From NCBI GenBank assembly GCA_963771355.1, contig CAVYTA010000006.1, positions 2,368,001-2,432,000 of the forward strand: 64,000 nucleotides of DNA, in the 5' to 3' direction. The stretch's first letter is position 1. Every line of letters starts with the position of its first letter. This stretch comes from an uncultured Candidatus Rokubacteria bacterium. GTDB taxonomy: Bacteria > Methylomirabilota > Methylomirabilia > Rokubacteriales > CSP1-6. The notes under the pieces are model-generated. The model searched no databases and was not told the DNA's origin. It was given only the letters and a program-made list of their open reading frames with translations. Of this stretch, positions 1-64,000 are shown piece after piece. Made by a program: the position numbers and the translations under genes.

Positions 1-1
1 C

Positions 2-586
2 GGCCTCGACGAGGCCTATGCCATCCCGTCCGAGGAGGCGATGAAGCTGGCGCTCCGCACCCAGCAGATCATCGCCCACGAGACGCGGGTGCCCCAGGTG
101 ATCGACCCGCTGGGCGGCTCCTGGTACGTGGAGTCGCTCACCAACCAGATCGAGGCCAAGGTCTTCGAGCTGCTCGCCAAGGTGGACGCCATGGGCGGCA
201 CGATCAAGGCCATCGAGGAAGGCTGGTTCCAGCGCGAGATCGCGGACTCCGCTTACGAGACGGCGCGGCGCCGGGCCTCCGGCGAGCAGCCGCTGATCGG
301 CGTGAACATGTTCGCGGAGCCGCCCGCCCCGGTGCCGGTGCCCATCCACAAGGTGGCCGCCGACGTGGAGGCGCGCCAGGTCGCCCGGGTCAAGGCGGTG
401 CGCGCCCGCCGCGACAGCGCCCGCGTCGCCGCACTGCTGGAGCAGCTGGCCGCCGAGGCGCGCGACCCCGCGGTGAATCTCATGCCCGTGACCATAGAGC
501 TGGTGCGAGCCCGCGCGACCATGGGGGAGATCGTGGCCCGCCTGCGCGAGGTCTTCGGCCACTACGTCGAGACGCCCATCTTCTGA
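2..586 (+). CDS. Acyl-CoA mutase large (substrate-binding) subunit, C-terminal part; HcmA/IcmA/split-MCM type (5' truncated by window)
   Basis: Frame open from base 2: GLDEAYAIPSEEAMKLALRTQQIIAHE, DPLGGSWYVE, IGVN. Ends FGHYVETPIF with no DxHxxG B12-binding domain. Confidence 0.9.
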   Translation, partial: GLDEAYAIPSEEAMKLALRTQQIIAHETRVPQVIDPLGGSWYVESLTNQIEAKVFELLAKVDAMGGTIKAIEEGWFQREIADSAYETARRRASGEQPLIGVNMFAEPPAPVPVPIHKVAADVEARQVARVKAVRARRDSARVAALLEQLAAEARDPAVNLMPVTIELVRARATMGEIVARLREVFGHYVETPIF

Positions 587-598
587 GGAGCCGCCGCC

Positions 599-1747
599 AT
601 GCCCGCGCCCCGTCCCTACGTCGTGGCCTTCCCCGACGCCGACCTCGCCGATCTGCATGACCGTCTCGGCCGCACGCGCTTCCCCGACGAGCCGCCCGAG
701 GCGGGCTGGCGCTTCGGTGCCGACCTCGCCTACGTGAAGTCCCTGGCCGCCTACTGGCGCGAGCACTACGACTGGCGGCGCTGGGAGGCGGAGCTCAATC
801 GCTTCCGTCAATTCGTCGCCCCGGTGGCAGGCATCGACCTCCACTTCATCCACGAGGAGGGCCGGGGGCCGAAGCCGATGCCCCTCCTCCTCTCGCACGG
901 CTGGCCGGGATCGGTGTGGGAGTTCCACAAGATCCTCCCCCTGCTCACCGATCCCGCGCGGTTCGGCGGCGATCCCGCCGATGCCTTCACGGTGGTGGCG
1001 CCGTCGCTCCCCGGCTACGGTTTCTCCTTCGCACCCGGGCAGGCACGGCTCGGCGTGTCCGAGATCGCGGACGTCTTCGCCAGCCTCATGCGCGACACCC
1101 TCGGCTACTCGCGCTACGGGGCACAGGGCGGCGACTGGGGCTGCTTCATCACCACCGTGCTCGGCCACCGCCGGCCCCAGGACGTGGCCGGCATCCACCT
1201 GAACCTCCTTCCCCTGCGGCGCGACGTGGCGCGGCCGGACCAGCCCACCGACGAGGAGAAGAAGTACCTCCAGGAACTGGGCCACTGGCTGCGCGAGGAG
1301 ACGGGGTATCAGTCGATCCAGGGGACCAAGCCGCAGACGCTCGCCTACGGCCTCACCGACTCCCCGGTGGGACTGGCGGCCTGGATCGTGGAGAAGTTCC
1401 GGAGCTGGAGCGACTGCGACGGGGAGGTCGAGCGGCGCTTCAGCAAGGATGATCTCTTGACCAACATCACCATCTACTGGCTGACCGGCGCGATCGGCTC
1501 TTCCTTCTGGCCCTACTATGCCCGCATCCACGATGGATGGCCGCTCCCCGACGGCGTCCGCATCGAGGTGCCGACGGGCTACGCGGCGTTTCCCAAGGAG
1601 ATCGTCCGCCCGCCGCGCGCGTGGGCGGAAAAGGTCTTCAACATCCAGCGCTGGACGGTGATGCCGGCGGGCGGCCACTTCGCGGCGATGGAGGAGCCCG
1701 AGGCGCTCGCGGGCGAGATCAGGGAGTTCTTTCGTCCCTTACGCTGA
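599..1747 (+). CDS. Epoxide hydrolase (EHN family, alpha/beta hydrolase)
   Basis: HGWPGS, GGDWG nucleophile motif, GGHFAAME; GAGGAG SD upstream. Confidence 0.92.
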   Translation: MPAPRPYVVAFPDADLADLHDRLGRTRFPDEPPEAGWRFGADLAYVKSLAAYWREHYDWRRWEAELNRFRQFVAPVAGIDLHFIHEEGRGPKPMPLLLSHGWPGSVWEFHKILPLLTDPARFGGDPADAFTVVAPSLPGYGFSFAPGQARLGVSEIADVFASLMRDTLGYSRYGAQGGDWGCFITTVLGHRRPQDVAGIHLNLLPLRRDVARPDQPTDEEKKYLQELGHWLREETGYQSIQGTKPQTLAYGLTDSPVGLAAWIVEKFRSWSDCDGEVERRFSKDDLLTNITIYWLTGAIGSSFWPYYARIHDGWPLPDGVRIEVPTGYAAFPKEIVRPPRAWAEKVFNIQRWTVMPAGGHFAAMEEPEALAGEIREFFRPLR

Positions 1748-1797
1748 TATACTCCCCCCCGCCGGCCCCAGCACACGCGCCGGCAGGAGGCCCCACC

Positions 1798-3114
1798 ATG
1801 CGCCACACCCGCTTCGTGACGTCGTTCCTCGCCGCGGTGCTGCTGATCGCCGCCCCCCTCGCCTTCGCCGACGAGACGTGCAACTCCCCCTACATGGGCA
1901 ATCTCATCAAGGGACAGGAAGACTACGTCTACGTCTGGACGCTCGGGGTGAAGGGCCTGGGCGACGGCTTCGACAAGCTCGTCACCATCGACGCCAATCC
2001 CGCCTCCGCGCAGTACGGCAAGGTCATCCACAAGGTCTCCGTGGGCGGGCGCGGTGAGGCGCATCACATGGGCTTCACCGACGACCGCCGCTTTCTCTGG
2101 GCGGGCGGGCTCGACGACAGCAAGATCTTCATCTTCGACGTGGGGACGGATCCCGCCAAGCCCAAGATCGTGAGGCGCATCCTCGACTTCGCCAGCAAGA
2201 CCGGCTTCGTGGGCCCGCACACCTTCTACGCCATGCCCGGCCGCATGCTCGTGCAGGGCCTGTCCAACACCAAGGACAATGGCGGCGCCACCGGCTTCGC
2301 CGTCTACAGCAACCGCGGCGAGCTCATCAACGTGCAGGCCATGCCCACCGACAAGGGCGGCGATGGCTACGGCTACGACCTCGCCATCAATCCGCAGAAG
2401 AACGTGATGCTCTCCTCGAGCTTCACCGGGCGCGCCAACTACATGCGCGAGCTGGGCAAGCTGGTGGGCGACGCCGAGGCCATGAAGAAGTTCGGCAGCA
2501 CCATGGTGGTGTGGGACCTCAAGGCGCTCACCCCGAAGAACGTGCTCAGCGTGCCCGGGGCCCCGCTGGAGATCCGCTGGTCCCTCCACGAGGGCGACAA
2601 CTGGGCCATCACCGCGGCCGCCCTCACCTCGAAGCTCTGGCTGGTGAAGCAGGACGCGGCGGGCGAGTGGCAGGCCAAGGACGTTGCCACCATCGGCGAC
2701 CCCGCCAAGATCCCGCTCCCGGTGGACATCAGCATCAGCCGCGACGGCACCGGCCTCTGGGTGAACACCTTCATGGACGGCAAGACCCGCTACTTCGACC
2801 TCACCAATCCGGAGCAGCCGAAGCAGACCTACGAGAAGGTTACCGGCAAGCAGGTCAACATGATCTCGCAGAGCTGGGACGGTAAGCGCGTGTACATCGC
2901 CTCCTCGCTGCTGGCGAACTGGGACAAGGGCGGCGACGACAACGAGCAGTTCGTCCGCGCGTTCAAGTGGGACGGCAAGGAGCTCACGCCCGCCTTCTCG
3001 GTGGACTTCAACAAGGAGAAGCTCGGGCGCGCGCACCACATGAAGTTCGGCTCGCGGGCCACGCGGCCGGCCTACACCCCGACGCGCCCCGTGAGCTTCG
3101 AGCCCACCCGGTGA
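1798..3114 (+). CDS. mtoX: Secreted selenium-binding protein 56 / methanethiol oxidase (MtoX)-like protein
   Basis: AGGAGG SD then ATG 1798; signal peptide ending AFA-DETCNSPYM; GQEDYVYVWTLG, EAHH, GPHT, GYGYD, SQSWDGKR, LANWD, RAHHM. Confidence 0.88.
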   Translation: MRHTRFVTSFLAAVLLIAAPLAFADETCNSPYMGNLIKGQEDYVYVWTLGVKGLGDGFDKLVTIDANPASAQYGKVIHKVSVGGRGEAHHMGFTDDRRFLWAGGLDDSKIFIFDVGTDPAKPKIVRRILDFASKTGFVGPHTFYAMPGRMLVQGLSNTKDNGGATGFAVYSNRGELINVQAMPTDKGGDGYGYDLAINPQKNVMLSSSFTGRANYMRELGKLVGDAEAMKKFGSTMVVWDLKALTPKNVLSVPGAPLEIRWSLHEGDNWAITAAALTSKLWLVKQDAAGEWQAKDVATIGDPAKIPLPVDISISRDGTGLWVNTFMDGKTRYFDLTNPEQPKQTYEKVTGKQVNMISQSWDGKRVYIASSLLANWDKGGDDNEQFVRAFKWDGKELTPAFSVDFNKEKLGRAHHMKFGSRATRPAYTPTRPVSFEPTR

Positions 3115-3797
3115 GGAAACGCCCGCCCGGGGCGGTCGCGGGCGCGGCGCTCGCCGTGCTCGTCCTCGCCGGCGCCGCGCCCGCGCACCCGCCGCCGCCG
3201 GCGCCGGATCCGCCCGCGGTGATGGATTTCGTGCCGCCCGCCCCCGGCACCTACCGCCTCTACGACATCATGCGGGCGCCCGACGGCGCCGTGCTCGACC
3301 TCGAGGGCCGGCGGGCGCGCCTGGCCCGCTTCACCACAGGCAAGATCACCGTACTCTCCTTCATCTACACCGGCTGCGCGGACGCGCGCGGATGCCCGCT
3401 CGCCTATCAGGTCTTCCACGCCATGCACGACCGGCTGCGCGCGACCCCCGCCCTGCGCGACCGCGTCCGTCTCGTCACGCTGAGCTTCGATCCCGTACAC
3501 GACACGCCCGCCGTCATGCGGCGCTATGCGAACGGCGTCCCCTCCGAGGGGGCACCGGGCGTCGAGTGGACCTTCCTCACCACCCCTTCGCCGCGTGCGC
3601 TCTTACCCATCCTGGACGGCTTCGGCCAGGACGTGCAGGTGGAGCCCCGGCCGCGCGGCGGCCAGGCTCCGCGTCTCGGTCACGTGCTGAAGGTCTTCCT
3701 CATCGACGCGCGCGGGATGGTCCGCGAGATCTATACCACCTCCTTCCTCTTCCCCGACGTCGTGCTGAACGACATCGAGACGCTGCGCCGCGAATGA
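3111..3797 (+). CDS. SCO1/SenC family copper chaperone
   Basis: GTG overlaps the upstream TGA; signal-like N-terminus; FIYTGCADARGCP, SFDPVHDTP, GHVLKVFLID. Confidence 0.88.
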   Translation: MRKRPPGAVAGAALAVLVLAGAAPAHPPPPAPDPPAVMDFVPPAPGTYRLYDIMRAPDGAVLDLEGRRARLARFTTGKITVLSFIYTGCADARGCPLAYQVFHAMHDRLRATPALRDRVRLVTLSFDPVHDTPAVMRRYANGVPSEGAPGVEWTFLTTPSPRALLPILDGFGQDVQVEPRPRGGQAPRLGHVLKVFLIDARGMVREIYTTSFLFPDVVLNDIETLRRE

Positions 3798-3807
3798 GGC
3801 CGGGCTC

Positions 3808-5880
3808 ATGCCGTCACCACGCACCCGGAAGCGCTGGCGGGCAAGCTGTCTCCTGGCGGCGGCGGTCGCCCTCGTGCTCTCCGTCGGCACCGCCCTCGAC
3901 GTCCTCGCCACCGTCCGCGCCCAGGCCCTCGACCTCCTCTTCGTGACCCGCCCCACGCGGGTGGCCGAGTCCACCCTGATCGTGGGAATCGACCAGCGGA
4001 GCTACCAGGCGCTGCTCCCCCGCTACGGCCCGCTCTCCGCCTGGCCCCGGAGCCTCTATGCGCGGGCGCTGGACGCGCTGGAGGCCGCCGGCCCGCGGGT
4101 AGTGGCCTTCGCCGTCTTCTTCGACGCCCCCCGGGCGGAGGACGGCGAGCTCACCGCGGCGATGCGCCGGGCCGGCAATGTCGTGGTCCCCGCGGTGGCC
4201 CAGCGGCCGCTGGGATTCAGCTCGCGGCCGGGCGTCGCCCAGGAGTTCGACACCTTCGTGCGCCCGGTGCCCGCCATTCGCGCCGCCGCCGCAGCCGAGG
4301 GCGCTGCCAATATCACCACCGCCCGCGACAGCGTGGTGCGCGGCCTGCCCCTCCTGCTGCAGGCGGAGGGGGAGCGGCTGCCCAGCTTCGCGCTGACGGT
4401 GGTGGCGCGTCACGCGCGCCGGCCCGCGGTGCTGGACGCCGAGCCCGCGCCCGGAGTCGTCTACGCGGCGGGGCGCGCCATCCCGCTCGCCGAGCGCAAC
4501 ACCATGCTGATCAACTTTCTCGGTCCGCCCTCCGAGCCCGGCGGCCGCGGGCCCTTCCGCATCCTGTCCTTCGTGGACGTGCTGGAGGGAAACTTCGCCC
4601 CTGCGCTCGTGCGCGACCGCGTCGTGCTCATCGGCCCCACCATCCAGGGCGTGGACGAGCATCCCACCCCGACCACCAGCGACACGCGGATGTGGGGGGT
4701 CGAGATCCTCGCCAACGCGGTGGAGACCATCCTCCACCAGCACTATCTCGCGCCCCTGCCCCGGAGCGCGACCATCGGCGCCATCGCCATGCTCGCCCTG
4801 GTCGGCGCCAGCCTCGCCGCGTTCTGGCGTCCCGTGATCGCGGGGCTCGCCGCCCTCGGCGTCCTTGCCGTCTACGTGATGCTGGCCACCGCGCTCTTCG
4901 AGGCGGGCCACCCACTGGACCTCGTCTACCCGCCCGCCGCCCTCGTGCTCGCCTTCGGCGCCACCCTCATCTACCGGGTGGTCTTCGACGAGGCCGAGCA
5001 GCGCGTGCTGCAGGACGCGATGGCGCGCTATCTCTCCCCCACCGTGAGCCGGTGGGTGCTCGAGGATCCCGACCGCCTCCGGCTGGGAGGCGAGCGGCGC
5101 GAGATGACCGTCCTCTTCAGTGATCTCCGGCGCTTCACCACCGTCGTGCACGAGCTGCCCCCCGAAGTGGTGGTCTCCCTCCTGAATCTCTATCGCGGCG
5201 ACATGACGGAGCACGTGTTCGCCGAGGACGGCGTGCTCTCTCAATACGCGGGAGATGCGATCGAGGCGTTCTGGAACGCGCCCATGGACCAGCCCGACCA
5301 CGCGCGGCGCGCGTGCGCGACCGCCCTCGAGATGACCGCGGCGCTCGCGCATCTGCAGCCCGAGTTCGCGCGGCGCGGGTGGGCAGGGCTCGACATGGCG
5401 GTGGGGATCAACACGGGCCCCACGGTGGTCGGGAACGTGGGCTCGCGTGCCCGGCTTGCCTATACCGCGGTGGGGGACGCGGTCAACGTGGCGGCCCGGC
5501 TCGAGGGCCTCTCCAAGGAGTACGGGGTGCGCGTGGTGATCGGGGAGGCGACCCGGGAGGCGGCGGGATCCGCCTTCGAGTACCGCTTCCTCGATGTGGT
5601 GGCGGTGAAGGGGCGGAACACCCCCGTCACCGTGTACGAGCTACTGGGCCGCGCGGGGAGCCTCACGCCCGACGCCGCCGCCCTGCTCGCCCGCTATCAC
5701 GAGGGCATCGGGCTGTATCGCGGCCGCCGGTGGCGAGAGGCGGTCGCGCTCTTCGATGGACTCGCCGCGGAGGCGCCCGACGACGGGCCCGTCGCCCTCT
5801 ACCGCCGGCGGAGCCACGACCTCCTCGCCGACCCTCCGCCGCCCGACTGGGACGGTGTGTACGTCGCGCTGACCAAGTAG
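3808..5880 (+). CDS. CHASE2-domain class III adenylate/guanylate cyclase
   Basis: IVGIDQRS, WPRS, GVEILANAVETI (CHASE2); three TM helices; LFSDLRRFT, GDAIEAFWNAP, GDAVNVAARLE, VKGR; WDGV tail. Confidence 0.92.
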   Translation: MPSPRTRKRWRASCLLAAAVALVLSVGTALDVLATVRAQALDLLFVTRPTRVAESTLIVGIDQRSYQALLPRYGPLSAWPRSLYARALDALEAAGPRVVAFAVFFDAPRAEDGELTAAMRRAGNVVVPAVAQRPLGFSSRPGVAQEFDTFVRPVPAIRAAAAAEGAANITTARDSVVRGLPLLLQAEGERLPSFALTVVARHARRPAVLDAEPAPGVVYAAGRAIPLAERNTMLINFLGPPSEPGGRGPFRILSFVDVLEGNFAPALVRDRVVLIGPTIQGVDEHPTPTTSDTRMWGVEILANAVETILHQHYLAPLPRSATIGAIAMLALVGASLAAFWRPVIAGLAALGVLAVYVMLATALFEAGHPLDLVYPPAALVLAFGATLIYRVVFDEAEQRVLQDAMARYLSPTVSRWVLEDPDRLRLGGERREMTVLFSDLRRFTTVVHELPPEVVVSLLNLYRGDMTEHVFAEDGVLSQYAGDAIEAFWNAPMDQPDHARRACATALEMTAALAHLQPEFARRGWAGLDMAVGINTGPTVVGNVGSRARLAYTAVGDAVNVAARLEGLSKEYGVRVVIGEATREAAGSAFEYRFLDVVAVKGRNTPVTVYELLGRAGSLTPDAAALLARYHEGIGLYRGRRWREAVALFDGLAAEAPDDGPVALYRRRSHDLLADPPPPDWDGVYVALTK

Positions 5881-5907
5881 TCGGGCCGGGCGCGCGGGAG
5901 TGGCGCC

Positions 5908-6990
5908 CTAGCGCGCCGTCCAGGTGGCCAGCTCGGCGGGCGACAGCACGATGGTCGTCGGGATGCCGGCGGGCACCGGCTTCAGCCGCTCCAGCCAGCC
6001 CTCCACCACGCGCGCGGCCCGTGGATCGGGCCGCTCGAACTCGCCGAAGCGCTGCACGATGTCGCCGCCCCGCTGCTCACCCTCTCGCAGGCGCCCGCGC
6101 CGATCGTCCCAGTACACGGCATTGCCCTTGAAGCGGCCCACCACGCTCACCCGGTAGTCGCCGTCGCCCGTCGCCGCGAGCACGAGCCGGTAGGGCCCGG
6201 CGAGGCCGGCGGGCACCTCGATGACCCGGCGCCCGTGCCGCGTCCCGGTGAGCGAGCCGAACACCTGGTTCACCTCGACGCCGGGGGCGACGAAGCCGGC
6301 CGCGCGCACGCCGTCGGGCATGATGAGGAGCGGCAAGACCGGGCCCTCGACGGTGACCTCGAGCGTGCTCGCGTTCACCGAGAAGGGCTCGGTGGTCTCG
6401 GTGCCGTCGTAGCCGAGCGTGCCCTTCTCGCCCGCCCGGAGCAACGTGCGCAGAGTGCCGCGCGCGTCGCGCAGCTCCACCTCGCCGGCACGCGTCCAGC
6501 TCACGAAGCTGCCGTCCGGGCGGGCCTCCGCGCCGATGAGTCCGTCGCGCGCGGTGGCCGAGTTCGCGTTGGACTGCAGCGTGACGGTACCGCGTCCGCC
6601 CAGCCATCCGGCCACCCGCGCCCACACCGTGCCGGCGAGGATGAGGATGCGGACCCGGGAGGGTCCGGGGCCGGCGTTCGCTTCCCGCACGGTGACGTCC
6701 GAGCCCGGCTCGACGACCACCGTGGTGCCGTCCAGGAAGGTGATCAGCGCGCGCCCACCGGGGGAGGTGACCACTCGGTCGCCCTCGGCGAGATCCGACC
6801 CGCTCGTCGCCCGCGCGAGCGGCCCGCCGGTAGCACGCGCATGCGCGACCGGCGCCGAGAGCACGGTCAGCGTGGCGGCGGTGACCGGCCGGATCGACGG
6901 CGACTGCGCGGACACGGCGGTGACGAACGGCAGGACGAACAGGAGGACGACGACGAGGGCGACCGCTCCCACAACCTTTCGTTCTGCCAT
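5908..6990 (-). CDS. FecR-domain exported protein
   Basis: Signal peptide (MAERKVVGAVALVVVLL...); LAEGDRVVT...ALITFLDGTTVVVEPGS pattern of FecR-like domains. The start could instead be ATG 7020. Confidence 0.75.
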   Translation of the reverse strand: MAERKVVGAVALVVVLLFVLPFVTAVSAQSPSIRPVTAATLTVLSAPVAHARATGGPLARATSGSDLAEGDRVVTSPGGRALITFLDGTTVVVEPGSDVTVREANAGPGPSRVRILILAGTVWARVAGWLGGRGTVTLQSNANSATARDGLIGAEARPDGSFVSWTRAGEVELRDARGTLRTLLRAGEKGTLGYDGTETTEPFSVNASTLEVTVEGPVLPLLIMPDGVRAAGFVAPGVEVNQVFGSLTGTRHGRRVIEVPAGLAGPYRLVLAATGDGDYRVSVVGRFKGNAVYWDDRRGRLREGEQRGGDIVQRFGEFERPDPRAARVVEGWLERLKPVPAGIPTTIVLSPAELATWTAR

Positions 6991-7191
6991 GGCTCTTGGT
7001 ACCTCCAGCGACGTTGACATGACACCCCGCGAGGGAGCAAGGCATGTGCCAGTGCTCCGCGGCGGCTACGTCCCCTCCGCGTCACCCTTCCCACGAGCGA
7101 TCCCTCGACCGAGGGCGGGCAAGACGCCCCGGCGAGCGGGACGCCGGCGGCAGGCTGCCCGATGGAGGAGCCGTTGTGTATGATCGACGCC

Positions 7192-8110
7192 ATGAAGCTC
7201 GGATTCGCGTTGCCGGTGGCGGGCGCCTGGGCCACACCCGAGAACCAGGTACGTGTCGCCCAGCACGCCGAGCGGCTCGGCTACTCGGGCCTCTGGGTGC
7301 TCCAGCGGCTCCTCTACGCGCTCGAGCCCAAGGGTGCCTACCCGCCCATGCCCAATCAACCCTGGCCCAAGATGTTCGAGAGCGTGGTGGATCCAATCGT
7401 GGCGCTGGCCTACGTGGCCGGGCAGACCTCGCGCATCCGGCTCGGCACCAGCGTGCTCATCATGCCGTACTACTCACCCATCCTCCTCGCCAAGCAGCTC
7501 GCCACGCTCGATCAGGTCTCCGGCGGGCGGCTCGATGTGGGACTGGGGCTGGGCTGGTCCGAGGACGAGTTCGACGCCTCCGGGGTTTCGTTCAAGCAGC
7601 GCGGCCGGCGCGGCGACGAGTTCCTTCGCTGCCTCAAGACGATCTGGACAGAGGACGTGGTGGAGTTCCATGGCGACTTCTATCACGTGCCGCGCTCCCG
7701 CGTGCTGCCCAAGCCCCGCCAGCAGCCGCACCCGCCCATCACCATCGGCGGCTACAGCGAGGTGGTGATCAATCGCGCGGTGAACCTCGGCGACGGCTTC
7801 AACGGAGGCAACATGCCGCTGGCGGAGGTGCGCCCGCTCATCGCGCGCATCCGCGCCGCGGCGGACAAGGCCGGGCGCGATCCCGCGGGCCTGCACGTGG
7901 TCTGCCGCGGGAGTTCACGCGTGCACGAGACGGCCGCAGGGGCCCGGCCGCCGCGCGCTGTTCGGGACCCTCGGGGAGATCCGCGAGGACATCCAGCGCT
8001 ACGCGGAGGCGGGCCTCACCGAGCTGTTCCTCGAGGGCAACTTCACCCTCGCCGACTCGTCCCATCGAGCGCGCGCTCGAGCTGATGGAGCAGCTCGCTC
8101 CCGCCCGCGG
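7192..8110 (+). CDS. LLM-class (putative F420-dependent) oxidoreductase; 3' end frameshifted, end approximate
   Basis: IRLGTSVL, LAKQLATLDQVSGGRLDVGLGLGW, PKPRQQPHPPI. C-terminus (LFGTLGEIREDIQRYAEAGLTELFLE, IERALELMEQL) continues in other frames after ~7940. Confidence 0.85.
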
Positions 8111-8125
8111 GCCCCCTGCCGCCGA

Positions 8126-9099
8126 CTACTTGAGCCGCGGGTCCAGCGCGTCGCGAAGGCCGTCGCCGAAGAGGTTGAAGCCGAGCACGGTCACGAAGAT
8201 GGCCAGCCCCGGGAAGAGCGAGAGCCACATGTTGGCCTGGATGAAGGAGACGTTCGCCTTGAGATCCCAGCCCCAGCTCGGCGTGGGCGGCTGGGTGCCG
8301 AGTCCCAGGAAGGACAGCGTGGCCTCCACGATGATGGAGGTGGCGATCCCGAGCGTGGTGGTCACGATGATCGGCGCCAGGCAGTTCGGCAGCACGTGGC
8401 GGAACAGGATCCAGGGATCCCGCACGCCGAGAGCGCGGGACGCCTCGATGTACTCCTTCTCCTTGATGGAGAGCACGCTCCCCCGCACCAGCCGCGCGTA
8501 GATGGGGATGCGCACGATGGCGATGGCGCCGGTGACCTTCATGGTGCCGATCAGCCCCGCGGTGGGCGTGAAGATGACCATCAGGATGATGGCGAGCAGG
8601 TAGATCGGGAAGGCGAGGATCAGGTCCATCATCCGCATGATGAGGGTGTCGACCCGGCCCCCGTAGAACCCGGCGATCATGCCGAAGGGCACGCCGACGA
8701 ACAGCGCCAGCAGCACCGAGGACACCCCCACCAGCAGCGAGATGCGCGTGCCGTGGATGATGCGGCTCAGCATGTCGCGCCCGAGCTGGTCGGTGCCCAG
8801 GGGATAGTCCCAGCTCGGGCGCTCGAAGGTGTGCGTCTGGTCGCTGGCGATGGGGCTCCGGGGCGCCAGCACGTCCGCGAAGATCGCCACGACGAGCAGG
8901 ACGACGACGATCCCCGCGCCCAGCAGCGCGGTCGTGCTGCGCCGGAGCCGGCGGATCCCCTCCACCAGGGGCGATGCCGAGGGCTTGGCGCGCGCGCCCC
9001 AGGCGACGCCGGCGGGCACGCGGCAGGTCGGCCTCGCCCACGCTGCCCCCGTGGATCGGTCGCGGCCTCTTCCGGGAGCGCGTCGCCTCCGTTGCCCAT
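8126..9099 (-). CDS. Peptide/nickel ABC transporter permease (DppC-like)
   Basis: LGTDQLGRD, EYIEASRALG, HVLPN, LSFLGLG, GDGLRDALDPR. Likely start ATG 9099 is out of frame with the body (indel ~9020-9060). Confidence 0.9.
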
Positions 9100-9106
9100 G
9101 GCCCCC

Positions 9107-10081
9107 TCAGGCATACCGGATCCGGGGATCCAGGAACGTGTAGGTCAGGTCCACGGCGAGGTTCATGATGACGAAGGCGAGCGCCGTCAGCAGGGCGAAG
9201 CCCTGCACCTGCTGGTAGTCGCGGGCGATGATGGCGTCGATGCCGAAGGTGCCCAGCCCCGGCATGGCGAAGAGCGTCTCCACGACGATGGCGCCCCCGA
9301 TGAGGAAGCCGATCTGGAGCCCCATCACCGTCACGGTGGGGATGAGGGCGTTCTTCAGCGCGTGCTTGAACACCACCGGCCGCTCGGAGAGGCCCTTGGC
9401 GCGCGCGGTGGTGACGTACTCGGTGCGGATGACCTCCAGCATGCTGGCGCGGAGGAGACGCGTGAGGATGGCGGCCCGCCCCACCCCCAGCGCGATGGCG
9501 GGCATCAGGACGTGCTGCGCGTTGCCCCAGAGGCTCGCCCCGCACACGACGGTAGGGCAGGTCCCGGGGAGGTAAATCCAGCCGGAGCTGGGGAGGAAGC
9601 CTCCGAGTCCGATGGAGAAGACGAGGAGGAGGAGGACCCCGATGAAGAACTCGGGGATGGAGACACCGATCATGGCCACCGAGGTCGCCGCGTAGTCGGC
9701 CCAGGTATTCTGGCGCAGGGCGCCGATGATGGCGGCGGGGACGGCGATGATCAGGGCCACCGCCATGGACAGCACGATGAGCTCGAGGGTCACCGGCAGG
9801 CGGATGAGCACGTCCTGGAGGACGGGACGCCCGGTGAGGATCGAGACGCCCCAGTCGCCCTGCACGAGCTTGCCGAGCCAGATCCCGTACTGGACCACGA
9901 TCGGCCTGTTCAGCCCGTACTCCTCCCGCGCCTTGACCGCGTCCTCCTCGGTGTAGGCGTCGCCGAGGAGCGCCACGACGGGATCGCCGGGAACCGACCG
10001 CATCATCACGAACACCACGAAAGTGATCATGAGGACCGTGGGCACGATCTGGAGCAGCCGTCTCAGGATGTAGGTCCGCAT
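9107..10081 (-). CDS. Peptide/nickel ABC transporter permease (DppB-like)
   Basis: PGDP, EYVTTARAKGL, HALKNALIP, VETLFAMPGLG, LDPRI. Confidence 0.95.
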   Translation of the reverse strand: MRTYILRRLLQIVPTVLMITFVVFVMMRSVPGDPVVALLGDAYTEEDAVKAREEYGLNRPIVVQYGIWLGKLVQGDWGVSILTGRPVLQDVLIRLPVTLELIVLSMAVALIIAVPAAIIGALRQNTWADYAATSVAMIGVSIPEFFIGVLLLLVFSIGLGGFLPSSGWIYLPGTCPTVVCGASLWGNAQHVLMPAIALGVGRAAILTRLLRASMLEVIRTEYVTTARAKGLSERPVVFKHALKNALIPTVTVMGLQIGFLIGGAIVVETLFAMPGLGTFGIDAIIARDYQQVQGFALLTALAFVIMNLAVDLTYTFLDPRIRYA

Positions 10082-10108
10082 GTGATGCCGCGCCGGCGCC
10101 CGCTCCCC

Positions 10109-11726
10109 TTACTTGTCCAGCCAGACCTTGTCGTAGTGGACTTCGAACTCCGCGTTGTACGTGTACCCCTTCATCCACGGCTGCGCGACCATGTAGAAGG
10201 GCGAGCCCGAGATATCGTTCCAGTACATGTTCTCCACCAAGAACTCCTGGAATCTCCTTCGCGAGGGCCTTGCGCTTCGGCACGTCCATCTCGCTCGCGT
10301 AGCGAGCGTAGTAGCTCGTCCACCCGCTTGTCGTTGTGGCGCGGATGGCTCCAGGTCGACTGTGCATGTTGGAGAGATAGCCATTGCTGTCGAGCGTGAT
10401 CAGGGACAGGAGATCCTCGACGTACATGTCCCACGGGCCGTCCTGGAGGGTGGTGTTCATCCAGGAGACCTTGTCCACGAGGCGGATGTTCGCGGTGACG
10501 CCGATGCGGGTCATCTGCTCCTTGATGACGGTGGCGATGACGTTGAACACGCTCTTCTCGGTGTCGGCCATCAGCTCGAAGGTCAGGGGCTTCGCGGGGC
10601 CGTAGCCGGCTTCGGCGAGCAGCGCCTTCGCCTTGGCCTGATCGTACGGGCACATGCTGTTGACGTCCACCGTGTCCAGCGTGCCGGGCGGGTCCATCCC
10701 CACCCAGGGCGTCGCCTTGCCCTTGAAGGCGATCTTCACGATCTCCTGCCGATCGATGCCGTAGCAGCCGATCGCCTTGCGCACCCGGAGATCGCCGAAG
10801 ATCGGGTGCGGGGCCCGCTCCTTGGACATGGGCTTGCCGTCCTTGGGGATGGTCACCTTCATCGCCGCCAGCATCGGCGTCGTTTCCTTGCCCGTCAAGA
10901 TCTGACGGCGTTCGGGATCTGCGCCTTCAAGGTGTCCACGTGCTCCGGCGAGAACGAGGCGATGAAGTCGATCTCCCCGGCCTTGAAGGCCGCCATCTCG
11001 GTGACGGGGTCCTTGATCACGCGGATGACGACCTGGTCGAGGTACGGCAGGCCCGGCACGAAGTACTTGTCGAAGCGGTCCATCACGAGCTGGCTTCCCT
11101 TCACCCACTCGACGAACTTGAACGGGCCGCATCCCACGATCGAGCCCGGCTTCCCCTGCTTGCGGTCCTCCAGGGTGAACTTCTGGGTAGCGGTCGGGGA
11201 GTAGAAGGACCAGTCCGGTGCGGTAGGCGGCGAGCATGTGGAGCAAGAAGCCGTAGGGCTGCTTGAGGCGGATCTGCACGGAGAGGGGATCGAGCACCTC
11301 GACGCTGTGGATCGACTCGTAGAAGGTCCGCATGCCCGACTTGGTGGCGGGGTCCATCAGGCGGTCGATGCTGAACTTGACGGCGGCGGCGTCCACCGGG
11401 GTGCCGTCGTGGAAGAGGACGTTCTTCCTGAGCTTGAAGTTGTAGAGCAGGCCGTCGGACGTCATGGTCCACGACTCCGCGGCATCGCCCACGAACTTCC
11501 CGTCGGGCGTGATGTTGACCAGCCCGCACCCGACGTTCATGGCCACCCACATCATTTCGTAGCCGGGCGCGGTGTGGAAATCGAGGTGGGCGATCTCGTT
11601 CCCGTAGGAGACGCGAAGGGTGCCGCCGCGTTTGGGCGCCTGCGCGTCGGCGGGGGCCGGCAGCGCGATGATCCAGGCCAGGACGAGCGGGACGAGGAGA
11701 CGAATCCAAAGGGACCATGGACGCAT
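10109..11726 (-). CDS. ABC transporter substrate-binding protein family 5 (several frameshifts)
   Basis: AGGGAGGA SD; signal peptide; PKRGGTL, FHDGTP, GCGPFKF, YLDQV, VRKAI. Pieces split over frames at ~11200, ~10905 and ~10250-10370. Confidence 0.88.
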
Positions 11727-11761
11727 AGTGTCCTCCCTGCTGAGCGATGGTGCCTCGAGAT

Positions 11762-11786
11762 CGGACCTAGCGAGCGGACCTAGCGA
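11762..11786. repeat. Short tandem duplication CGGACCTAGCGA x2 (13-bp period)
   Basis: Read directly at 11762-11773 and 11775-11786, in the leader of the SBP gene. Confidence 0.8.
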
Positions 11787-11918
11787 AGGGACCGGCGATT
11801 TCGGGGAACTGTACACCAGTCCCGTCGTGTCAACAAGAGACCGCCGGGGGACCGGGGCGACGGGAGCGCTTGCGGGAGCGGGCCCCCTCCCGTAGTGTGA
11901 CCCCAAGGAGACACGCAC

Positions 11919-12707
11919 ATGCCGATGTACTCCCACTCGCGGCTGTCCGTCTACGAGACCTGCCCGCGTCAGTACCGATTCCGATACGTGGAGCGGGTGA
12001 AGGTCCCGGAGCTGGAGACGGTCGAGATGTTCCTGGGCAGCCGGGTGCATGAGACGCTCGAGGCCCTCTACCGGCGCGTCAAGGCGGGCGTCCTTCCCAC
12101 CCTCGACGACCTGCTGGCGGACTACCGCGCGCGCTGGCTCGCGGAGTGGACGGGCGCCATCCGCATCAGCAAGCCCGAGCGCACCGCCGATGACTATCTG
12201 GCGCTGGGGGTCCGGCACCTCGCGACCTATCACGCGCGCTACCAGCCCTTCGACCAGGAACGCACGCTGGATCTCGAGCGACGCATCGCCTTCCCCCTCG
12301 ACGAGACGCGGAGGATCTGGCTCCGGGGCTATATCGACCGCCTGTCGATCACGCGGGACCGGACCTGGCAGATCCGCGACTACAAGAGCGGGCAGTGGCT
12401 TCCCCGCCAGGCGGACGTGGACGCGGACCGGCAGCTCGCGCTGTACCAGATCGGGGTGCAGCGGCGGTTCCCGAAGCGGGCGCGGGATGTGGAGCTGGTG
12501 TGGCACTACCTCGCGCACGACGTCGAGCTGCGCTCGCGGCGCGAGCCGGCGGCGCTCCGCGCGCTCGAAGGGGAGACGCTCGGTCTCATCGACACCATCC
12601 AGGCCGACAAGACGTGGAAGATCGTGGAGGGGCCGCACTGCCGGCGCTGCGCGTACCAGGCGCTCTGTCCCGCCTGGTCGGCGCAGCTCGAGCTGCCGGG
12701 GATCTAG
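11919..12707 (+). CDS. PD-(D/E)XK nuclease, RecB/AddB/Cas4-like with a 4-Cys Fe-S motif
   Basis: SHSRL..ETCP, GSRVHE, LRGYIDRL, IRDYKSG, QLALY, C-terminal CRRCAYQALC; AAGGAG SD. Confidence 0.9.
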   Translation: MPMYSHSRLSVYETCPRQYRFRYVERVKVPELETVEMFLGSRVHETLEALYRRVKAGVLPTLDDLLADYRARWLAEWTGAIRISKPERTADDYLALGVRHLATYHARYQPFDQERTLDLERRIAFPLDETRRIWLRGYIDRLSITRDRTWQIRDYKSGQWLPRQADVDADRQLALYQIGVQRRFPKRARDVELVWHYLAHDVELRSRREPAALRALEGETLGLIDTIQADKTWKIVEGPHCRRCAYQALCPAWSAQLELPGI

Positions 12708-14101
12708 CCCAGCAGGCGCTCCGCCGCCTCTTCGCCGGAGTGGACGCAGTCGGCGATCCCGACTCCGCGATACGCCCCGCCCGCCAGCGCGAGGGCGGGG
12801 AGCCGCCGCGCCGCCGCCTCGATGGCCTCCACGCGGGCCAGATGGCCCACCTGGTACTGCGGCATCGCCTTCACGTAGCGGCTCACCCGCGTGAAGAGGG
12901 GCTCGCCCGCCGCGCCGAGCAGGGTCGCCAGCTCGCCGCGGGCCGCCGCCACCAGCGCCGCGTCGTCGGCCGCCGCCGCCGCCTCGTTGAGCGCGCCGCC
13001 GACGAAGACGCGCAGCAGGACGTGGCCCTCGGGAGCGCGGCCGGGGTACTTCACGCTCGAGAACGTGCCGGCGATCACGGGCCGGCGCTCCACCTGGGGG
13101 ACCACGAAGCCGAAGCCGTCGAGCGGGTGTCGGATGGCGTCGCGGCGATAGGCCAGGGTGACCGTCGCGGACGAGGCATAGGGAATGTCCTCGAGGAGGT
13201 GGCCGAGCGCGGGATCGGCATGGCGCAGCAAGCGCGCAGCCTGGTACGCCTCGGTGGCGAGGATGACCCCGTCCGCATCGACCGTGGTCCCGGCCGCGGT
13301 GGCGACGCGCCAGCCGGCGCCTCGCCGCTCCAGGGCGGTGACGGGCTCCTTGAGCCGCACCGCACCCGGCGGGAGACGGCGGGCGAGGGCGAGCACCAGC
13401 TCCTCCATGCCATCCTCGAAGGTGACGAAGAGGGACCAGCGCGCCCCGCTGGCTTCCGCGGCCGGCGCGGGCGCCCGGCGCGCGGCGCGGCGCAGGGCGA
13501 GGATCACGCTGCGGTGCTCCCGCTCCATCTCGAGGAAACGCGGCATGGTGGCCGCGAGCGAGAGCGAGTCGGGATCCGCGGTATAGATGCCGCCGATGAG
13601 CGGCTGCGCCACGCGCTCCAGCGCCTCGCGGCCCAGGCGTCGGCGCACGAAGGCGCCCAGGCTCTCGTCGGAGTTTCCCCCGCGCGGCAGGACGAGATCC
13701 ATGGCCATCCGGAGCTTGCCGCCCCAGGAGAAGAGCGACGAGCGGAGCAGGGAAGCCAGCCGGGTGGGGGCCAGGAGCTGGAAGCCGTCGGGCAGCGGAT
13801 GGAGGCGGCCGCCGAAGGCCACGAAGGCGGTGCGGAAGCGATCGTCGGTGCGGACGAGGCGGTCCTCGAGGCCGATCCGACGGCAGAGCGCCAGCGCCCA
13901 GGGCTTCTCGGAGATGAAGGAGTCGGGCCCGGATTCCACGAGGAAGCCGTCACGTCGCTCGGTCTGCACGATGCCGCCGAGCCGGTCACCCGCCTCGAGC
14001 AGCGTCAGGGCGATCCCCTGTCCGCGCTCGCGCGCGTGCTCCACCGCCCGATGGGCCGCCGACAGCCCGGCGATGCCGCCGCCGATGACGACGAGTCGCA
14101 T
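12704..14101 (-). CDS. hemY: Protoporphyrinogen/coproporphyrinogen III oxidase (HemY/HemG-type flavoprotein)
   Basis: IGGGIAGL, ESGPDSF, GGIYTAD, GFGFVVP, MPQYQVGH, GVGIADC. Confidence 0.95.
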   Translation of the reverse strand: MRLVVIGGGIAGLSAAHRAVEHARERGQGIALTLLEAGDRLGGIVQTERRDGFLVESGPDSFISEKPWALALCRRIGLEDRLVRTDDRFRTAFVAFGGRLHPLPDGFQLLAPTRLASLLRSSLFSWGGKLRMAMDLVLPRGGNSDESLGAFVRRRLGREALERVAQPLIGGIYTADPDSLSLAATMPRFLEMEREHRSVILALRRAARRAPAPAAEASGARWSLFVTFEDGMEELVLALARRLPPGAVRLKEPVTALERRGAGWRVATAAGTTVDADGVILATEAYQAARLLRHADPALGHLLEDIPYASSATVTLAYRRDAIRHPLDGFGFVVPQVERRPVIAGTFSSVKYPGRAPEGHVLLRVFVGGALNEAAAAADDAALVAAARGELATLLGAAGEPLFTRVSRYVKAMPQYQVGHLARVEAIEAAARRLPALALAGGAYRGVGIADCVHSGEEAAERLLG

Positions 14102-14112
14102 GGGGAGGCCGG

Positions 14113-15147
14113 TCAGCGCGCCGACATCTCGTGGACCATGTCCACGAGGGCCCGCACGTGATCCACCGGCGTCTCCTGATGCACGCCGTGGCCGAGGTTG
14201 AAGATATGACCTGGACGGCGCGCGGCGCCGTCGAGGATGGCGCCGACGGCGCGGCGGATCTCCGGCACCGGCGCCAGCAGAATGGCGGGATCGAGATTGC
14301 CCTGTACCGCCACCTCGACCCCCAGTCGATCCCAGGTCGGACCCAGCTCCACACGCCAGTCGAGGCCGATGACATCCCCGCCCGCATCCTTCATCAGCTC
14401 CAGCAGGGTCGCGGTGCCGGTGCCGAAGTGGATGGTGGGCACCCCGGGCGTCAGCCGGCTCAGCACCGCGCGGCTATGCGGCAGCACGAACTCGCGATAG
14501 TCCGCGGGCGACAGGGTGCCCACCCAGGAGTCGAAGAGCTGGACGGCCTGGGCGCCGGCGTCGATCTGCCCGTTGAGATACTCCGCGGTGATGCCGGCGA
14601 GCCGCGCCATCAGCGCATGCCACGCCGCGGGCTCCGCGCGCATGAAGCGCTTGGTCTGGAGGAACTCGCGCGAGGCGCCGCCCTCGATCAGGTACGAGGC
14701 CAGGGTGAAGGGCGCGCCCGCGAACCCGACCAGCGGCACGCGGTCGGCCAGCGCCTTGCAGACGAGACGTACCGTCTCGAAGACGAAGCCCACCGATGAC
14801 GGAACGTCCACGGGGGCGAGACGCGACACGTCTTCCGCGCTCCGCACCGGCCGCGCGATGCGGGGGCCTTCTCCCCGGGTGAACTCGAGCCCGACGCCCA
14901 GCGGCTCCAGCACCAGCAGGATGTCGGCGAAGAGAATCGCTGCATCCACGCCCAGGCGCTCGATGGGCTGCAGCGTCACCTCGGTGGCGGCGGCGGGCGT
15001 CTTGCACAGCGTGAGGAAATCGTGCTTCGCCCGCAGCGCGCGGTACTCGGGGAGGTAGCGCCCCGCCTGGCGCATGAGCCAGATGGGCGTGAACGCGGTC
15101 TTCTCGCGTCGGCAGGCGCGGAGGAAGGGTGCTTCGGCGTTCGTCAT
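14113..15147 (-). CDS. hemE: Uroporphyrinogen decarboxylase
   Basis: PIWLMRQAGRYLPEY, AAILFADIL, GAPFTLASY, QGNLDP, IFNLGHG. Confidence 0.97.
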   Translation of the reverse strand: MTNAEAPFLRACRREKTAFTPIWLMRQAGRYLPEYRALRAKHDFLTLCKTPAAATEVTLQPIERLGVDAAILFADILLVLEPLGVGLEFTRGEGPRIARPVRSAEDVSRLAPVDVPSSVGFVFETVRLVCKALADRVPLVGFAGAPFTLASYLIEGGASREFLQTKRFMRAEPAAWHALMARLAGITAEYLNGQIDAGAQAVQLFDSWVGTLSPADYREFVLPHSRAVLSRLTPGVPTIHFGTGTATLLELMKDAGGDVIGLDWRVELGPTWDRLGVEVAVQGNLDPAILLAPVPEIRRAVGAILDGAARRPGHIFNLGHGVHQETPVDHVRALVDMVHEMSAR

Positions 15148-15224
15148 CGCGAATGCAGCGTAGCGAGCGCCCCTGGCGGAGTCAAGAAAGGGACGGTATC
15201 ATCCCCGCCGAGGAGGATTCCCCC

Positions 15225-16898
15225 ATGCCCTTTCTCTCAGGTAAGCAGGCCTTTCTCCAGATCCTCAAGCAGGAAGGCGTGGAGTGCATGTTCGGCAACC
15301 CGGGCACCACCGAGCTGCCCCTCATGGACGGGCTCGCCCGCGAGCCGGGCATCCGCTATGTCCTGGCGCTTCAGGAGTCGGTGGCCATCGCCATGGCTGA
15401 CGGCTACGCGCATGCCAGCGGCAAGCTCGCCGCGGTCAACGTGCACACCTCCCCCGGGCTGGGCAATGCCATGGGCATGCTCTACGACGCGCGCATGTCC
15501 GGCGCGCCCATGCTCCTGACCGCGGGCCAGCACGATCAGGCGATGAACCTCACCGAGCCCATCCTCTGGTCGGACCTGCCGCCGGTGGCGCGCCCGTACG
15601 TGAAGTGGTCGCACGAGATCACGCGCCTGGAGGACTTGCCCCGCGCGGTGCGCCGCGCCGTCAAGACCGCGCACGCGCATCCGAGCGGGCCCGTCTTCGT
15701 CTCGCTGCCGGTGGACGTGCTCAATGCCGAGCGCGAGCTGGATCTCCTCGCGTCGACCCGGATCGCGCCCCGGATCCGCGGCGACGCCGGGGCCATCGAG
15801 GCCGCCGCCGACCTCCTCGCGCGTGCCAAGCGGCCCGTGATCGTGGCCGGCGATGCCATTACCCAGGGCGACGCGCTCAAGGAGATGGCGGAGGTGGCCG
15901 AGCTCCTGGGCGCGCCCGTGTACGGCGAATGCGTGCCCTCCACCTGCGCCTTCCCCTTCACGCATCCGCTCTACGCGGGGCCGTTCCCGCGGCTGGGTCC
16001 GCCCATCCGCAACATGCTGATGGGCCACGACCTTCTCTTCTCGGTGGGCGGTGATCTCTTCACGCTCTCGCTGCCGTCGGACGTGGAGCCCATGCCGGAG
16101 GGGATGACGGTGGTGCACATGGACACGGATCCCTGGCAGCTCGGCAAGAACTATCCCGCCCAGGTCGCCATCCTGGGCGATCCCAAGGCGACGCTGCCCG
16201 ATCTCGCCGAGGCCCTGCGCAAGCGGCTGGGAACGGGCGGGGTGAAGGAGCGCGCGGCGAAGATCGCCGAGCTGTCGGCCGCCCACGCGTCGGCGACCGA
16301 GAAGCTCCGGACCAAGGCGCGGGCGGAGGCACAGTCCTCGCCGATCTCGCCGCTCGCGCTCGTGGGCGCGGTGGCGGACGCGGTGCCGGACGACGCCATC
16401 ATCGTGGACGAGTCCATCTCGTCCAGCCACGGCGTGCGCAACCTGTTCCGCGCCCAGGATCACCGCAGCTTCTACGGGCTGCGCGGCGGCGGCATCGGCT
16501 GGGGGCTCCCGGCCACCCTGGGCGTCAAGCTCGCCCAGCCGGGACGCCCGGTGGTGGGGCTGATCGGCGACGGCAGCGCCATGTACACCATCCAGGCGCT
16601 CTGGACGGCGGCCCACGACGCCATCCCGTGCGTCTACGTCATCTTCAACAACGCCTCCTACCGCATCCTCAAGCAGCGAACGCTGGCGCTCAAGGGCTTC
16701 TCCGCCGAGGACGACCAGTACGTGGGCATGGACCTCGTCAACCCGCGCATCGACTATGTCGGTATGGCCAAGGCGCTGGGCGTGCCGGGGGAGCTGGTGG
16801 AAAAGGGCGTGGACGTCGGCGCCGCGGTGAAGCGCGGCCTCGCCTCCGGCGGTCCGTACCTGGTGGACGTCCATATCGACGGCGCCTTCAAGAACTGA
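15225..16898 (+). CDS. ThDP-dependent decarboxylase (benzoylformate decarboxylase-like)
   Basis: AGGAGG SD; FGNPGTTELP, MADGYA, GLGNAMG, GDGSAMY...FNN ThDP motif. Confidence 0.9.
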   Translation: MPFLSGKQAFLQILKQEGVECMFGNPGTTELPLMDGLAREPGIRYVLALQESVAIAMADGYAHASGKLAAVNVHTSPGLGNAMGMLYDARMSGAPMLLTAGQHDQAMNLTEPILWSDLPPVARPYVKWSHEITRLEDLPRAVRRAVKTAHAHPSGPVFVSLPVDVLNAERELDLLASTRIAPRIRGDAGAIEAAADLLARAKRPVIVAGDAITQGDALKEMAEVAELLGAPVYGECVPSTCAFPFTHPLYAGPFPRLGPPIRNMLMGHDLLFSVGGDLFTLSLPSDVEPMPEGMTVVHMDTDPWQLGKNYPAQVAILGDPKATLPDLAEALRKRLGTGGVKERAAKIAELSAAHASATEKLRTKARAEAQSSPISPLALVGAVADAVPDDAIIVDESISSSHGVRNLFRAQDHRSFYGLRGGGIGWGLPATLGVKLAQPGRPVVGLIGDGSAMYTIQALWTAAHDAIPCVYVIFNNASYRILKQRTLALKGFSAEDDQYVGMDLVNPRIDYVGMAKALGVPGELVEKGVDVGAAVKRGLASGGPYLVDVHIDGAFKN

Positions 16899-16901
16899 GC
16901 G

Positions 16902-17669
16902 GTGAGCGGCCGCCTCGCGGGCAAGGTCGCGATCGTGGCCGGGGCGGGCTCGCGCGGGCCCGGCCTCGGCAACGGGAAGGCCGCCGCGATCCTCTTCGCG
17001 CGCGAGGGCGCGTCCGTCCTCTGCGTGGACGCCCAGGTCGAGCGCGCCGAGGAGACGGTGGGAATCATCAAGGGCGAGGGCGGCCGCGCCGCCGCCTTCG
17101 CCGCCGACGTCACGAAGAGCGCCGACTGCCGCGCCATGGTGGCGGCCGCGCGCGAGCAATACGGCGGGCTCCATGTCCTCCACAACAACGTCGGCATCGA
17201 GTCGCGCAAGGACGTGCTCGAGACCACCGAAGACGACTGGGACCGCGTGATGGCGGTGGACCTCAAGTCGATGTTCCTCGCCACCCAGGCCGCCATTCCC
17301 GCCATGGCGGAGGGCAAGGGCGGCTCGATCATCTGCGTCTCGTCCGTCGCCGCTCTGCGCGGCCACGGCCGCACCGCCTACGCCGCCGCCAAGGCCGGTG
17401 TCATCGGCTTCATGCGCAGTGTCGCCGCCCAGGTCGGCCGCCAGGGCATCCGCGTCAACGCCATCGCCCCGGGCATGGTGTGGACGCCCATGGTGGAGAG
17501 CCTCGGCCCCGAGGCGCGCGAGCGTCGGCGCAAGGCGAGCCCCCTCGGCACCGAGGGCACCGGCTGGGACGTGGGCTGGGCCGCCGTCTTCCTCGCCAGC
17601 GACGAGTCGCGCTGGATCACGGGCCAGACCCTCGTCGTCGATGGCGGCGTGACGTTGACCACAAGGTAA
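16902..17669 (+). CDS. Short-chain dehydrogenase/reductase
   Basis: Gly-rich N-terminus, NNVG, YAAAK, IRVNAIAPG, GQTLVVDGG. Confidence 0.93.
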   Translation: MSGRLAGKVAIVAGAGSRGPGLGNGKAAAILFAREGASVLCVDAQVERAEETVGIIKGEGGRAAAFAADVTKSADCRAMVAAAREQYGGLHVLHNNVGIESRKDVLETTEDDWDRVMAVDLKSMFLATQAAIPAMAEGKGGSIICVSSVAALRGHGRTAYAAAKAGVIGFMRSVAAQVGRQGIRVNAIAPGMVWTPMVESLGPEARERRRKASPLGTEGTGWDVGWAAVFLASDESRWITGQTLVVDGGVTLTTR

Positions 17670-17697
17670 GCAGCGCCCGAGAGCAGAGGAGATCAAG

Positions 17698-18639
17698 ATG
17701 GCCATGACCTTCGGCATCCACGTGGGGCACCTCGGCGGGCCCATGGACGAGCTACGCAAGCTCTGGCGCTTCGCCGACGCCGCCGGCTTCGACTGGACCT
17801 CGGTGGCCGACCATTTCCAGGAAAGCCCGCCCCAGGGCGGCGACGGCGATTGCTTCGAGGCCATCGCCTCCTACACCGCCATGGCCATGGAGACCAAGCG
17901 CGTGCGGCTGGGCGCGCTGGTCTTCTGCGTGAACTACCGGAACCCCGGCCTCCTCGCCAAGTCGCTGTGCACCATCGACCACCTCTCGGGTGGGCGCGTG
18001 GAGTGCGGCATCGGGGCGGGCTGGCACGAGGCCGAGTACCGCGGCTTCGGCATCCCCTTCGAGCGCATCGGCGTGCGGGAGGACCAGCTGGAGGAGGCGG
18101 TGCAGATCCTCCGCATGCTGTTCGACCAGAAAGTCTCGAATTTCGACGGCCGGCACTTCAAGCTGGTGGACGCGCGGTGCAATCCCAAGCCGCTCCAGCC
18201 GCGTCTCCGCATCTGGATCGGCGGGCAGGGCGAGAAGCGGACGCTGCGCGCGGCGGCGAAGTACGCCGACGGCTGGAACGCGCCCTACATCGATCCGACC
18301 GTGTGGGCCGCCAAGAACGCCGTCCTCGACGAGTGGTGCGCGAAGGAGGGCCGGGATCCCGCGACCATCCTCCGGAGCGTCAACGTGGGCTTCTATCTGG
18401 GCGCCGACGCCCGGGGCGCGGCGCGGGGGGAGGCGCTCTACCTGAAGCACTGGGGCGCGAACAACCCGCGCGGGGGCTTCTTCCGGGGCACGCCGAAGGA
18501 CGTCATCGCCATGTGCGAGGCCTACCGGGCGGCGGGGGCACACCGGGTGAACATCGCCCTCCGCGAGGGGCCGTACGACTGGGAGGCCCTCCAGGCCTTC
18601 GCGGAGGAGGTGCTGCCGGCCTTCGGCGCCCGCCGGTAA
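17698..18639 (+). CDS. LLM-class (putative F420-dependent) oxidoreductase
   Basis: VADHF, YRNPGLLAK, IDHLSGGR, GAGW, PKPLQ, IWIGGQGEKRTL. Confidence 0.92.
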   Translation: MAMTFGIHVGHLGGPMDELRKLWRFADAAGFDWTSVADHFQESPPQGGDGDCFEAIASYTAMAMETKRVRLGALVFCVNYRNPGLLAKSLCTIDHLSGGRVECGIGAGWHEAEYRGFGIPFERIGVREDQLEEAVQILRMLFDQKVSNFDGRHFKLVDARCNPKPLQPRLRIWIGGQGEKRTLRAAAKYADGWNAPYIDPTVWAAKNAVLDEWCAKEGRDPATILRSVNVGFYLGADARGAARGEALYLKHWGANNPRGGFFRGTPKDVIAMCEAYRAAGAHRVNIALREGPYDWEALQAFAEEVLPAFGARR

Positions 18640-18678
18640 CGACGCTCGCCCAGCGGGTGGCCCCTGAGCGGGCGGGGC

Positions 18679-19080
18679 CTAGCCGGCCGCGCGCGGGGGC
18701 GCGGCGATGAGCTCGCGGACCTTGATCACGAAGTCTTCCAGGTCGAAGGGCTTGGAAATGTAGTCGGCGAGCGCATCGGCCAACGCGCTCGGCGAATAGA
18801 TCTTGCTCGCGTACGCCGACATATAGAGGATGCGCAGGTCGGGCCGCAACCTGGCCAGGCTGCGCCCCAGCTCCTGGCCGCTCATCTCCGGCATCACCAT
18901 GTCGGTGACGACGAGGTCGATGGCGCCGACGTGGCTGGTGGCGATCCGGACTGCCTCCACTCCATTACCCGCCTCGAGCACCGTGTAGCCGAGCCCGGCG
19001 AGAAGCTCGGAGAGGACGGAACGCACGCCCTCCTCGTCCTCGACGAGGAGAATGGTGCCGTGGGCTGGTCCGTCCGTCAC
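18679..19080 (-). CDS. Single-domain response regulator (receiver)
   Basis: AAGGAG SD then GTG 19080; ILLVEDE, VVTDMVMP, YMSAY, ISKPF. Confidence 0.9.
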   Translation of the reverse strand: MTDGPAHGTILLVEDEEGVRSVLSELLAGLGYTVLEAGNGVEAVRIATSHVGAIDLVVTDMVMPEMSGQELGRSLARLRPDLRILYMSAYASKIYSPSALADALADYISKPFDLEDFVIKVRELIAAPPRAAG

Positions 19081-19306
19081 GCCCTCTCCTTTTCTTCGTT
19101 CATGAGGAGCTCCTTCACGCGGGCCGCCACGGCTCACGCCCGTTCAACACCGGCATGATGACGTCCGTGACGAGCACGCGGATCGGTCCGGGGCCACGGC
19201 CCACCACCCCGAGTGCCTCCATGCCGTCGCGCGCTTCCAGCACATTGTATCCCGCCATCCGGAGGATTTCGTCCTTGTCCTCGACGACGAGGATGGTCTC
19301 CGCCAG
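19077..19306 (-). pseudogene. Internally deleted receiver-domain remnant
   Basis: Manual translation LAETILVVEDKDEILRMAGYNVLEARDGMEALGVVGRGPGPIRVLVTDVIMPVLNGRE, then in another frame VAARVKELLMNEEKERA*. Not in the ORF track. Confidence 0.75.
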
Positions 19307-19447
19307 TCGAGCGAGATGACCCGCCGCGGGGCGGGGATTCCGCGCCTATAGTAGTCAGCGCGGGGAACCCGTCAAGTCTATTGCGCTCTCGGCGGGTGGC
19401 GGTATACCGTTTAATCCGCAGTCGCGGCAACCGGAGGAAAGCCAACC

Positions 19448-20578
19448 ATGACGGAAGGAAGCGCGCTCATCCGCGGCCTCGAGGGCGTCGTCGCCGCCGA
19501 GACCCGACTCTGCGACCTCGATGGGCGGAATGGCCGCCTCGCGTATGGCGGCTACGACATCGACGAGCTGGCGCGGCAGTCGAGCTTCGAGGAGGTCACC
19601 TACCTCCTCTGGCACGGCGAATTGCCCAAGCCGGCCGAGCTGGACCGATTCCGTCTCGAGCTGGCGGCGGCCCGGCCCATCCCGCCCGCGCTGACCGAGG
19701 CCTTCCGCCTCATGCCGCGCGACACCGATCCCATGCGCGTGCTCCAGGCCGCGGTGGCCATCCTCGGCATGCACGATCTCGACGCCACCGACAACTCTCG
19801 CGCGGCCAATCTGGGGAAGGCGGCGCGCCTCACCAGCCAGATCGCCACCGCGATCTGCGCGCACCACCGGGTGCGGAGCGGCGAGTCGCCGGTGCCCCCC
19901 TCTCCCGATCTCCCTCTCGCCGCGAATTTCCTCTACATGCTCTCGGGCCAGCGCCCGTCGGACGTGGCCGCGCGCGCGCTCGACGCGAGCCTCATTCTCT
20001 ACGCCGAGCACGAGCTGAACGCGTCCACCTTCACCACCCGCGTGATCGCGGCCACCCTGTCCGACATGCACTCGGCGGTGGCGGGCGGCGTGGGGGCGCT
20101 CAAGGGCACGCTTCACGGCGGCGCCGGCGAGGCGGTGATGCGGACGCTCATCGAGATCGGGCGCGTGGACAACGTCGATCCCTGGGCGGACACGGCCCTG
20201 GCGGAGAAGCGGCGGCTCATGGGCTTCGGCCATCGCGTCTACACCGCGGGCGATCCGCGCGCGGCCATCCTGCGCGGGCTGGCGGAGGCGGCCTGCCGCC
20301 AGTCCGGTCAGGGCATGTGGTACGACATGGCGGTGCGGCTGCACGCCCGGATCAATGCGGCGAAGAAGCTCATCCCCAACGTGGATTTCTACTCCGCGCC
20401 CCTCTTCTACGCCATCGGCATACCGGTGGACCTCTTCACCCCCGTCATCACCGCCGCTCGTATCGCGGGGTGGACGGCCAATCTCCTCGAGCAGTACGAT
20501 GACAACCGCCTCATCCGGCCGCGGGCGGACTACAAGGGTCCGGCCCGCCGCGCCTATCAGCCGGTTGGCAAACGTTAG
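19448..20578 (+). CDS. Citrate synthase / 2-methylcitrate synthase (short dimeric type)
   Basis: GLEGVVAAET, EHELNASTF, LHGGA, MGFGHRVY, PNVDFYS, LIRP. Confidence 0.93.
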   Translation: MTEGSALIRGLEGVVAAETRLCDLDGRNGRLAYGGYDIDELARQSSFEEVTYLLWHGELPKPAELDRFRLELAAARPIPPALTEAFRLMPRDTDPMRVLQAAVAILGMHDLDATDNSRAANLGKAARLTSQIATAICAHHRVRSGESPVPPSPDLPLAANFLYMLSGQRPSDVAARALDASLILYAEHELNASTFTTRVIAATLSDMHSAVAGGVGALKGTLHGGAGEAVMRTLIEIGRVDNVDPWADTALAEKRRLMGFGHRVYTAGDPRAAILRGLAEAACRQSGQGMWYDMAVRLHARINAAKKLIPNVDFYSAPLFYAIGIPVDLFTPVITAARIAGWTANLLEQYDDNRLIRPRADYKGPARRAYQPVGKR

Positions 20579-20598
20579 CTCTCCGTGTGTCCGCGGAT

Positions 20599-20704
20599 GG
20601 GGGGAGAGCGGGGGCCCGACGGTCGTCCGCCGACGGGGGGAGAGCGGGGGCCCGACGGTCGTCCGCCGACGGGGGGAGAGCGGGGGCCATTCGAGGCCCC
20701 CGCT
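20599..20704. repeat. 36-bp tandem repeat (2.5 copies) ending in a REP-like hairpin
   Basis: GGGGGGAGAGCGGGGGCCCGACGGTCGTCCGCCGAC at 20599 and 20635, partial at 20671; stem AGCGGGGGCC-ATTCGA-GGCCCCCGCT at 20679-20704. Confidence 0.9.
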
Positions 20705-20722
20705 GATGGTAAACAAGCGCGT

Positions 20723-22659
20723 ATGAACCTGACGCAAAAGCTCGTGACCGCCCACCTGGTCTCCGGCAAACCGTGCCCGGCGAGGAGATCGGCCTCCGCG
20801 TGGACCAGTGCCTGCTCACCGATACCAATGGCAGCATGGCCTGGCTGCAGTTCGAGGCGATGGAATACCCGCGGGTGATCCCGAAGGTGGTGGTCACCTA
20901 CATCGACCACAACGTCTACCAGACCGACTCGCGGAACACGGACGATCACCGCTACCTGCAGACGGCGGCGCGGCGCTACGGCTCCTGGTTCTCCAAGCCT
21001 GGCAACGGCATCTGCCATCAGGTACATTTCGAGACCTTCAGTGTGCCGGGGCAGTTCGTGCTGGGCACCGACAGCCACACTCCGCTGTGCGGCTCCACCG
21101 GCATGCTGGCCATCGGCGCGGGCGGGCTCGACGTGGCGGTGGCCATGGGCGGCGGCGCCTATCACCTGCCCATGCCCAAAGTGGTGCGGGTCTGGCTCAC
21201 GGGTGAGCTCCCGCCCTGGGTGCACGCGAAGGACGTGATTCTCGAGCTGCTGCGCCGCTACTCGGTGCGCGGTGGCAGCGGGAAGATCTTCGAGTACGGC
21301 GGCCCCGGCGCGGCCACGCTGTCCCTGCCCCAGCGCGCCACCATCTGCAACATGGGCGCGGAGCTGACGCTGACCACGAGCGTGTTTCCCTCGGACGAGG
21401 CCACCCGCGGGTACTTCGCCCTCCTCGGCCGCGAGGCGGAGTGGCGGCCCCTGGCTGCCGATCCCGACGCGGAGTACGACGAGCAGATCGAGCTCGATCT
21501 CTCCGCGCTGGTGCCCCTGGTGGCGCTGCCCGCGTCTCCGGACAAGGTGGTCCCGGTGAGCGAGGTGGAAGGCACCGCGCTCGAGCAGGTCATGGTCGGC
21601 TCCTGCACCAACTCCTCCTGGGAGGACATGTGGGCGGTGGCGCGGACCATTCGCGGCGAGCGTGTGTCGGGGGCGGTGTCCTTCGTGGTCTTCCCCGGCA
21701 GTAGCCGCATCCTCGAGATCATGTCGCGCGAGGGGCTCCTCACCGATCTCCTTGCCGCCGGCGCCACCGTGTCCGAGCCCACCTGCGGCTCCTGTGCGGG
21801 CATCGGGCACGTGCCCGCAGCCGGGGGCAAGAGCCTGCGCGCCTTCAACCGGAATTTCCCCGGTCGAAGCGGCGTGAAGGACGATCAGATCTATCTCTGC
21901 TCGCCGCTCACCGCCGCCGCCTCCGCGCTCACCGGCGTCATCACCGATCCGCGCCAGCGCGGCGCGCCGCCGGCGCGCTACTACCCGGCCTCCCTCACCG
22001 CCTCGGACGCGGGTCTACTCCCGCCCGCGGCGGCCACGGAAGCGGCAGCGACGACCGTGCTCAAGGGGCCCAATATCAAGCCGGTGCCCCGCGGCCGTCC
22101 GGTGGAGGCGACGCTCCGGGCGCCGGTCCTCCTCAAGCTGGGGGACAAGGTCTCCACGGACGACATCTCGCCCTCCGGCACGGCGGCGCTGATCTTCCGC
22201 TCGAACGTGCCCGCCATCTCCGAGTTCACCTTCAAGAACGTGGACGCGGACTTCGTGGCCCGCGCCCGCGCCGCCGGCACGGGCGTGCTCGTGGGCGGCG
22301 AGATCTACGGCCAGGGCTCCTCGCGCGAGGCGGCGGTGCTCTCTCCGCTGCACCTCGGCGTGCGCGCGGTGCTGGCCAAGAGCTTCGCCCGCATCCATCG
22401 CGCCAACCTCATCAACTGGGGGCTGGTGCCGCTCGAGTTCGAGGATCCGGCCGACTACGCGGCCATCGAGCGGGACGATATTCTGCGCTTCGACGATCTC
22501 CGCGCCGCGCTCGAGGCCGGACGCCGGATCGCGGTGACCAACGAGCGCACCGGGCGGACGTTCCCGGCACGCTGCCTGCTGACGCCCCGCGAGCGCGATA
22601 TCCTCCTGGCCGGCGGCCTGCTCGCGCAAACCGCGGACCAGGTGAAAGAGACCGCATGA
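20723..22659 (+). CDS. Aconitate hydratase family (short ~645 aa 'putative aconitase' type); indel near 20775
   Basis: MNLTQKLV.. joins PGEEIGLRVDQ after a frameshift; YIDHN, GICHQ, GTDSHT, GSCTN, CGSCAG, NRNFPGR, STDDISP, GQGSSRE, SFARIH. Confidence 0.92.
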
Positions 22660-23756
22660 CCCAGCGGCGCGTCCCCGCCGTCTACATGCGCGGCGGCACC
22701 AGCCGCTGCCTCGTCTTCCACGAGCGGGACCTCCCTCCGGCGGGCCGCGAGCGGGACGCGATCCTTCTCGGCGCGCTCGGCAGCCCCGATCCCTATGCGC
22801 GGCAGCTCGACGGGCTCGGCGGCGGGATCTCGTCCCTGTCCAAGGCGGTGATCATCGGCCCCACCACCCTGCCCGGGGCCGACGTGGACTACACCTTCGC
22901 CCAGGTGCACGTGACCCGCTCGGAGGTGGACTACACGGGCAATTGCGGCAACTGCTCCTCGGCCGTCGGCCCCTTCGCCATCGAGGAAGGCCTGGTCCCC
23001 GCCCGCGAGGGCGAGACCGTGGTCCGCATCCACAACACCAATACCAAGAAGCTCATCGTGTCCCGCGTCCCCGTCGCCGGCGGCGCGCCCGCGGTGCGCG
23101 GCGACTTCGAGCTGCCCGGGGTCGCGGGGCGCGGCGCACGCATCGCCCTGGACTTCGTGGAGCCCGGCGGCGCCGGCACCGGTCGGCTCCTGCCCACCGG
23201 GCACCCCCGCGATACCGTGGAGGGCGTGACGGCGTCCCTGGTCGACGCCTCCATCCCCATGATCTTCGTCCGCGCCGCGGATCTCGGCATGACCGGCACC
23301 GAGACGCCGTCGGACGTGGACGCCGACGCCGCGCTCTGCGCGCGACTGGAGGCCCTCCGCGTGGCGGCGGCCCGCCTCATGGGCATCCCCGGCAGCGCGG
23401 CCACGCCCAAGGTTGCGGTGGTGACGGCACCGACGGCCTTCACCGCGCTGGACGGTGTCCGTCACGAGGCTTCGGCCGCCGACGTGGTGGGCCGCGCCAT
23501 GTCCATGGGCAATTGCCATCGCGCCTTCCCCCTCACCGCGGCCATGTGCCTCGCGGTGGCCGCGCGCGTCGAGGGCAGCGTGGTCCACGAGTGCTCCACG
23601 GCGGGGGCCGGCAAGGACGTGCGCCTCGGCCACCCCTCCGGCGTGCTACCGCTGGACGCCGCGGTGACGCGGCCGGGCGGCGACTATCACGCCGAGCGGG
23701 TCACGGTCTACCGCACCGCCCGCCGCCTCATGGAGGGCTGGATCCGTATCCCGTGA
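22656..23756 (+). CDS. prpF: PrpF/FldA family isomerase
   Basis: MRGGTS, GSPDP..QLDGLGGG.SSLSK, NCGN, GHPSG, RTARRLMEG; ATGA overlap with the aconitase. Confidence 0.9.
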   Translation: MTQRRVPAVYMRGGTSRCLVFHERDLPPAGRERDAILLGALGSPDPYARQLDGLGGGISSLSKAVIIGPTTLPGADVDYTFAQVHVTRSEVDYTGNCGNCSSAVGPFAIEEGLVPAREGETVVRIHNTNTKKLIVSRVPVAGGAPAVRGDFELPGVAGRGARIALDFVEPGGAGTGRLLPTGHPRDTVEGVTASLVDASIPMIFVRAADLGMTGTETPSDVDADAALCARLEALRVAAARLMGIPGSAATPKVAVVTAPTAFTALDGVRHEASAADVVGRAMSMGNCHRAFPLTAAMCLAVAARVEGSVVHECSTAGAGKDVRLGHPSGVLPLDAAVTRPGGDYHAERVTVYRTARRLMEGWIRIP

Positions 23757-23804
23757 CGGCGCGGACCTTCGGGGTTACTGTCGGGTGGACGAGGTGACCC
23801 GGTG

Positions 23805-24791
23805 ATGGACCGGCGGATATTCATCGGCAGCCTCGCTCTCGGCTCATTCGCGGTGCCGCGCGTCACCCCGGCCCAGTCTACGCGCAAGGTCTCTATCGGG
23901 ATCATCGGCCTTATGGCGACCTCCAACCTGGTGGGCCCTCAGCCGCGGAGCCCATCTACCAGCGCGTTCGTGAGCGGATTGCGCGAGCTCGGCTACGTGT
24001 ATGGAGAGCATTTCGTGACCGAGCCGCGCGGGACGGACGGCAGGCCCGACCGCTTCCCCGGCCTGGCCGCCGAGCTGGTCCGTCTCCAGGTGGACGTGAT
24101 CGTCGCCCCTGGGCCAGCGCTACCCGCCCTCAAGCAGGCAACCTCGGCCATCCCCATCGTCATGGCGGGCGCCGCGGACCCCGTGGGCTCGGGCTATGTC
24201 CAGAGCCTTCGGCACCCAGGGGGGAACGTCACGGGACTGAGCCTTCAATCGGTCGAGACGACCGGGAAGCGGCTCGAGGTGCTCAGGGAGCTCGTCACGT
24301 CTTCGGCACCAGTGGCGGTTGTCTGGGACCGGACCACTCGCAACTATTGGCAGGCGGCCGAAGCCGCCGCCCGGGAGCGGGGATGGAAACTCGTGTCGCT
24401 CGAGATTCGAGATGTTGGCGAGATCGAGGGGGTCTTCAAGGCGGCGACGGGCGCCCGGGCCGGCGCTCTCCTCTTATCCGCAGCCGCGCTCCTCTTCCCT
24501 CACGCCCGGCGCGTCGCGGAGCTGGCCGCCAGGAGCCGGCTCCCGACCATGTACGAGCTCCGACCCTATGTCGAGGCCGGCGGGCTGATCTCCTATGGCG
24601 CGGACGTCGTCGACATCTGGCGGCGCGCGGGGGTCTTCGTCGACAAGATCCTGAAGGGCGCTAAGCCCGCCGACCTGCCGGTCGAACAGCCCTCGAAGTT
24701 CGAGACGGTCATCAACCTCAAGGCCGCGAAAGCCCTCGGTCTCACGGTCCCGCAGTCGCTGCGTCTGCGGGCGGACGAGGTGATCCAGTGA
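23805..24791 (+). CDS. Orphan ABC-type substrate-binding protein (COG2984-like)
   Basis: MDRRIF Tat-like start; GLRELGYV.G, PGGNVTG, GGLISYG, VDKILKGAKPADLPVEQP, INLKAAKALG. Confidence 0.9.
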   Translation: MDRRIFIGSLALGSFAVPRVTPAQSTRKVSIGIIGLMATSNLVGPQPRSPSTSAFVSGLRELGYVYGEHFVTEPRGTDGRPDRFPGLAAELVRLQVDVIVAPGPALPALKQATSAIPIVMAGAADPVGSGYVQSLRHPGGNVTGLSLQSVETTGKRLEVLRELVTSSAPVAVVWDRTTRNYWQAAEAAARERGWKLVSLEIRDVGEIEGVFKAATGARAGALLLSAAALLFPHARRVAELAARSRLPTMYELRPYVEAGGLISYGADVVDIWRRAGVFVDKILKGAKPADLPVEQPSKFETVINLKAAKALGLTVPQSLRLRADEVIQ

Positions 24792-25942
24792 TCTCGATGT
24801 TCACGCCCGAGCACGACCTGTTGCGCAAGAGCGTGCGCGCCTTCGTGGAGAAAGAGGTCACGCCGCACGTCACCGAGTGGGAGGAGGCGGGGCGGATCCC
24901 GCGGGAGTTCTGGCGGCGACTGGGCGAGCTAGGGTTCCTCGGCCTGGAGTTCCCGCCGGAGTACGGTGGCGCGGGCGGCGATTTCGTGTCGAGCGTGGTG
25001 CTGGGCGAGGAGATGGCGCGCTGCCGATCGGGCGGGGTGGCCTTCAGCGTGCTGGTGCACACCGACATGTCCTCGCCCTGGCTCACCCGCTACGGGACGG
25101 ACGCGCAGAAGGAGAAGTACCTGCCCGGCATCATCAAGGGCGACACCGTGTGCGCGCTCGGGATCACGGAGCCGGGGACGGGATCGGACATGGCGGCGCT
25201 GTCCACCCGCGCGGTCAAGGACGGCGACCACTACCGGCTCACCGGCAGCAAGACCTTCATCACCAACGGGGTCTACGGCGACCTCTACTTCGTCGCCGCG
25301 CGGACAGCGCCGGGGACCCCCGGACGGCGTCACGACGGCCTCTCCATGTTCCTCGTCGAGCGCGGGCAGCCCGGCTTCACCGTGAGCCGCAAGCTCGACA
25401 AGATGGGCATGCGCGCCTCCGACACCGCCGAGCTCGCCTTCCACGACTGCGCGGTGCCGGCGGAAAACCTGCTGGGCATCGAGGGGCGCGGCTTCCAGCA
25501 GCTCGCCACCGGCCTCCAGCGCGAGCGCATCATGGCCGCGGTGCTGGCGCTGTCCGGCGCCGCGCAGGCGCTGGAGGACACGCTGGCGTACCTTCGCGAG
25601 CGGCAGGCCTTCGGCGAGCCCCTCAGCCAGAAGCAGGCGCTGCGGCACAAGGTCGCCGACATGGCGACCGAGATCGAGGCGGCCCGCCAGCTCGTCTATC
25701 ACGCGGTGGCGTGCTCTATCGCCGGGGCGGAGGACTCAGCGACCAAGGTCTCGATGGCCAAGCTCTATGCCACGGAGGTCGCCAACCGAGTGGCGTATGG
25801 AGCCGTCCAGCTGCACGGCGGCTATGGCTATATGCGAGAGTTCCCGGTGGAGGGCTTCTTCCGTGACGTGCGGCTCTGGACCATCGCCTCGGGGACGTCG
25901 GAGATCATGAAAGAGATCATCGCCAAGAAGCTCCTGCCGTGA
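24788..25942 (+). CDS. Acyl-CoA dehydrogenase
   Basis: [39 protein letters not shown]. Confidence 0.95.
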
Positions 25943-25954
25943 GGAGAGCCTGAC

Positions 25955-26989
25955 ATGAGCGCCGCGCTTCCGCCACTGTACACGCACGTGATGGGCAGCC
26001 ACGGGTTCCCCGGCTGGTTCTGGACGGCCCTCGACAAGATCAAGGCGGGCGAATACGGGCAAACCGACGTCCGGGAAAGCTTCGACGACGCGACCCAGCT
26101 GGCCATCCGCGACCAGGAGCGCGCCGGGATCGACGTCCTCTGCGACGGCGAGATGCGCCGCTTCTTCTTCGTCCAGACCTTCTACGGAAAGATGGAAGGG
26201 CTGGAGATGCTGGAGCCGCTCCGGAAGACCGGCCTCTATGCCTACGACAGCGTGCCGCGCTACCGTCCCACCGGGAAGATCCGGGTGCCCAAAGGCCTCG
26301 GGACCGCCGACGAGTTCACCTACCTCAAGACCCAGACCGACAAGCCGGTCAAGGCCACCTGTCCGGGGCCGGTCACGCTCTCCATCCACGTCCAGACGCG
26401 CCCGGGCGATGCCTACAACAACGACCGCCTGGCGCTCTGCTGGGACCTGGTGCCCGCGGTCAACGCCGAGCTCAAGGCACTGGTCGCGGCCGGCGCGGAC
26501 TGGATCCAGATCGACGAGCCCTCGGCCGCCATCGTCCCCGGGCAGGCTCCCGAGTACGTGAAGATGTTCAACGCCTGCGTGGAGGGCGTCAAGGCGAAGA
26601 TCGGCTACCACGTGTGCTTCGGGAATCTCCTCTCCCGCCCGCGCGGCAAGCGCAGCTACCGCTGGATGTTCCCGGCGCTGCTGGACACCAAGTGTGACCA
26701 GTTCGTCTTCGAGTACGCCAACCGCGAGATGGCGGAGATCGAGATGTGGAAGGAGATCGGGGTGGACCGCGAGGTGGCCTGCGGGGTGGTTGACGTCAAG
26801 TCCTTCTACATGGAGACTCCCGAGGACGTGGCGGAGCGGATCCGGCTCTGTCTCAAGCACATCCCGGCCGAGCGGCTGTCGCTGGTGCCCGACTGCGGCT
26901 TCTTCCCGGTGCCGCGCTGGGTCGCGTTCGAGAAGCTCAAGCGGCTGACGGCGGGCGCGCGGCTGGCGCGCGCCGAGCTACGAGGCTAA
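25955..26989 (+). CDS. Cobalamin-independent methionine synthase 'core'/catalytic-barrel family Zn enzyme, paralogue 1
   Basis: DQERAGIDVLCDGEMRR, GPVTL, IQIDEP, HVCFGN, FVFEYA, GVVDVKS, PDCG; 344 aa single barrel. Confidence 0.9.
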   Translation: MSAALPPLYTHVMGSHGFPGWFWTALDKIKAGEYGQTDVRESFDDATQLAIRDQERAGIDVLCDGEMRRFFFVQTFYGKMEGLEMLEPLRKTGLYAYDSVPRYRPTGKIRVPKGLGTADEFTYLKTQTDKPVKATCPGPVTLSIHVQTRPGDAYNNDRLALCWDLVPAVNAELKALVAAGADWIQIDEPSAAIVPGQAPEYVKMFNACVEGVKAKIGYHVCFGNLLSRPRGKRSYRWMFPALLDTKCDQFVFEYANREMAEIEMWKEIGVDREVACGVVDVKSFYMETPEDVAERIRLCLKHIPAERLSLVPDCGFFPVPRWVAFEKLKRLTAGARLARAELRG

Positions 26990-27013
26990 CGCTCAATGAC
27001 GAGGGAGGACAGG

Positions 27014-28294
27014 ATGGCGACGAGCAGACGCGATTTTCTCAAGGTGGCCGGGGTGGCGGCGGCGGCGGGGGCGACTGGCTTCCCGGCCACGGCGGGGGCC
27101 CAGGCGCGGCCGGGAGTGCCGGCGGATCCCGTCAAGATCGGCGTCATCGCCATCCGCGCGGGCATCGCGGCGCCCGTGGGCGCGGCGGGGCTCCGCGGGA
27201 CCGAGTGGTGGGCGGATCGTGTCAACAAGTCCGGCGGCATCCTGGGCCGTCAGGTGCAGCTGGTCGTCGAGGAAGAGTCCACGCCCAAGGACACCGTCGA
27301 GCGCTACCGCAAGCTCATCCTCCAGGACAAGGTCGAGGTCGTCATCGGCGGCATCTCGACGGGCGTGACGCTCGCCCTCGCCGCGGTCGCCGAGGAGATG
27401 GACACGCCGTGGCTGTCCTGGGACGGGACCACCCAGAAGGGCGTGGAAGAGACCATGCCCAATCCCAAGTGGGCCTTCAAGAGCGTGGACAACGAGGTCG
27501 AGGCCATCGTGGCCGGCATCCTCACGCCCAAGTACTTCAAGGGCATCAAGACGGTGGCGGGGATCGGCAACGACTACTCCTACGGCCATGACTGCTGGGA
27601 GACCTACCAGGCGGTGCTCAAGCGCTATATCCCCGACGTGAAGTTCGTGCTCGAGCTCTTCCCCAAGCTGGGCGTCACCGACTTCACCTCTCACATCGCG
27701 GCGATCCAGCAGTCGAAGGCGGATCTCCTCATGTGCTCGTTCTGGTCCGGCGACGCCACCATCATCATGAAGCAGGCCGCCGCGGTCGGGCTCTTCAAGA
27801 CCATGAAGGGCGTGTTCACCACCGCGGGCGGCGTCCACGACTCGCTCAAGAAGGAGTTCACCCCCGAGGGGCTCCTGCTCGGCTACAACACCATGTACTT
27901 CGACGACCCGAAGGGCAGCGCGCTGCTCAAGCAGTTCGTCCGCGAGTACAAGGCCAAGTACAACGAGTACCCGCCCTACGAGTGCGACCATGCCTACTTC
28001 AACGCCGAGAGCTACAAGGGCGCGGTGGAGAAGGCGTACGCGCAGACCAAGCAGTGGCCGACCAAGGCGCAAGTGGTCAAGGCGCTCGAGGGCATCGAGG
28101 TCGAATCGCTCTCGGGCATGCGCTCCTGGCGGCCGGACCATGTCCAGATGTGCAACTTCTACCAGGGCATCACCACCCACAAGAACAGCTACGACTTCGC
28201 CACCATCAATCCCATCGAGGTGGTCTCCACCAAGACCGCGATGAAGCCCGCCGGCGCCAAGCTCCTCGACTGGATCGGTTCCTGGAAGATCTGA
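27014..28294 (+). CDS. Branched-chain-amino-acid-type ABC substrate-binding protein (Tat signal)
   Basis: SRRDFLK Tat motif; VKIGV, GGILGR, NDYSYG, DFTSHI. Confidence 0.92.
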   Translation: MATSRRDFLKVAGVAAAAGATGFPATAGAQARPGVPADPVKIGVIAIRAGIAAPVGAAGLRGTEWWADRVNKSGGILGRQVQLVVEEESTPKDTVERYRKLILQDKVEVVIGGISTGVTLALAAVAEEMDTPWLSWDGTTQKGVEETMPNPKWAFKSVDNEVEAIVAGILTPKYFKGIKTVAGIGNDYSYGHDCWETYQAVLKRYIPDVKFVLELFPKLGVTDFTSHIAAIQQSKADLLMCSFWSGDATIIMKQAAAVGLFKTMKGVFTTAGGVHDSLKKEFTPEGLLLGYNTMYFDDPKGSALLKQFVREYKAKYNEYPPYECDHAYFNAESYKGAVEKAYAQTKQWPTKAQVVKALEGIEVESLSGMRSWRPDHVQMCNFYQGITTHKNSYDFATINPIEVVSTKTAMKPAGAKLLDWIGSWKI

Positions 28295-28310
28295 CGGCGC
28301 GGTGCGCGCA

Positions 28311-28387
28311 GGGCGGCAGGCGGGGGCGCCGCGCTCGCGGCGAATGCTGTACTGAGCAAGCGAGTGCGGCGCCCCCGCCTGCCGCCC
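28311..28387. repeat. Long intergenic inverted repeat (28-bp arms, 21-nt loop)
   Basis: GGGCGGCAGGCGGGGGCGCCGCGCTCGC (28311-28338) pairs with 28360-28387 with a single G-U mismatch. Confidence 0.9.
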
Positions 28388-28421
28388 GGAACCTTCCTCA
28401 GCTCGCCAGATCCTCGAAGAC

Positions 28422-29309
28422 TTGACCGCGAATCTCGTCAACGTGCTGATGAGCGGCATCTTCCATGCCGCCATCCTCTTCCTGGTCGCGGCGGGGCTGC
28501 AGGTGGTGTTCGGCGTGCAGAAGATCTTCAACCTCGCGTGCGGCTCCTTCTATGCCCTGGGCGCCTACACCGGCGTCACCGCTGTCCAGTACTTCATCGG
28601 CCACGGCGGGCCGCCGGCGCTCTTCATCCTTCCCCTCGTGCTGGGCGGCCTCGCCGCCGGCCTGATCGGCATCGTCGTCGAGCGCGGCCTGCTCCGGTTC
28701 GTCTACGACCGCGACGAGACGTTCCAGCTCCTGCTGACCTTCGCGCTGGTCCTCATGCTCGAGGACCTGATCCGCATGACCTGGGGGACGGCGCCCGTCT
28801 CCACGGGAGGGCTCTACCTCAACTACGGCCAGGCGCGGATCGCCGGCGCGACCGTGCCCGTGTACAACCTGATCGTGATCGCGGCCAGCCTCGCGATGGC
28901 GCTCGGCATCGGCTGGCTGCTGACCCGAACCGCGTTCGGGCGCATCATCCGCGCCGCCGCCGACAACCGCGAGATGGCCAGGCGCTGGGCGTGGACATGC
29001 GCTCGGTGTACATCCGCGTCTTCACGCTGGGGACCATGCTGGGGACGCTCGGGGGCGCCCTCGTCATCCCGTCCACCGCCGCCATGAGCGAGATGGGCAT
29101 CGAGCTGATCGTCGAGGCCTTCGCGGTGGTGGTGATCGGGGGGCTCGGCAGCATGCGCGGGGCCTTCGTGGGGGCGCTCGGGGTGGGCGTGCTGCGCTCG
29201 GTCGCCATCTCGGTCTACCCCGAGCTCGAGATGCTCCTGATCTACCTCATCGTGATCGCCGTGCTCATCTGGCGCCCGCAGGGGCTCTTCGGGGCCGCCG
29301 CCGGCATGA
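28422..29309 (+). CDS. livH: BCAA-type ABC permease (frameshifted ~28980 and near end)
   Basis: FLVAAGLQVVFG, NLACG, FGRIIRA; continues in another frame as ALGVD...VVVIGGLGSMRGA...RPQGLFG. Confidence 0.85.
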
Positions 29310-30265
29310 GGACGCCCATCGTGCTCGCGCTGGTCGGGATTGCCACCGCTGATCGCGCCGCTGGTGTCGCCGGCCTACTACGTCACCCTCATGCTGCCGT
29401 TCATGGCGTACGGGGTCGTCCTGCTGGGGCTGAACCTGCTCTTCGGCTCCGCCGGGCTCGTGTCCTTCGGCCACGCGCTCTTCATCGGCATCGGCGCCTA
29501 CACCGGCGCGGTGCTGACGACCCATCTGGGCGTCCGGCACATGGAGCTGATCCTGCCCGCGGGCGCGCTCGCCGCCGCCATCGTGGCCGCGCCGGTGGGC
29601 GCCCTCTGCGTGCGCTACGTCAAGATCTACTTCGGGATGCTGACCCTCGCCTTCGGCATGGTCTTCTATACGTTCCTCCTCAAGTTCTACCGACTGACCG
29701 GCGGCGACGAGGGCATGCGCGTGCTGCGCCCCTATCTGCTCGGCCGCGAGTGGTCGGGGTTCTCGAAGACCGACTACCTGATCGGGCCCTACTACTACTT
29801 CTCTCTCGCGGTCCTGGTGCTGGCCACGCTCCTCATGTGGCGGATCGTGCGGTCGCCCGTTCGGCCTGTGCCTCCGGACCATCCGCGACAATCCCCTCAA
29901 GGCCGAGAGCCTCGGCGTCAGCGTGCCGCGCTACCGCTGGTACGCCTTCATGATCTCCGCCGTCTATGCCGCGGTCGGGGGCGCGCTGCTGGCCCCGCCC
30001 ACCGGGAACGTGGATCCCACGCTCGCGTACTGGACGCACTCGGGGAACATCGTCTTCATGGTGCTGCTCGGCGGCTTCTCGTCGTTCTTCGGCCCGCTCC
30101 TGGGCGCCTTCGTCTTCATCTTCCTGCAGGACACGGTCATGTCGGTCTTCCCCTACTGGCGGCTCATCTTCGGCGCGGTGCTCGCCTTCATCGTCATCTT
30201 CGCGCCGGGAGGGCTGATGGGCCTCCTGTCCCGCCGCCGGGCCGTCGAGGTGCTCGGGCGCGTGA
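29306..30265 (+). CDS. livM: BCAA-type ABC permease (frameshifted ~29340, ~29860)
   Basis: GLNLLFG..GLVSFGH, YFGMLTLAF, TGGDEG, MVLLGG..FFGP, PGGLMG. Confidence 0.85.
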
Positions 30266-31018
30266 TCCTCGAGGCGCGCGACGTCCGCAAGCTCTACGGC
30301 GCCTACGTGGCGCTCGACGGCGTGAGCCTGGCGATCCGCGAGGGCGAGTTCGTCTCCATCATCGGCCCGAACGGCGCCGGCAAGTCCACCCTGATCAACG
30401 TGCTGACCGGGGTGCTCGCGGCCGAGCGCGGGCAGCGTGCGCTTCAAGGGACAGGACATCGGCGGGATCGGGACCGTCGCGCTCACCCGGCTCGGGATGG
30501 CGCGGAGCTTCCAGCTCGTCCAGATCTTCCCCGAGCTGACCGTGCTGGAGACGCTGCAGGCCGCGGTCATCTCCCGGCTCGGCAAGGGCACGCGGTTTCT
30601 CTCCTCGCTCCGCCGCGACCGCCAGGTGCAGGCGGATGCGCTCGAGGTCGCCGAGCTCTTCGGCCTCGCCGGCAAGGCGCACGCGCTCGCGCGCACCCTG
30701 CCCCAGGGCGACAAGAAGCTGCTCGACGTCGCCTCGGCCTTCGCGCTGCGTCCCGAGATCATCCTGCTCGACGAGCCGACGAGCGGCGTCAGCACCGCCG
30801 ACAAGCACGTGGTCATGGAGATTCTCGTGGGCGCCGCCAAGCGCATCGGGCTGCGCGCCATCATCCAGGTCGAGCACGACATGGACATCGTCTTCGGCTA
30901 CTCCCACCGGATCATCGCGCTCCACCAGGGCAAGGTCCTGGCCGACGCCACCCCGGCCGAGATCCAGGCCGACGCCCGGGTGGTGGACATGGTCGTCGGC
31001 CGGCGGCGAAACCCCTGA
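30262..31018 (+). CDS. livG: BCAA-type ABC ATPase (frameshifted ~30430)
   Basis: IIGPNGAGKST, ARSFQ, LLDEPTSG, VEHDMD. Confidence 0.88.
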
Positions 31019-31727
31019 TGCTCTCGATCCGCGACCTCGACGTGTACATCCAGGCCAGCCACATCCTCCGGAGGCTTTCGCTCGACGTCGGCGCCGACGA
31101 GGTCGTGTGCCTGGTGGGCCGGAACGGCGCGGGCAAGACCACCCTGCTCCGGACCATCATGGGCTATCTCCGCCCGCGCGCGGGGTCCATCTCCTTCAAG
31201 GGCGCCGGCATCCACGGCCGGCCCACCCACGAGATCGCGCGGGAGGGCATCGGCTTCGCTCCCGAGGACAGCGGCATCTTCGCGGACCTCACCGTGGCCG
31301 AGAACATCGAGATCTCGACGTGGACGCGGACGACGGGGCGTGCGGCCGCGGCCCGTATCGAGGGCGCCTACGCGGTCTTCCCGGTGCTGCGGAACGTACG
31401 TGGCGCGGAAGGGCCCGGAGATGAGCGGGGGCGAGCGCAAGATGCTCTCCATCGCGCGCGCGCTCGCGCTGGACCCCGAGCTGCTCCTTCTCGACGAGCC
31501 GTTCGAGGGGCTCTCCCCCGCCATCATCCCCGCGGTGACGGACGGCATCGCCTCGATCACGCGCCTCGGCCACGGCATCCTCATCGCCGAGTCGAATATC
31601 CACCACGTGCCGGACTTCGCCGCGCGCCTCTACGTGATCGAGCGCGGCGAGATCATCTTCGCGGGGCGGCCGGAGGAGGCGCACCGCGACGCCGCCGTGC
31701 TGCGGGTGATCGGCGGGCGCGGCGTGA
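31018..31727 (+). CDS. livF: BCAA-type ABC ATPase (frameshifted ~31395; end approximate)
   Basis: GRNGAGKTT, LTVAENI, MSGGERKML, LLDEPFEGL; TGATG overlap with livG. Confidence 0.88.
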
Positions 31728-31747
31728 CGCGCTCGGGCCTCTACCGG

Positions 31748-32806
31748 CTACGACGTCCGGACACTGTAGAGGCGCACCGCCTCGGCTTTGCCCCGCAGCT
31801 CTCGCTCGCCCATGTCCTCGACCTCGAGCTCCGCGGGCAGCTGGCATCGGCTCAGCAGCGCCTCCGACACCAGGACGCGCCGCTCCAGCGGGCGACACTG
31901 CGCCTCCACCCGCGCCGCGGTGTTGACGGTGTCGCCGCTGTGGACGATGTCCTTCTTGATGTCGCCGATCTCCGCGGTGACGACGGGCCCGCCGTGCAGG
32001 CCCGCCTTGAACTCGGGGACTCGCCCATATCGCGCGAGATACCGATCCTTCTGCGCGTGGATGCGCTCGGACACGAGAAACACGCAGCGGAGACAGTTCC
32101 CCTGGCGGAGGCCCCGCTCGGTCGTCCAGGTCACCACCGCCTCGTCTCCCACGTACTGGTAGATCCGGCCGCGTGTCGCGAGCACGGGCTCGGCGATGTC
32201 GTGGAAGAAGTCGTTCTTGAAGTCGTTGAAGCGCAAGGGCCCCAGCTCGGCGGCGATCGCGGTGGAGTCGTTCAGGTCGAGGAACATGAAGATGCGGTCC
32301 TCCGCCACCGGCCGGTGATAGCGGCCCAGCAGGAGGCTCATCAGCGTGCCCGGGCCGAGCAGCCGGTTGAGCTGGCGCACGAAGTTGATGAAGAAGCTCA
32401 CCAGCGGTGAGGATCGCCAGCGCCACCAGCGAAGCGCCCGCCCAGCACGAAGTCCCGGTATTGCGCGGATCGGTAGTACGCGAAGAGGCCTCCGTGCTCG
32501 GACAGTCCCAGCAGGCTCATCGTCACCGCGTGGATGGCGACGGCGCACAGGGTGACGTAGAAGAAGGTCCGGACGAGGAGGAAACCGCCCATGGTGAGGG
32601 CCCGCATCATCCGCGGCGCCAGCGCGCAGCTCGAACCAGGCGCTGCCGAGCCCCATGACGGCTCCGGTCGCCACCGCGGTGAGCTCCCGGGCGAGGTGCG
32701 TCGGCACGCGCCGCACGACCCAGTGCACGAGCACGGCCGCGCCGATCCAGCCGCACATGATCCAGAGGGCAGTCCGTGCCGTGTAGAAGGCTCGCCGCGA
32801 GAGCAC
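31748..32806 (-). CDS. Membrane-anchored class III nucleotide cyclase (compensating frameshifts in TM region)
   Basis: FMFLDLNDST, YQYVGDE, FKAGLHGG, GDTVNTAARVE, LRGK. TM segments at ~32400-32630 read properly in other frames. Confidence 0.85.
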   Translation of the reverse strand: MLSRRAFYTARTALWIMCGWIGAAVLVHWVVRRVPTHLARELTAVATGAVMGLGSAWFELRAGAADDAGPHHGRFPPRPDLLLRHPVRRRHPRGDDEPAGTVRARRPLRVLPIRAIPGLRAGRALRWWRWRSSPLVSFFINFVRQLNRLLGPGTLMSLLLGRYHRPVAEDRIFMFLDLNDSTAIAAELGPLRFNDFKNDFFHDIAEPVLATRGRIYQYVGDEAVVTWTTERGLRQGNCLRCVFLVSERIHAQKDRYLARYGRVPEFKAGLHGGPVVTAEIGDIKKDIVHSGDTVNTAARVEAQCRPLERRVLVSEALLSRCQLPAELEVEDMGERELRGKAEAVRLYSVRTS

Positions 32807-32810
32807 GGCC

Positions 32811-33665
32811 TCAGCGCGCCAGAGAGCGGATCTCGTCCAGCACCGGTACCAGATATCTCCGGAACTGCTCCGGATTCTCGCTCATCGGGAAGTGGCCGAT
32901 CTCCTTCATCTCGGTGAAGCGGGCGCCGGGGATCTTCTCCGCGGTGGCGCGCGTGTCGTCGGGGGTGCAGGAGAAATCGTACTCGCCGGTGAGGAGGTAG
33001 AGCGGGCAGCGCGCGGTGTCGATCTCGCCCACGCGGTCGCGGAAGTCGCCGTCGATCCGATAGAACCAGAGATCGCCCTTGAACACGCCCGGCCCGCCCT
33101 GCATGTAGCCCCAGAGCGTGTCCCAGCGCGTCTCGTCGGGGCTTTGCGGCGCGATGAGGCCGGACATGAGCGCGCCCGCCAGCTCGCCGCCGTGCACGTC
33201 GGGCCGGTGCAGCCACCCGGTGTCGTCGTACCAGGGCGGCTGATAGGCGGCGGACTCCACGCCGATGAGCGCGCGGAAGCGCTCCGGGTGCAGGCGCGCC
33301 AGCTCCAGCGTGATCTTGCCGCCGATGGAGCAGCCCAGCACCACCGGGCGCTCGAGGGCGAGCGCCTCACAGAAGGCCAGGATCATCTCGATATAGCCGG
33401 ATGCGGTCAGCCGGTACTCTTCGTCCTGCCAGCCGGCGGGCGGCAGCGATTTGCCATGCCAGGGCATGTCGAAGGCCAGCACGCGGAAGTCGCGCGTGAT
33501 CACGCGGTCGTTGAGGAGATGGCGATACTGCTTGCCGTCGGCGCCCGCGGTGTGGAGGCAGACGAGCGGAATGCCCTGGCCGGCCTCCTCGAAGTAGACG
33601 CGATGCGGTCGCCCGCCCAGGGTCAGCGTCAGGTAGCGGCCGATGATGGGCTCGAGGTCGGCCAT
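32811..33665 (-). CDS. Alpha/beta fold hydrolase
   Basis: LHTAGAD, DMPWHGKS, GCSIGG nucleophile elbow, GEYD, GHFPMSENP. Confidence 0.9.
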   Translation of the reverse strand: MADLEPIIGRYLTLTLGGRPHRVYFEEAGQGIPLVCLHTAGADGKQYRHLLNDRVITRDFRVLAFDMPWHGKSLPPAGWQDEEYRLTASGYIEMILAFCEALALERPVVLGCSIGGKITLELARLHPERFRALIGVESAAYQPPWYDDTGWLHRPDVHGGELAGALMSGLIAPQSPDETRWDTLWGYMQGGPGVFKGDLWFYRIDGDFRDRVGEIDTARCPLYLLTGEYDFSCTPDDTRATAEKIPGARFTEMKEIGHFPMSENPEQFRRYLVPVLDEIRSLAR

Positions 33666-33668
33666 GCC

Positions 33669-34059
33669 CTAGCTCTCGCCCGCCGCGGCGGGGGATGGCG
33701 ATGACATCCTTCACGTAGCGCAGGTTCGCCATGAGGGGTATAAGATCGCCTTCCACGCTTGCCACGCCGAGCTTCTTCATGGCAAAGAGATCGTGGTAGC
33801 CGGGGGCGGGCACCGGCTCCCAGAAGCGCCGCCAGGCTTCGGTGGAGGCGCGGATGGCGAAGGTCCACGGCCGCATGAGAAAGGGTCCGCGCTCGAGGCC
33901 GGCCACGCGGCCCTCGTGAACGCGGAGCAGGTAGGCGGAGTCGCCCGCCTCGAGCAGGAAGGTGGTCGAGCAGTAGCGCCCGCGCCGGACCAGCCCGGCG
34001 TCGGCGTTGACCAGATCGGGAATCGACAGAATGCGCGCGTGCACGGGGTCGTCGGCCAC
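33669..34059 (-). CDS. Small hypothetical protein (~130 aa, possibly SCP2-like fold); probable indel at the 3' end
   Basis: LVNADAGLVRRGRY...AWRRFWEPVPAPGYHDLFAM...VEGDLIPLMANLRYVKD; TATAAT 7 nt before GTG 34059; an out-of-frame TAG at 33669-33671. Confidence 0.65.
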
Positions 34060-34109
34060 GGCGCCGATTATAGCCCCGGCCGCGCCGGACACGAGAAAGG
34101 ACGCCCGTC

Positions 34110-35141
34110 ATGGCTGAGCTGCCTCTGATCCCCTCCACCGTCGTCGGCTCGCACGGCAAGGCCGCGTGGTGGTACACCGCGGTGAAGGCGCTGGAGGCGG
34201 GCGAGTTCGGCCCCGGCGACCTCGAGGAGATGTTCGACGACGCCGCCGACACCGCCATCCGCGACATGGAGCGGGCCGGGCTCGACATCATCACCGACGG
34301 CGAGGTGCGCCGGCTCGACGGCTACGTGGACTCCTACTACGCGATCATCAAGGGCATCTCCCCGCTGCCGGTGAAGCGCAAGGTCGGGCCCTGGGGCTAC
34401 GACCAGCAGACGCGTTACGAGGCGGTGGGGCGGATCGAGACCCCGCCGGGTGGGCTCGGCATCGTCAAGGAGTTCGAGTACGCCAAGGCGCACACCGGCC
34501 GGCGCCTCAAGGCCACCTGCGCGGGCCCCCTCACCTTCGGTTCGCGCATCCATCCGGGCAAGACCTACAAGGGCGTGGTGGACGTGGCCGAGCGCTTCGC
34601 GGAGGTGATCAACGCGGAGTGCAAGGCGCTGGTGGCGGCAGGCGCCGAGATCATCCAGCTCGACGAGCCCGCGCGGGGCAATGTCTCCGGCGAGGAGATG
34701 GCGCGGCTCTACAACCTGGCCACCGAAGGCGTGAAGGCCAAGCTCGGCTTTCACGTCTGTTTCGGCAACCGCTTCGGCCGCTCGCGCTTCGACCGCTCCT
34801 ACCGGCCCTACTTCCCCGGCCTCCTCAAGGCCCGCGCCGACCAGTTCGTGCTGGAATTCGCGGGGCGCGAGCTCTCCGAGCTCGACGTCTGGAAGGAGTA
34901 CGGCGCGGGGCGCGAGCTCGGCGCGGGCGTCGTCGACGTGAAGGGCTTCTATCCGGAGGCGCCCGAGGAGGTGGCCAAGCGCATCCGCCGCGTGCTGCAG
35001 GTCTGCCCCGCGGAGAAGCTCTACGTCAATCCCGACTGCGGCTTCGGCTGGTCACCGCGCTACATGTGCAACCAGAAGATCGGCGCCCTCGCCGCCGGCG
35101 CCGCGCTGGCGCGCGCGGAGGTGACAGGGCGCCGCGCCTAG
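34110..35141 (+). CDS. Cobalamin-independent methionine synthase 'core'/catalytic-barrel family Zn enzyme, paralogue 2
   Basis: DMERAGLDIITDGEVRR, GPLTF, IQLDEP, HVCFGN, FVLEFA, GVVDVK, NPDCG. Confidence 0.9.
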   Translation: MAELPLIPSTVVGSHGKAAWWYTAVKALEAGEFGPGDLEEMFDDAADTAIRDMERAGLDIITDGEVRRLDGYVDSYYAIIKGISPLPVKRKVGPWGYDQQTRYEAVGRIETPPGGLGIVKEFEYAKAHTGRRLKATCAGPLTFGSRIHPGKTYKGVVDVAERFAEVINAECKALVAAGAEIIQLDEPARGNVSGEEMARLYNLATEGVKAKLGFHVCFGNRFGRSRFDRSYRPYFPGLLKARADQFVLEFAGRELSELDVWKEYGAGRELGAGVVDVKGFYPEAPEEVAKRIRRVLQVCPAEKLYVNPDCGFGWSPRYMCNQKIGALAAGAALARAEVTGRRA

Positions 35142-35149
35142 GAGGTGGG

Positions 35150-37393
35150 TCAGCGGCCGGCGGGGCGCCGCGTCTTCTGGTAGAGGGCGGAGACCCCGAG
35201 CAACGCCACCCCGAGCACGAGGAAGGACACCACGCGGTATACCGTGCTCACTGCCGCCAGATCCACCAGGAACACCTTGACCACGGTGAGCCCGAAGAGG
35301 GCCAGCGCGCCGTAGCGCACCACCGGCGTCCCGCGCACGAAGCCCCAGGCCAGCGCGGCGGCGGCGTAGAAGGTCCAGAGGAGCGAGAGCCCCACCTGGG
35401 TCCGCCACTCGACCCGCGCCACTTCGGCGAAGTCACGCGCCCGGCGGGCCGTCAGCGCGAATTCGTTCTGGTAGCGGATCCAGTGCAGGCTCAGGGTCGC
35501 GAGCAGCAGCACCGCCGCCGTCCCCGGCAAGCCCCGGCGCAGGACGAGCGAGAGGTCGGCGCGGCCGGCGGTATCCGCCACCGCGTTCCCGGCGACCGCG
35601 AGGGCGACGCAGGCCAGGATGCGCACGAGCAGGGGCGCGGAGACGAGGCTCGCGCCGGCCGCGCGCGCGAGGGCATCATCCGCCACGAAGACCCGGGCCA
35701 GCATCACCAGGCCCACCAGCAGCGTGGCAACCGCCCACGCGGGCGCGGGGAGGATCCGCGCCAGCAGCGCGATGATCAGCAGCTCGGCGATGAGGAGGCC
35801 CGCGGGCCAGAGACCCGTCGGCTCTCGCCACAGAAGCACGGCCAGGAGGCCGGCCGCCCCCACCCAGAGAATGTCGCGCAGGCCGTCACGCGCCAGGCCG
35901 CGGAGCCCCTCCGGCCTCGCGCGGCCCGCGAGCCAGCCCGCCGACGCGACCACCACCACCACGAGCAGGTGCACGAGATAGGTGAGATTCCACACCGGGT
36001 GCGCGACCCGCTCCCAGCCCACGTCGAGCCAGCCCGCGCGGGCCACGGCCAGCGTCAGGGCGAGCAGCCCGCCCAGCGGCGCCACCGATGTGGTGAGCCG
36101 CGAGGCCGCCCAGATCAGCACCAGCCCTTCCACCGCCCAGGCCAGCGTCACCCATCGACCATCCAGCGCAAGCGGGAAGGCGATGGTGAGCGAGGTCCAG
36201 GCCAGCCCCTCGTACGCGATGGCCGTACCCGCGTCGTCGGGCACGCGCCGGGCATAGTCGGCGGCAATCAACCGGTACACGATGGCCAGGGCAAGCGCGA
36301 GCGGCACCTCGAGACGGGGCTGCCAGGCCTCCAGGGTCCAGTAGGCGAAGGCGAAGTAGGCTGCGGCATTGGCCACGGTGAGGGCCAGGTCCAGCTCGCG
36401 GCCGCGCCGACCTTCGGCCCGCTCGCGCCAGATCGGCGCGGCGAGGAAGATCGCCCAGAGCAGCGTGAGCAGGATGAGCCGCGCCAGGGGGTGGGGTCCC
36501 GGCGCCGGATCCAGGACGAGCGTCGACAGTATCGCGGCGGTCCCCACCCACGCCAGGCGGTTCAGCGAGGGCCAGGTGCGGAAGCGCGCGATGAGGAGCA
36601 CGAGCACGTCCAGCACCACGAGGTAGACCAGCAGCCGCCGCTCGTCGGGCTGGGGCACGCGCACCAGCACGGGGGTGAGCAGACCGCCCAGCACCGCGAG
36701 CACCGCGGTGGCCTCCCGCCGCGTGGCGACGGAAACCCCGGCGCCCGCGAGCGTCACCGCGAACATACCCGCGAAGGTCGGGCCGCTGGCGAGCAAGTTG
36801 TAGAGCGCGTGCGCGGCGAAGAGCGAGAGATAGAGCATGCCGAGACCGCCCCCGGCGAGCCCCTCCGAAAGGAAGGGCAGGTCGCGGCGCGGGTGGAGGA
36901 GGAGACCGGCCACGAGGAGCGCGACGCCGGCGACGCAGCCGAGCATCACCCGGCCCGCGGGCCCGATCAGGTCATTGTCGAAGGACCACTTCAGGAAGAA
37001 GCTCACGCCGAAGAGGATGGCGACGATGCCCACCCAGGTCGCCCAGCGCGCGCCGATGCGCTGCTCGAGGTCACGGGTTGCCCGCGTCGTGGATGCCGGC
37101 TGGGGCACCGGCGGCTCCGGGACCGGCGGCGGCGGGAGCGGGGGCGCGACGTAGACGGAGACGGGCGGCGGGGGCGCGACGACAGTGCCCACGTCTGCAA
37201 CGGGCTCGCTCGTCGTCTCCGGCCCGCGCGTGGCCAGGGCCAGCTCGAGCCGGTGCATGCGCTCGTAGAGCGAGCGAAGCTGATCCTCAATGGCGATCAA
37301 GCGCGCGTCCTCGCGCGACTGGAGGCGCCGCGGGCTACTCAGCAGCGCCCAGATCGCCAGCACGATGGCGATGAGGGAAAGCAGCAGCTCCAC
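35150..37393 (-). CDS. DUF2339-type polytopic membrane protein
   Basis: Pro-rich linker, DLEQRIGARW, GPAGRV, LGGLLTP, KVFLVDL, YRVVSFLVLG. Confidence 0.85.
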   Translation of the reverse strand: MELLLSLIAIVLAIWALLSSPRRLQSREDARLIAIEDQLRSLYERMHRLELALATRGPETTSEPVADVGTVVAPPPPVSVYVAPPLPPPPVPEPPVPQPASTTRATRDLEQRIGARWATWVGIVAILFGVSFFLKWSFDNDLIGPAGRVMLGCVAGVALLVAGLLLHPRRDLPFLSEGLAGGGLGMLYLSLFAAHALYNLLASGPTFAGMFAVTLAGAGVSVATRREATAVLAVLGGLLTPVLVRVPQPDERRLLVYLVVLDVLVLLIARFRTWPSLNRLAWVGTAAILSTLVLDPAPGPHPLARLILLTLLWAIFLAAPIWRERAEGRRGRELDLALTVANAAAYFAFAYWTLEAWQPRLEVPLALALAIVYRLIAADYARRVPDDAGTAIAYEGLAWTSLTIAFPLALDGRWVTLAWAVEGLVLIWAASRLTTSVAPLGGLLALTLAVARAGWLDVGWERVAHPVWNLTYLVHLLVVVVVASAGWLAGRARPEGLRGLARDGLRDILWVGAAGLLAVLLWREPTGLWPAGLLIAELLIIALLARILPAPAWAVATLLVGLVMLARVFVADDALARAAGASLVSAPLLVRILACVALAVAGNAVADTAGRADLSLVLRRGLPGTAAVLLLATLSLHWIRYQNEFALTARRARDFAEVARVEWRTQVGLSLLWTFYAAAALAWGFVRGTPVVRYGALALFGLTVVKVFLVDLAAVSTVYRVVSFLVLGVALLGVSALYQKTRRPAGR

Positions 37394-37479
37394 AGTGACC
37401 TCAGCGAGAGCCTATACTGTACCCTTGGGTTTCCCGGCAGCATTTCAGTGCCGGGCAACGCGATCGGAGGACGTGACGG

Positions 37480-38055
37480 ATGCTTCTTCGTGTCGGGCCG
37501 AAAACCGTGACGCTGGGCTTGCTGCTCGGTCTGATCGTGGCCGCGGCGGCCCCGCTCCACGCGGACGTCACCCGCTTCCGCATCCAGCCCGAGGCCAGCG
37601 AGGTCGCCTTCCACGCCACCTCGCGGCTCATGAACGCGGACGGTCGCTTCTCGCGCTTCGCCGGCGACGTGACGGTGGACCCGGCCGACCTGAATACCGC
37701 GCGGGTGACGGTGCGGGTGGAGGCGGCGTCGCTCGACACCGGCATCACCATGCGCGACCGGCACCTCCGCAGTGAGGACTTCTTTCACGTGGAGAAGTTC
37801 CCCGCCATCACCTTCGAGAGCCTGCGGGTGGAGGGCGCCGGCCGGCGCCTCCTGGTGGTCGGCCGGCTGACCCTTCGCGGCGTCACCCGCGAGGTCCGCG
37901 TGCCGGTGGACGTGAGCGTGGCGGGCAACCGGCTCGAGGCGCGCGGTCAGTTCGACGTCAAGCGCACCGATCACCGCATGATCTACGACTCCACGATGAA
38001 TCCCATCGGCGACCGGGTCCGCATCGAGTTCGCGTTCCGGGCCGAGGCCCCGTGA
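37480..38055 (+). CDS. YceI family protein
   Basis: Signal peptide; GRF, ASLDTG..RDRHLRSEDFF.V.KFP.ITF, GRLTLRGVTR. Confidence 0.92.
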   Translation: MLLRVGPKTVTLGLLLGLIVAAAAPLHADVTRFRIQPEASEVAFHATSRLMNADGRFSRFAGDVTVDPADLNTARVTVRVEAASLDTGITMRDRHLRSEDFFHVEKFPAITFESLRVEGAGRRLLVVGRLTLRGVTREVRVPVDVSVAGNRLEARGQFDVKRTDHRMIYDSTMNPIGDRVRIEFAFRAEAP

Positions 38056-38106
38056 CGCCGGCCATGCTATAAAGGCCGCCACGGATAGCGCCCCGGGAGG
38101 CAGGGC

Positions 38107-39171
38107 ATGACGGTCCCATCGGATAACGTGGCGGCGACGGTCGAGGTGCGCGAGGCGCACCGCTTCGACGTGGCCGTCCTCGAGCGCTACCTTCAGGACC
38201 GCGTGGGGGATTTCGCCGGCCCGCTCACGGTGCGGCAGTTCATGGGCGGGCAGTCCAACCCCACCTATCATCTCTCCACGCCGCGCGCCCAGTACGTGCT
38301 GCGCCGCAAGCCGCCGGGCAAGCTCCTCCCCTCCGCGCACGCGGTGGATCGGGAGTATCGCGTCATCACCGCACTGGCCGGCTCCGGAGTGCCGGTGCCG
38401 CGCACCTACATCCTTTGCCAGGACGACGCGGTGATCGGCACCTGGTTCTACCTCATGGAGTGCGTGCCCGGCCGGGTACTCACCGACCCGCGCCTCCCCG
38501 ACGAATCCCCCGCCGACCGCGCCCGGATCTACGACCACATGAACGCGGTGCTGGCGCGGCTGCACACGGTGGACTGGAAGGCGCTGGGCCTGGAGGACTT
38601 CGGCCGGCCGGGCAACTATTTCGCGCGGCAGATCCACCGCTGGACGGGCCAGTACCGCGCCTCCGAGACCGAGCGGATCGACTCCATGGAGCGCCTCATC
38701 GCCTGGCTGCCCGAGCACATCCCGGCGGACGACACCACCACGCTCGTGCACGGCGACTTCCGGCTCGGCAATACCATCGTGCACGCGACGGAGCCGCGCA
38801 TCGTGGCGGTGCTGGACTGGGAGCTATCCACCCTGGGTCATCCGCTGGCCGATCTCGGCTACAACTGCATGCCGTATCGCCTCGCCGCAGAGAGCATGGA
38901 CGGCTTCCAGGGCGCCGATCTCGCCGCCCTGGGCATGCCCACCGAATCCGAGTACCTCGCCGCCTATTGCCACCGCACCGGTCGGGCGGGTATCGCGGAC
39001 TGGGAGTTCTACGTGGCGTTCTCGATGTTCCGCCTCTCCGCCATCGCCCAGGGCATCATGGGGCGCGTCATCGCGGGCACCGCGAGCGATCCGCGCGCGC
39101 GCGACCGCGGGGCCCGCGCCCGCCCGCTCGCCGATGCCGGCTGGCGCGAGGTCGAGCGCCGCGGCGGCTAA
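38107..39171 (+). CDS. APH-family phosphotransferase (ACAD10/11 kinase-domain / LvaA-like)
   Basis: GGQSNPTY, VLRRKPPGKLLPSAHAVDREY, VHGDFRLGN, VLDWELSTLGHP. Confidence 0.92.
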   Translation: MTVPSDNVAATVEVREAHRFDVAVLERYLQDRVGDFAGPLTVRQFMGGQSNPTYHLSTPRAQYVLRRKPPGKLLPSAHAVDREYRVITALAGSGVPVPRTYILCQDDAVIGTWFYLMECVPGRVLTDPRLPDESPADRARIYDHMNAVLARLHTVDWKALGLEDFGRPGNYFARQIHRWTGQYRASETERIDSMERLIAWLPEHIPADDTTTLVHGDFRLGNTIVHATEPRIVAVLDWELSTLGHPLADLGYNCMPYRLAAESMDGFQGADLAALGMPTESEYLAAYCHRTGRAGIADWEFYVAFSMFRLSAIAQGIMGRVIAGTASDPRARDRGARARPLADAGWREVERRGG

Positions 39172-39187
39172 CACAAGGAGACCCAAC

Positions 39188-41278
<2,091 letters not shown>

Positions 41279-41332
41279 CCGTTCTTCCGCGGGGCGCGTC
41301 CGGGCCCGGCCTCGGGCTATAATACGGGGTCC

Positions 41333-42526
41333 ATGGACGCGCCCCTCGCAGGTCTCCTCGTCGCCGATCTCACCCAGAACGTCGCCGGTCCCTTCTGCGC
41401 GCAGATTCTGGGGGACATGGGCGCGGAGGTGGTCAAGATCGAGCGCACCGGCCGCGGCGACGACGCCCGCGCATGGGCGCCGCCCTACTGGGGCCAGGAG
41501 AGCGCCACCTTCATGAGCGTCAACCGCAACAAGCGGAGCCTCGCGGTGGACCTCAAGTCGCGCGAGGGACTCGCCATCGTGGAGCGCCTGGTGACCCGCG
41601 CGGACGTCTTCGTCCAGTCGCTGCGCGCGGGCGCGGTGGAGGAGCTGGGGCTGGGCTGGGAGCCGGCGCGCGCGCTGAATCCCCGCCTGGTGTACTGCTC
41701 GGTCACCGCCTTCGGGACGGAAGGCCCACTGCGGGACCGGCCGGGCTACGATCCGCTCATGCAGGCCATGTCCGGCATCATGTCCATCACCGGACATCCG
41801 AATCAGCCGCCCGCGCGCGTGCCCGTCTCCGTGGTGGACATGGGCACCGGCATGTGGGCGGCCACCGCCATCCTCGCCGCGCTGCGCGAGCGGGACCGCA
41901 CCGGACGGGGCGTGCACGTCACCACCGCCCTCTTCGACACCGCGCTCGCCTGGACGGCGTTCCAGATGAGCCAGTACCTGGCCACCGGCGAGGTGCCGCT
42001 CCCGCAGGGCTCGGGCACCGCGATGATCTGCCCCTACGAGGCCTTCCCCGCCCGCGACGCCTGGGTGATGATCGCCGCCGGCTCGGACGCGCTCTTCACG
42101 CGCTGCTGCGAGGCGCTCGGAGTGCCCGCGATCGCGGAGGATCCGCGCTTCCGTGACAATCCCACCCGCGTCGCCAATCGGAAGGCGCTCAGCGAGGCAC
42201 TCTCGGCAGTGACCCGCACGCTCGACTCCGCGGATGCCCTGGCTCGCCTCCAGCGGGCGGGCGTGCCCTCGGCGCCCATCAACACGCTCGACCGCATCGT
42301 GGCGGAAGCGCAGACGGAGGCGAGCGGCATGCTGGTGCCCGCCAAGCATCCCCGCCTCCCCGACTACCGGGGGCTGGGCCTGCCCATTCGCTGGGACGGC
42401 GAGCGGCCGGGCATCACGCGGGTGCCGCCGCTCCTGGGCGAGCACACCGCCGAGGTGCTGGCCGAGCTCGGCTTCGAGCCCGCCGCCATCGAGGATCTCG
42501 CGAGGCGCCATGTCGTCGGACTATAA
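41333..42526 (+). CDS. Family III CoA-transferase (CaiB/BaiF)
   Basis: AGPFCAQILGDMGAEVVKIE, NRNKRS, PGYD, PPLLGEHT. Confidence 0.95.
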   Translation: MDAPLAGLLVADLTQNVAGPFCAQILGDMGAEVVKIERTGRGDDARAWAPPYWGQESATFMSVNRNKRSLAVDLKSREGLAIVERLVTRADVFVQSLRAGAVEELGLGWEPARALNPRLVYCSVTAFGTEGPLRDRPGYDPLMQAMSGIMSITGHPNQPPARVPVSVVDMGTGMWAATAILAALRERDRTGRGVHVTTALFDTALAWTAFQMSQYLATGEVPLPQGSGTAMICPYEAFPARDAWVMIAAGSDALFTRCCEALGVPAIAEDPRFRDNPTRVANRKALSEALSAVTRTLDSADALARLQRAGVPSAPINTLDRIVAEAQTEASGMLVPAKHPRLPDYRGLGLPIRWDGERPGITRVPPLLGEHTAEVLAELGFEPAAIEDLARRHVVGL

Positions 42527-43304
42527 GACCCTCAACGTCGGGCGCTCGGCCGATGGCTACGTGGTCACCGTCGAGCTCAACCGTCCCGAGGCGCTCAATG
42601 CCATGAACACGGCGATGGGACGGGATCTCCTGGCGTGCTTCGAGGCGCTACAGTGGGATCGAGAGGCGCGGGCGGTGGTCTTCACCGGCTCCGGCACCAA
42701 GGCCTTCTGCGTGGGCGGCGACCTCAAGGAGCGCGAGGGCATGACCGACGAGGACTGGCGCGCCCAGCACGTGATCTTCGAGGAGGGCGCCTTCAAGGTG
42801 CTGCACTGCCCGGTGCCGGTCATCGCCGCGGTGGAAGGCTTCGCCATGGGTGGAGGCTGCGAGCTGGCCGTGCTCTCCGACTTCGTGGTGGCGGCCGACA
42901 CCGCGGTGTTCGCGGTGCCCGAGGTGACGCGCGGCATCTTTCCCGGCATCGGCGGCACCCAGCTCCTGCCGCGCATCCTGGGCGCGCCTTTGGCCAAGGA
43001 GATGATCTTCACCGGCCGGCGCGTGGCCGCCCAGGAGGCGAAGGCGGTCGGGCTCGTCAACCACCTGGTGCCGGCGGGGCAGGCGCGGGCCAAGGCGCTG
43101 GAGATCGCGGCCACCATCGCCGAGAACGGGCCCTTCGCGGTGCGCCAGGCCAAGAAGGCCATCGCTTGGGGCAGCGAGACGGACCTGGAGACGGCGCTCC
43201 GGCTGGCCATCGAGGCGTACAACAATACCGTCACCACCGAGGACCGTCTCGAGGGGGTGCGGGCCTTCAACGAGAAGCGGAAGCCGCGCTTCACGGGGCG
43301 CTGA
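42510..43304 (+). CDS. Enoyl-CoA hydratase/isomerase (crotonase family)
   Basis: LNRPEALNA, FCVGGDLKE, GGGCE, PEVTRG, AFNEKRKP. Confidence 0.93.
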   Translation: MSSDYKTLNVGRSADGYVVTVELNRPEALNAMNTAMGRDLLACFEALQWDREARAVVFTGSGTKAFCVGGDLKEREGMTDEDWRAQHVIFEEGAFKVLHCPVPVIAAVEGFAMGGGCELAVLSDFVVAADTAVFAVPEVTRGIFPGIGGTQLLPRILGAPLAKEMIFTGRRVAAQEAKAVGLVNHLVPAGQARAKALEIAATIAENGPFAVRQAKKAIAWGSETDLETALRLAIEAYNNTVTTEDRLEGVRAFNEKRKPRFTGR

Positions 43305-43306
43305 CC

Positions 43307-43666
43307 ATGGCTGACTCGATTCGCCGCCTGCGCGGCTCGGCCGCCGGCCGGAACCGCGGCTCCGTCTATCGCGACCTCGTCTGGACGGTGGCCACCGCCG
43401 CCAACCGCAACCAGGGCGTGCGGGCCCAGACTCAGGAGTGTCTCGCCGCGCTGGACAAGAGCCTCGCCGAGGGCGGCTCGGACCGCACGCGCATCCTGTC
43501 GGCGCAGATCTTCCTGGCCGACATGGCCACCAAGGCCGAGATGGACGAGGTGTGGAACGCCTGGATCGGCCCCAACCCGGAGCACTGGCCGCAGCGGGCC
43601 TGCGTGGGCGCGCCGCTCGCGGACGGCTGTCTGGTCGAGATCATCTTCACCGCGGCCAGGACCTGA
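43307..43666 (+). CDS. RidA/YjgF family protein
   Basis: QTQECLAALD..L, IFLADM, MDEVWNAW, PQRACV, LVEI. Confidence 0.85.
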   Translation: MADSIRRLRGSAAGRNRGSVYRDLVWTVATAANRNQGVRAQTQECLAALDKSLAEGGSDRTRILSAQIFLADMATKAEMDEVWNAWIGPNPEHWPQRACVGAPLADGCLVEIIFTAART

Positions 43667-43685
43667 GGGCCGACGGAGGCACGCG

Positions 43686-44861
43686 ATGACCAAGGACATG
43701 ACGTTCACACTCACCGACGAGCAGCGCGCGCTCAAGGCCGCGGTGGCCGACCTCTGCAAGCAGTACCCCCCCGAGTACTGGCGCGACCTGGACGGCCGGC
43801 GAGAGTACCCGGAGCGGTTCATCGACGACCTCACCAAGGCCGGCTACCTCGCCGCCCTGATCCCGCAGGAGTACGGCGGGGCCGGCCTCGGGATCATGGA
43901 GGGCGCGCTCATCCTGGAGGAGATCAACCGCTCGGGCGGCAACGGGGGCGCCTGCCACGCGCAGATGTACATCATGGGCACCGTGCTGCGGCACGGAACC
44001 GAGGCACAGAAGAAGGGCTACCTGCCCAAGATCGCCACCGGCGAGCTGCGGCTCCAGGCCTTCGGCGTCACCGAGCCCAATGCCGGCTCGGACACCACCA
44101 AGCTGCAGACCACGGCGGTCCGTCAGGGGGACCGCTACGTGGTGAACGGCCAGAAGATGTTCATCTCGCGCGTGCTCCAGTCCGACCTCATGCTCCTCCT
44201 CGCCCGCACCACGGCGGTGGACCAGGTGAAGAAGAAGACGGACGGGCTCAGCGTCTTCCTCATCGACATCCGGCCGCTCAAGGGCAAGGGGCTCGAGGTC
44301 CGCCCGCTCAAGATGATGATGAACCACTCCACCAACGCGCTCTTCTTCGACAACATGGAGATTCCCGCCGACAGCCTCATCGGGCAGGAGGGCAAGGGCT
44401 TCTCCTACATCCTCGACGGGATGAACGCGGAGCGGATCCTCGTCGCCTCGGACTCGCTGGGCGACGCGCGCTGGTTCATCGAGAAGGCGGTGGCCTACGC
44501 CAGCCAGCGGGTGATCTTCGGCAAGCCCATCGGCGCCAACCAGGGCGTGCAGTTCCCCATCGCCAAGGCGCACATGGCCATCGAGGCGGCCGACCTCATG
44601 CGCACCAAGGCGGCCAAGATGTTCGACGCCGGCATCCCGTGCGGGCCCGAGGCCAACATGGCGAAGTACCTCGCCTCGGAGGCGGCCATCCAGGCGGGGG
44701 ACGCCTGCCTCGACTGTCACGGTGGCTATGGCTTCGCCGAGGAGTACGACGTCGAGCGCAAGTTCCGCGAGTCGCGCCTCTACCGCACCGCGCCCATCAA
44801 CAACAACCTCGTGGCCGCCTACGTGGGCGAGCACGTGCTCGGGATGCCCCGATCCTACTAG
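43686..44861 (+). CDS. Acyl-CoA dehydrogenase
   Basis: FGVTEPNAGSD, VNGQK, GMNAERI, HGGYGFAEEYDVERKFRE, LGMPRSY. Confidence 0.95.
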   Translation: MTKDMTFTLTDEQRALKAAVADLCKQYPPEYWRDLDGRREYPERFIDDLTKAGYLAALIPQEYGGAGLGIMEGALILEEINRSGGNGGACHAQMYIMGTVLRHGTEAQKKGYLPKIATGELRLQAFGVTEPNAGSDTTKLQTTAVRQGDRYVVNGQKMFISRVLQSDLMLLLARTTAVDQVKKKTDGLSVFLIDIRPLKGKGLEVRPLKMMMNHSTNALFFDNMEIPADSLIGQEGKGFSYILDGMNAERILVASDSLGDARWFIEKAVAYASQRVIFGKPIGANQGVQFPIAKAHMAIEAADLMRTKAAKMFDAGIPCGPEANMAKYLASEAAIQAGDACLDCHGGYGFAEEYDVERKFRESRLYRTAPINNNLVAAYVGEHVLGMPRSY

Positions 44862-44877
44862 GACGGGAGAGCGCGGC

Positions 44878-45816
44878 GTGACTCTCGAGGCGGTCGATCG
44901 TATCAGCGTGACCACGGTGGTGGACAACTCCGTGGACATTCTGCGCGCCGACGAGAAGGTGGCACGGCGCTGGACCAGCACCAGAGCGCGGCGGTTCTCG
45001 ACGCTCCGGGCCGAGCACGGGCTCGCGCACTGGGTGGACGTGACGCGAGGCCGCGAGTCGGCGCGGCTGGCCTTCGACTGGGGGCTCACCGGCGACACCT
45101 ACACCCACAACCTGCGCGAGCTGGGCCTGGACCCGGCCGGGCTCGATGCGCTCGCCCTCAGCCACGGCCATCAGGACCACTGGGGCGGGCTGCCCGGCTT
45201 TCTCCGCGAGGGCCGGCGCGCGATGAAGAGCGCCCTCCCCTTCTACGGGGGATCCGATCACTTCCTCCCGCGCTATAGCGAGATGAAGGGCGAGCGCGTC
45301 TATTTCGGCCGACTCGACCGCGACGAGCTGGAGCGCCAGGACCTCGACGTGCGGGTGGTGGTCAAGCCCACCGCGCTCGCGGAGGGCGTGATGCTCTCGG
45401 GCGAGATGCACGAGACCGCGCCCGGCGAAACCATCCCCGCGTCCCTCAAGGTCGAGCGCGACGGCGCGGTGGTGCAGGACACCTTCATCGGCGAGCAGAC
45501 CCTCATCGGCCATGTGCGGGGTCGCGGGCTGGTGGTGATCACCTCCTGCTCCCATCGCGGCATCGTGGGCATCTGCCGCCACGCCGCCCGGGTGAGCGGC
45601 GTGCCGAAGATCCACGCGGTGATCGGCGGATTTCACTTGAGCGGGCTCGGCGAGGAGCGCATCACGCTCGTGGTGGACGAGTTCAGGCGGCTCGACGTGG
45701 ACTGGCTCATCCCGCAGCACTGCACCGGGATGGAGGCCTTCATCGCCATCGGCAACCGGCTGCCCGCCGAGATGGTGGTGTCCTCGGTGGGCAGCACCTT
45801 CACCTTCGAGGCCTGA
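44878..45816 (+). CDS. MBL-fold metallo-hydrolase (COG1237-like)
   Basis: AEHG, LSHGHQDHWGG, SCSHRG, IGGFHL, PQHCTG. Confidence 0.88.
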   Translation: MTLEAVDRISVTTVVDNSVDILRADEKVARRWTSTRARRFSTLRAEHGLAHWVDVTRGRESARLAFDWGLTGDTYTHNLRELGLDPAGLDALALSHGHQDHWGGLPGFLREGRRAMKSALPFYGGSDHFLPRYSEMKGERVYFGRLDRDELERQDLDVRVVVKPTALAEGVMLSGEMHETAPGETIPASLKVERDGAVVQDTFIGEQTLIGHVRGRGLVVITSCSHRGIVGICRHAARVSGVPKIHAVIGGFHLSGLGEERITLVVDEFRRLDVDWLIPQHCTGMEAFIAIGNRLPAEMVVSSVGSTFTFEA

Positions 45817-45821
45817 GCGGG

Positions 45822-46373
45822 ATGCTGGGGCCGGTGATCGAGGGCGAGCGCATCCGGCTGGAGCCGCCGCGCCCCGAGTACCTGCCCGCTTATTTCCGCT
45901 GGTTCGCGGACATGGAGGTGACGCGGTACCTCCTCTTCCGCTACCCACTGTCGGACAAGGGCGAGGCGGAATGGCTGGAGCAGACCGCCAAGGACCAGAG
46001 CAACGTGCTCTGGGCCATCGTGGCCCGGACGAGCGGCCGCCTGGTCGGCAACACCGCGCTCGAGAAGATCAACTGGCGTGACCGCCGCGCGGAGAGCGGC
46101 ATCGTGATCGGCGAGAAGGACGAGTGGGGCAAGGGCTATGCCGGCGAGGCCATGCGGCTCCGCACCCGCTACGCCTTCCGGGAGCTCGCGCTCAACAAGG
46201 TGGTCACCACCGTGTACGGGGGCAACGAGGCGAGCCGTCGCGCCCTGGAGCGGGCGGGCTACCGGCAGTGTGGGACCTACCGGCGCCACGTGCTCATCGA
46301 CGGACAATGGCACGATGTCTGGATCGGGGAGATCTTGCGGGACGACTGGGAAGCCCAGGAGGGGCGCGCATGA
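45822..46373 (+). CDS. GNAT N-acetyltransferase (RimJ/RimL-like)
   Basis: WGKGYAGEA, YAFRELALNKV, NEASRRALERAGY. Confidence 0.9.
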   Translation: MLGPVIEGERIRLEPPRPEYLPAYFRWFADMEVTRYLLFRYPLSDKGEAEWLEQTAKDQSNVLWAIVARTSGRLVGNTALEKINWRDRRAESGIVIGEKDEWGKGYAGEAMRLRTRYAFRELALNKVVTTVYGGNEASRRALERAGYRQCGTYRRHVLIDGQWHDVWIGEILRDDWEAQEGRA

Positions 46374-47323
46374 AGCTGCCGCAGCGAGTAACGCTCTGTG
46401 AAGTCGGGACGCGCGACGGGTTCCAGATCGAGCCGGACTGGATTCCCACCGATCTCAAGGTCGAGGTGGTGGACCGGCTCTCCGCGACGGGCGTGCCGCG
46501 CATCGAGGTGACGTCCTTCGTGTCGCCCAAGGCCATCCCCGCGCTGCGCGACGCCGAGGAGGTCATGGCCCGCATCCATCGGAGGCCCGGCACTCGCTTC
46601 TCGGCGCTGGTGCCGAACGACAAGGGCGCGGTGCGGGCGGTGGACGCGCGCGTGGACGAGATCCACACGGTGGTGTCGGCCAGCGAGAGCCACAATCTCG
46701 CCAACGTGAACATGTCCATCGCGGAGTCGCTGGTGAAGCTGCGCGCCACCCTGGAGGTGGCCCATCGGGCCGGTGTCCCCGTGTACTCCGGCATCTCCTG
46801 CTCCTTCGGCTGCCCCTTCGAGACCGACGTGCCGGTGGCGCGCCTCGAGGACGTGGTGAAGGCGCTGGTGGACATGGGGGCCCGCGGCATCGGGCTCGCC
46901 GACACCACCGGCATGGCCAACCCCGCCCAGGTCGGCCGCGTCCTCGACCACCTGATGCCCCGCTTCCCGGGCATCGAGTGGACGCTCCACACACACGACA
47001 CCCGTGCCATGGCCATCCCGAACATCCTGGCCGCCATGGAGCGTGGGGTCACCTGCTTCGACGCCTCCATCGGCGGGCTCGGCGGCTGCCCCTTCGCCCC
47101 CGGCGCTTCCGGCAACGTCTGCACCGAGGACCTCATCCACTGCCTCCACTCCATGGGGGTGGCGACCGGTGTGGATCTCGACGCCTACATCGCGGTCTCG
47201 CGGCGGGTGCAGGAGGTGGTGGGTCATCCCCTGCCGGGCCAGATCGTGAAGGCCGGCAAGTGGGACCGCCGCTATCCCCTGCCCGACGGCGTCCAGGCCA
47301 AGCTCGCGGGCACTCGCGGATGA
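46370..47323 (+). CDS. Hydroxymethylglutaryl-CoA lyase family
   Basis: EVGTRDGFQ, TSFVSPK, LADTTG, LHTHDTR, GGLGGCPFAPGASGN. Confidence 0.92.
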   Translation: MKLPQRVTLCEVGTRDGFQIEPDWIPTDLKVEVVDRLSATGVPRIEVTSFVSPKAIPALRDAEEVMARIHRRPGTRFSALVPNDKGAVRAVDARVDEIHTVVSASESHNLANVNMSIAESLVKLRATLEVAHRAGVPVYSGISCSFGCPFETDVPVARLEDVVKALVDMGARGIGLADTTGMANPAQVGRVLDHLMPRFPGIEWTLHTHDTRAMAIPNILAAMERGVTCFDASIGGLGGCPFAPGASGNVCTEDLIHCLHSMGVATGVDLDAYIAVSRRVQEVVGHPLPGQIVKAGKWDRRYPLPDGVQAKLAGTRG

Positions 47324-47894
47324 GCCGACCCAAGGCTCTGCCGAAGAAGGTCGCGCGCATGCTCCGCCTCATGGACCGGGCGGTCACCGAGTGGTCGCTG
47401 CCCGTGATCGGGGTGGAGAAGGGCCGCATGCTGCGCCGCCTCATCGCCGAGCACGCGCCCACCCGCGCGCTCGAGGTGGGCTCTCTCTTCGGCTATTCCG
47501 CTCTCCTCATCGCGGCCAGCCTGCCCCGCGGGGGAAGCTCATCTGCGTGGAGCAGAATCCCTACCTCGCCAAGTTCGTCGACCGGAATGCCGCCGAGGGA
47601 GGACTGGGTGACCGGGTGCGGGTGGTGGTCGGTGACGCCCTGCGCGTGCTCCCCATGCTGCGGGGGCCGGTGGACTTCATGCTCATCGACGCCAAGAAGG
47701 AAGACTACCTCGACTATCTCCGCGCGGTGGAGCCGCGGCTCACCCGCGGGGCGCTGGTGGTGGCGGACAACACGGGGATGTACCGCCGCGACGTGAAGCC
47801 CTACCTTGCCCATGTCCGCGGCGACGGCCGCTACCAGAGTCGCGAGCACGACTTCGGCTTCGACTGCATGGAAGTCTCGGTCTACCGCGGCTAG
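47320..47894 (+). CDS. SAM-dependent O-methyltransferase (frameshift ~47530)
   Basis: LEVGSLFGYS in frame 1; GDAL, LIDAKKEDY, VVADN in frame 2; break lies in a C/G run. Confidence 0.85.
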
Positions 47895-47900
47895 CGCCCC

Positions 47901-48407
47901 GTGTTCGGCGAGCGCCACGATCCGGAGTTCCTCAAGCACCTGTTCGACCGAACGGAGATACTCCGCAAGCCCATGTCCGGCATCATCACCGGCTATCACG
48001 TGCTGCCCTATATCCTGGTGGGGCCCCAGGAGGACCGGCCCGCGCACTCGGTGGAGATCCGCGGCAAGATCAAGGTCTCGCCCCGCCTGGTCCTGGCGCC
48101 GGGACGCGCCGGGCAGACCTACGGCGACCTCTTCAAGGACACCGAGCTGATGGACCAGACCCTGGTGGCACGGGTCTTCTCCTTCGCCTACTCCTCGCGC
48201 CACCAGGTCACGCTCGAGAGCGAGGACCTGACCATCCAGCGCACCGACCGCGAGCCGCAGGCCCAGGTGGAGCGGGCGCTCGACGAGCTGTCACAGCGCG
48301 AGGTCATCAATACCGGCGTCATTCTCTCGCCCAACGTGCGCTTTTACCCGGTCTCCCTGGACCGATTCATCACCGAGATCCTGGATCAGGAGTTCCGCCC
48401 CTCCTGA
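47901..48407 (+). CDS. Hypothetical protein
   Basis: 168 aa with typical high-GC codon bias and globular composition; fills the gap in a co-directional run. No motif recognised. Confidence 0.75.
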   Translation: MFGERHDPEFLKHLFDRTEILRKPMSGIITGYHVLPYILVGPQEDRPAHSVEIRGKIKVSPRLVLAPGRAGQTYGDLFKDTELMDQTLVARVFSFAYSSRHQVTLESEDLTIQRTDREPQAQVERALDELSQREVINTGVILSPNVRFYPVSLDRFITEILDQEFRPS

Positions 48408-48417
48408 CCGGGCGACC

Positions 48418-48939
48418 ATGCGCGTCACGACGCTGACCCCCGCGGAGACACTCGTCGCCGAGCCCGCCCTCGTCGCCCTGCTCCGCGACGCGGTGGACTC
48501 GGGGGCGTCGATCGGCTTCCTGCCGCCGCTCTCGGAAGACGAGGCGGTCGAGTACTGGCGCTCGGTGGGCGCCGCCGTCGCGGAGGGCTCGCGGGTGCTC
48601 TTCGCCGCGCGCGACGCCGCCGGCGAGGCGATCGGGAGCGCCCAGCTGGACCTCGCCCTGCGCGCCAATGGCCGGCACCGCGCCGAGGTCGCGAAGGTGA
48701 TGGTGCATCGGCGCGCGCGCCGGCAAGGCGTCGGGCGCGCCCTCATGCTGGCGGCGGAGGCGGAGGCGCGGCGGCTCGGCCGCAGCACCCTCGTGCTCGA
48801 CACCCGTCACGGCGATCCCTCCGAGATCCTCTATCGCTCGCTGGGCTGGGAGCTCGCCGGCGAGATTCCGCGCTATGCCCGGAGCGCGGACGGGACCCTT
48901 CACGCCACCGCGTTCTACTTCAAGCTCCTCGAGGCCTGA
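48418..48939 (+). CDS. GNAT N-acetyltransferase (Ttr-like)
   Basis: GASIGFL, NGRHRAEVAKVMV, RRQGVG, LVLDT, LYRSLGW. Confidence 0.9.
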   Translation: MRVTTLTPAETLVAEPALVALLRDAVDSGASIGFLPPLSEDEAVEYWRSVGAAVAEGSRVLFAARDAAGEAIGSAQLDLALRANGRHRAEVAKVMVHRRARRQGVGRALMLAAEAEARRLGRSTLVLDTRHGDPSEILYRSLGWELAGEIPRYARSADGTLHATAFYFKLLEA

Positions 48940-49856
48940 TGCGCGCGTATTTCATCTCGCGCCTCGGCCAGACCCTCCTCGTCGTTTTCCTCTCGCTCAC
49001 CGCCGTCTTCTTCCTCGCGCGGCTCGGGGGCGACCCCGTGCTTCTCTTTCTTCCCATGGACATCCAGGCGAAGGACCTCAACGAGTTCCGGCAGCGTCTG
49101 GGGTTCAACGATCCCCTCCCCGTGCAGTACGCGCGCTTCATGTCCGGCGCGGTACGCGGGGACTTCGGCGAGTCGCTCCGCTACAAGCAGGACGCCCTCG
49201 GCCTCGTCCTCGAGCGGATGCCCGCCACCCTCCGTCTGGGCGGCGCCGCGCTGCTCCTCACCTTCTGCCTCGCCATCCCGGTGGGAGTGGTGTCGGCGAT
49301 GAAGCGCGGATCCGTGTGGGACTACCTCGGAATGGGAGGCGCGGTGCTGGGCCAGGCCATCCCCGGCTTCTGGCTGGGCCTCATGCTCATCTATCTCTTC
49401 TCGGTGCGCCTGGGCTGGTTGCCCACCGGCGGGACCGGCGGCCTCCTCCACTACGTGATGCCGGTCCTCGTGCTCGGCGCCTTCTATGCCGCCCGCATGG
49501 CCCGGCTCACCCGCTCGTCGGTGCTCGACACCCTGGGGGAGGACTATATCCTCACCGCCCGCGCGAAAGGGCTGGCCGAGCTCGTGGTGGTGGCCAAGCA
49601 CACGCTCAAGAACGCGGCCATCCCCATCGTGACCCTGGCCGGGCTCGAGACGGGGCAGCTTCTGGGCGGCGCCGTCATCACCGAGACCATCTTCGCGTGG
49701 CCGGGGGTGGGCCGGCTCACCGTCCAGGCCCTCCTCAATCGCGATTTCCCCGTGGTGCTGGCGGCGGTGTTCGTGGCCTCGCTCACCTACACGCTCATCA
49801 ATCTCGTGGTCGATCTCCTCTACGGCTGGATCGACCCGCGGACGAGCCGGTCTTGA
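48939..49856 (+). CDS. Peptide/nickel ABC permease (DppB-like)
   Basis: GDFGESL, DYILTARAKGL, ITETIFAWPGVG, IDPR. Confidence 0.95.
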   Translation: MRAYFISRLGQTLLVVFLSLTAVFFLARLGGDPVLLFLPMDIQAKDLNEFRQRLGFNDPLPVQYARFMSGAVRGDFGESLRYKQDALGLVLERMPATLRLGGAALLLTFCLAIPVGVVSAMKRGSVWDYLGMGGAVLGQAIPGFWLGLMLIYLFSVRLGWLPTGGTGGLLHYVMPVLVLGAFYAARMARLTRSSVLDTLGEDYILTARAKGLAELVVVAKHTLKNAAIPIVTLAGLETGQLLGGAVITETIFAWPGVGRLTVQALLNRDFPVVLAAVFVASLTYTLINLVVDLLYGWIDPRTSRS

Positions 49857-49969
49857 TGGGCGAGCTGCAGCCGAAGGCGAGGCGAGCGAACATGATGGGC
49901 GAGCTGCAGCCGAAGGCGAGGCGAGCGAACACGAAAATGCTCTCCCGAGCGAAGCGAGGGCAGTTCTGA
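49854..49969 (+). repeat. MIRU-like intercistronic element: 39-bp tandem x2 forming a 37-aa mini-ORF
   Basis: TGATGGGCGAGCTGCAGCCGAAGGCGAGGCGAGCGAACA at 49854 and 49893; ORF 49856-49969 overlaps both neighbours through TGATG. Confidence 0.85.
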
Positions 49970-50796
49970 TGACTCTCGCCCGACTTCGACGCAACGGACT
50001 GGGCATCATCGGCCTGGTCCTGGCCGGCGTCGCCATCCTGGCCGCCTTCGCGGCGCCGCTGCTGGCGCCCCACGATCCGCTCAACGCCGACTTCACCCAG
50101 AGCCTCAAGCCGCCGGGAACGGCGGGGCATCCCTGGGGCACCGACCAGCTCGGCCGCGATCTCCTCTCGCGGGTGATCTACGGCGCCCGCATCGCGCTCT
50201 TCATCGGGCTCTGCACGGTGCTGCTCACCGCGGTGGTGGGCGGCGTCCTCGGCCTCCTCGCGGGCTACTTCGGCGGCTGGCCGGGCGCGGTGCTCATGCG
50301 GCTGGTCGACGTCCAGCTGTCCTTCCCCTTCATCTTCCTCGCCATCACCATCAACGCCATCGTGGGGCTGGGGCTGCGGAACATCATCATCAGCCTGGCT
50401 GCCGCGGGCTGGGTCGTGTATGCTCGCGTGGTCCGGGGGGAGGTTCTGTCGGTGAAGCAGCGTGAGTACGTGCACGCGGCGGCGGCGCTGGGCATGGGGC
50501 GGGGTCGGATCCTGTTCCGCCACGTCCTCCCCAACGTGCTGCCCTCGATCATCATCGTCGCGAGTCTCCAGTTCTCGCAGTTCATCGTGGCCGAGGCGGC
50601 CATCTCGTTCCTCGGCTTCGGCGTGCAGCCCCCGACGCCGGCATGGGGGAGCATGCTCTCGGAGAGTCGCGACCATCTCTACGTGGCCTGGTGGCTGGCC
50701 GCCTTTCCGGGCGCGGCGCTGGCCTTGACCGCGCTCGGCATCAACCTGGTGGGGGACTGGCTCCGCGACGTGCTGGACCCCAAGTTCCGCGCCTGA
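49969..50796 (+). CDS. Peptide/nickel ABC permease (DppC-like)
   Basis: WGTDQLGRD, EYVHAAAALG, HVLPN, GDWLRDVLDPK. Confidence 0.95.
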   Translation: MTLARLRRNGLGIIGLVLAGVAILAAFAAPLLAPHDPLNADFTQSLKPPGTAGHPWGTDQLGRDLLSRVIYGARIALFIGLCTVLLTAVVGGVLGLLAGYFGGWPGAVLMRLVDVQLSFPFIFLAITINAIVGLGLRNIIISLAAAGWVVYARVVRGEVLSVKQREYVHAAAALGMGRGRILFRHVLPNVLPSIIIVASLQFSQFIVAEAAISFLGFGVQPPTPAWGSMLSESRDHLYVAWWLAAFPGAALALTALGINLVGDWLRDVLDPKFRA

Positions 50797-50822
50797 GGGC
50801 GCGACCCCGGAGGAGGATTCTC

Positions 50823-52367
50823 ATGCTCAAGCGAATCGGACGGCGGCCCGCTCTGGTCGCCCTCGCCCTCGGCCTCGTTTTCTTCGCCGGCGGGCCCGCC
50901 GGCGCGCAGGACCGCGCGCGCAGCAAGGAAGTGGTGGTGGCCCTGGCGGCGGAGCCGCGCTCGCTGCTGCCCAACACCATCGTGGACTGGACCACCAACA
51001 ACCAGCTCGAGCACATGTACGACCGCCTGGTGGACCGCGACGCCAAGAGCTACAAGCCCGCGCCCATGCTCGCCACCGGGTGGAAGGTGGTGAACGACAC
51101 CACCTGGGAGTTCACCCTCAAGCAGGGGGTGAAGTTCCACAACGGCGAGCCGTTCAACGCCCAGTCCGTCAAGGCGACCATGGACTACATCATGGATCCC
51201 GCCAGCAAGACCCACTACGCGCCGCGGTGGGCGCAGGTAAAGGAAGTCCAGATCGTCAACGACTACACCGTGCGCTTCATCACCGAGAAGCCGTGGCCCG
51301 GCCTCATCGACCGCATGGCCGCCACCGACTTCCTCCCCATGCCGCCCAAGGCGCTCAAGGAGCAGGGGGTGGCCGCGCTGGCCGCCAAGCCCATCGGCAC
51401 CGGGCCCTTCAAGTTCGTCCAGTGGGTGCGCGACGAGAAGCTCGTGATGGAGCGAAATCCCGACTACTGGCAGGGAGGGGCCGCCGTCAACCGCGTGACC
51501 TTCCGCTACATCCCGGAGTTCAGCGCGCGGCTGGCCGCACTGCTCGCCGGCGAGATCGACATCATGAAGGACGTGCCCCCGCTCAATGTCGACCAGGTGG
51601 ACAAGAGCGGCAAGGCCAAGGTGCGCGCCACCGAGTCGTCGCGCATCAATTACCTGGCACTGGTCAACCTCAAGCCCGGGCCCCTGCAGGACGTCCGGGT
51701 GCGGCGGGCCATCCACCATGCGGTCAACGTGGACGAGCTGATCGCGCAGGTGCTCCGCGGGCGCGCCACCAAGATGTGCGGGCCGCTGTCGCCGCTGAAC
51801 GTCGACTATTCCCCCAAGGGGGAGTGCATCAAGTACGATCCGGCGCGGGCCCAGGCGCTCCTGAAAGAGGCGGGGCACGAAGCGGCCAAGCTCCAGCTGA
51901 CGCTCGACACGCCGTCCGGCCGCTATCCGCTGGACAAGGATATCTCGCTGGCCATCGCGTCCCAGCTCGGGCGCATCGGGATCAAGACCAACGTGGTGGT
52001 GAACGAGTGGGGCACCCACCTCGACAAGATCAAGAACCGGGCCACCGGCGATATGTTCTTCCTCGGCTGGGGTCCGGCGCTGGAAGCCCAGGGCACCATC
52101 GAACAGCTCTTCCAGGCCAAGCCGACGTACTCGTCCTTCGGCAACAACGCGACCATCGATGCCAAGATCGCCCAGGCGGTGACCATCGTGGATCCCAAGA
52201 AGCGGCTGGAGGCCTGGACCGAGCTGCAACAGCTGGTGCGAGACGAGGTACCGTGGGTGTTCCTCTGGCAGCAGCACGACCTCTACGGCGTGGCTAACTG
52301 GATCGAGTGGAGCCCGCGCGCCGACGAGAAGGTCTGGATGTACGAGGCGAAGATCATCGCCCGCTAG
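50823..52367 (+). CDS. ABC substrate-binding protein family 5
   Basis: GGAGGA SD; signal peptide; FTLKQGVKFHNG, PIGTGPFKF, DVRVRRAI. Confidence 0.95.
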   Translation: MLKRIGRRPALVALALGLVFFAGGPAGAQDRARSKEVVVALAAEPRSLLPNTIVDWTTNNQLEHMYDRLVDRDAKSYKPAPMLATGWKVVNDTTWEFTLKQGVKFHNGEPFNAQSVKATMDYIMDPASKTHYAPRWAQVKEVQIVNDYTVRFITEKPWPGLIDRMAATDFLPMPPKALKEQGVAALAAKPIGTGPFKFVQWVRDEKLVMERNPDYWQGGAAVNRVTFRYIPEFSARLAALLAGEIDIMKDVPPLNVDQVDKSGKAKVRATESSRINYLALVNLKPGPLQDVRVRRAIHHAVNVDELIAQVLRGRATKMCGPLSPLNVDYSPKGECIKYDPARAQALLKEAGHEAAKLQLTLDTPSGRYPLDKDISLAIASQLGRIGIKTNVVVNEWGTHLDKIKNRATGDMFFLGWGPALEAQGTIEQLFQAKPTYSSFGNNATIDAKIAQAVTIVDPKKRLEAWTELQQLVRDEVPWVFLWQQHDLYGVANWIEWSPRADEKVWMYEAKIIAR

Positions 52368-52390
52368 CGCGGGCCCATCTCGAAACAGCA

Positions 52391-52421
52391 ACGCGCGCCG
52401 GGACAATGTCCCGGCGCGCGT
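52391..52421. terminator. Perfect GC-rich hairpin between convergent genes (terminator candidate)
   Basis: ACGCGCGCCGGGAC-AAT-GTCCCGGCGCGCGT; only a weak U-tract follows. Confidence 0.6.
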
Positions 52422-52453
52422 CTCGCTTTCTGGCTATGCCGGCCGCGGACGCC

Positions 52454-52621
52454 TCAGGCGGCCGCCGCGGGAGGAACCGCGGGCCCCTCGTCCTCGTCCG
52501 CCATCGGAGTGGAAGCGGTTGGCGCCGCCTTCTCCGCTTCGTCCCGCATCTCCCTCGCGTGATCCGTCAGCTCGCTCAGCTCCCAAACCGCCAGGTCGAA
52601 CCAGGTATCCAGTTGCATCAT
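52454..52621 (-). CDS. Small acidic hypothetical protein (55 aa)
   Basis: GAGGGA then ATG; MMQLDTWFDLAVWELSELTDHAREMRDEAEKAAP...; sigma54-like promoter upstream. Confidence 0.55.
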   Translation of the reverse strand: MMQLDTWFDLAVWELSELTDHAREMRDEAEKAAPTASTPMADEDEGPAVPPAAAA

Positions 52622-52708
52622 GTCCCTCGCTGCGCCCGGCTTCGGCGCCCCCCGGTCGGTTTCGGCCCCTCCCGCGACGATGCGGGGCTTCACCACTGCC
52701 CCACGTGG

Positions 52709-52724
52709 AGCATTGGCTGTGCCA
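52709..52724 (-). promoter_or_regulatory. Sigma54 (-24/-12) promoter candidate
   Basis: Minus strand TGGCACAGCCAATGCT versus consensus TGGCAC-N5-TTGCW: one mismatch, correct GG-GC spacing. Confidence 0.65.
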
Positions 52725-52881
52725 TCCAGAGACGCCTGCAAAATCGCGCACTTGAGCTCATGCAGGCCGGCGCCGCGTGCCGGACGATCGCCCGAGCGCG
52801 GGCAGGACGCCTGATCCAAGGCCCGACGATTCCTGATAAAATTCGGCCGCTGATCACTCGACGTATCCGCGAGGAGGCCCC

Positions 52882-54120
52882 ATGGCTGGGATCACCGTCT
52901 TCACCAATGCCTTCCTGATCGATTGCACCGGCAAGGAACCCGTCGACGGCGCCGCCGTCGTGGTGGAGGGCGAGCACATCAAGGACGTCATCCGGTCGGG
53001 CAAGGTCGGGCCGCTCAAGGGCCGCGTCGACACCATCAACTGCAAGGGCAAGACTCTCATGCCCGGCCTGACCGATGCCCATGTGCACGTCTGCGCGGTG
53101 GACGCGAACATCCCCGAGCAGCACCGGAACAGCCCCCCGAGCCTCATCGCCGCCAAGGCCATGCGGCGTATCGAGCAAGCGCTGCTGCAGGGCTTCACCA
53201 CCGTCCGGGACGCGGGCGGCGCCGACTACGGCTTCCGCGAGGCCGTCGACTCCGGCCTCTATCCGGGACCCCGTCTCCTCGTCTCCGGGAGGGCGCTCTC
53301 CCAGACGGGCGGCCACGCGGACAAGCGGAGGCGCGCGGAGTGGATCGCGCCGGTGGAGTGCTGCGTGGGCATGGTGGGGGTGATCGCGGACGGGGCCGAC
53401 GAGGTGCGCCGGGCGGCCCGCGAGCAGATCCGGCACGATGTGGACCAGCTCAAGATCATGGCCTCCGGCGGCGCCATGTCGCCCGGTGACGAGCTCGATA
53501 CCACGCAGTACACCGTGGAGGAGATGCGCGCCGCCGTCGAGGAAGCCACCGCGGTGGGCAAGTACGTCCTGGCGCACGCCTATTCCGGCACCGCCATTCG
53601 TAATGCCATCAGCGCCGGCGTCCGTTGCATCGAGCACGGCAATCTCCTCGACGCCGCCGGCGCCCAGGCCATCAAGAAGGCCGGGGCCTACCTCGTCCCC
53701 ACCATGGTCACCTACGAGGCCATCTGGCGCGAGGGCAAGAACTACGGGATCGGCGACCACCAGATCCAGAAGATCAACATGGCCCGGGAGAAGAGCGTCG
53801 AAGGCCTCACCCACGCCTACCGCGCCGGCTGCAAGATCGGCTCCGGCTCCGATCTCCTCGGCGACATGCAGGCCCAGCGCACCGTGGAATTCGAGCTCAA
53901 GGGCCAGGTCATGAAGCCCATGGAGGTGCTCCTGTCCGCCACGCGGACCAATGCCGAGATCTTCCGGATGGAATCCCAGATCGGCTCCGTCGAGCCCGGG
54001 AAGTACGCCGACCTCCTCGTGCTCAAGGGCAACCCCCTCAAGGATCTCCGCGTCTTCCAGAACCAGGACAACCTGCTCCTGATCATGAAGGGAGGCGTCG
54101 CCTACAAGCGCGCCGTATGA
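52882..54120 (+). CDS. Amidohydrolase superfamily (prolidase/dipeptidase-like)
   Basis: MPGLTDAHVH, GFTTVRDAGG, SQTGGH, KIMASGG, AHA, IEHG, GSGSD, GKYADL. Confidence 0.93.
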   Translation: MAGITVFTNAFLIDCTGKEPVDGAAVVVEGEHIKDVIRSGKVGPLKGRVDTINCKGKTLMPGLTDAHVHVCAVDANIPEQHRNSPPSLIAAKAMRRIEQALLQGFTTVRDAGGADYGFREAVDSGLYPGPRLLVSGRALSQTGGHADKRRRAEWIAPVECCVGMVGVIADGADEVRRAAREQIRHDVDQLKIMASGGAMSPGDELDTTQYTVEEMRAAVEEATAVGKYVLAHAYSGTAIRNAISAGVRCIEHGNLLDAAGAQAIKKAGAYLVPTMVTYEAIWREGKNYGIGDHQIQKINMAREKSVEGLTHAYRAGCKIGSGSDLLGDMQAQRTVEFELKGQVMKPMEVLLSATRTNAEIFRMESQIGSVEPGKYADLLVLKGNPLKDLRVFQNQDNLLLIMKGGVAYKRAV

Positions 54121-56666
54121 GCAAGACCGGGAAGAGCACCAGGAGCGGCAAAAGCGCCGGCGGCTCGACGACCGCACCGCCCGCCGCGGCTCCACCAGCC
54201 GCCGCAGGGCCTGCGGACTTCGAGAAGCTCGGCGTCTTCTATCTCGGACGCCCCTACGATCTCGGCGCCCGGAAGCCCGGCGAGGGGTTTCTCCTCTACG
54301 ACGCCAAGGATCTCGTGACCCACGCAGTGTGCGTGGGCATGACCGGCAGCGGGAAGACCGGCCTCTGCCTGTCCCTGCTGGAGGAGGCGGCGATCGACGG
54401 TATCCCCGCGCTGGTGATCGACCCCAAGGGCGATCTCGGCAATCTCCTCCTCACCTTCCCCGAGCTGCGGGCCGCCGACTTCCGGCCCTGGATCAACGAG
54501 GACGACGCGCGGCGGAAGGGCATCACCCCCGACGCGTTCGCGGAGAGCCAGGCCGAGACCTGGACCAAGGGCCTCGCCGCCTGGGGCGAGGATGGCGCGC
54601 GCATCCGCCGGCTCCGGGAGGCGGCGGACTTCGCCATCTACACTCCCGGCAGCAATGCCGGCCTGCCGGTATCGATCCTCAAGTCCTTCGCCGCGCCACC
54701 CGTGGCGGTCAGAGAGGACGCGGAGGCGCTCGGCGAGCGCATCGGCACCACGGTGACGAGCCTGCTCGGCCTGGTGGGCGTCGAGGCCGACCCGGTGAGG
54801 AGCCGCGAGCACATCCTCGTGTCCACCATTCTCCGGGTCGCCTGGGCGGAGGGCCGGGACCTCGACCTCGCCGGCCTGATCCAGCAGATCCAGACGCCGC
54901 CGGTGAAGCGCGTCGGCGTGCTCGACGTCGAGGCGTTCTTCCCGTCGAAGGACCGCTTCGCGCTGGCCATGACGCTGAACAATCTCCTCGCCAGCCCCGG
55001 CTTCGCGGCCTGGATGGAAGGCGAGCCCCTCGACGTGCAGTCCCTGCTCTACACCCGGGAAGGGAAGCCGCGCGTCTCTATTTTCTCCATCGCGCATCTG
55101 GGCGACGCGGAGCGGATGTTCTTCGTCTCGCTCCTGCTCAACCAGACGGTGGGGTGGATGCGCAACCAGTCCGGCACCACCAGCCTCCGCGCGCTCGTCT
55201 ACATGGACGAGATCTTCGGCTACTTCCCGCCGGTGGCGAATCCGCCCTCCAAGCTGCCGCTGCTCACCCTGCTCAAGCAGGCGCGGGCCTTCGGCGTGGG
55301 CGTGGTGCTGGCGACGCAGAACCCGGTGGACCTCGACTACAAGGGGCTCTCCAATGCCGGCACCTGGTTCATCGGCCGCCTGCAGACCGAGCGCGACAAG
55401 GCCCGGGTGCTCGACGGGCTCGAAGGCGCCGCCGCCGGTGCCGCGGGTCGCTTCGACCGCGGCAAGATGGAGGAGACCATCGCCGGCCTGGGTAACCGCA
55501 TCTTCCTCATGAACAACGTCCACGACGATGCCCCGGTGGTCTTCGAGACCCGCTGGGCCATGTCGTATCTGCGCGGCCCGCTCACGCGCGACCAGATCAA
55601 GATCTTGATGGACGGGCGCCGAGGCCGGACGCCGTCCGAAGCCCCGGCGGCCGCGGGATCCACGCCGGCGACACGACCCGCCCGCACCGCCCCGGTATCG
55701 GGAAGCGCGGCCCCCGCGGCCCCGCGCCCCGTGCTGCCGCCGGACGTCCCGCAGCACTTTCTCCCCGTGCGCGGTGCCCGGGCGGGCGCGCTCGTCTATC
55801 AGCCCATGCTGCTCGGCGCGGCGCAGGTGCGCTTCACCGACCCCCGGCGCGGGGTCGAGGTGGCCCAGGACGGCGTGTTCCTCACGGCCATCACCGACGA
55901 GGCAATCGGGGTGGACTGGGAACAGGCGCGCGAGACGCCGGTAGCCCTCGGCGATCTGGAGACCGACCCGGTGGCCGGCGCGGAGTTCGGCGAGCTGCCC
56001 GGCGTCGCGGGCAGGAAGAAGAGCTTCGAGAGCTGGAGCCGCGACTTCGCAGGCTGGTTGTTCCGCACGCGCCGGCTGGAGCTCCACGTGAGCGCCGATC
56101 TCAAGCTGGTGTCGCGGCCCGACGAGTCCGAGGGCGATTTCCGCGTGCGCATCCAGCATGCCGGCCGCGAGGGGCGTGACGAGGCGCTGGAGGTGCTCCG
56201 GAAGAAGTACGCGCCGAAGGTGGCCGTGCTCCAGGAAAAGATCCGCCGCGCCCAGCAGGCGGTGGAGCGCGAGTCTGGCCAGGCCACCCAGCAGGGGCTC
56301 CAGGTCGCCATCTCCCTGGGCGCCACCGTGCTGGGCGCGCTTCTCGGCCGCAAGGCGGTGAGCGCGACCACGCTGGGCCGGGCCACCACCGCGGCGCGCG
56401 GCGCGGGGCGAACCATGAAGGAGGCGCAGGACGTATCGCGCGCCCGGGAAACGGTGGAGAGCCTCCAGCAGGCCCTCGCCGATCTCGAGACCGAGCTCAA
56501 GGCGGAGACCGAGGCGGTCGCGGCGAAGTCGGACCCCGGCCAGGCGCCGCTGGAAACCCTCGCGCTGAAGCCCACCAAGCAGAACATCACGGTCCGGCTG
56601 GTGACGCTGGCCTGGGCGCCCCATCGCCGTGACTCGCAGGGGGCCCTCGTGCCCGCCTGGGAATAG
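54117..56666 (+). CDS. HerA/FtsK-like P-loop ATPase (DUF87-type) with C-terminal coiled coil
   Basis: ATGA overlap; GMTGSGKTG, IDPKGD, YMDE, QARAFG, LATQNPVDLDYK, GRLQTERD. Confidence 0.88.
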   Translation: MSKTGKSTRSGKSAGGSTTAPPAAAPPAAAGPADFEKLGVFYLGRPYDLGARKPGEGFLLYDAKDLVTHAVCVGMTGSGKTGLCLSLLEEAAIDGIPALVIDPKGDLGNLLLTFPELRAADFRPWINEDDARRKGITPDAFAESQAETWTKGLAAWGEDGARIRRLREAADFAIYTPGSNAGLPVSILKSFAAPPVAVREDAEALGERIGTTVTSLLGLVGVEADPVRSREHILVSTILRVAWAEGRDLDLAGLIQQIQTPPVKRVGVLDVEAFFPSKDRFALAMTLNNLLASPGFAAWMEGEPLDVQSLLYTREGKPRVSIFSIAHLGDAERMFFVSLLLNQTVGWMRNQSGTTSLRALVYMDEIFGYFPPVANPPSKLPLLTLLKQARAFGVGVVLATQNPVDLDYKGLSNAGTWFIGRLQTERDKARVLDGLEGAAAGAAGRFDRGKMEETIAGLGNRIFLMNNVHDDAPVVFETRWAMSYLRGPLTRDQIKILMDGRRGRTPSEAPAAAGSTPATRPARTAPVSGSAAPAAPRPVLPPDVPQHFLPVRGARAGALVYQPMLLGAAQVRFTDPRRGVEVAQDGVFLTAITDEAIGVDWEQARETPVALGDLETDPVAGAEFGELPGVAGRKKSFESWSRDFAGWLFRTRRLELHVSADLKLVSRPDESEGDFRVRIQHAGREGRDEALEVLRKKYAPKVAVLQEKIRRAQQAVERESGQATQQGLQVAISLGATVLGALLGRKAVSATTLGRATTAARGAGRTMKEAQDVSRARETVESLQQALADLETELKAETEAVAAKSDPGQAPLETLALKPTKQNITVRLVTLAWAPHRRDSQGALVPAWE

Positions 56667-56680
56667 CAAGGAGACCCGCC

Positions 56681-57862
56681 ATGCCAAGCCTTCTCACCGC
56701 CGCCGCCCTGCTGGCCGCCCTGCTCGTCCCCGTCACCGCGCTCGCCCACAAGGATACGGACCCGCCGCATCAGCGCTACGAGATGGGGGACCTCAAGCTC
56801 GAGAGCGGCGACGCGATCAAGAACTTCACCATCTCCTTCGTCACCCACGGCACGTTGAACGCGGACCGTTCGAACGCGATCCTCGTGGTCACCGCCATCG
56901 GGGGCACCCACCACCGGCTCGACTTCCTCATCGGCCCCGGCAAGGCGCTCGACACCGACAAGTACTTCGTGGTGTCGGCCGACGCCATCGGCAACGGGCT
57001 CACCACCTCACCCTCCACCAGTGCCACCCAGCCGCGCATGCAGTTCCCGCGCTTCACCATCCGCGACATGGTGAGCTCGCAGCACCGTCTGCTCACCGAG
57101 CACCTGGGGGTGAAGCACCTCGTGGCGGTGGTGGGCGCCTCCATGGGCGGCATGCAGGCGCTCCAGTGGGGCGTCAAACATCCGGACTTCTCCGACCAGC
57201 TCGTCGCCATGGTGCCGCTCCTGCGCACTCCCGCCTGGACCGTCACCGTGCTGGAGGCGAGCCGCAAGGCCATCATGCTCGACCCCGCCTGGAACGGCGG
57301 CAACTACACGAGCCCGCCCGAGGCCGGGATCCGGCTCTGGCGCGACATCGTCGGGGTCCTGGCCGCGCGCACCCCGGAGCAGCTCCGCGACCAGTTCCCC
57401 TACGGGCTCGACGTGCTGCCCTGGCTCAAGGAGCAGGAGGACGCGCTCATCCCCGTGTTCGACGCCAATGACTGGATCTACCAGACCTGGGCCTACGAGC
57501 GCCACGACATCGCGGCCGGGCCGGGACGGGACGGGGACATGCTCAAGACGCTGCGCGCGATCAAGGCGACCACCCTCATCCTCACCGGGATCAAGGATCT
57601 CCTCAATCCCGAGTGGGAGTCCCGGGACGCCTTCCGCTACATTCCCTCCTCGCGGCACATGCAGATCAATCCGGGCTCCGTCACCGGCCATCTCGCCGCC
57701 TCGGGCCTCTTCCCGGCCGACGTCGAGATGCTCAACCGTGAGATCGGAGCCTTCCTCGAGCGCGGCCGGGTGAAGCGCGCGGAGGGGCCCGGCCCCACCC
57801 CAGCCTATGATCCGGGGGTCGGCACGCCCGGGCGGGCGGGGAGCCGGCCCCCACGGCGATAG
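56681..57862 (+). CDS. Homoserine O-acetyltransferase-like alpha/beta hydrolase with signal peptide
   Basis: Sec signal (..VTALA); GTLNADRSNAIL, IGPGKALDTDKYFV, FPRFTIRDMV, GASMGGMQ, GH. Confidence 0.88.
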   Translation: MPSLLTAAALLAALLVPVTALAHKDTDPPHQRYEMGDLKLESGDAIKNFTISFVTHGTLNADRSNAILVVTAIGGTHHRLDFLIGPGKALDTDKYFVVSADAIGNGLTTSPSTSATQPRMQFPRFTIRDMVSSQHRLLTEHLGVKHLVAVVGASMGGMQALQWGVKHPDFSDQLVAMVPLLRTPAWTVTVLEASRKAIMLDPAWNGGNYTSPPEAGIRLWRDIVGVLAARTPEQLRDQFPYGLDVLPWLKEQEDALIPVFDANDWIYQTWAYERHDIAAGPGRDGDMLKTLRAIKATTLILTGIKDLLNPEWESRDAFRYIPSSRHMQINPGSVTGHLAASGLFPADVEMLNREIGAFLERGRVKRAEGPGPTPAYDPGVGTPGRAGSRPPRR

Positions 57863-57899
57863 CGCCCCGCGCGCTCCCACTCGGTATACTGGAAGTCTG

Positions 57900-58916
57900 A
57901 TGAAGATCGGTCCGGTCGAGGTATGCTCGCTCGCCCGCATGGCCCCCATGGCGGGCATCACCAATGCGCCCTTCCGGCTCATCGTGAAGGAGTGCGGCAG
58001 CGGGCTCACCACCACCGAGGAGATGGACGCCACCGCCCTGCTGCTCGAGCATCCGCACGCCACGGACATCGCCGCGTACTTCCCGGAGGAGCGGCCCCTC
58101 GCCATGCAGCTCCTCGGCAAGGACCCCGATGTCCTCCGCCGCGCGGCCGAGAAGTGCCAGCGCCTGGGCGCCGACATCGTGGACCTGAACATGGGCTGCC
58201 CCATGCCCCGCATCACCGGGAAGGGCAAGGGCGCGGCCCTCATGCGCGACGTGAGCGCCACCGCGGGGATCCTCCGCGCCATGCGCTCCGCTCTGTCCGT
58301 GCCGCTCACCATCAAGATCCGGGGCGGCTGGGATGACGAGCATCTCAACGCGGTCGAGGTGGCGCGGATGGCGGAGGCGGAGGGCGTGGACGCCCTCACC
58401 GTGCACCCGCGCACGCGCGCTCAGCGCCACAGCGGCAAGGCGCCGTGGGAGATCATCGCCGAGGTGGTGGACGCGGTGCGCGTGCCGGTGACCGGCAACG
58501 GCGACGTCCGCTCCATGGCCGACGCGCGCCGGATGGCAGCGGAGACGGGGTGCCAGTCGGTGATGGTCGGCCGCGGCGCCCTGGGCCGGCCGTGGCTCTT
58601 CAGCGAGACGTTCGACGCTCTGCCGCTCGAGGGCCAGCGCGACTACAAGCTGCGCGTGATCACCAGGCACCTGGACCTCATCCGGGGTCATTTCCGCGAG
58701 AAGTACGCGCTGGTGCAGACCCAGAAACACCTGGCCTGGTACACCGAGGGCCTGGGGCACGCCACCGATTGCCGGCGCCGACTCTTCGAGTGCAAGTCGA
58801 TCGAGGCGGCGTGGTCGGTGTTCCGCGAGTACTGGGATCAGCACTGGGAGCGGGTGGCGGCGGGCCTGCCCGCGGCACTCATCGAGCTCGCGCCCGCCGG
58901 TCCCCTTCTCAGCTGA
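57900..58916 (+). CDS. dusB: tRNA-dihydrouridine synthase
   Basis: APMAGIT, DLNMGCP, GAALM, KIRGGW, VHPRT, GNGDV, MVGRG. Confidence 0.9.
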   Translation: MKIGPVEVCSLARMAPMAGITNAPFRLIVKECGSGLTTTEEMDATALLLEHPHATDIAAYFPEERPLAMQLLGKDPDVLRRAAEKCQRLGADIVDLNMGCPMPRITGKGKGAALMRDVSATAGILRAMRSALSVPLTIKIRGGWDDEHLNAVEVARMAEAEGVDALTVHPRTRAQRHSGKAPWEIIAEVVDAVRVPVTGNGDVRSMADARRMAAETGCQSVMVGRGALGRPWLFSETFDALPLEGQRDYKLRVITRHLDLIRGHFREKYALVQTQKHLAWYTEGLGHATDCRRRLFECKSIEAAWSVFREYWDQHWERVAAGLPAALIELAPAGPLLS

Positions 58917-60204
58917 GCGCCTCGTCGAGCCGGCGCCCCTCCACGTTGTCCATCGTCAGGCCGAGGAGGTGCGCCAGCGTGGGCGCCACATCCCGGCTCA
59001 CGATCGGTCCGAGCTCGGCTCCGCGTCGTACGCCCGCGCCGGCGGCGAGGAAGAAGGCGGCGTTGTCCGGGTGGGTGGGCCGCTGGCCGTGGGTGCCGCG
59101 ATACCGAGGCGCGGCGTGCACCTCCTCGCCGCGCGCCTCGTCGCCGAAATAGAATCCCGGCGCCGCCTCGAGGACGAGGTCCCCCGCGAGCGCGTTCTCG
59201 CGGGGGGTCGGCAGCCCGAGGCCGTGATAGGCCTCGGTGGTCCACACGCCGGCCACTCCCTCGATATCGGCGAGCGCCCGCGCGAGATCCCGCGCGGTCC
59301 GCTCGCGCTCGCCGCCGCCCGCGAGGTACACGTAGCCGGCGCCGTGGTTCATGACCAGCCGCGCCGCCGCGCGCGTCACCTGCCCCTCCGCGTCCACCTC
59401 CAGGAGGCCCAGTCGCCGCAGGTGGACATTGAGCCGGATCTCGCGCGTCACGGGCAGGAATCCGTGGTCTGACACGATCGCCACCACCGTGTCGGAGTCG
59501 AGCGCGTCGCCCGGCAGCGCGTCGAGCACCTGGCCGATCCGCGCGTCGATGTACTCGATGGCCCAGTAAGCTTCGGGCGAGCGGGGCCCGTAGAGATGCT
59601 GATGGCTGTCGGCGCAGAGGAAGTGCAGGAGCAGCAGATCGGGCCGGTGGGCGTGCAGGACGTGGCCGGCGACGTCCGCTACCATGGCGTCCTTCAGGAA
59701 GCGCTTGGGGAGCAGCGCCCACTCACCCTGGCGATCCAGCGGATAGCCGAGCGCGCCGAGCTCCTTCCACACCCGGGGCGCGGTCTGCGTCTCGAACACG
59801 CGCTGGTCCTTGAAGAAGGGCAGGTTCCAGTCCAGGGACGCCGACCCGCGGGTGCAGGGCCAGTCGATGGCCGCGGTGGCGAGCCCGGCCTCGTGGGCGC
59901 GATCGTGGAGGGTGGGCGCGCGCAGGATGGCGGAGGCGTCGTACACGGGATCGCCGGTGAGATCCTCGACGCGCCCACTCGCGCGCTCGAGGATATGGTT
60001 GCCCACGATGCCGTGCGTGCGCGGCGCCACCCCCGTCACCAGGCTCACGTGGGTGGGCCACGTGGTGCTGGGAAACACCGCCTCCATGCGGGAGGCCACT
60101 ACGCCGCGCTCGGCGAGCCGCCTCAGGGTGGGCAGGCGAAGATTCGGATCATTCCAGTAAAATCCCGCCAGGCCGTCGATGCTGACGAGGAGGACGCGCG
60201 TCAC
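58909..60204 (-). CDS. Alkaline phosphatase superfamily, nucleotide pyrophosphatase/phosphodiesterase
   Basis: VSIDG, FPSTTWPTH, HGIVGN, DSHQH, VSDHG, GTHG, DVAPT; no signal peptide. Confidence 0.92.
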   Translation of the reverse strand: MTRVLLVSIDGLAGFYWNDPNLRLPTLRRLAERGVVASRMEAVFPSTTWPTHVSLVTGVAPRTHGIVGNHILERASGRVEDLTGDPVYDASAILRAPTLHDRAHEAGLATAAIDWPCTRGSASLDWNLPFFKDQRVFETQTAPRVWKELGALGYPLDRQGEWALLPKRFLKDAMVADVAGHVLHAHRPDLLLLHFLCADSHQHLYGPRSPEAYWAIEYIDARIGQVLDALPGDALDSDTVVAIVSDHGFLPVTREIRLNVHLRRLGLLEVDAEGQVTRAAARLVMNHGAGYVYLAGGGERERTARDLARALADIEGVAGVWTTEAYHGLGLPTPRENALAGDLVLEAAPGFYFGDEARGEEVHAAPRYRGTHGQRPTHPDNAAFFLAAGAGVRRGAELGPIVSRDVAPTLAHLLGLTMDNVEGRRLDEALS

Positions 60205-60216
60205 GCCCGGGGCCCG

Positions 60217-61317
60217 CTACTGGCCCCGCCCGCGCCCCGACACCTCCCACACCGCCTCGACCTTGTCGCCGCGCATGGCATAGATCTGATCGTAGAGATT
60301 GATGGTGGGATCGCAGTGCGGGGGGAAGAACTCGATCCGGTCGCCGAGCCGCGGGGCGCGGTCCTGGTCGGAAATGGTGAGGCGGCCGTGCTCGTCGCCC
60401 GCCCACGAGTACTCGACGCCCGGCCACTCGACGGCCTCGGGCGGGAACGGGCGGTCGGTGGAGAACGCTTTGAAGCCGCCGTCCACGATGGCCAGCTCCG
60501 CGCTCGGCCTGCTCACCACCGTCGTCAACACGGTGAGCGCCAGCTCGAACTGGCTGTTGAGCTTGCTGCCCTTGGCGCCGATGCGCCGGTAGTCGAGGTC
60601 CATCACGCAGTAGGAGCCCGCCTGCAGCTCGGTGAGCCCGGGCAGCTCCACGTCGATGTCGAAGGTGCCGCTCGAGCCCCCGCTCACGATCTCCACCGGA
60701 AGCCCGTGCTTGTCGAACAGATCGCGCGTCTTCATGAGCCGGCGCATCCACTTGAGCGAGGCCTTGTGGCGTGACGCCCAGCCCATCACGTGGGCGCAGT
60801 GGCCCGCATACCCCTGCAGCCCGCGCAGGTTCAGCGCGCGCTCGTTGGCCACGAGCTTGCCCAGGTGCAGCGCGGGTTCGCCCGGCTCCACCCCGGTGCG
60901 CCGGCCGCCCACCTCCACGTCCACGAGGACATTGAGCACCTTGCCCGCGCGACCCATGGCGCCGGCCAGCTCGCGGATGTTCTCGGCGTTGTCCACCACC
61001 GCCAGCGTCTCGGGACTCTTGTCGAGCACCTTGAGGAGGCGGCCGATCTTCTCTTCTCCCACCACCTCGGTGGTGATGAGGAGGTTACGGACGCCCGCGG
61101 TCGCCATCACCTCCGCCTCACCCACCTTCGCCACGCACACCCCCACCGCGCCGGCGGCGATCTGGCGACGCGCGATCTCCGGGCACTTGTGGGTCTTGGC
61201 GTGGGGGCGGATCTTCTTGCCCACCGCCTTCACGTGAGCGGCCATCTTCTGGAGATTGCGCTCGAAGCGATCGAGATCGAGGAGCAGCGCGGGCGTGGGG
61301 AGCTCGGCCTTGGTCAT
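60217..61317 (-). CDS. Fold-type III PLP enzyme, D-threonine aldolase / DSD1 family
   Basis: LPTPAL, RPHAKTHK, RTGV, QGYAGH, ELQAGSY, DEHG, HCDPTINLYD. Confidence 0.92.
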   Translation of the reverse strand: MTKAELPTPALLLDLDRFERNLQKMAAHVKAVGKKIRPHAKTHKCPEIARRQIAAGAVGVCVAKVGEAEVMATAGVRNLLITTEVVGEEKIGRLLKVLDKSPETLAVVDNAENIRELAGAMGRAGKVLNVLVDVEVGGRRTGVEPGEPALHLGKLVANERALNLRGLQGYAGHCAHVMGWASRHKASLKWMRRLMKTRDLFDKHGLPVEIVSGGSSGTFDIDVELPGLTELQAGSYCVMDLDYRRIGAKGSKLNSQFELALTVLTTVVSRPSAELAIVDGGFKAFSTDRPFPPEAVEWPGVEYSWAGDEHGRLTISDQDRAPRLGDRIEFFPPHCDPTINLYDQIYAMRGDKVEAVWEVSGRGRGQ

Positions 61318-61375
61318 GGCGGGGAGGATAGCACGGTCGCCCCCGCCGCCGGACTCGCGGTATGATGTCGCCCTC

Positions 61376-62542
61376 ATGCCCGGGCGCCCCTTTCTCCAGA
61401 TCCCCGGCCCCACGCTGGTTCCGGAGCGCATCGTCCGGGCCATGTCCCAATCCATCATCGATCACCGGGGCCCGGCGTTCGCCGGACTGGTCCGTGAATG
61501 CCTGGACGGCCTCAAGGGCGTGTTCCAGACGGAGGGCGGCCACATCCTGCTCTTCCCGGGATCGGGCACCGGCGCGTGGGAGGTGGCCCTCGTCAACACG
61601 CTGTCACCGGGCGATCGCGTGCTCGCCTGCGTGAACGGCCATTTCTCCGCCGGCTTCGCCAAGGTGGCCGCCGCCTACGGCATCGAGTGCGACCGCCTCG
61701 AGGTCTCCTATGGCGACGGCATCGCCGCCGCTGACGTCGAGACCCGGCTCCGTGCGGACTCCGCCCGGCAGATTCGCGCGGTGCTGGTCGTGCACAACGA
61801 GACGTCCACCGGCGTCACCAGTGACATCGCGGCCATCCGGCGCGCCCTCACTGCCGCCGGCCATCCGGCTCTGCTGCTGGTGGACACCGTGTCCTCGCTC
61901 GCCTCCATCGATTTCCGCATGGACGAGTGGGGCGTGGACGTGGCGCTCACGGGGCCCCAGAAGGGGCTCATGCTGCCGCCCGGGCTGGCCATCGTGGCCG
62001 CGAGCCAGAAAGCGGTGGACGCGAGCGAGAAGGCGAAGTGCCCGCGCTCGTACTGGGACTGGGCGCCGGTGATCGAGCGGAATCGCCGCGGCGAGTATCC
62101 CTATACGCCGGCAATCGCTCTGCTCTTCGGGCTACGCGAGTCACTGGCCATGCTCTCCGAAGAGGGGCTGACCCAGGTCTTCACGCGCCACGCCCGGCTG
62201 GGTGAGGCCTGCCGCCGCGCGGTTTGCGGGCTCGGGCTCGAGATCCTCTGCCGGAACCCCGCGGAGTACTCGAACACGCTCACCGCCGTGGTCATGCCCC
62301 GGGGCAAGGACTCCGACGCCTACATCGCGCATGCCCACCAGGCGCTCGCGATGTCACTCGGCGCCGGGCTCGGCGCCATGAAGGGCAAGGTCTTCCGCAT
62401 CGGGCACCTCGGCAGCCTCAACGAGCTGGAGCTGCTCGGCGGGCTGGCCGGCGTGGAGATGACGCTCCGGAGCTTCGGCGTGGACGTGCGCCTCGGCGCC
62501 GGGCTCGCCGCCGCCCAGCAGTACCTGCTCGAGACCGCCTGA
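61376..62542 (+). CDS. Class V aminotransferase (serine/alanine-glyoxylate aminotransferase-like)
   Basis: FLQIPGPT, IDHRGP, SGTGAWE, HNETSTG, DTVSS, QKGLMLPPG, PYTP, FRIGHLG. Confidence 0.93.
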   Translation: MPGRPFLQIPGPTLVPERIVRAMSQSIIDHRGPAFAGLVRECLDGLKGVFQTEGGHILLFPGSGTGAWEVALVNTLSPGDRVLACVNGHFSAGFAKVAAAYGIECDRLEVSYGDGIAAADVETRLRADSARQIRAVLVVHNETSTGVTSDIAAIRRALTAAGHPALLLVDTVSSLASIDFRMDEWGVDVALTGPQKGLMLPPGLAIVAASQKAVDASEKAKCPRSYWDWAPVIERNRRGEYPYTPAIALLFGLRESLAMLSEEGLTQVFTRHARLGEACRRAVCGLGLEILCRNPAEYSNTLTAVVMPRGKDSDAYIAHAHQALAMSLGAGLGAMKGKVFRIGHLGSLNELELLGGLAGVEMTLRSFGVDVRLGAGLAAAQQYLLETA

Positions 62543-62564
62543 CCCCGCGGCGAGCGCGCCCCGC

Positions 62565-63014
62565 CTAGCTGAGGCTCACCCGGTCCGATAGCTCGTTGCG
62601 GTCGTCGGGTCGTCGGGGGAAATGCGCGGCGAGCGATGCGCCGACCTCGCCCACGGCATCGATCAGCCCGTCCCGCGGGCGCTCGTCCCGGAGATGCCCC
62701 AGGATGCGCGCGACGAGGCTGTCCCAGTAGGCCTGCCCCACGCGGGCGTGGATGCCGGCGTCGCCGATCACGGCGAGCTTCCGGTCCGTCACCGCCACGT
62801 AGACGAGCACTCCGGCCCGCAGGTCGGTGCGGTGCATGCCGAGGCGCTCGAAGATCGCCACCGCGCGCGCCATCGGGTCACCCGGGCACGAGTGGTCGAG
62901 GTGGACGCGGATCTCGGCGGCCGTCCGCGCCTCCGCCGCCGTCACCGCCGCCGCCACCGCGTCCTGATCGGCGGCCGACAGGAATCCCCGGACCCAGCGC
63001 GGATGGCGGGCCAT
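62565..63014 (-). CDS. TPM-domain protein (short type)
   Basis: AEARTAAEIRVH, GVLVYVA..DRKLAVIGDAGIH, DRNELSD. Confidence 0.88.
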   Translation of the reverse strand: MARHPRWVRGFLSAADQDAVAAAVTAAEARTAAEIRVHLDHSCPGDPMARAVAIFERLGMHRTDLRAGVLVYVAVTDRKLAVIGDAGIHARVGQAYWDSLVARILGHLRDERPRDGLIDAVGEVGASLAAHFPRRPDDRNELSDRVSLS

Positions 63015-63790
63015 CACCAGTTCCCGCTCGAGCCGCCGCCGCCGAAGGATCCGCCGCCCCCGCTGAACCCGCCACCCGAGCCGCCCCCGCTCGAGCCGCC
63101 CCCGAAACCCCCGAATCCACCGCCCCCGATGTATGGTCCCCACCCGCGGGAGCCGCCCGTCCAGCCATTCCGGCGCGCGCGCATCGCGTTCCGCTGGGCG
63201 GAGAGGACGATGCCCAGGATGACGAGGAGGGTGAAGCCGATGGGAATCAAGGCGGGAATGGAGCCGTCGCGGGACGACGCGCGCCGCCCGTCCGCGCGGT
63301 ACTCCCCCTTGATGGCGGCGTCAATGGCGTCGAGCCCGGCGGCGATGCCGGCGGCGATCTTCCCCTCGCGGAACCGAGGAGCCACCTCCTGGCTCAGGAT
63401 GGCGGACGAGGTGGCGTCGGTCAGCACCCCCTCGAGGCCGTAGCCGACCTCGATCCGCATCTTCCGATCCTCGAGGAAGATCAGGAAGATGACGCCGTTG
63501 TCGAGGCCTTTCTGGCCGATCTTCCACTTCTCGGCGAGCCGGACCGAATAATCCTCGAGACTCTCGCCCTGGAGTGAGCGGAAGATCGCGACCACCACCT
63601 GATTCCGGCTGGTGCGCTCGCGCTCGACGAGGCGCGCCTCGAGCCGGTCACGATCGGCCGGCGCCAGCGCCCCCGCGAAGTCGCTGACGCGGCGGTCGGG
63701 TGAGGGCGGGATGGGCAGAGCGGCGGAGACGGCGCCCGGCGCCGAGACGGCGAGGAGGGCGAGCGCGATCGCCAGTCGGATCGGGCGCAC
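63014..63790 (-). CDS. TPM-domain protein (YgcG type) with TM helix and Gly-rich tail
   Basis: WKIGQKGLDNG, RIEVGYGLEG.LTD, FSGGGGSFGGGGSSGNW. Confidence 0.93.
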   Translation of the reverse strand: MRPIRLAIALALLAVSAPGAVSAALPIPPSPDRRVSDFAGALAPADRDRLEARLVERERTSRNQVVVAIFRSLQGESLEDYSVRLAEKWKIGQKGLDNGVIFLIFLEDRKMRIEVGYGLEGVLTDATSSAILSQEVAPRFREGKIAAGIAAGLDAIDAAIKGEYRADGRRASSRDGSIPALIPIGFTLLVILGIVLSAQRNAMRARRNGWTGGSRGWGPYIGGGGFGGFGGGSSGGGSGGGFSGGGGSFGGGGSSGNW

Positions 63791-63814
63791 CGGGGGCTCC
63801 GCCGCGGAACGCGG

Positions 63815-64000
63815 CTAGAACTTGACCTTCGGCGCAGCCTCACTGCCGGGCGCGGCCTCGAAGTAGGCCTTCTCCTTGAATCCGCGGAAGGCGGCAACGA
63901 GGCTGCCGGGGAAGAGACGGATCTGCGTGTTGTAGGCCTGCACCGCCTCGTTGAAGCGACGGCGCTCGACCGTGATACGGTTCTCGGTGCCCTCGAGCTG
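63815..64000 (-). CDS. lemA: LemA family protein, C-terminal part (5' end beyond window)
   Basis: Manual translation QLEGTENRITVERRRFNEAVQAYNTQIRLFP...YFEA..APKVKF*. Confidence 0.92.
   Translation of the reverse strand, partial: QLEGTENRITVERRRFNEAVQAYNTQIRLFPGSLVAAFRGFKEKAYFEAAPGSEAAPKVKF

Follow-up and report, generated by a model that had tools for sequence, protein, structure and literature searches.

The window, the whole stretch of 64 000 nucleotides that was analysed, encodes an MtoX-family beta-propeller and, overlapping the end of its gene, an SCO copper chaperone; the source genome has no di-heme partner, and an arginine stands at the site of the tryptophan that goes with this partner elsewhere in the family. 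In the periplasm, the protein probably oxidizes methanethiol or comparable small thiols with copper alone; in its ancestry, the partner would have been lost first and the site then relaxed. As judged by comparison with its relatives, mtoX of the window is a real, selected and widespread variant.

The gene mtoX is used as a metagenome marker for methanethiol oxidation. To our knowledge, the statement that MtoX has a TTQ cofactor has been passed on since 2018 with no direct demonstration. According to its main text, the study of Eyice et al. (PMC5739008) based TTQ on the mauG-like gene in the operon of Hyphomicrobium sp. VS, on tryptophans of the structure 2ECE, which it describes as conserved between domains, and on total mass. 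The initial annotation of the window, made from the letters alone, had proposed a TTQ-less periplasmic thiol oxidase (copper-only or with a single-Trp quinone) or an enzyme with a different substrate.

The mtoX–SCO gene pair and its ligands

The features of the locus are reported in table 1. The mtoX product scores 738.3 bits with the NCBIfam profile MthilOxMtoX (NF052453; equivalog cut-off 650) and also matches PF05694; mtoX is the sole SBP56 gene of the source genome. The features of MtoX-type proteins are present: four histidines, the N-terminal Cys28, an adjacent SCO1/SenC gene and a signal peptide, recognized by eye, that is followed by a known mature N-terminus, the start DETCNSPY resembling the one that sequencing gave for the purified MTO of Hyphomicrobium (main text of PMC5739008). 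The product of the SCO gene is 44.5% identical to the Ruegeria SCO. Compared with eight relatives, dN/dS is 0.13–0.25 for mtoX and 0.13–0.45 for SCO, a sign of purifying selection. A promoter and terminator scan of positions 1–7300 of the window gave nothing exceeding chance. Contigs from RNA libraries of four runs match parts of mtoX at 100% over 151–298 bases; such contigs cannot show transcription.

Table 1. Features of the mtoX locus (positions in the window).
Feature	Position	Strand	Evidence and remarks
Ribosome-binding site AGGAGG	1785..1790	+	Strong; 7 nt 5' of ATG 1798; read from sequence
mtoX, 438 aa, SBP56-family seven-bladed beta-propeller	1798..3114	+	ATG 1798 to TGA 3114; NF052453, PF05694, predicted fold
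Predicted Sec signal peptide, end AFA; mature start DETCNSPY	1798..1869	+	Judged by eye from sequence
Cys28, equivalent of RpMTO Cys28	1879..1881	+	Alignment; Cys in 270/274 MtoX
His89, His90, proposed copper ligands	2062..2067	+	Each 274/274; A strand start, blade 2
His141, proposed copper ligand	2218..2220	+	274/274
Asn161	2278..2280	+	His in 104/110 partner-bearing MtoX; 3 vs 36 parsimony changes (partner-bearing vs partner-less)
Asp194	2377..2379	+	Invariant, 274/274; aligns with YDFW Asp of SELENBP1-type proteins
Phe209	2422..2424	+	Aligned with S-E-W Trp of SELENBP1-type proteins and 2ECE
Arg212 (CGC), replacing proposed TTQ Trp (RpMtoX Trp223)	2431..2433	+	Alignment; codon check
Glu258	2569..2571	+	Invariant; 273/274 (one gap)
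Trp375, second proposed TTQ Trp, retained	2920..2922	+	272/274, partner present or absent alike
His413, proposed copper ligand	3034..3036	+	271/274
SCO1/SenC copper chaperone	3111..3797	+	PF02630, 39 bits (cut-off 22.8); GTG start at 3111 overlaps mtoX TGA
SCO motif Cys-x5-Cys-Pro	3375..3398	+	
CHASE2 adenylate/guanylate cyclase, at usual site of di-heme gene	3808..5880	+	Pfam

The MtoX of Ruegeria pomeroyi DSS-3 (RpMTO or RpMtoX; SPOA0269, WP_011242048.1, plasmid record NC_006569; SCO gene SPOA0270, di-heme gene SPOA0271) is 58–59% identical to the window protein and aligns over its full length, with one 11-residue insertion ahead of the SSFTG-R site (SSFTG-W223 in Ruegeria). In this pairwise alignment, Arg212 falls on Trp223 and Trp375 on Trp386, while His89, His90, His141 and His413 pair with His88, His89, His141 and His424. 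Cao et al. (available part of PMC10936201) give the two Ruegeria tryptophans as TTQ precursors and the four histidines as copper ligands, and report that activity depends on Cys28. The two proteins share the signal peptide layout, the DETC start, Cys28, the four histidines, the Trp386 equivalent and the SCO gene downstream. They differ in that window MtoX has Arg for Trp223 and Asn for His at 161, and that its locus has no di-heme gene and no adjacent IclR regulator or formaldehyde dehydrogenase. Of the canonical mtoX–SCO–mauG cluster, the window thus keeps the tryptophan at the Trp386 position and lacks both that at the Trp223 position and the di-heme gene.

All residues named in the initial annotation were found where it had placed them, and the alignment bears out its W211R register, as table 1 does the coupling of SCO by overlap. 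Compared by description (main text of PMC5739008), the MtoX of Hyphomicrobium sp. VS is alike in its His89/90/140/412 pattern, its periplasmic processing site and its adjoining SCO gene. These histidine numbers, given in the annotation, are in that main text; the annotation's numbering Trp211/Trp374 is not. TTQ of the Hyphomicrobium composition cannot form in window MtoX.

The arginine codon had been held not to be a miscall, and this was borne out. It is spanned by contigs of four DNA runs from four studies, with 0–1 differences over 421–812 bases, and no other letters occur at 2431–2433 among the matches listed. Arginine is present at this site in 42 of 121 proteins (query and 120 homologues; a regex tally with one mis-hit); the Arg codon among relatives is CGG, one step from TGG, in 13 cases and CGC in 16 (raw counts, duplicates included).

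Proteins of the SELENBP1/SEMO-1/RdMTO type resemble window MtoX in their SBP56 propeller and their HH/His/Asp/Glu ligands, and are active as recombinant proteins with copper alone (available parts of PMC10362175 and PMC13603461). Asp194 is likely equivalent to the copper ligand Asp189 of SELENBP1, and Glu258 likely to its Glu252. In contrast, identity is about 25–29%, and the bacterial members examined have no signal peptide or SCO neighbour. These bacterial proteins have HxxH and a C-terminal Cys; pairwise, multiple and profile–profile alignments place the Trp of their S-E-W motif on Phe209 and a Pro at 212. Window MtoX is not of this type: it has GPHTF, SSFTG, Cys28 as its single cysteine and a signal peptide.

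The AlphaFold2 model of window MtoX has a pLDDT of 90, and its best match among solved folds is 2ECE (TM 0.82). Its 28 strands make up seven blades, as read from strand order. In the predicted model, His89/90, His141, Asp194, Glu258 and His413 each start an A strand, at the channel mouth, and sites 212 and 375 lie in the B–C loops of blades 4 and 7, respectively.

The di-heme partner and the tryptophan site

The absence of mauG, initially noticed at the locus, extends to the whole source genome, whose assembly is 99.77% complete. PF03150 had no match there (of the 14 genomes in the control, 4 were positive); a profile built from 63 di-heme proteins linked to mtoX found only a 26-bit fragment containing a stop; and none of the 12 long ORFs with at least two CxxCH carries the PYxH[DN]G motif. 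The partner is likewise absent from all seven genomes of the same genus. The window's class was covered with 251 genomes. Five of them have a partner of full strength (more than 520 bits), and in a sixth it is split over two contigs; mtoX was examined in five of these six genomes and always has Trp. Five non-Trp genomes of the class contain an unlinked, more distant di-heme protein (329–355 bits), which from the gap in score alone we take to be a paralogue.

The cyclase had been described as following SCO in place of mauG. It does stand there, and it occurs at the same position in only three close relatives (75–85% identity), plus four more distant 35% matches, among all loci surveyed. Being conserved at the locus only in a few near relatives, it was rejected as a mauG substitute and is, on this comparison, local context outside the mtoX module. 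SCO adjoins mtoX in 114 of 114 non-Trp loci, and no other gene family common to such loci was found, the largest other cluster covering 18 of 126 loci. A shared replacement maturase near these loci was also rejected, as none was found at the level of ORF clusters.

For a survey of the family, 290 mtoX genes were extracted, 17 identical duplicates were removed and the query was added, giving 274. The partner was scored as present if the Ruegeria di-heme protein had a match of at least 90 bits in the 4 kb downstream of mtoX, on its strand, and as absent if at least 1400 downstream bases had none; for 27 genes (20 with Trp, 7 with another residue) the available DNA was too short for scoring, which left 247. 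In this set, to which 80 loci chosen by likeness to the query and 80 by likeness to RpMtoX contribute a bias (one seed pattern contained the Trp), the 110 loci with an adjacent partner have Trp in 109 cases and Leu in one, versus 31 Trp and 106 other residues in the 137 loci without. The 106 residues are of ten types (35 Tyr, 28 Arg, 25 Lys, 5 His, 4 Phe, 3 Ser, 2 Ile, 2 Ala, 1 Asn and 1 Leu), half of them (53) being Arg or Lys, and non-Trp genes fall into 15 separate clades. A search of 50%-cluster representatives yielded mostly fragments, lacking gene context, and was left out of the counts.

The same pattern is seen in an evenly drawn subset, comprising 802 genomes of two proteobacterial classes, of which 40 had a match and 38 genes were examined. 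All four non-Trp genes are without a partner, adjacent or genome-wide (best match below 200 bits); of the 34 Trp genes, 29 have it adjacent, three elsewhere (527–567 bits) and two lie near contig ends. The lone exception of the large survey, locus L031 (Leu with partner), adjoins a di-heme protein in which heme 2 is followed by 28 residues, against 55–63 in 62 of 62 Trp-linked partners; this neighbour lacks the insert of about 30 residues typical of the latter and differs also in its inter-heme motif.

A FastTree tree was built without columns 209–216. Parsimony, with branches treated as independent, gave site 212 a single change where the partner is present (branch length 14.8) and 28 changes where it is absent (14.2). 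Among the 350 variable columns, site 212 thereby ranks second (binomial p 4e-8, against 5e-4 for the best column of the opposite tail). A stricter independent-pairs sign test did not reach significance for the family survey (5–7 supported pairs, of which a mean of 3.4 were concordant and 0.0 opposite; median p about 0.25), nor for two other data sets; the partner state changes only 8–15 times on the tree. The direction of the Trp–partner coupling in these trees is consistent, but few independent partner losses are sampled.

The coupling is one-way: the partner implies Trp, not the reverse. The initial suggestion that loss of the Trp correlates with absence of mauG is therefore correct for the counts, with the restriction that partner-less Trp loci exist. 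The query sits in a supported clade of 23 partner-less genes, four of which still have Trp, nested in a partner-less clade of 68 genes, and its four nearest Trp-bearing relatives have no adjacent partner. Because Trp-retaining genes, these nearest relatives included, nest among partner-less ones, the partner was probably lost before the Trp. At site 212, Arg, His, Lys, Tyr and Trp interchange among proteins that are 80–95% identical. Arginine, as one of ten replacement residues, points to relaxed constraint and not to a new chemistry or substrate; Arg212 of the source genome is not remarkable by itself, and it is the family-wide pattern that is useful.

The nine most relaxed sites (161, 212, 213, 106, 231, 218, 374, 107 and 223) are all in B–C loops, which comprise 74 of 396 positions (neighbouring sites are not independent). 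In the standard propeller topology, B–C loops are on the same face as the metal site. The relaxed loops of the model fit a surface on the active face that the partner may contact.

A probable copper-only route and the doubt about TTQ

In the mechanism that we propose, MtoX would be exported by the Sec pathway and loaded with copper by SCO. The copper would be held in the mouth of the propeller by His89, His90, His141 and His413 with Asp194 and Glu258, and the thiol would bind at the copper, at Cys28 as a mixed disulfide, or at both. O2 would then oxidize it to an aldehyde plus either sulfide or sulfane sulfur, the reaction of SELENBP1 and RdMTO, and a Trp–Trp quinone would have no part in this. 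The partner gene would have been lost first; its work surface (106, 161, 212, 213, 218, 231 and 374) would have drifted afterwards, and Arg212 would be a near-neutral replacement.

Recombinant SELENBP1 and RdMTO have copper as their sole requirement and produce H2S, H2O2 and formaldehyde (available parts of PMC10362175 and PMC13603461); a cofactor-free copper route thus exists in the family. RpMtoX alone in Escherichia coli degrades methanethiol, needs Cys28 and forms sulfane sulfur and no H2O2, according to the available part of PMC10936201. Its activity there was modest and copper was not controlled (same source). Neither Fae nor SoxB was found above cut-off in the source genome, and a downstream pathway is not evident. 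One PQQ alcohol dehydrogenase is above cut-off; taken with the Fae and SoxB results, it is uninformative on the substrate.

These comparisons place TTQ in the MtoX family in doubt, for three reasons: Trp375 does not relax when the partner is lost, the Trp of SELENBP1-type proteins aligns with Phe209 and not with site 212, and the partner scores nearer to MbnH than to MauG. With the MbnH model (TIGR04039; cut-off 362.85) the Ruegeria partner reaches 227 bits and with the MauG model (TIGR03791; cut-off 443.85) 196 bits, below the cut-off in both cases. Among solved structures, it matches 6e1c ('di-heme enzyme'), which we take to be MbnH, with 138 bits over its full length, and the MauG entries with 86–92. 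Canonical peroxidases have an inter-heme Trp; the partner has a His at this position (FHDGR in 84 of 106). In the kynurenine copper sites of MbnH–MbnP, MopE and CorA, a di-heme enzyme of the bCcP/MauG family, encoded beside the copper protein, oxidizes its single Trp, and MbnH turns one Trp of MbnP into kynurenine in a copper site that contains His (available part of PMC11951088). The likeness concerns the partner-bearing relatives and not window MtoX, and the target fold differs.

The link between Trp212 and the partner would be the first comparative support for the partner acting on that Trp, and the strongest partner-covarying site is a His (161). TTQ is possible, with Trp375 also having a structural role. 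Tentatively, we also consider that MtoX may never have TTQ. The partner would then be an enzyme in its own right, similar to MbnH, that binds to the active face; by oxidizing the single Trp211/223 there (e.g. to kynurenine), it would create an accessory copper site to which His161 and Asp106/Asp218 also contribute, and this optional module would have been dropped repeatedly. This is the less probable course of events but not a far-fetched one. If true, partner-less MtoX proteins such as that of the window would amount to natural knock-outs and show the minimal form of a copper-only methanethiol oxidase in soil bacteria.

Alternative readings and significance

Among the readings first offered for a TTQ-less enzyme, the copper-only one remains the best, and the single-Trp quinone and the different substrate have gained no positive support. 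In the latter case, the partner-less branch would still be a copper enzyme, but one that has moved to a different sulfur compound or to thiols that are larger or charged, with an entrance reshaped by the changed loops. By prediction, the loops that contain the relaxed sites all face the mouth of the active site, Arg or Lys are frequent at site 212, methylotrophy and sulfur genes are not clustered with non-Trp loci and the genome has no Fae, all of which would suit such a shift. We consider it unlikely, because the alternation of residues at site 212 between close homologues resembles drift rather than a specificity residue, the catalytic core and Cys28 are unchanged, and characterized family members already take several alkyl thiols.

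Alternatively, copper and O2 might convert Trp375 without a partner, to a single-Trp quinone or to a cross-link elsewhere, as for TPQ and LTQ. Autocatalytic copper-dependent quinones do exist (available part of PMC11951088), and Trp375 is retained in nearly all MtoX and in most SELENBP1-type proteins. Such a conversion is nevertheless quite improbable: a sister family (34–41% identity) keeps SCO and mostly all of the His, Asp, Glu and Cys residues and has Met or Ile at 375, Trp being absent in 15 of 15; ten residue types at 212 cannot all cross-link; and no quinone is demonstrated for family members in the available parts of the literature. In a sister MtoX-like group, an in-frame TGA had been suspected of coding for selenocysteine; this was rejected, the codons being ordinary stops past the last strand.

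That mtoX has been in decay or inactive since its maturase was lost, as the joint loss of the proposed cofactor residue and the proposed maturase could suggest, is very hard to reconcile with its open frame, its low dN/dS, its invariant ligands, the universal retention of SCO and the 68 sampled genes of the surrounding partner-less clade. An assembly error at the Arg codon or a partner gene elsewhere in the genome, brought to mind by other genes of the window that look frameshifted and by Trp-type genomes that do hold an unlinked partner, is refuted for practical purposes by the agreement of four studies on the codon and by three independent negative searches of a nearly complete assembly; the seven congeneric genomes lack the partner as well.

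The partner-less branch is large and common in Rokubacteria-type soil genomes, and the proposed TTQ Trp is dispensable there for a selected, ligand-intact protein. The survey provides matched natural sets (Trp with partner, Trp without partner and non-Trp without partner), along with a few residues that co-vary. With these, the role of the di-heme partner becomes directly testable, as does the question whether a genome with a partner-less mtoX should be credited with the capacity to oxidize methanethiol. The literature searched, which misses most subscription papers, contained no account of an MtoX branch devoid of both the Trp and mauG; the legend of Fig. 2 of Eyice et al. ('SCO1/SenC and/or MauG', PMC5739008) suggests that their Table S7 may list such loci. 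The closest named relatives of window MtoX carry the labels Candidatus Methylomirabilota or Rokuibacteriota, and the sequencing runs that contain the mtoX stretch are mostly from soil and rhizosphere.

A sister family without the proposed TTQ tryptophans

A sister family of MtoX-like proteins, at 34–41% identity, is found in Methylomirabilia genomes (loci L340–L353 and L359 of the family survey). Its members lack both of the proposed TTQ tryptophans: Tyr, Phe, Leu, Arg or Lys is present near position 212 (window MtoX numbering) and Met or Ile at position 375. The HH pair, the last His and the Cys are retained, as are the likely copper ligands Asp194 and Glu258 in 12 of the 16 sequences. At most of these loci, SCO adjoins the MtoX-like gene; no di-heme match was seen.

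Two sister-family genes lie in tandem on the minus strand of L345 (3429–5919), and similar genes are present in L344, L352 and L353. In one copy of the pair (HPYET/HVYES, PLATRW), neither the Asp nor the Glu ligand remains; copies of this type are possibly part of a heteromer or a non-catalytic subunit.

Trp-type copies with unusual features

In L323 and L324, mtoX copies of the Trp type have Ala in place of Cys28; in the genomes concerned, a second mtoX lies at a distance of 16 kb, and there are two partner-like genes. Locus L307 (G483:C41:10025-12752) contains two mtoX genes in tandem, followed by SCO and the partner, the second mtoX having Trp at 209 as well as at 212 (SSWTGW).

The di-heme partner and SCO

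Judged by their sequences, the mtoX-linked di-heme proteins look like a separate bCcP/MauG subfamily. In alignment A3, 62 of the 63 proteins carry an insert of about 30 residues after heme motif 2; the inter-heme Trp is replaced by His, and Tyr307 is invariant.

The usual cysteine spacing of SCO proteins is Cys-x3-Cys; the mtoX-linked SCO matches have Cys-x5-Cys-Pro in 254 of 267 cases.

Other features of the window

The gene order upstream of mtoX is conserved in only one close relative. The apparent frame shifts in two other genes suggest assembly indels or real frameshifts nearby.

Positions of additional features in the window
Feature	Position	Strand	Remark
Putative mutase-like gene (3' end) and epoxide hydrolase	2–1747	same as mtoX	upstream of mtoX; mutase-like judging from the translation
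SCO Cys-x5-Cys-Pro motif	3375–3398		
Luciferase-like monooxygenase	7162–8085	+	apparent mid-gene frame shift
ABC solute-binding protein	about 10100–11720	-	apparent mid-gene frame shift
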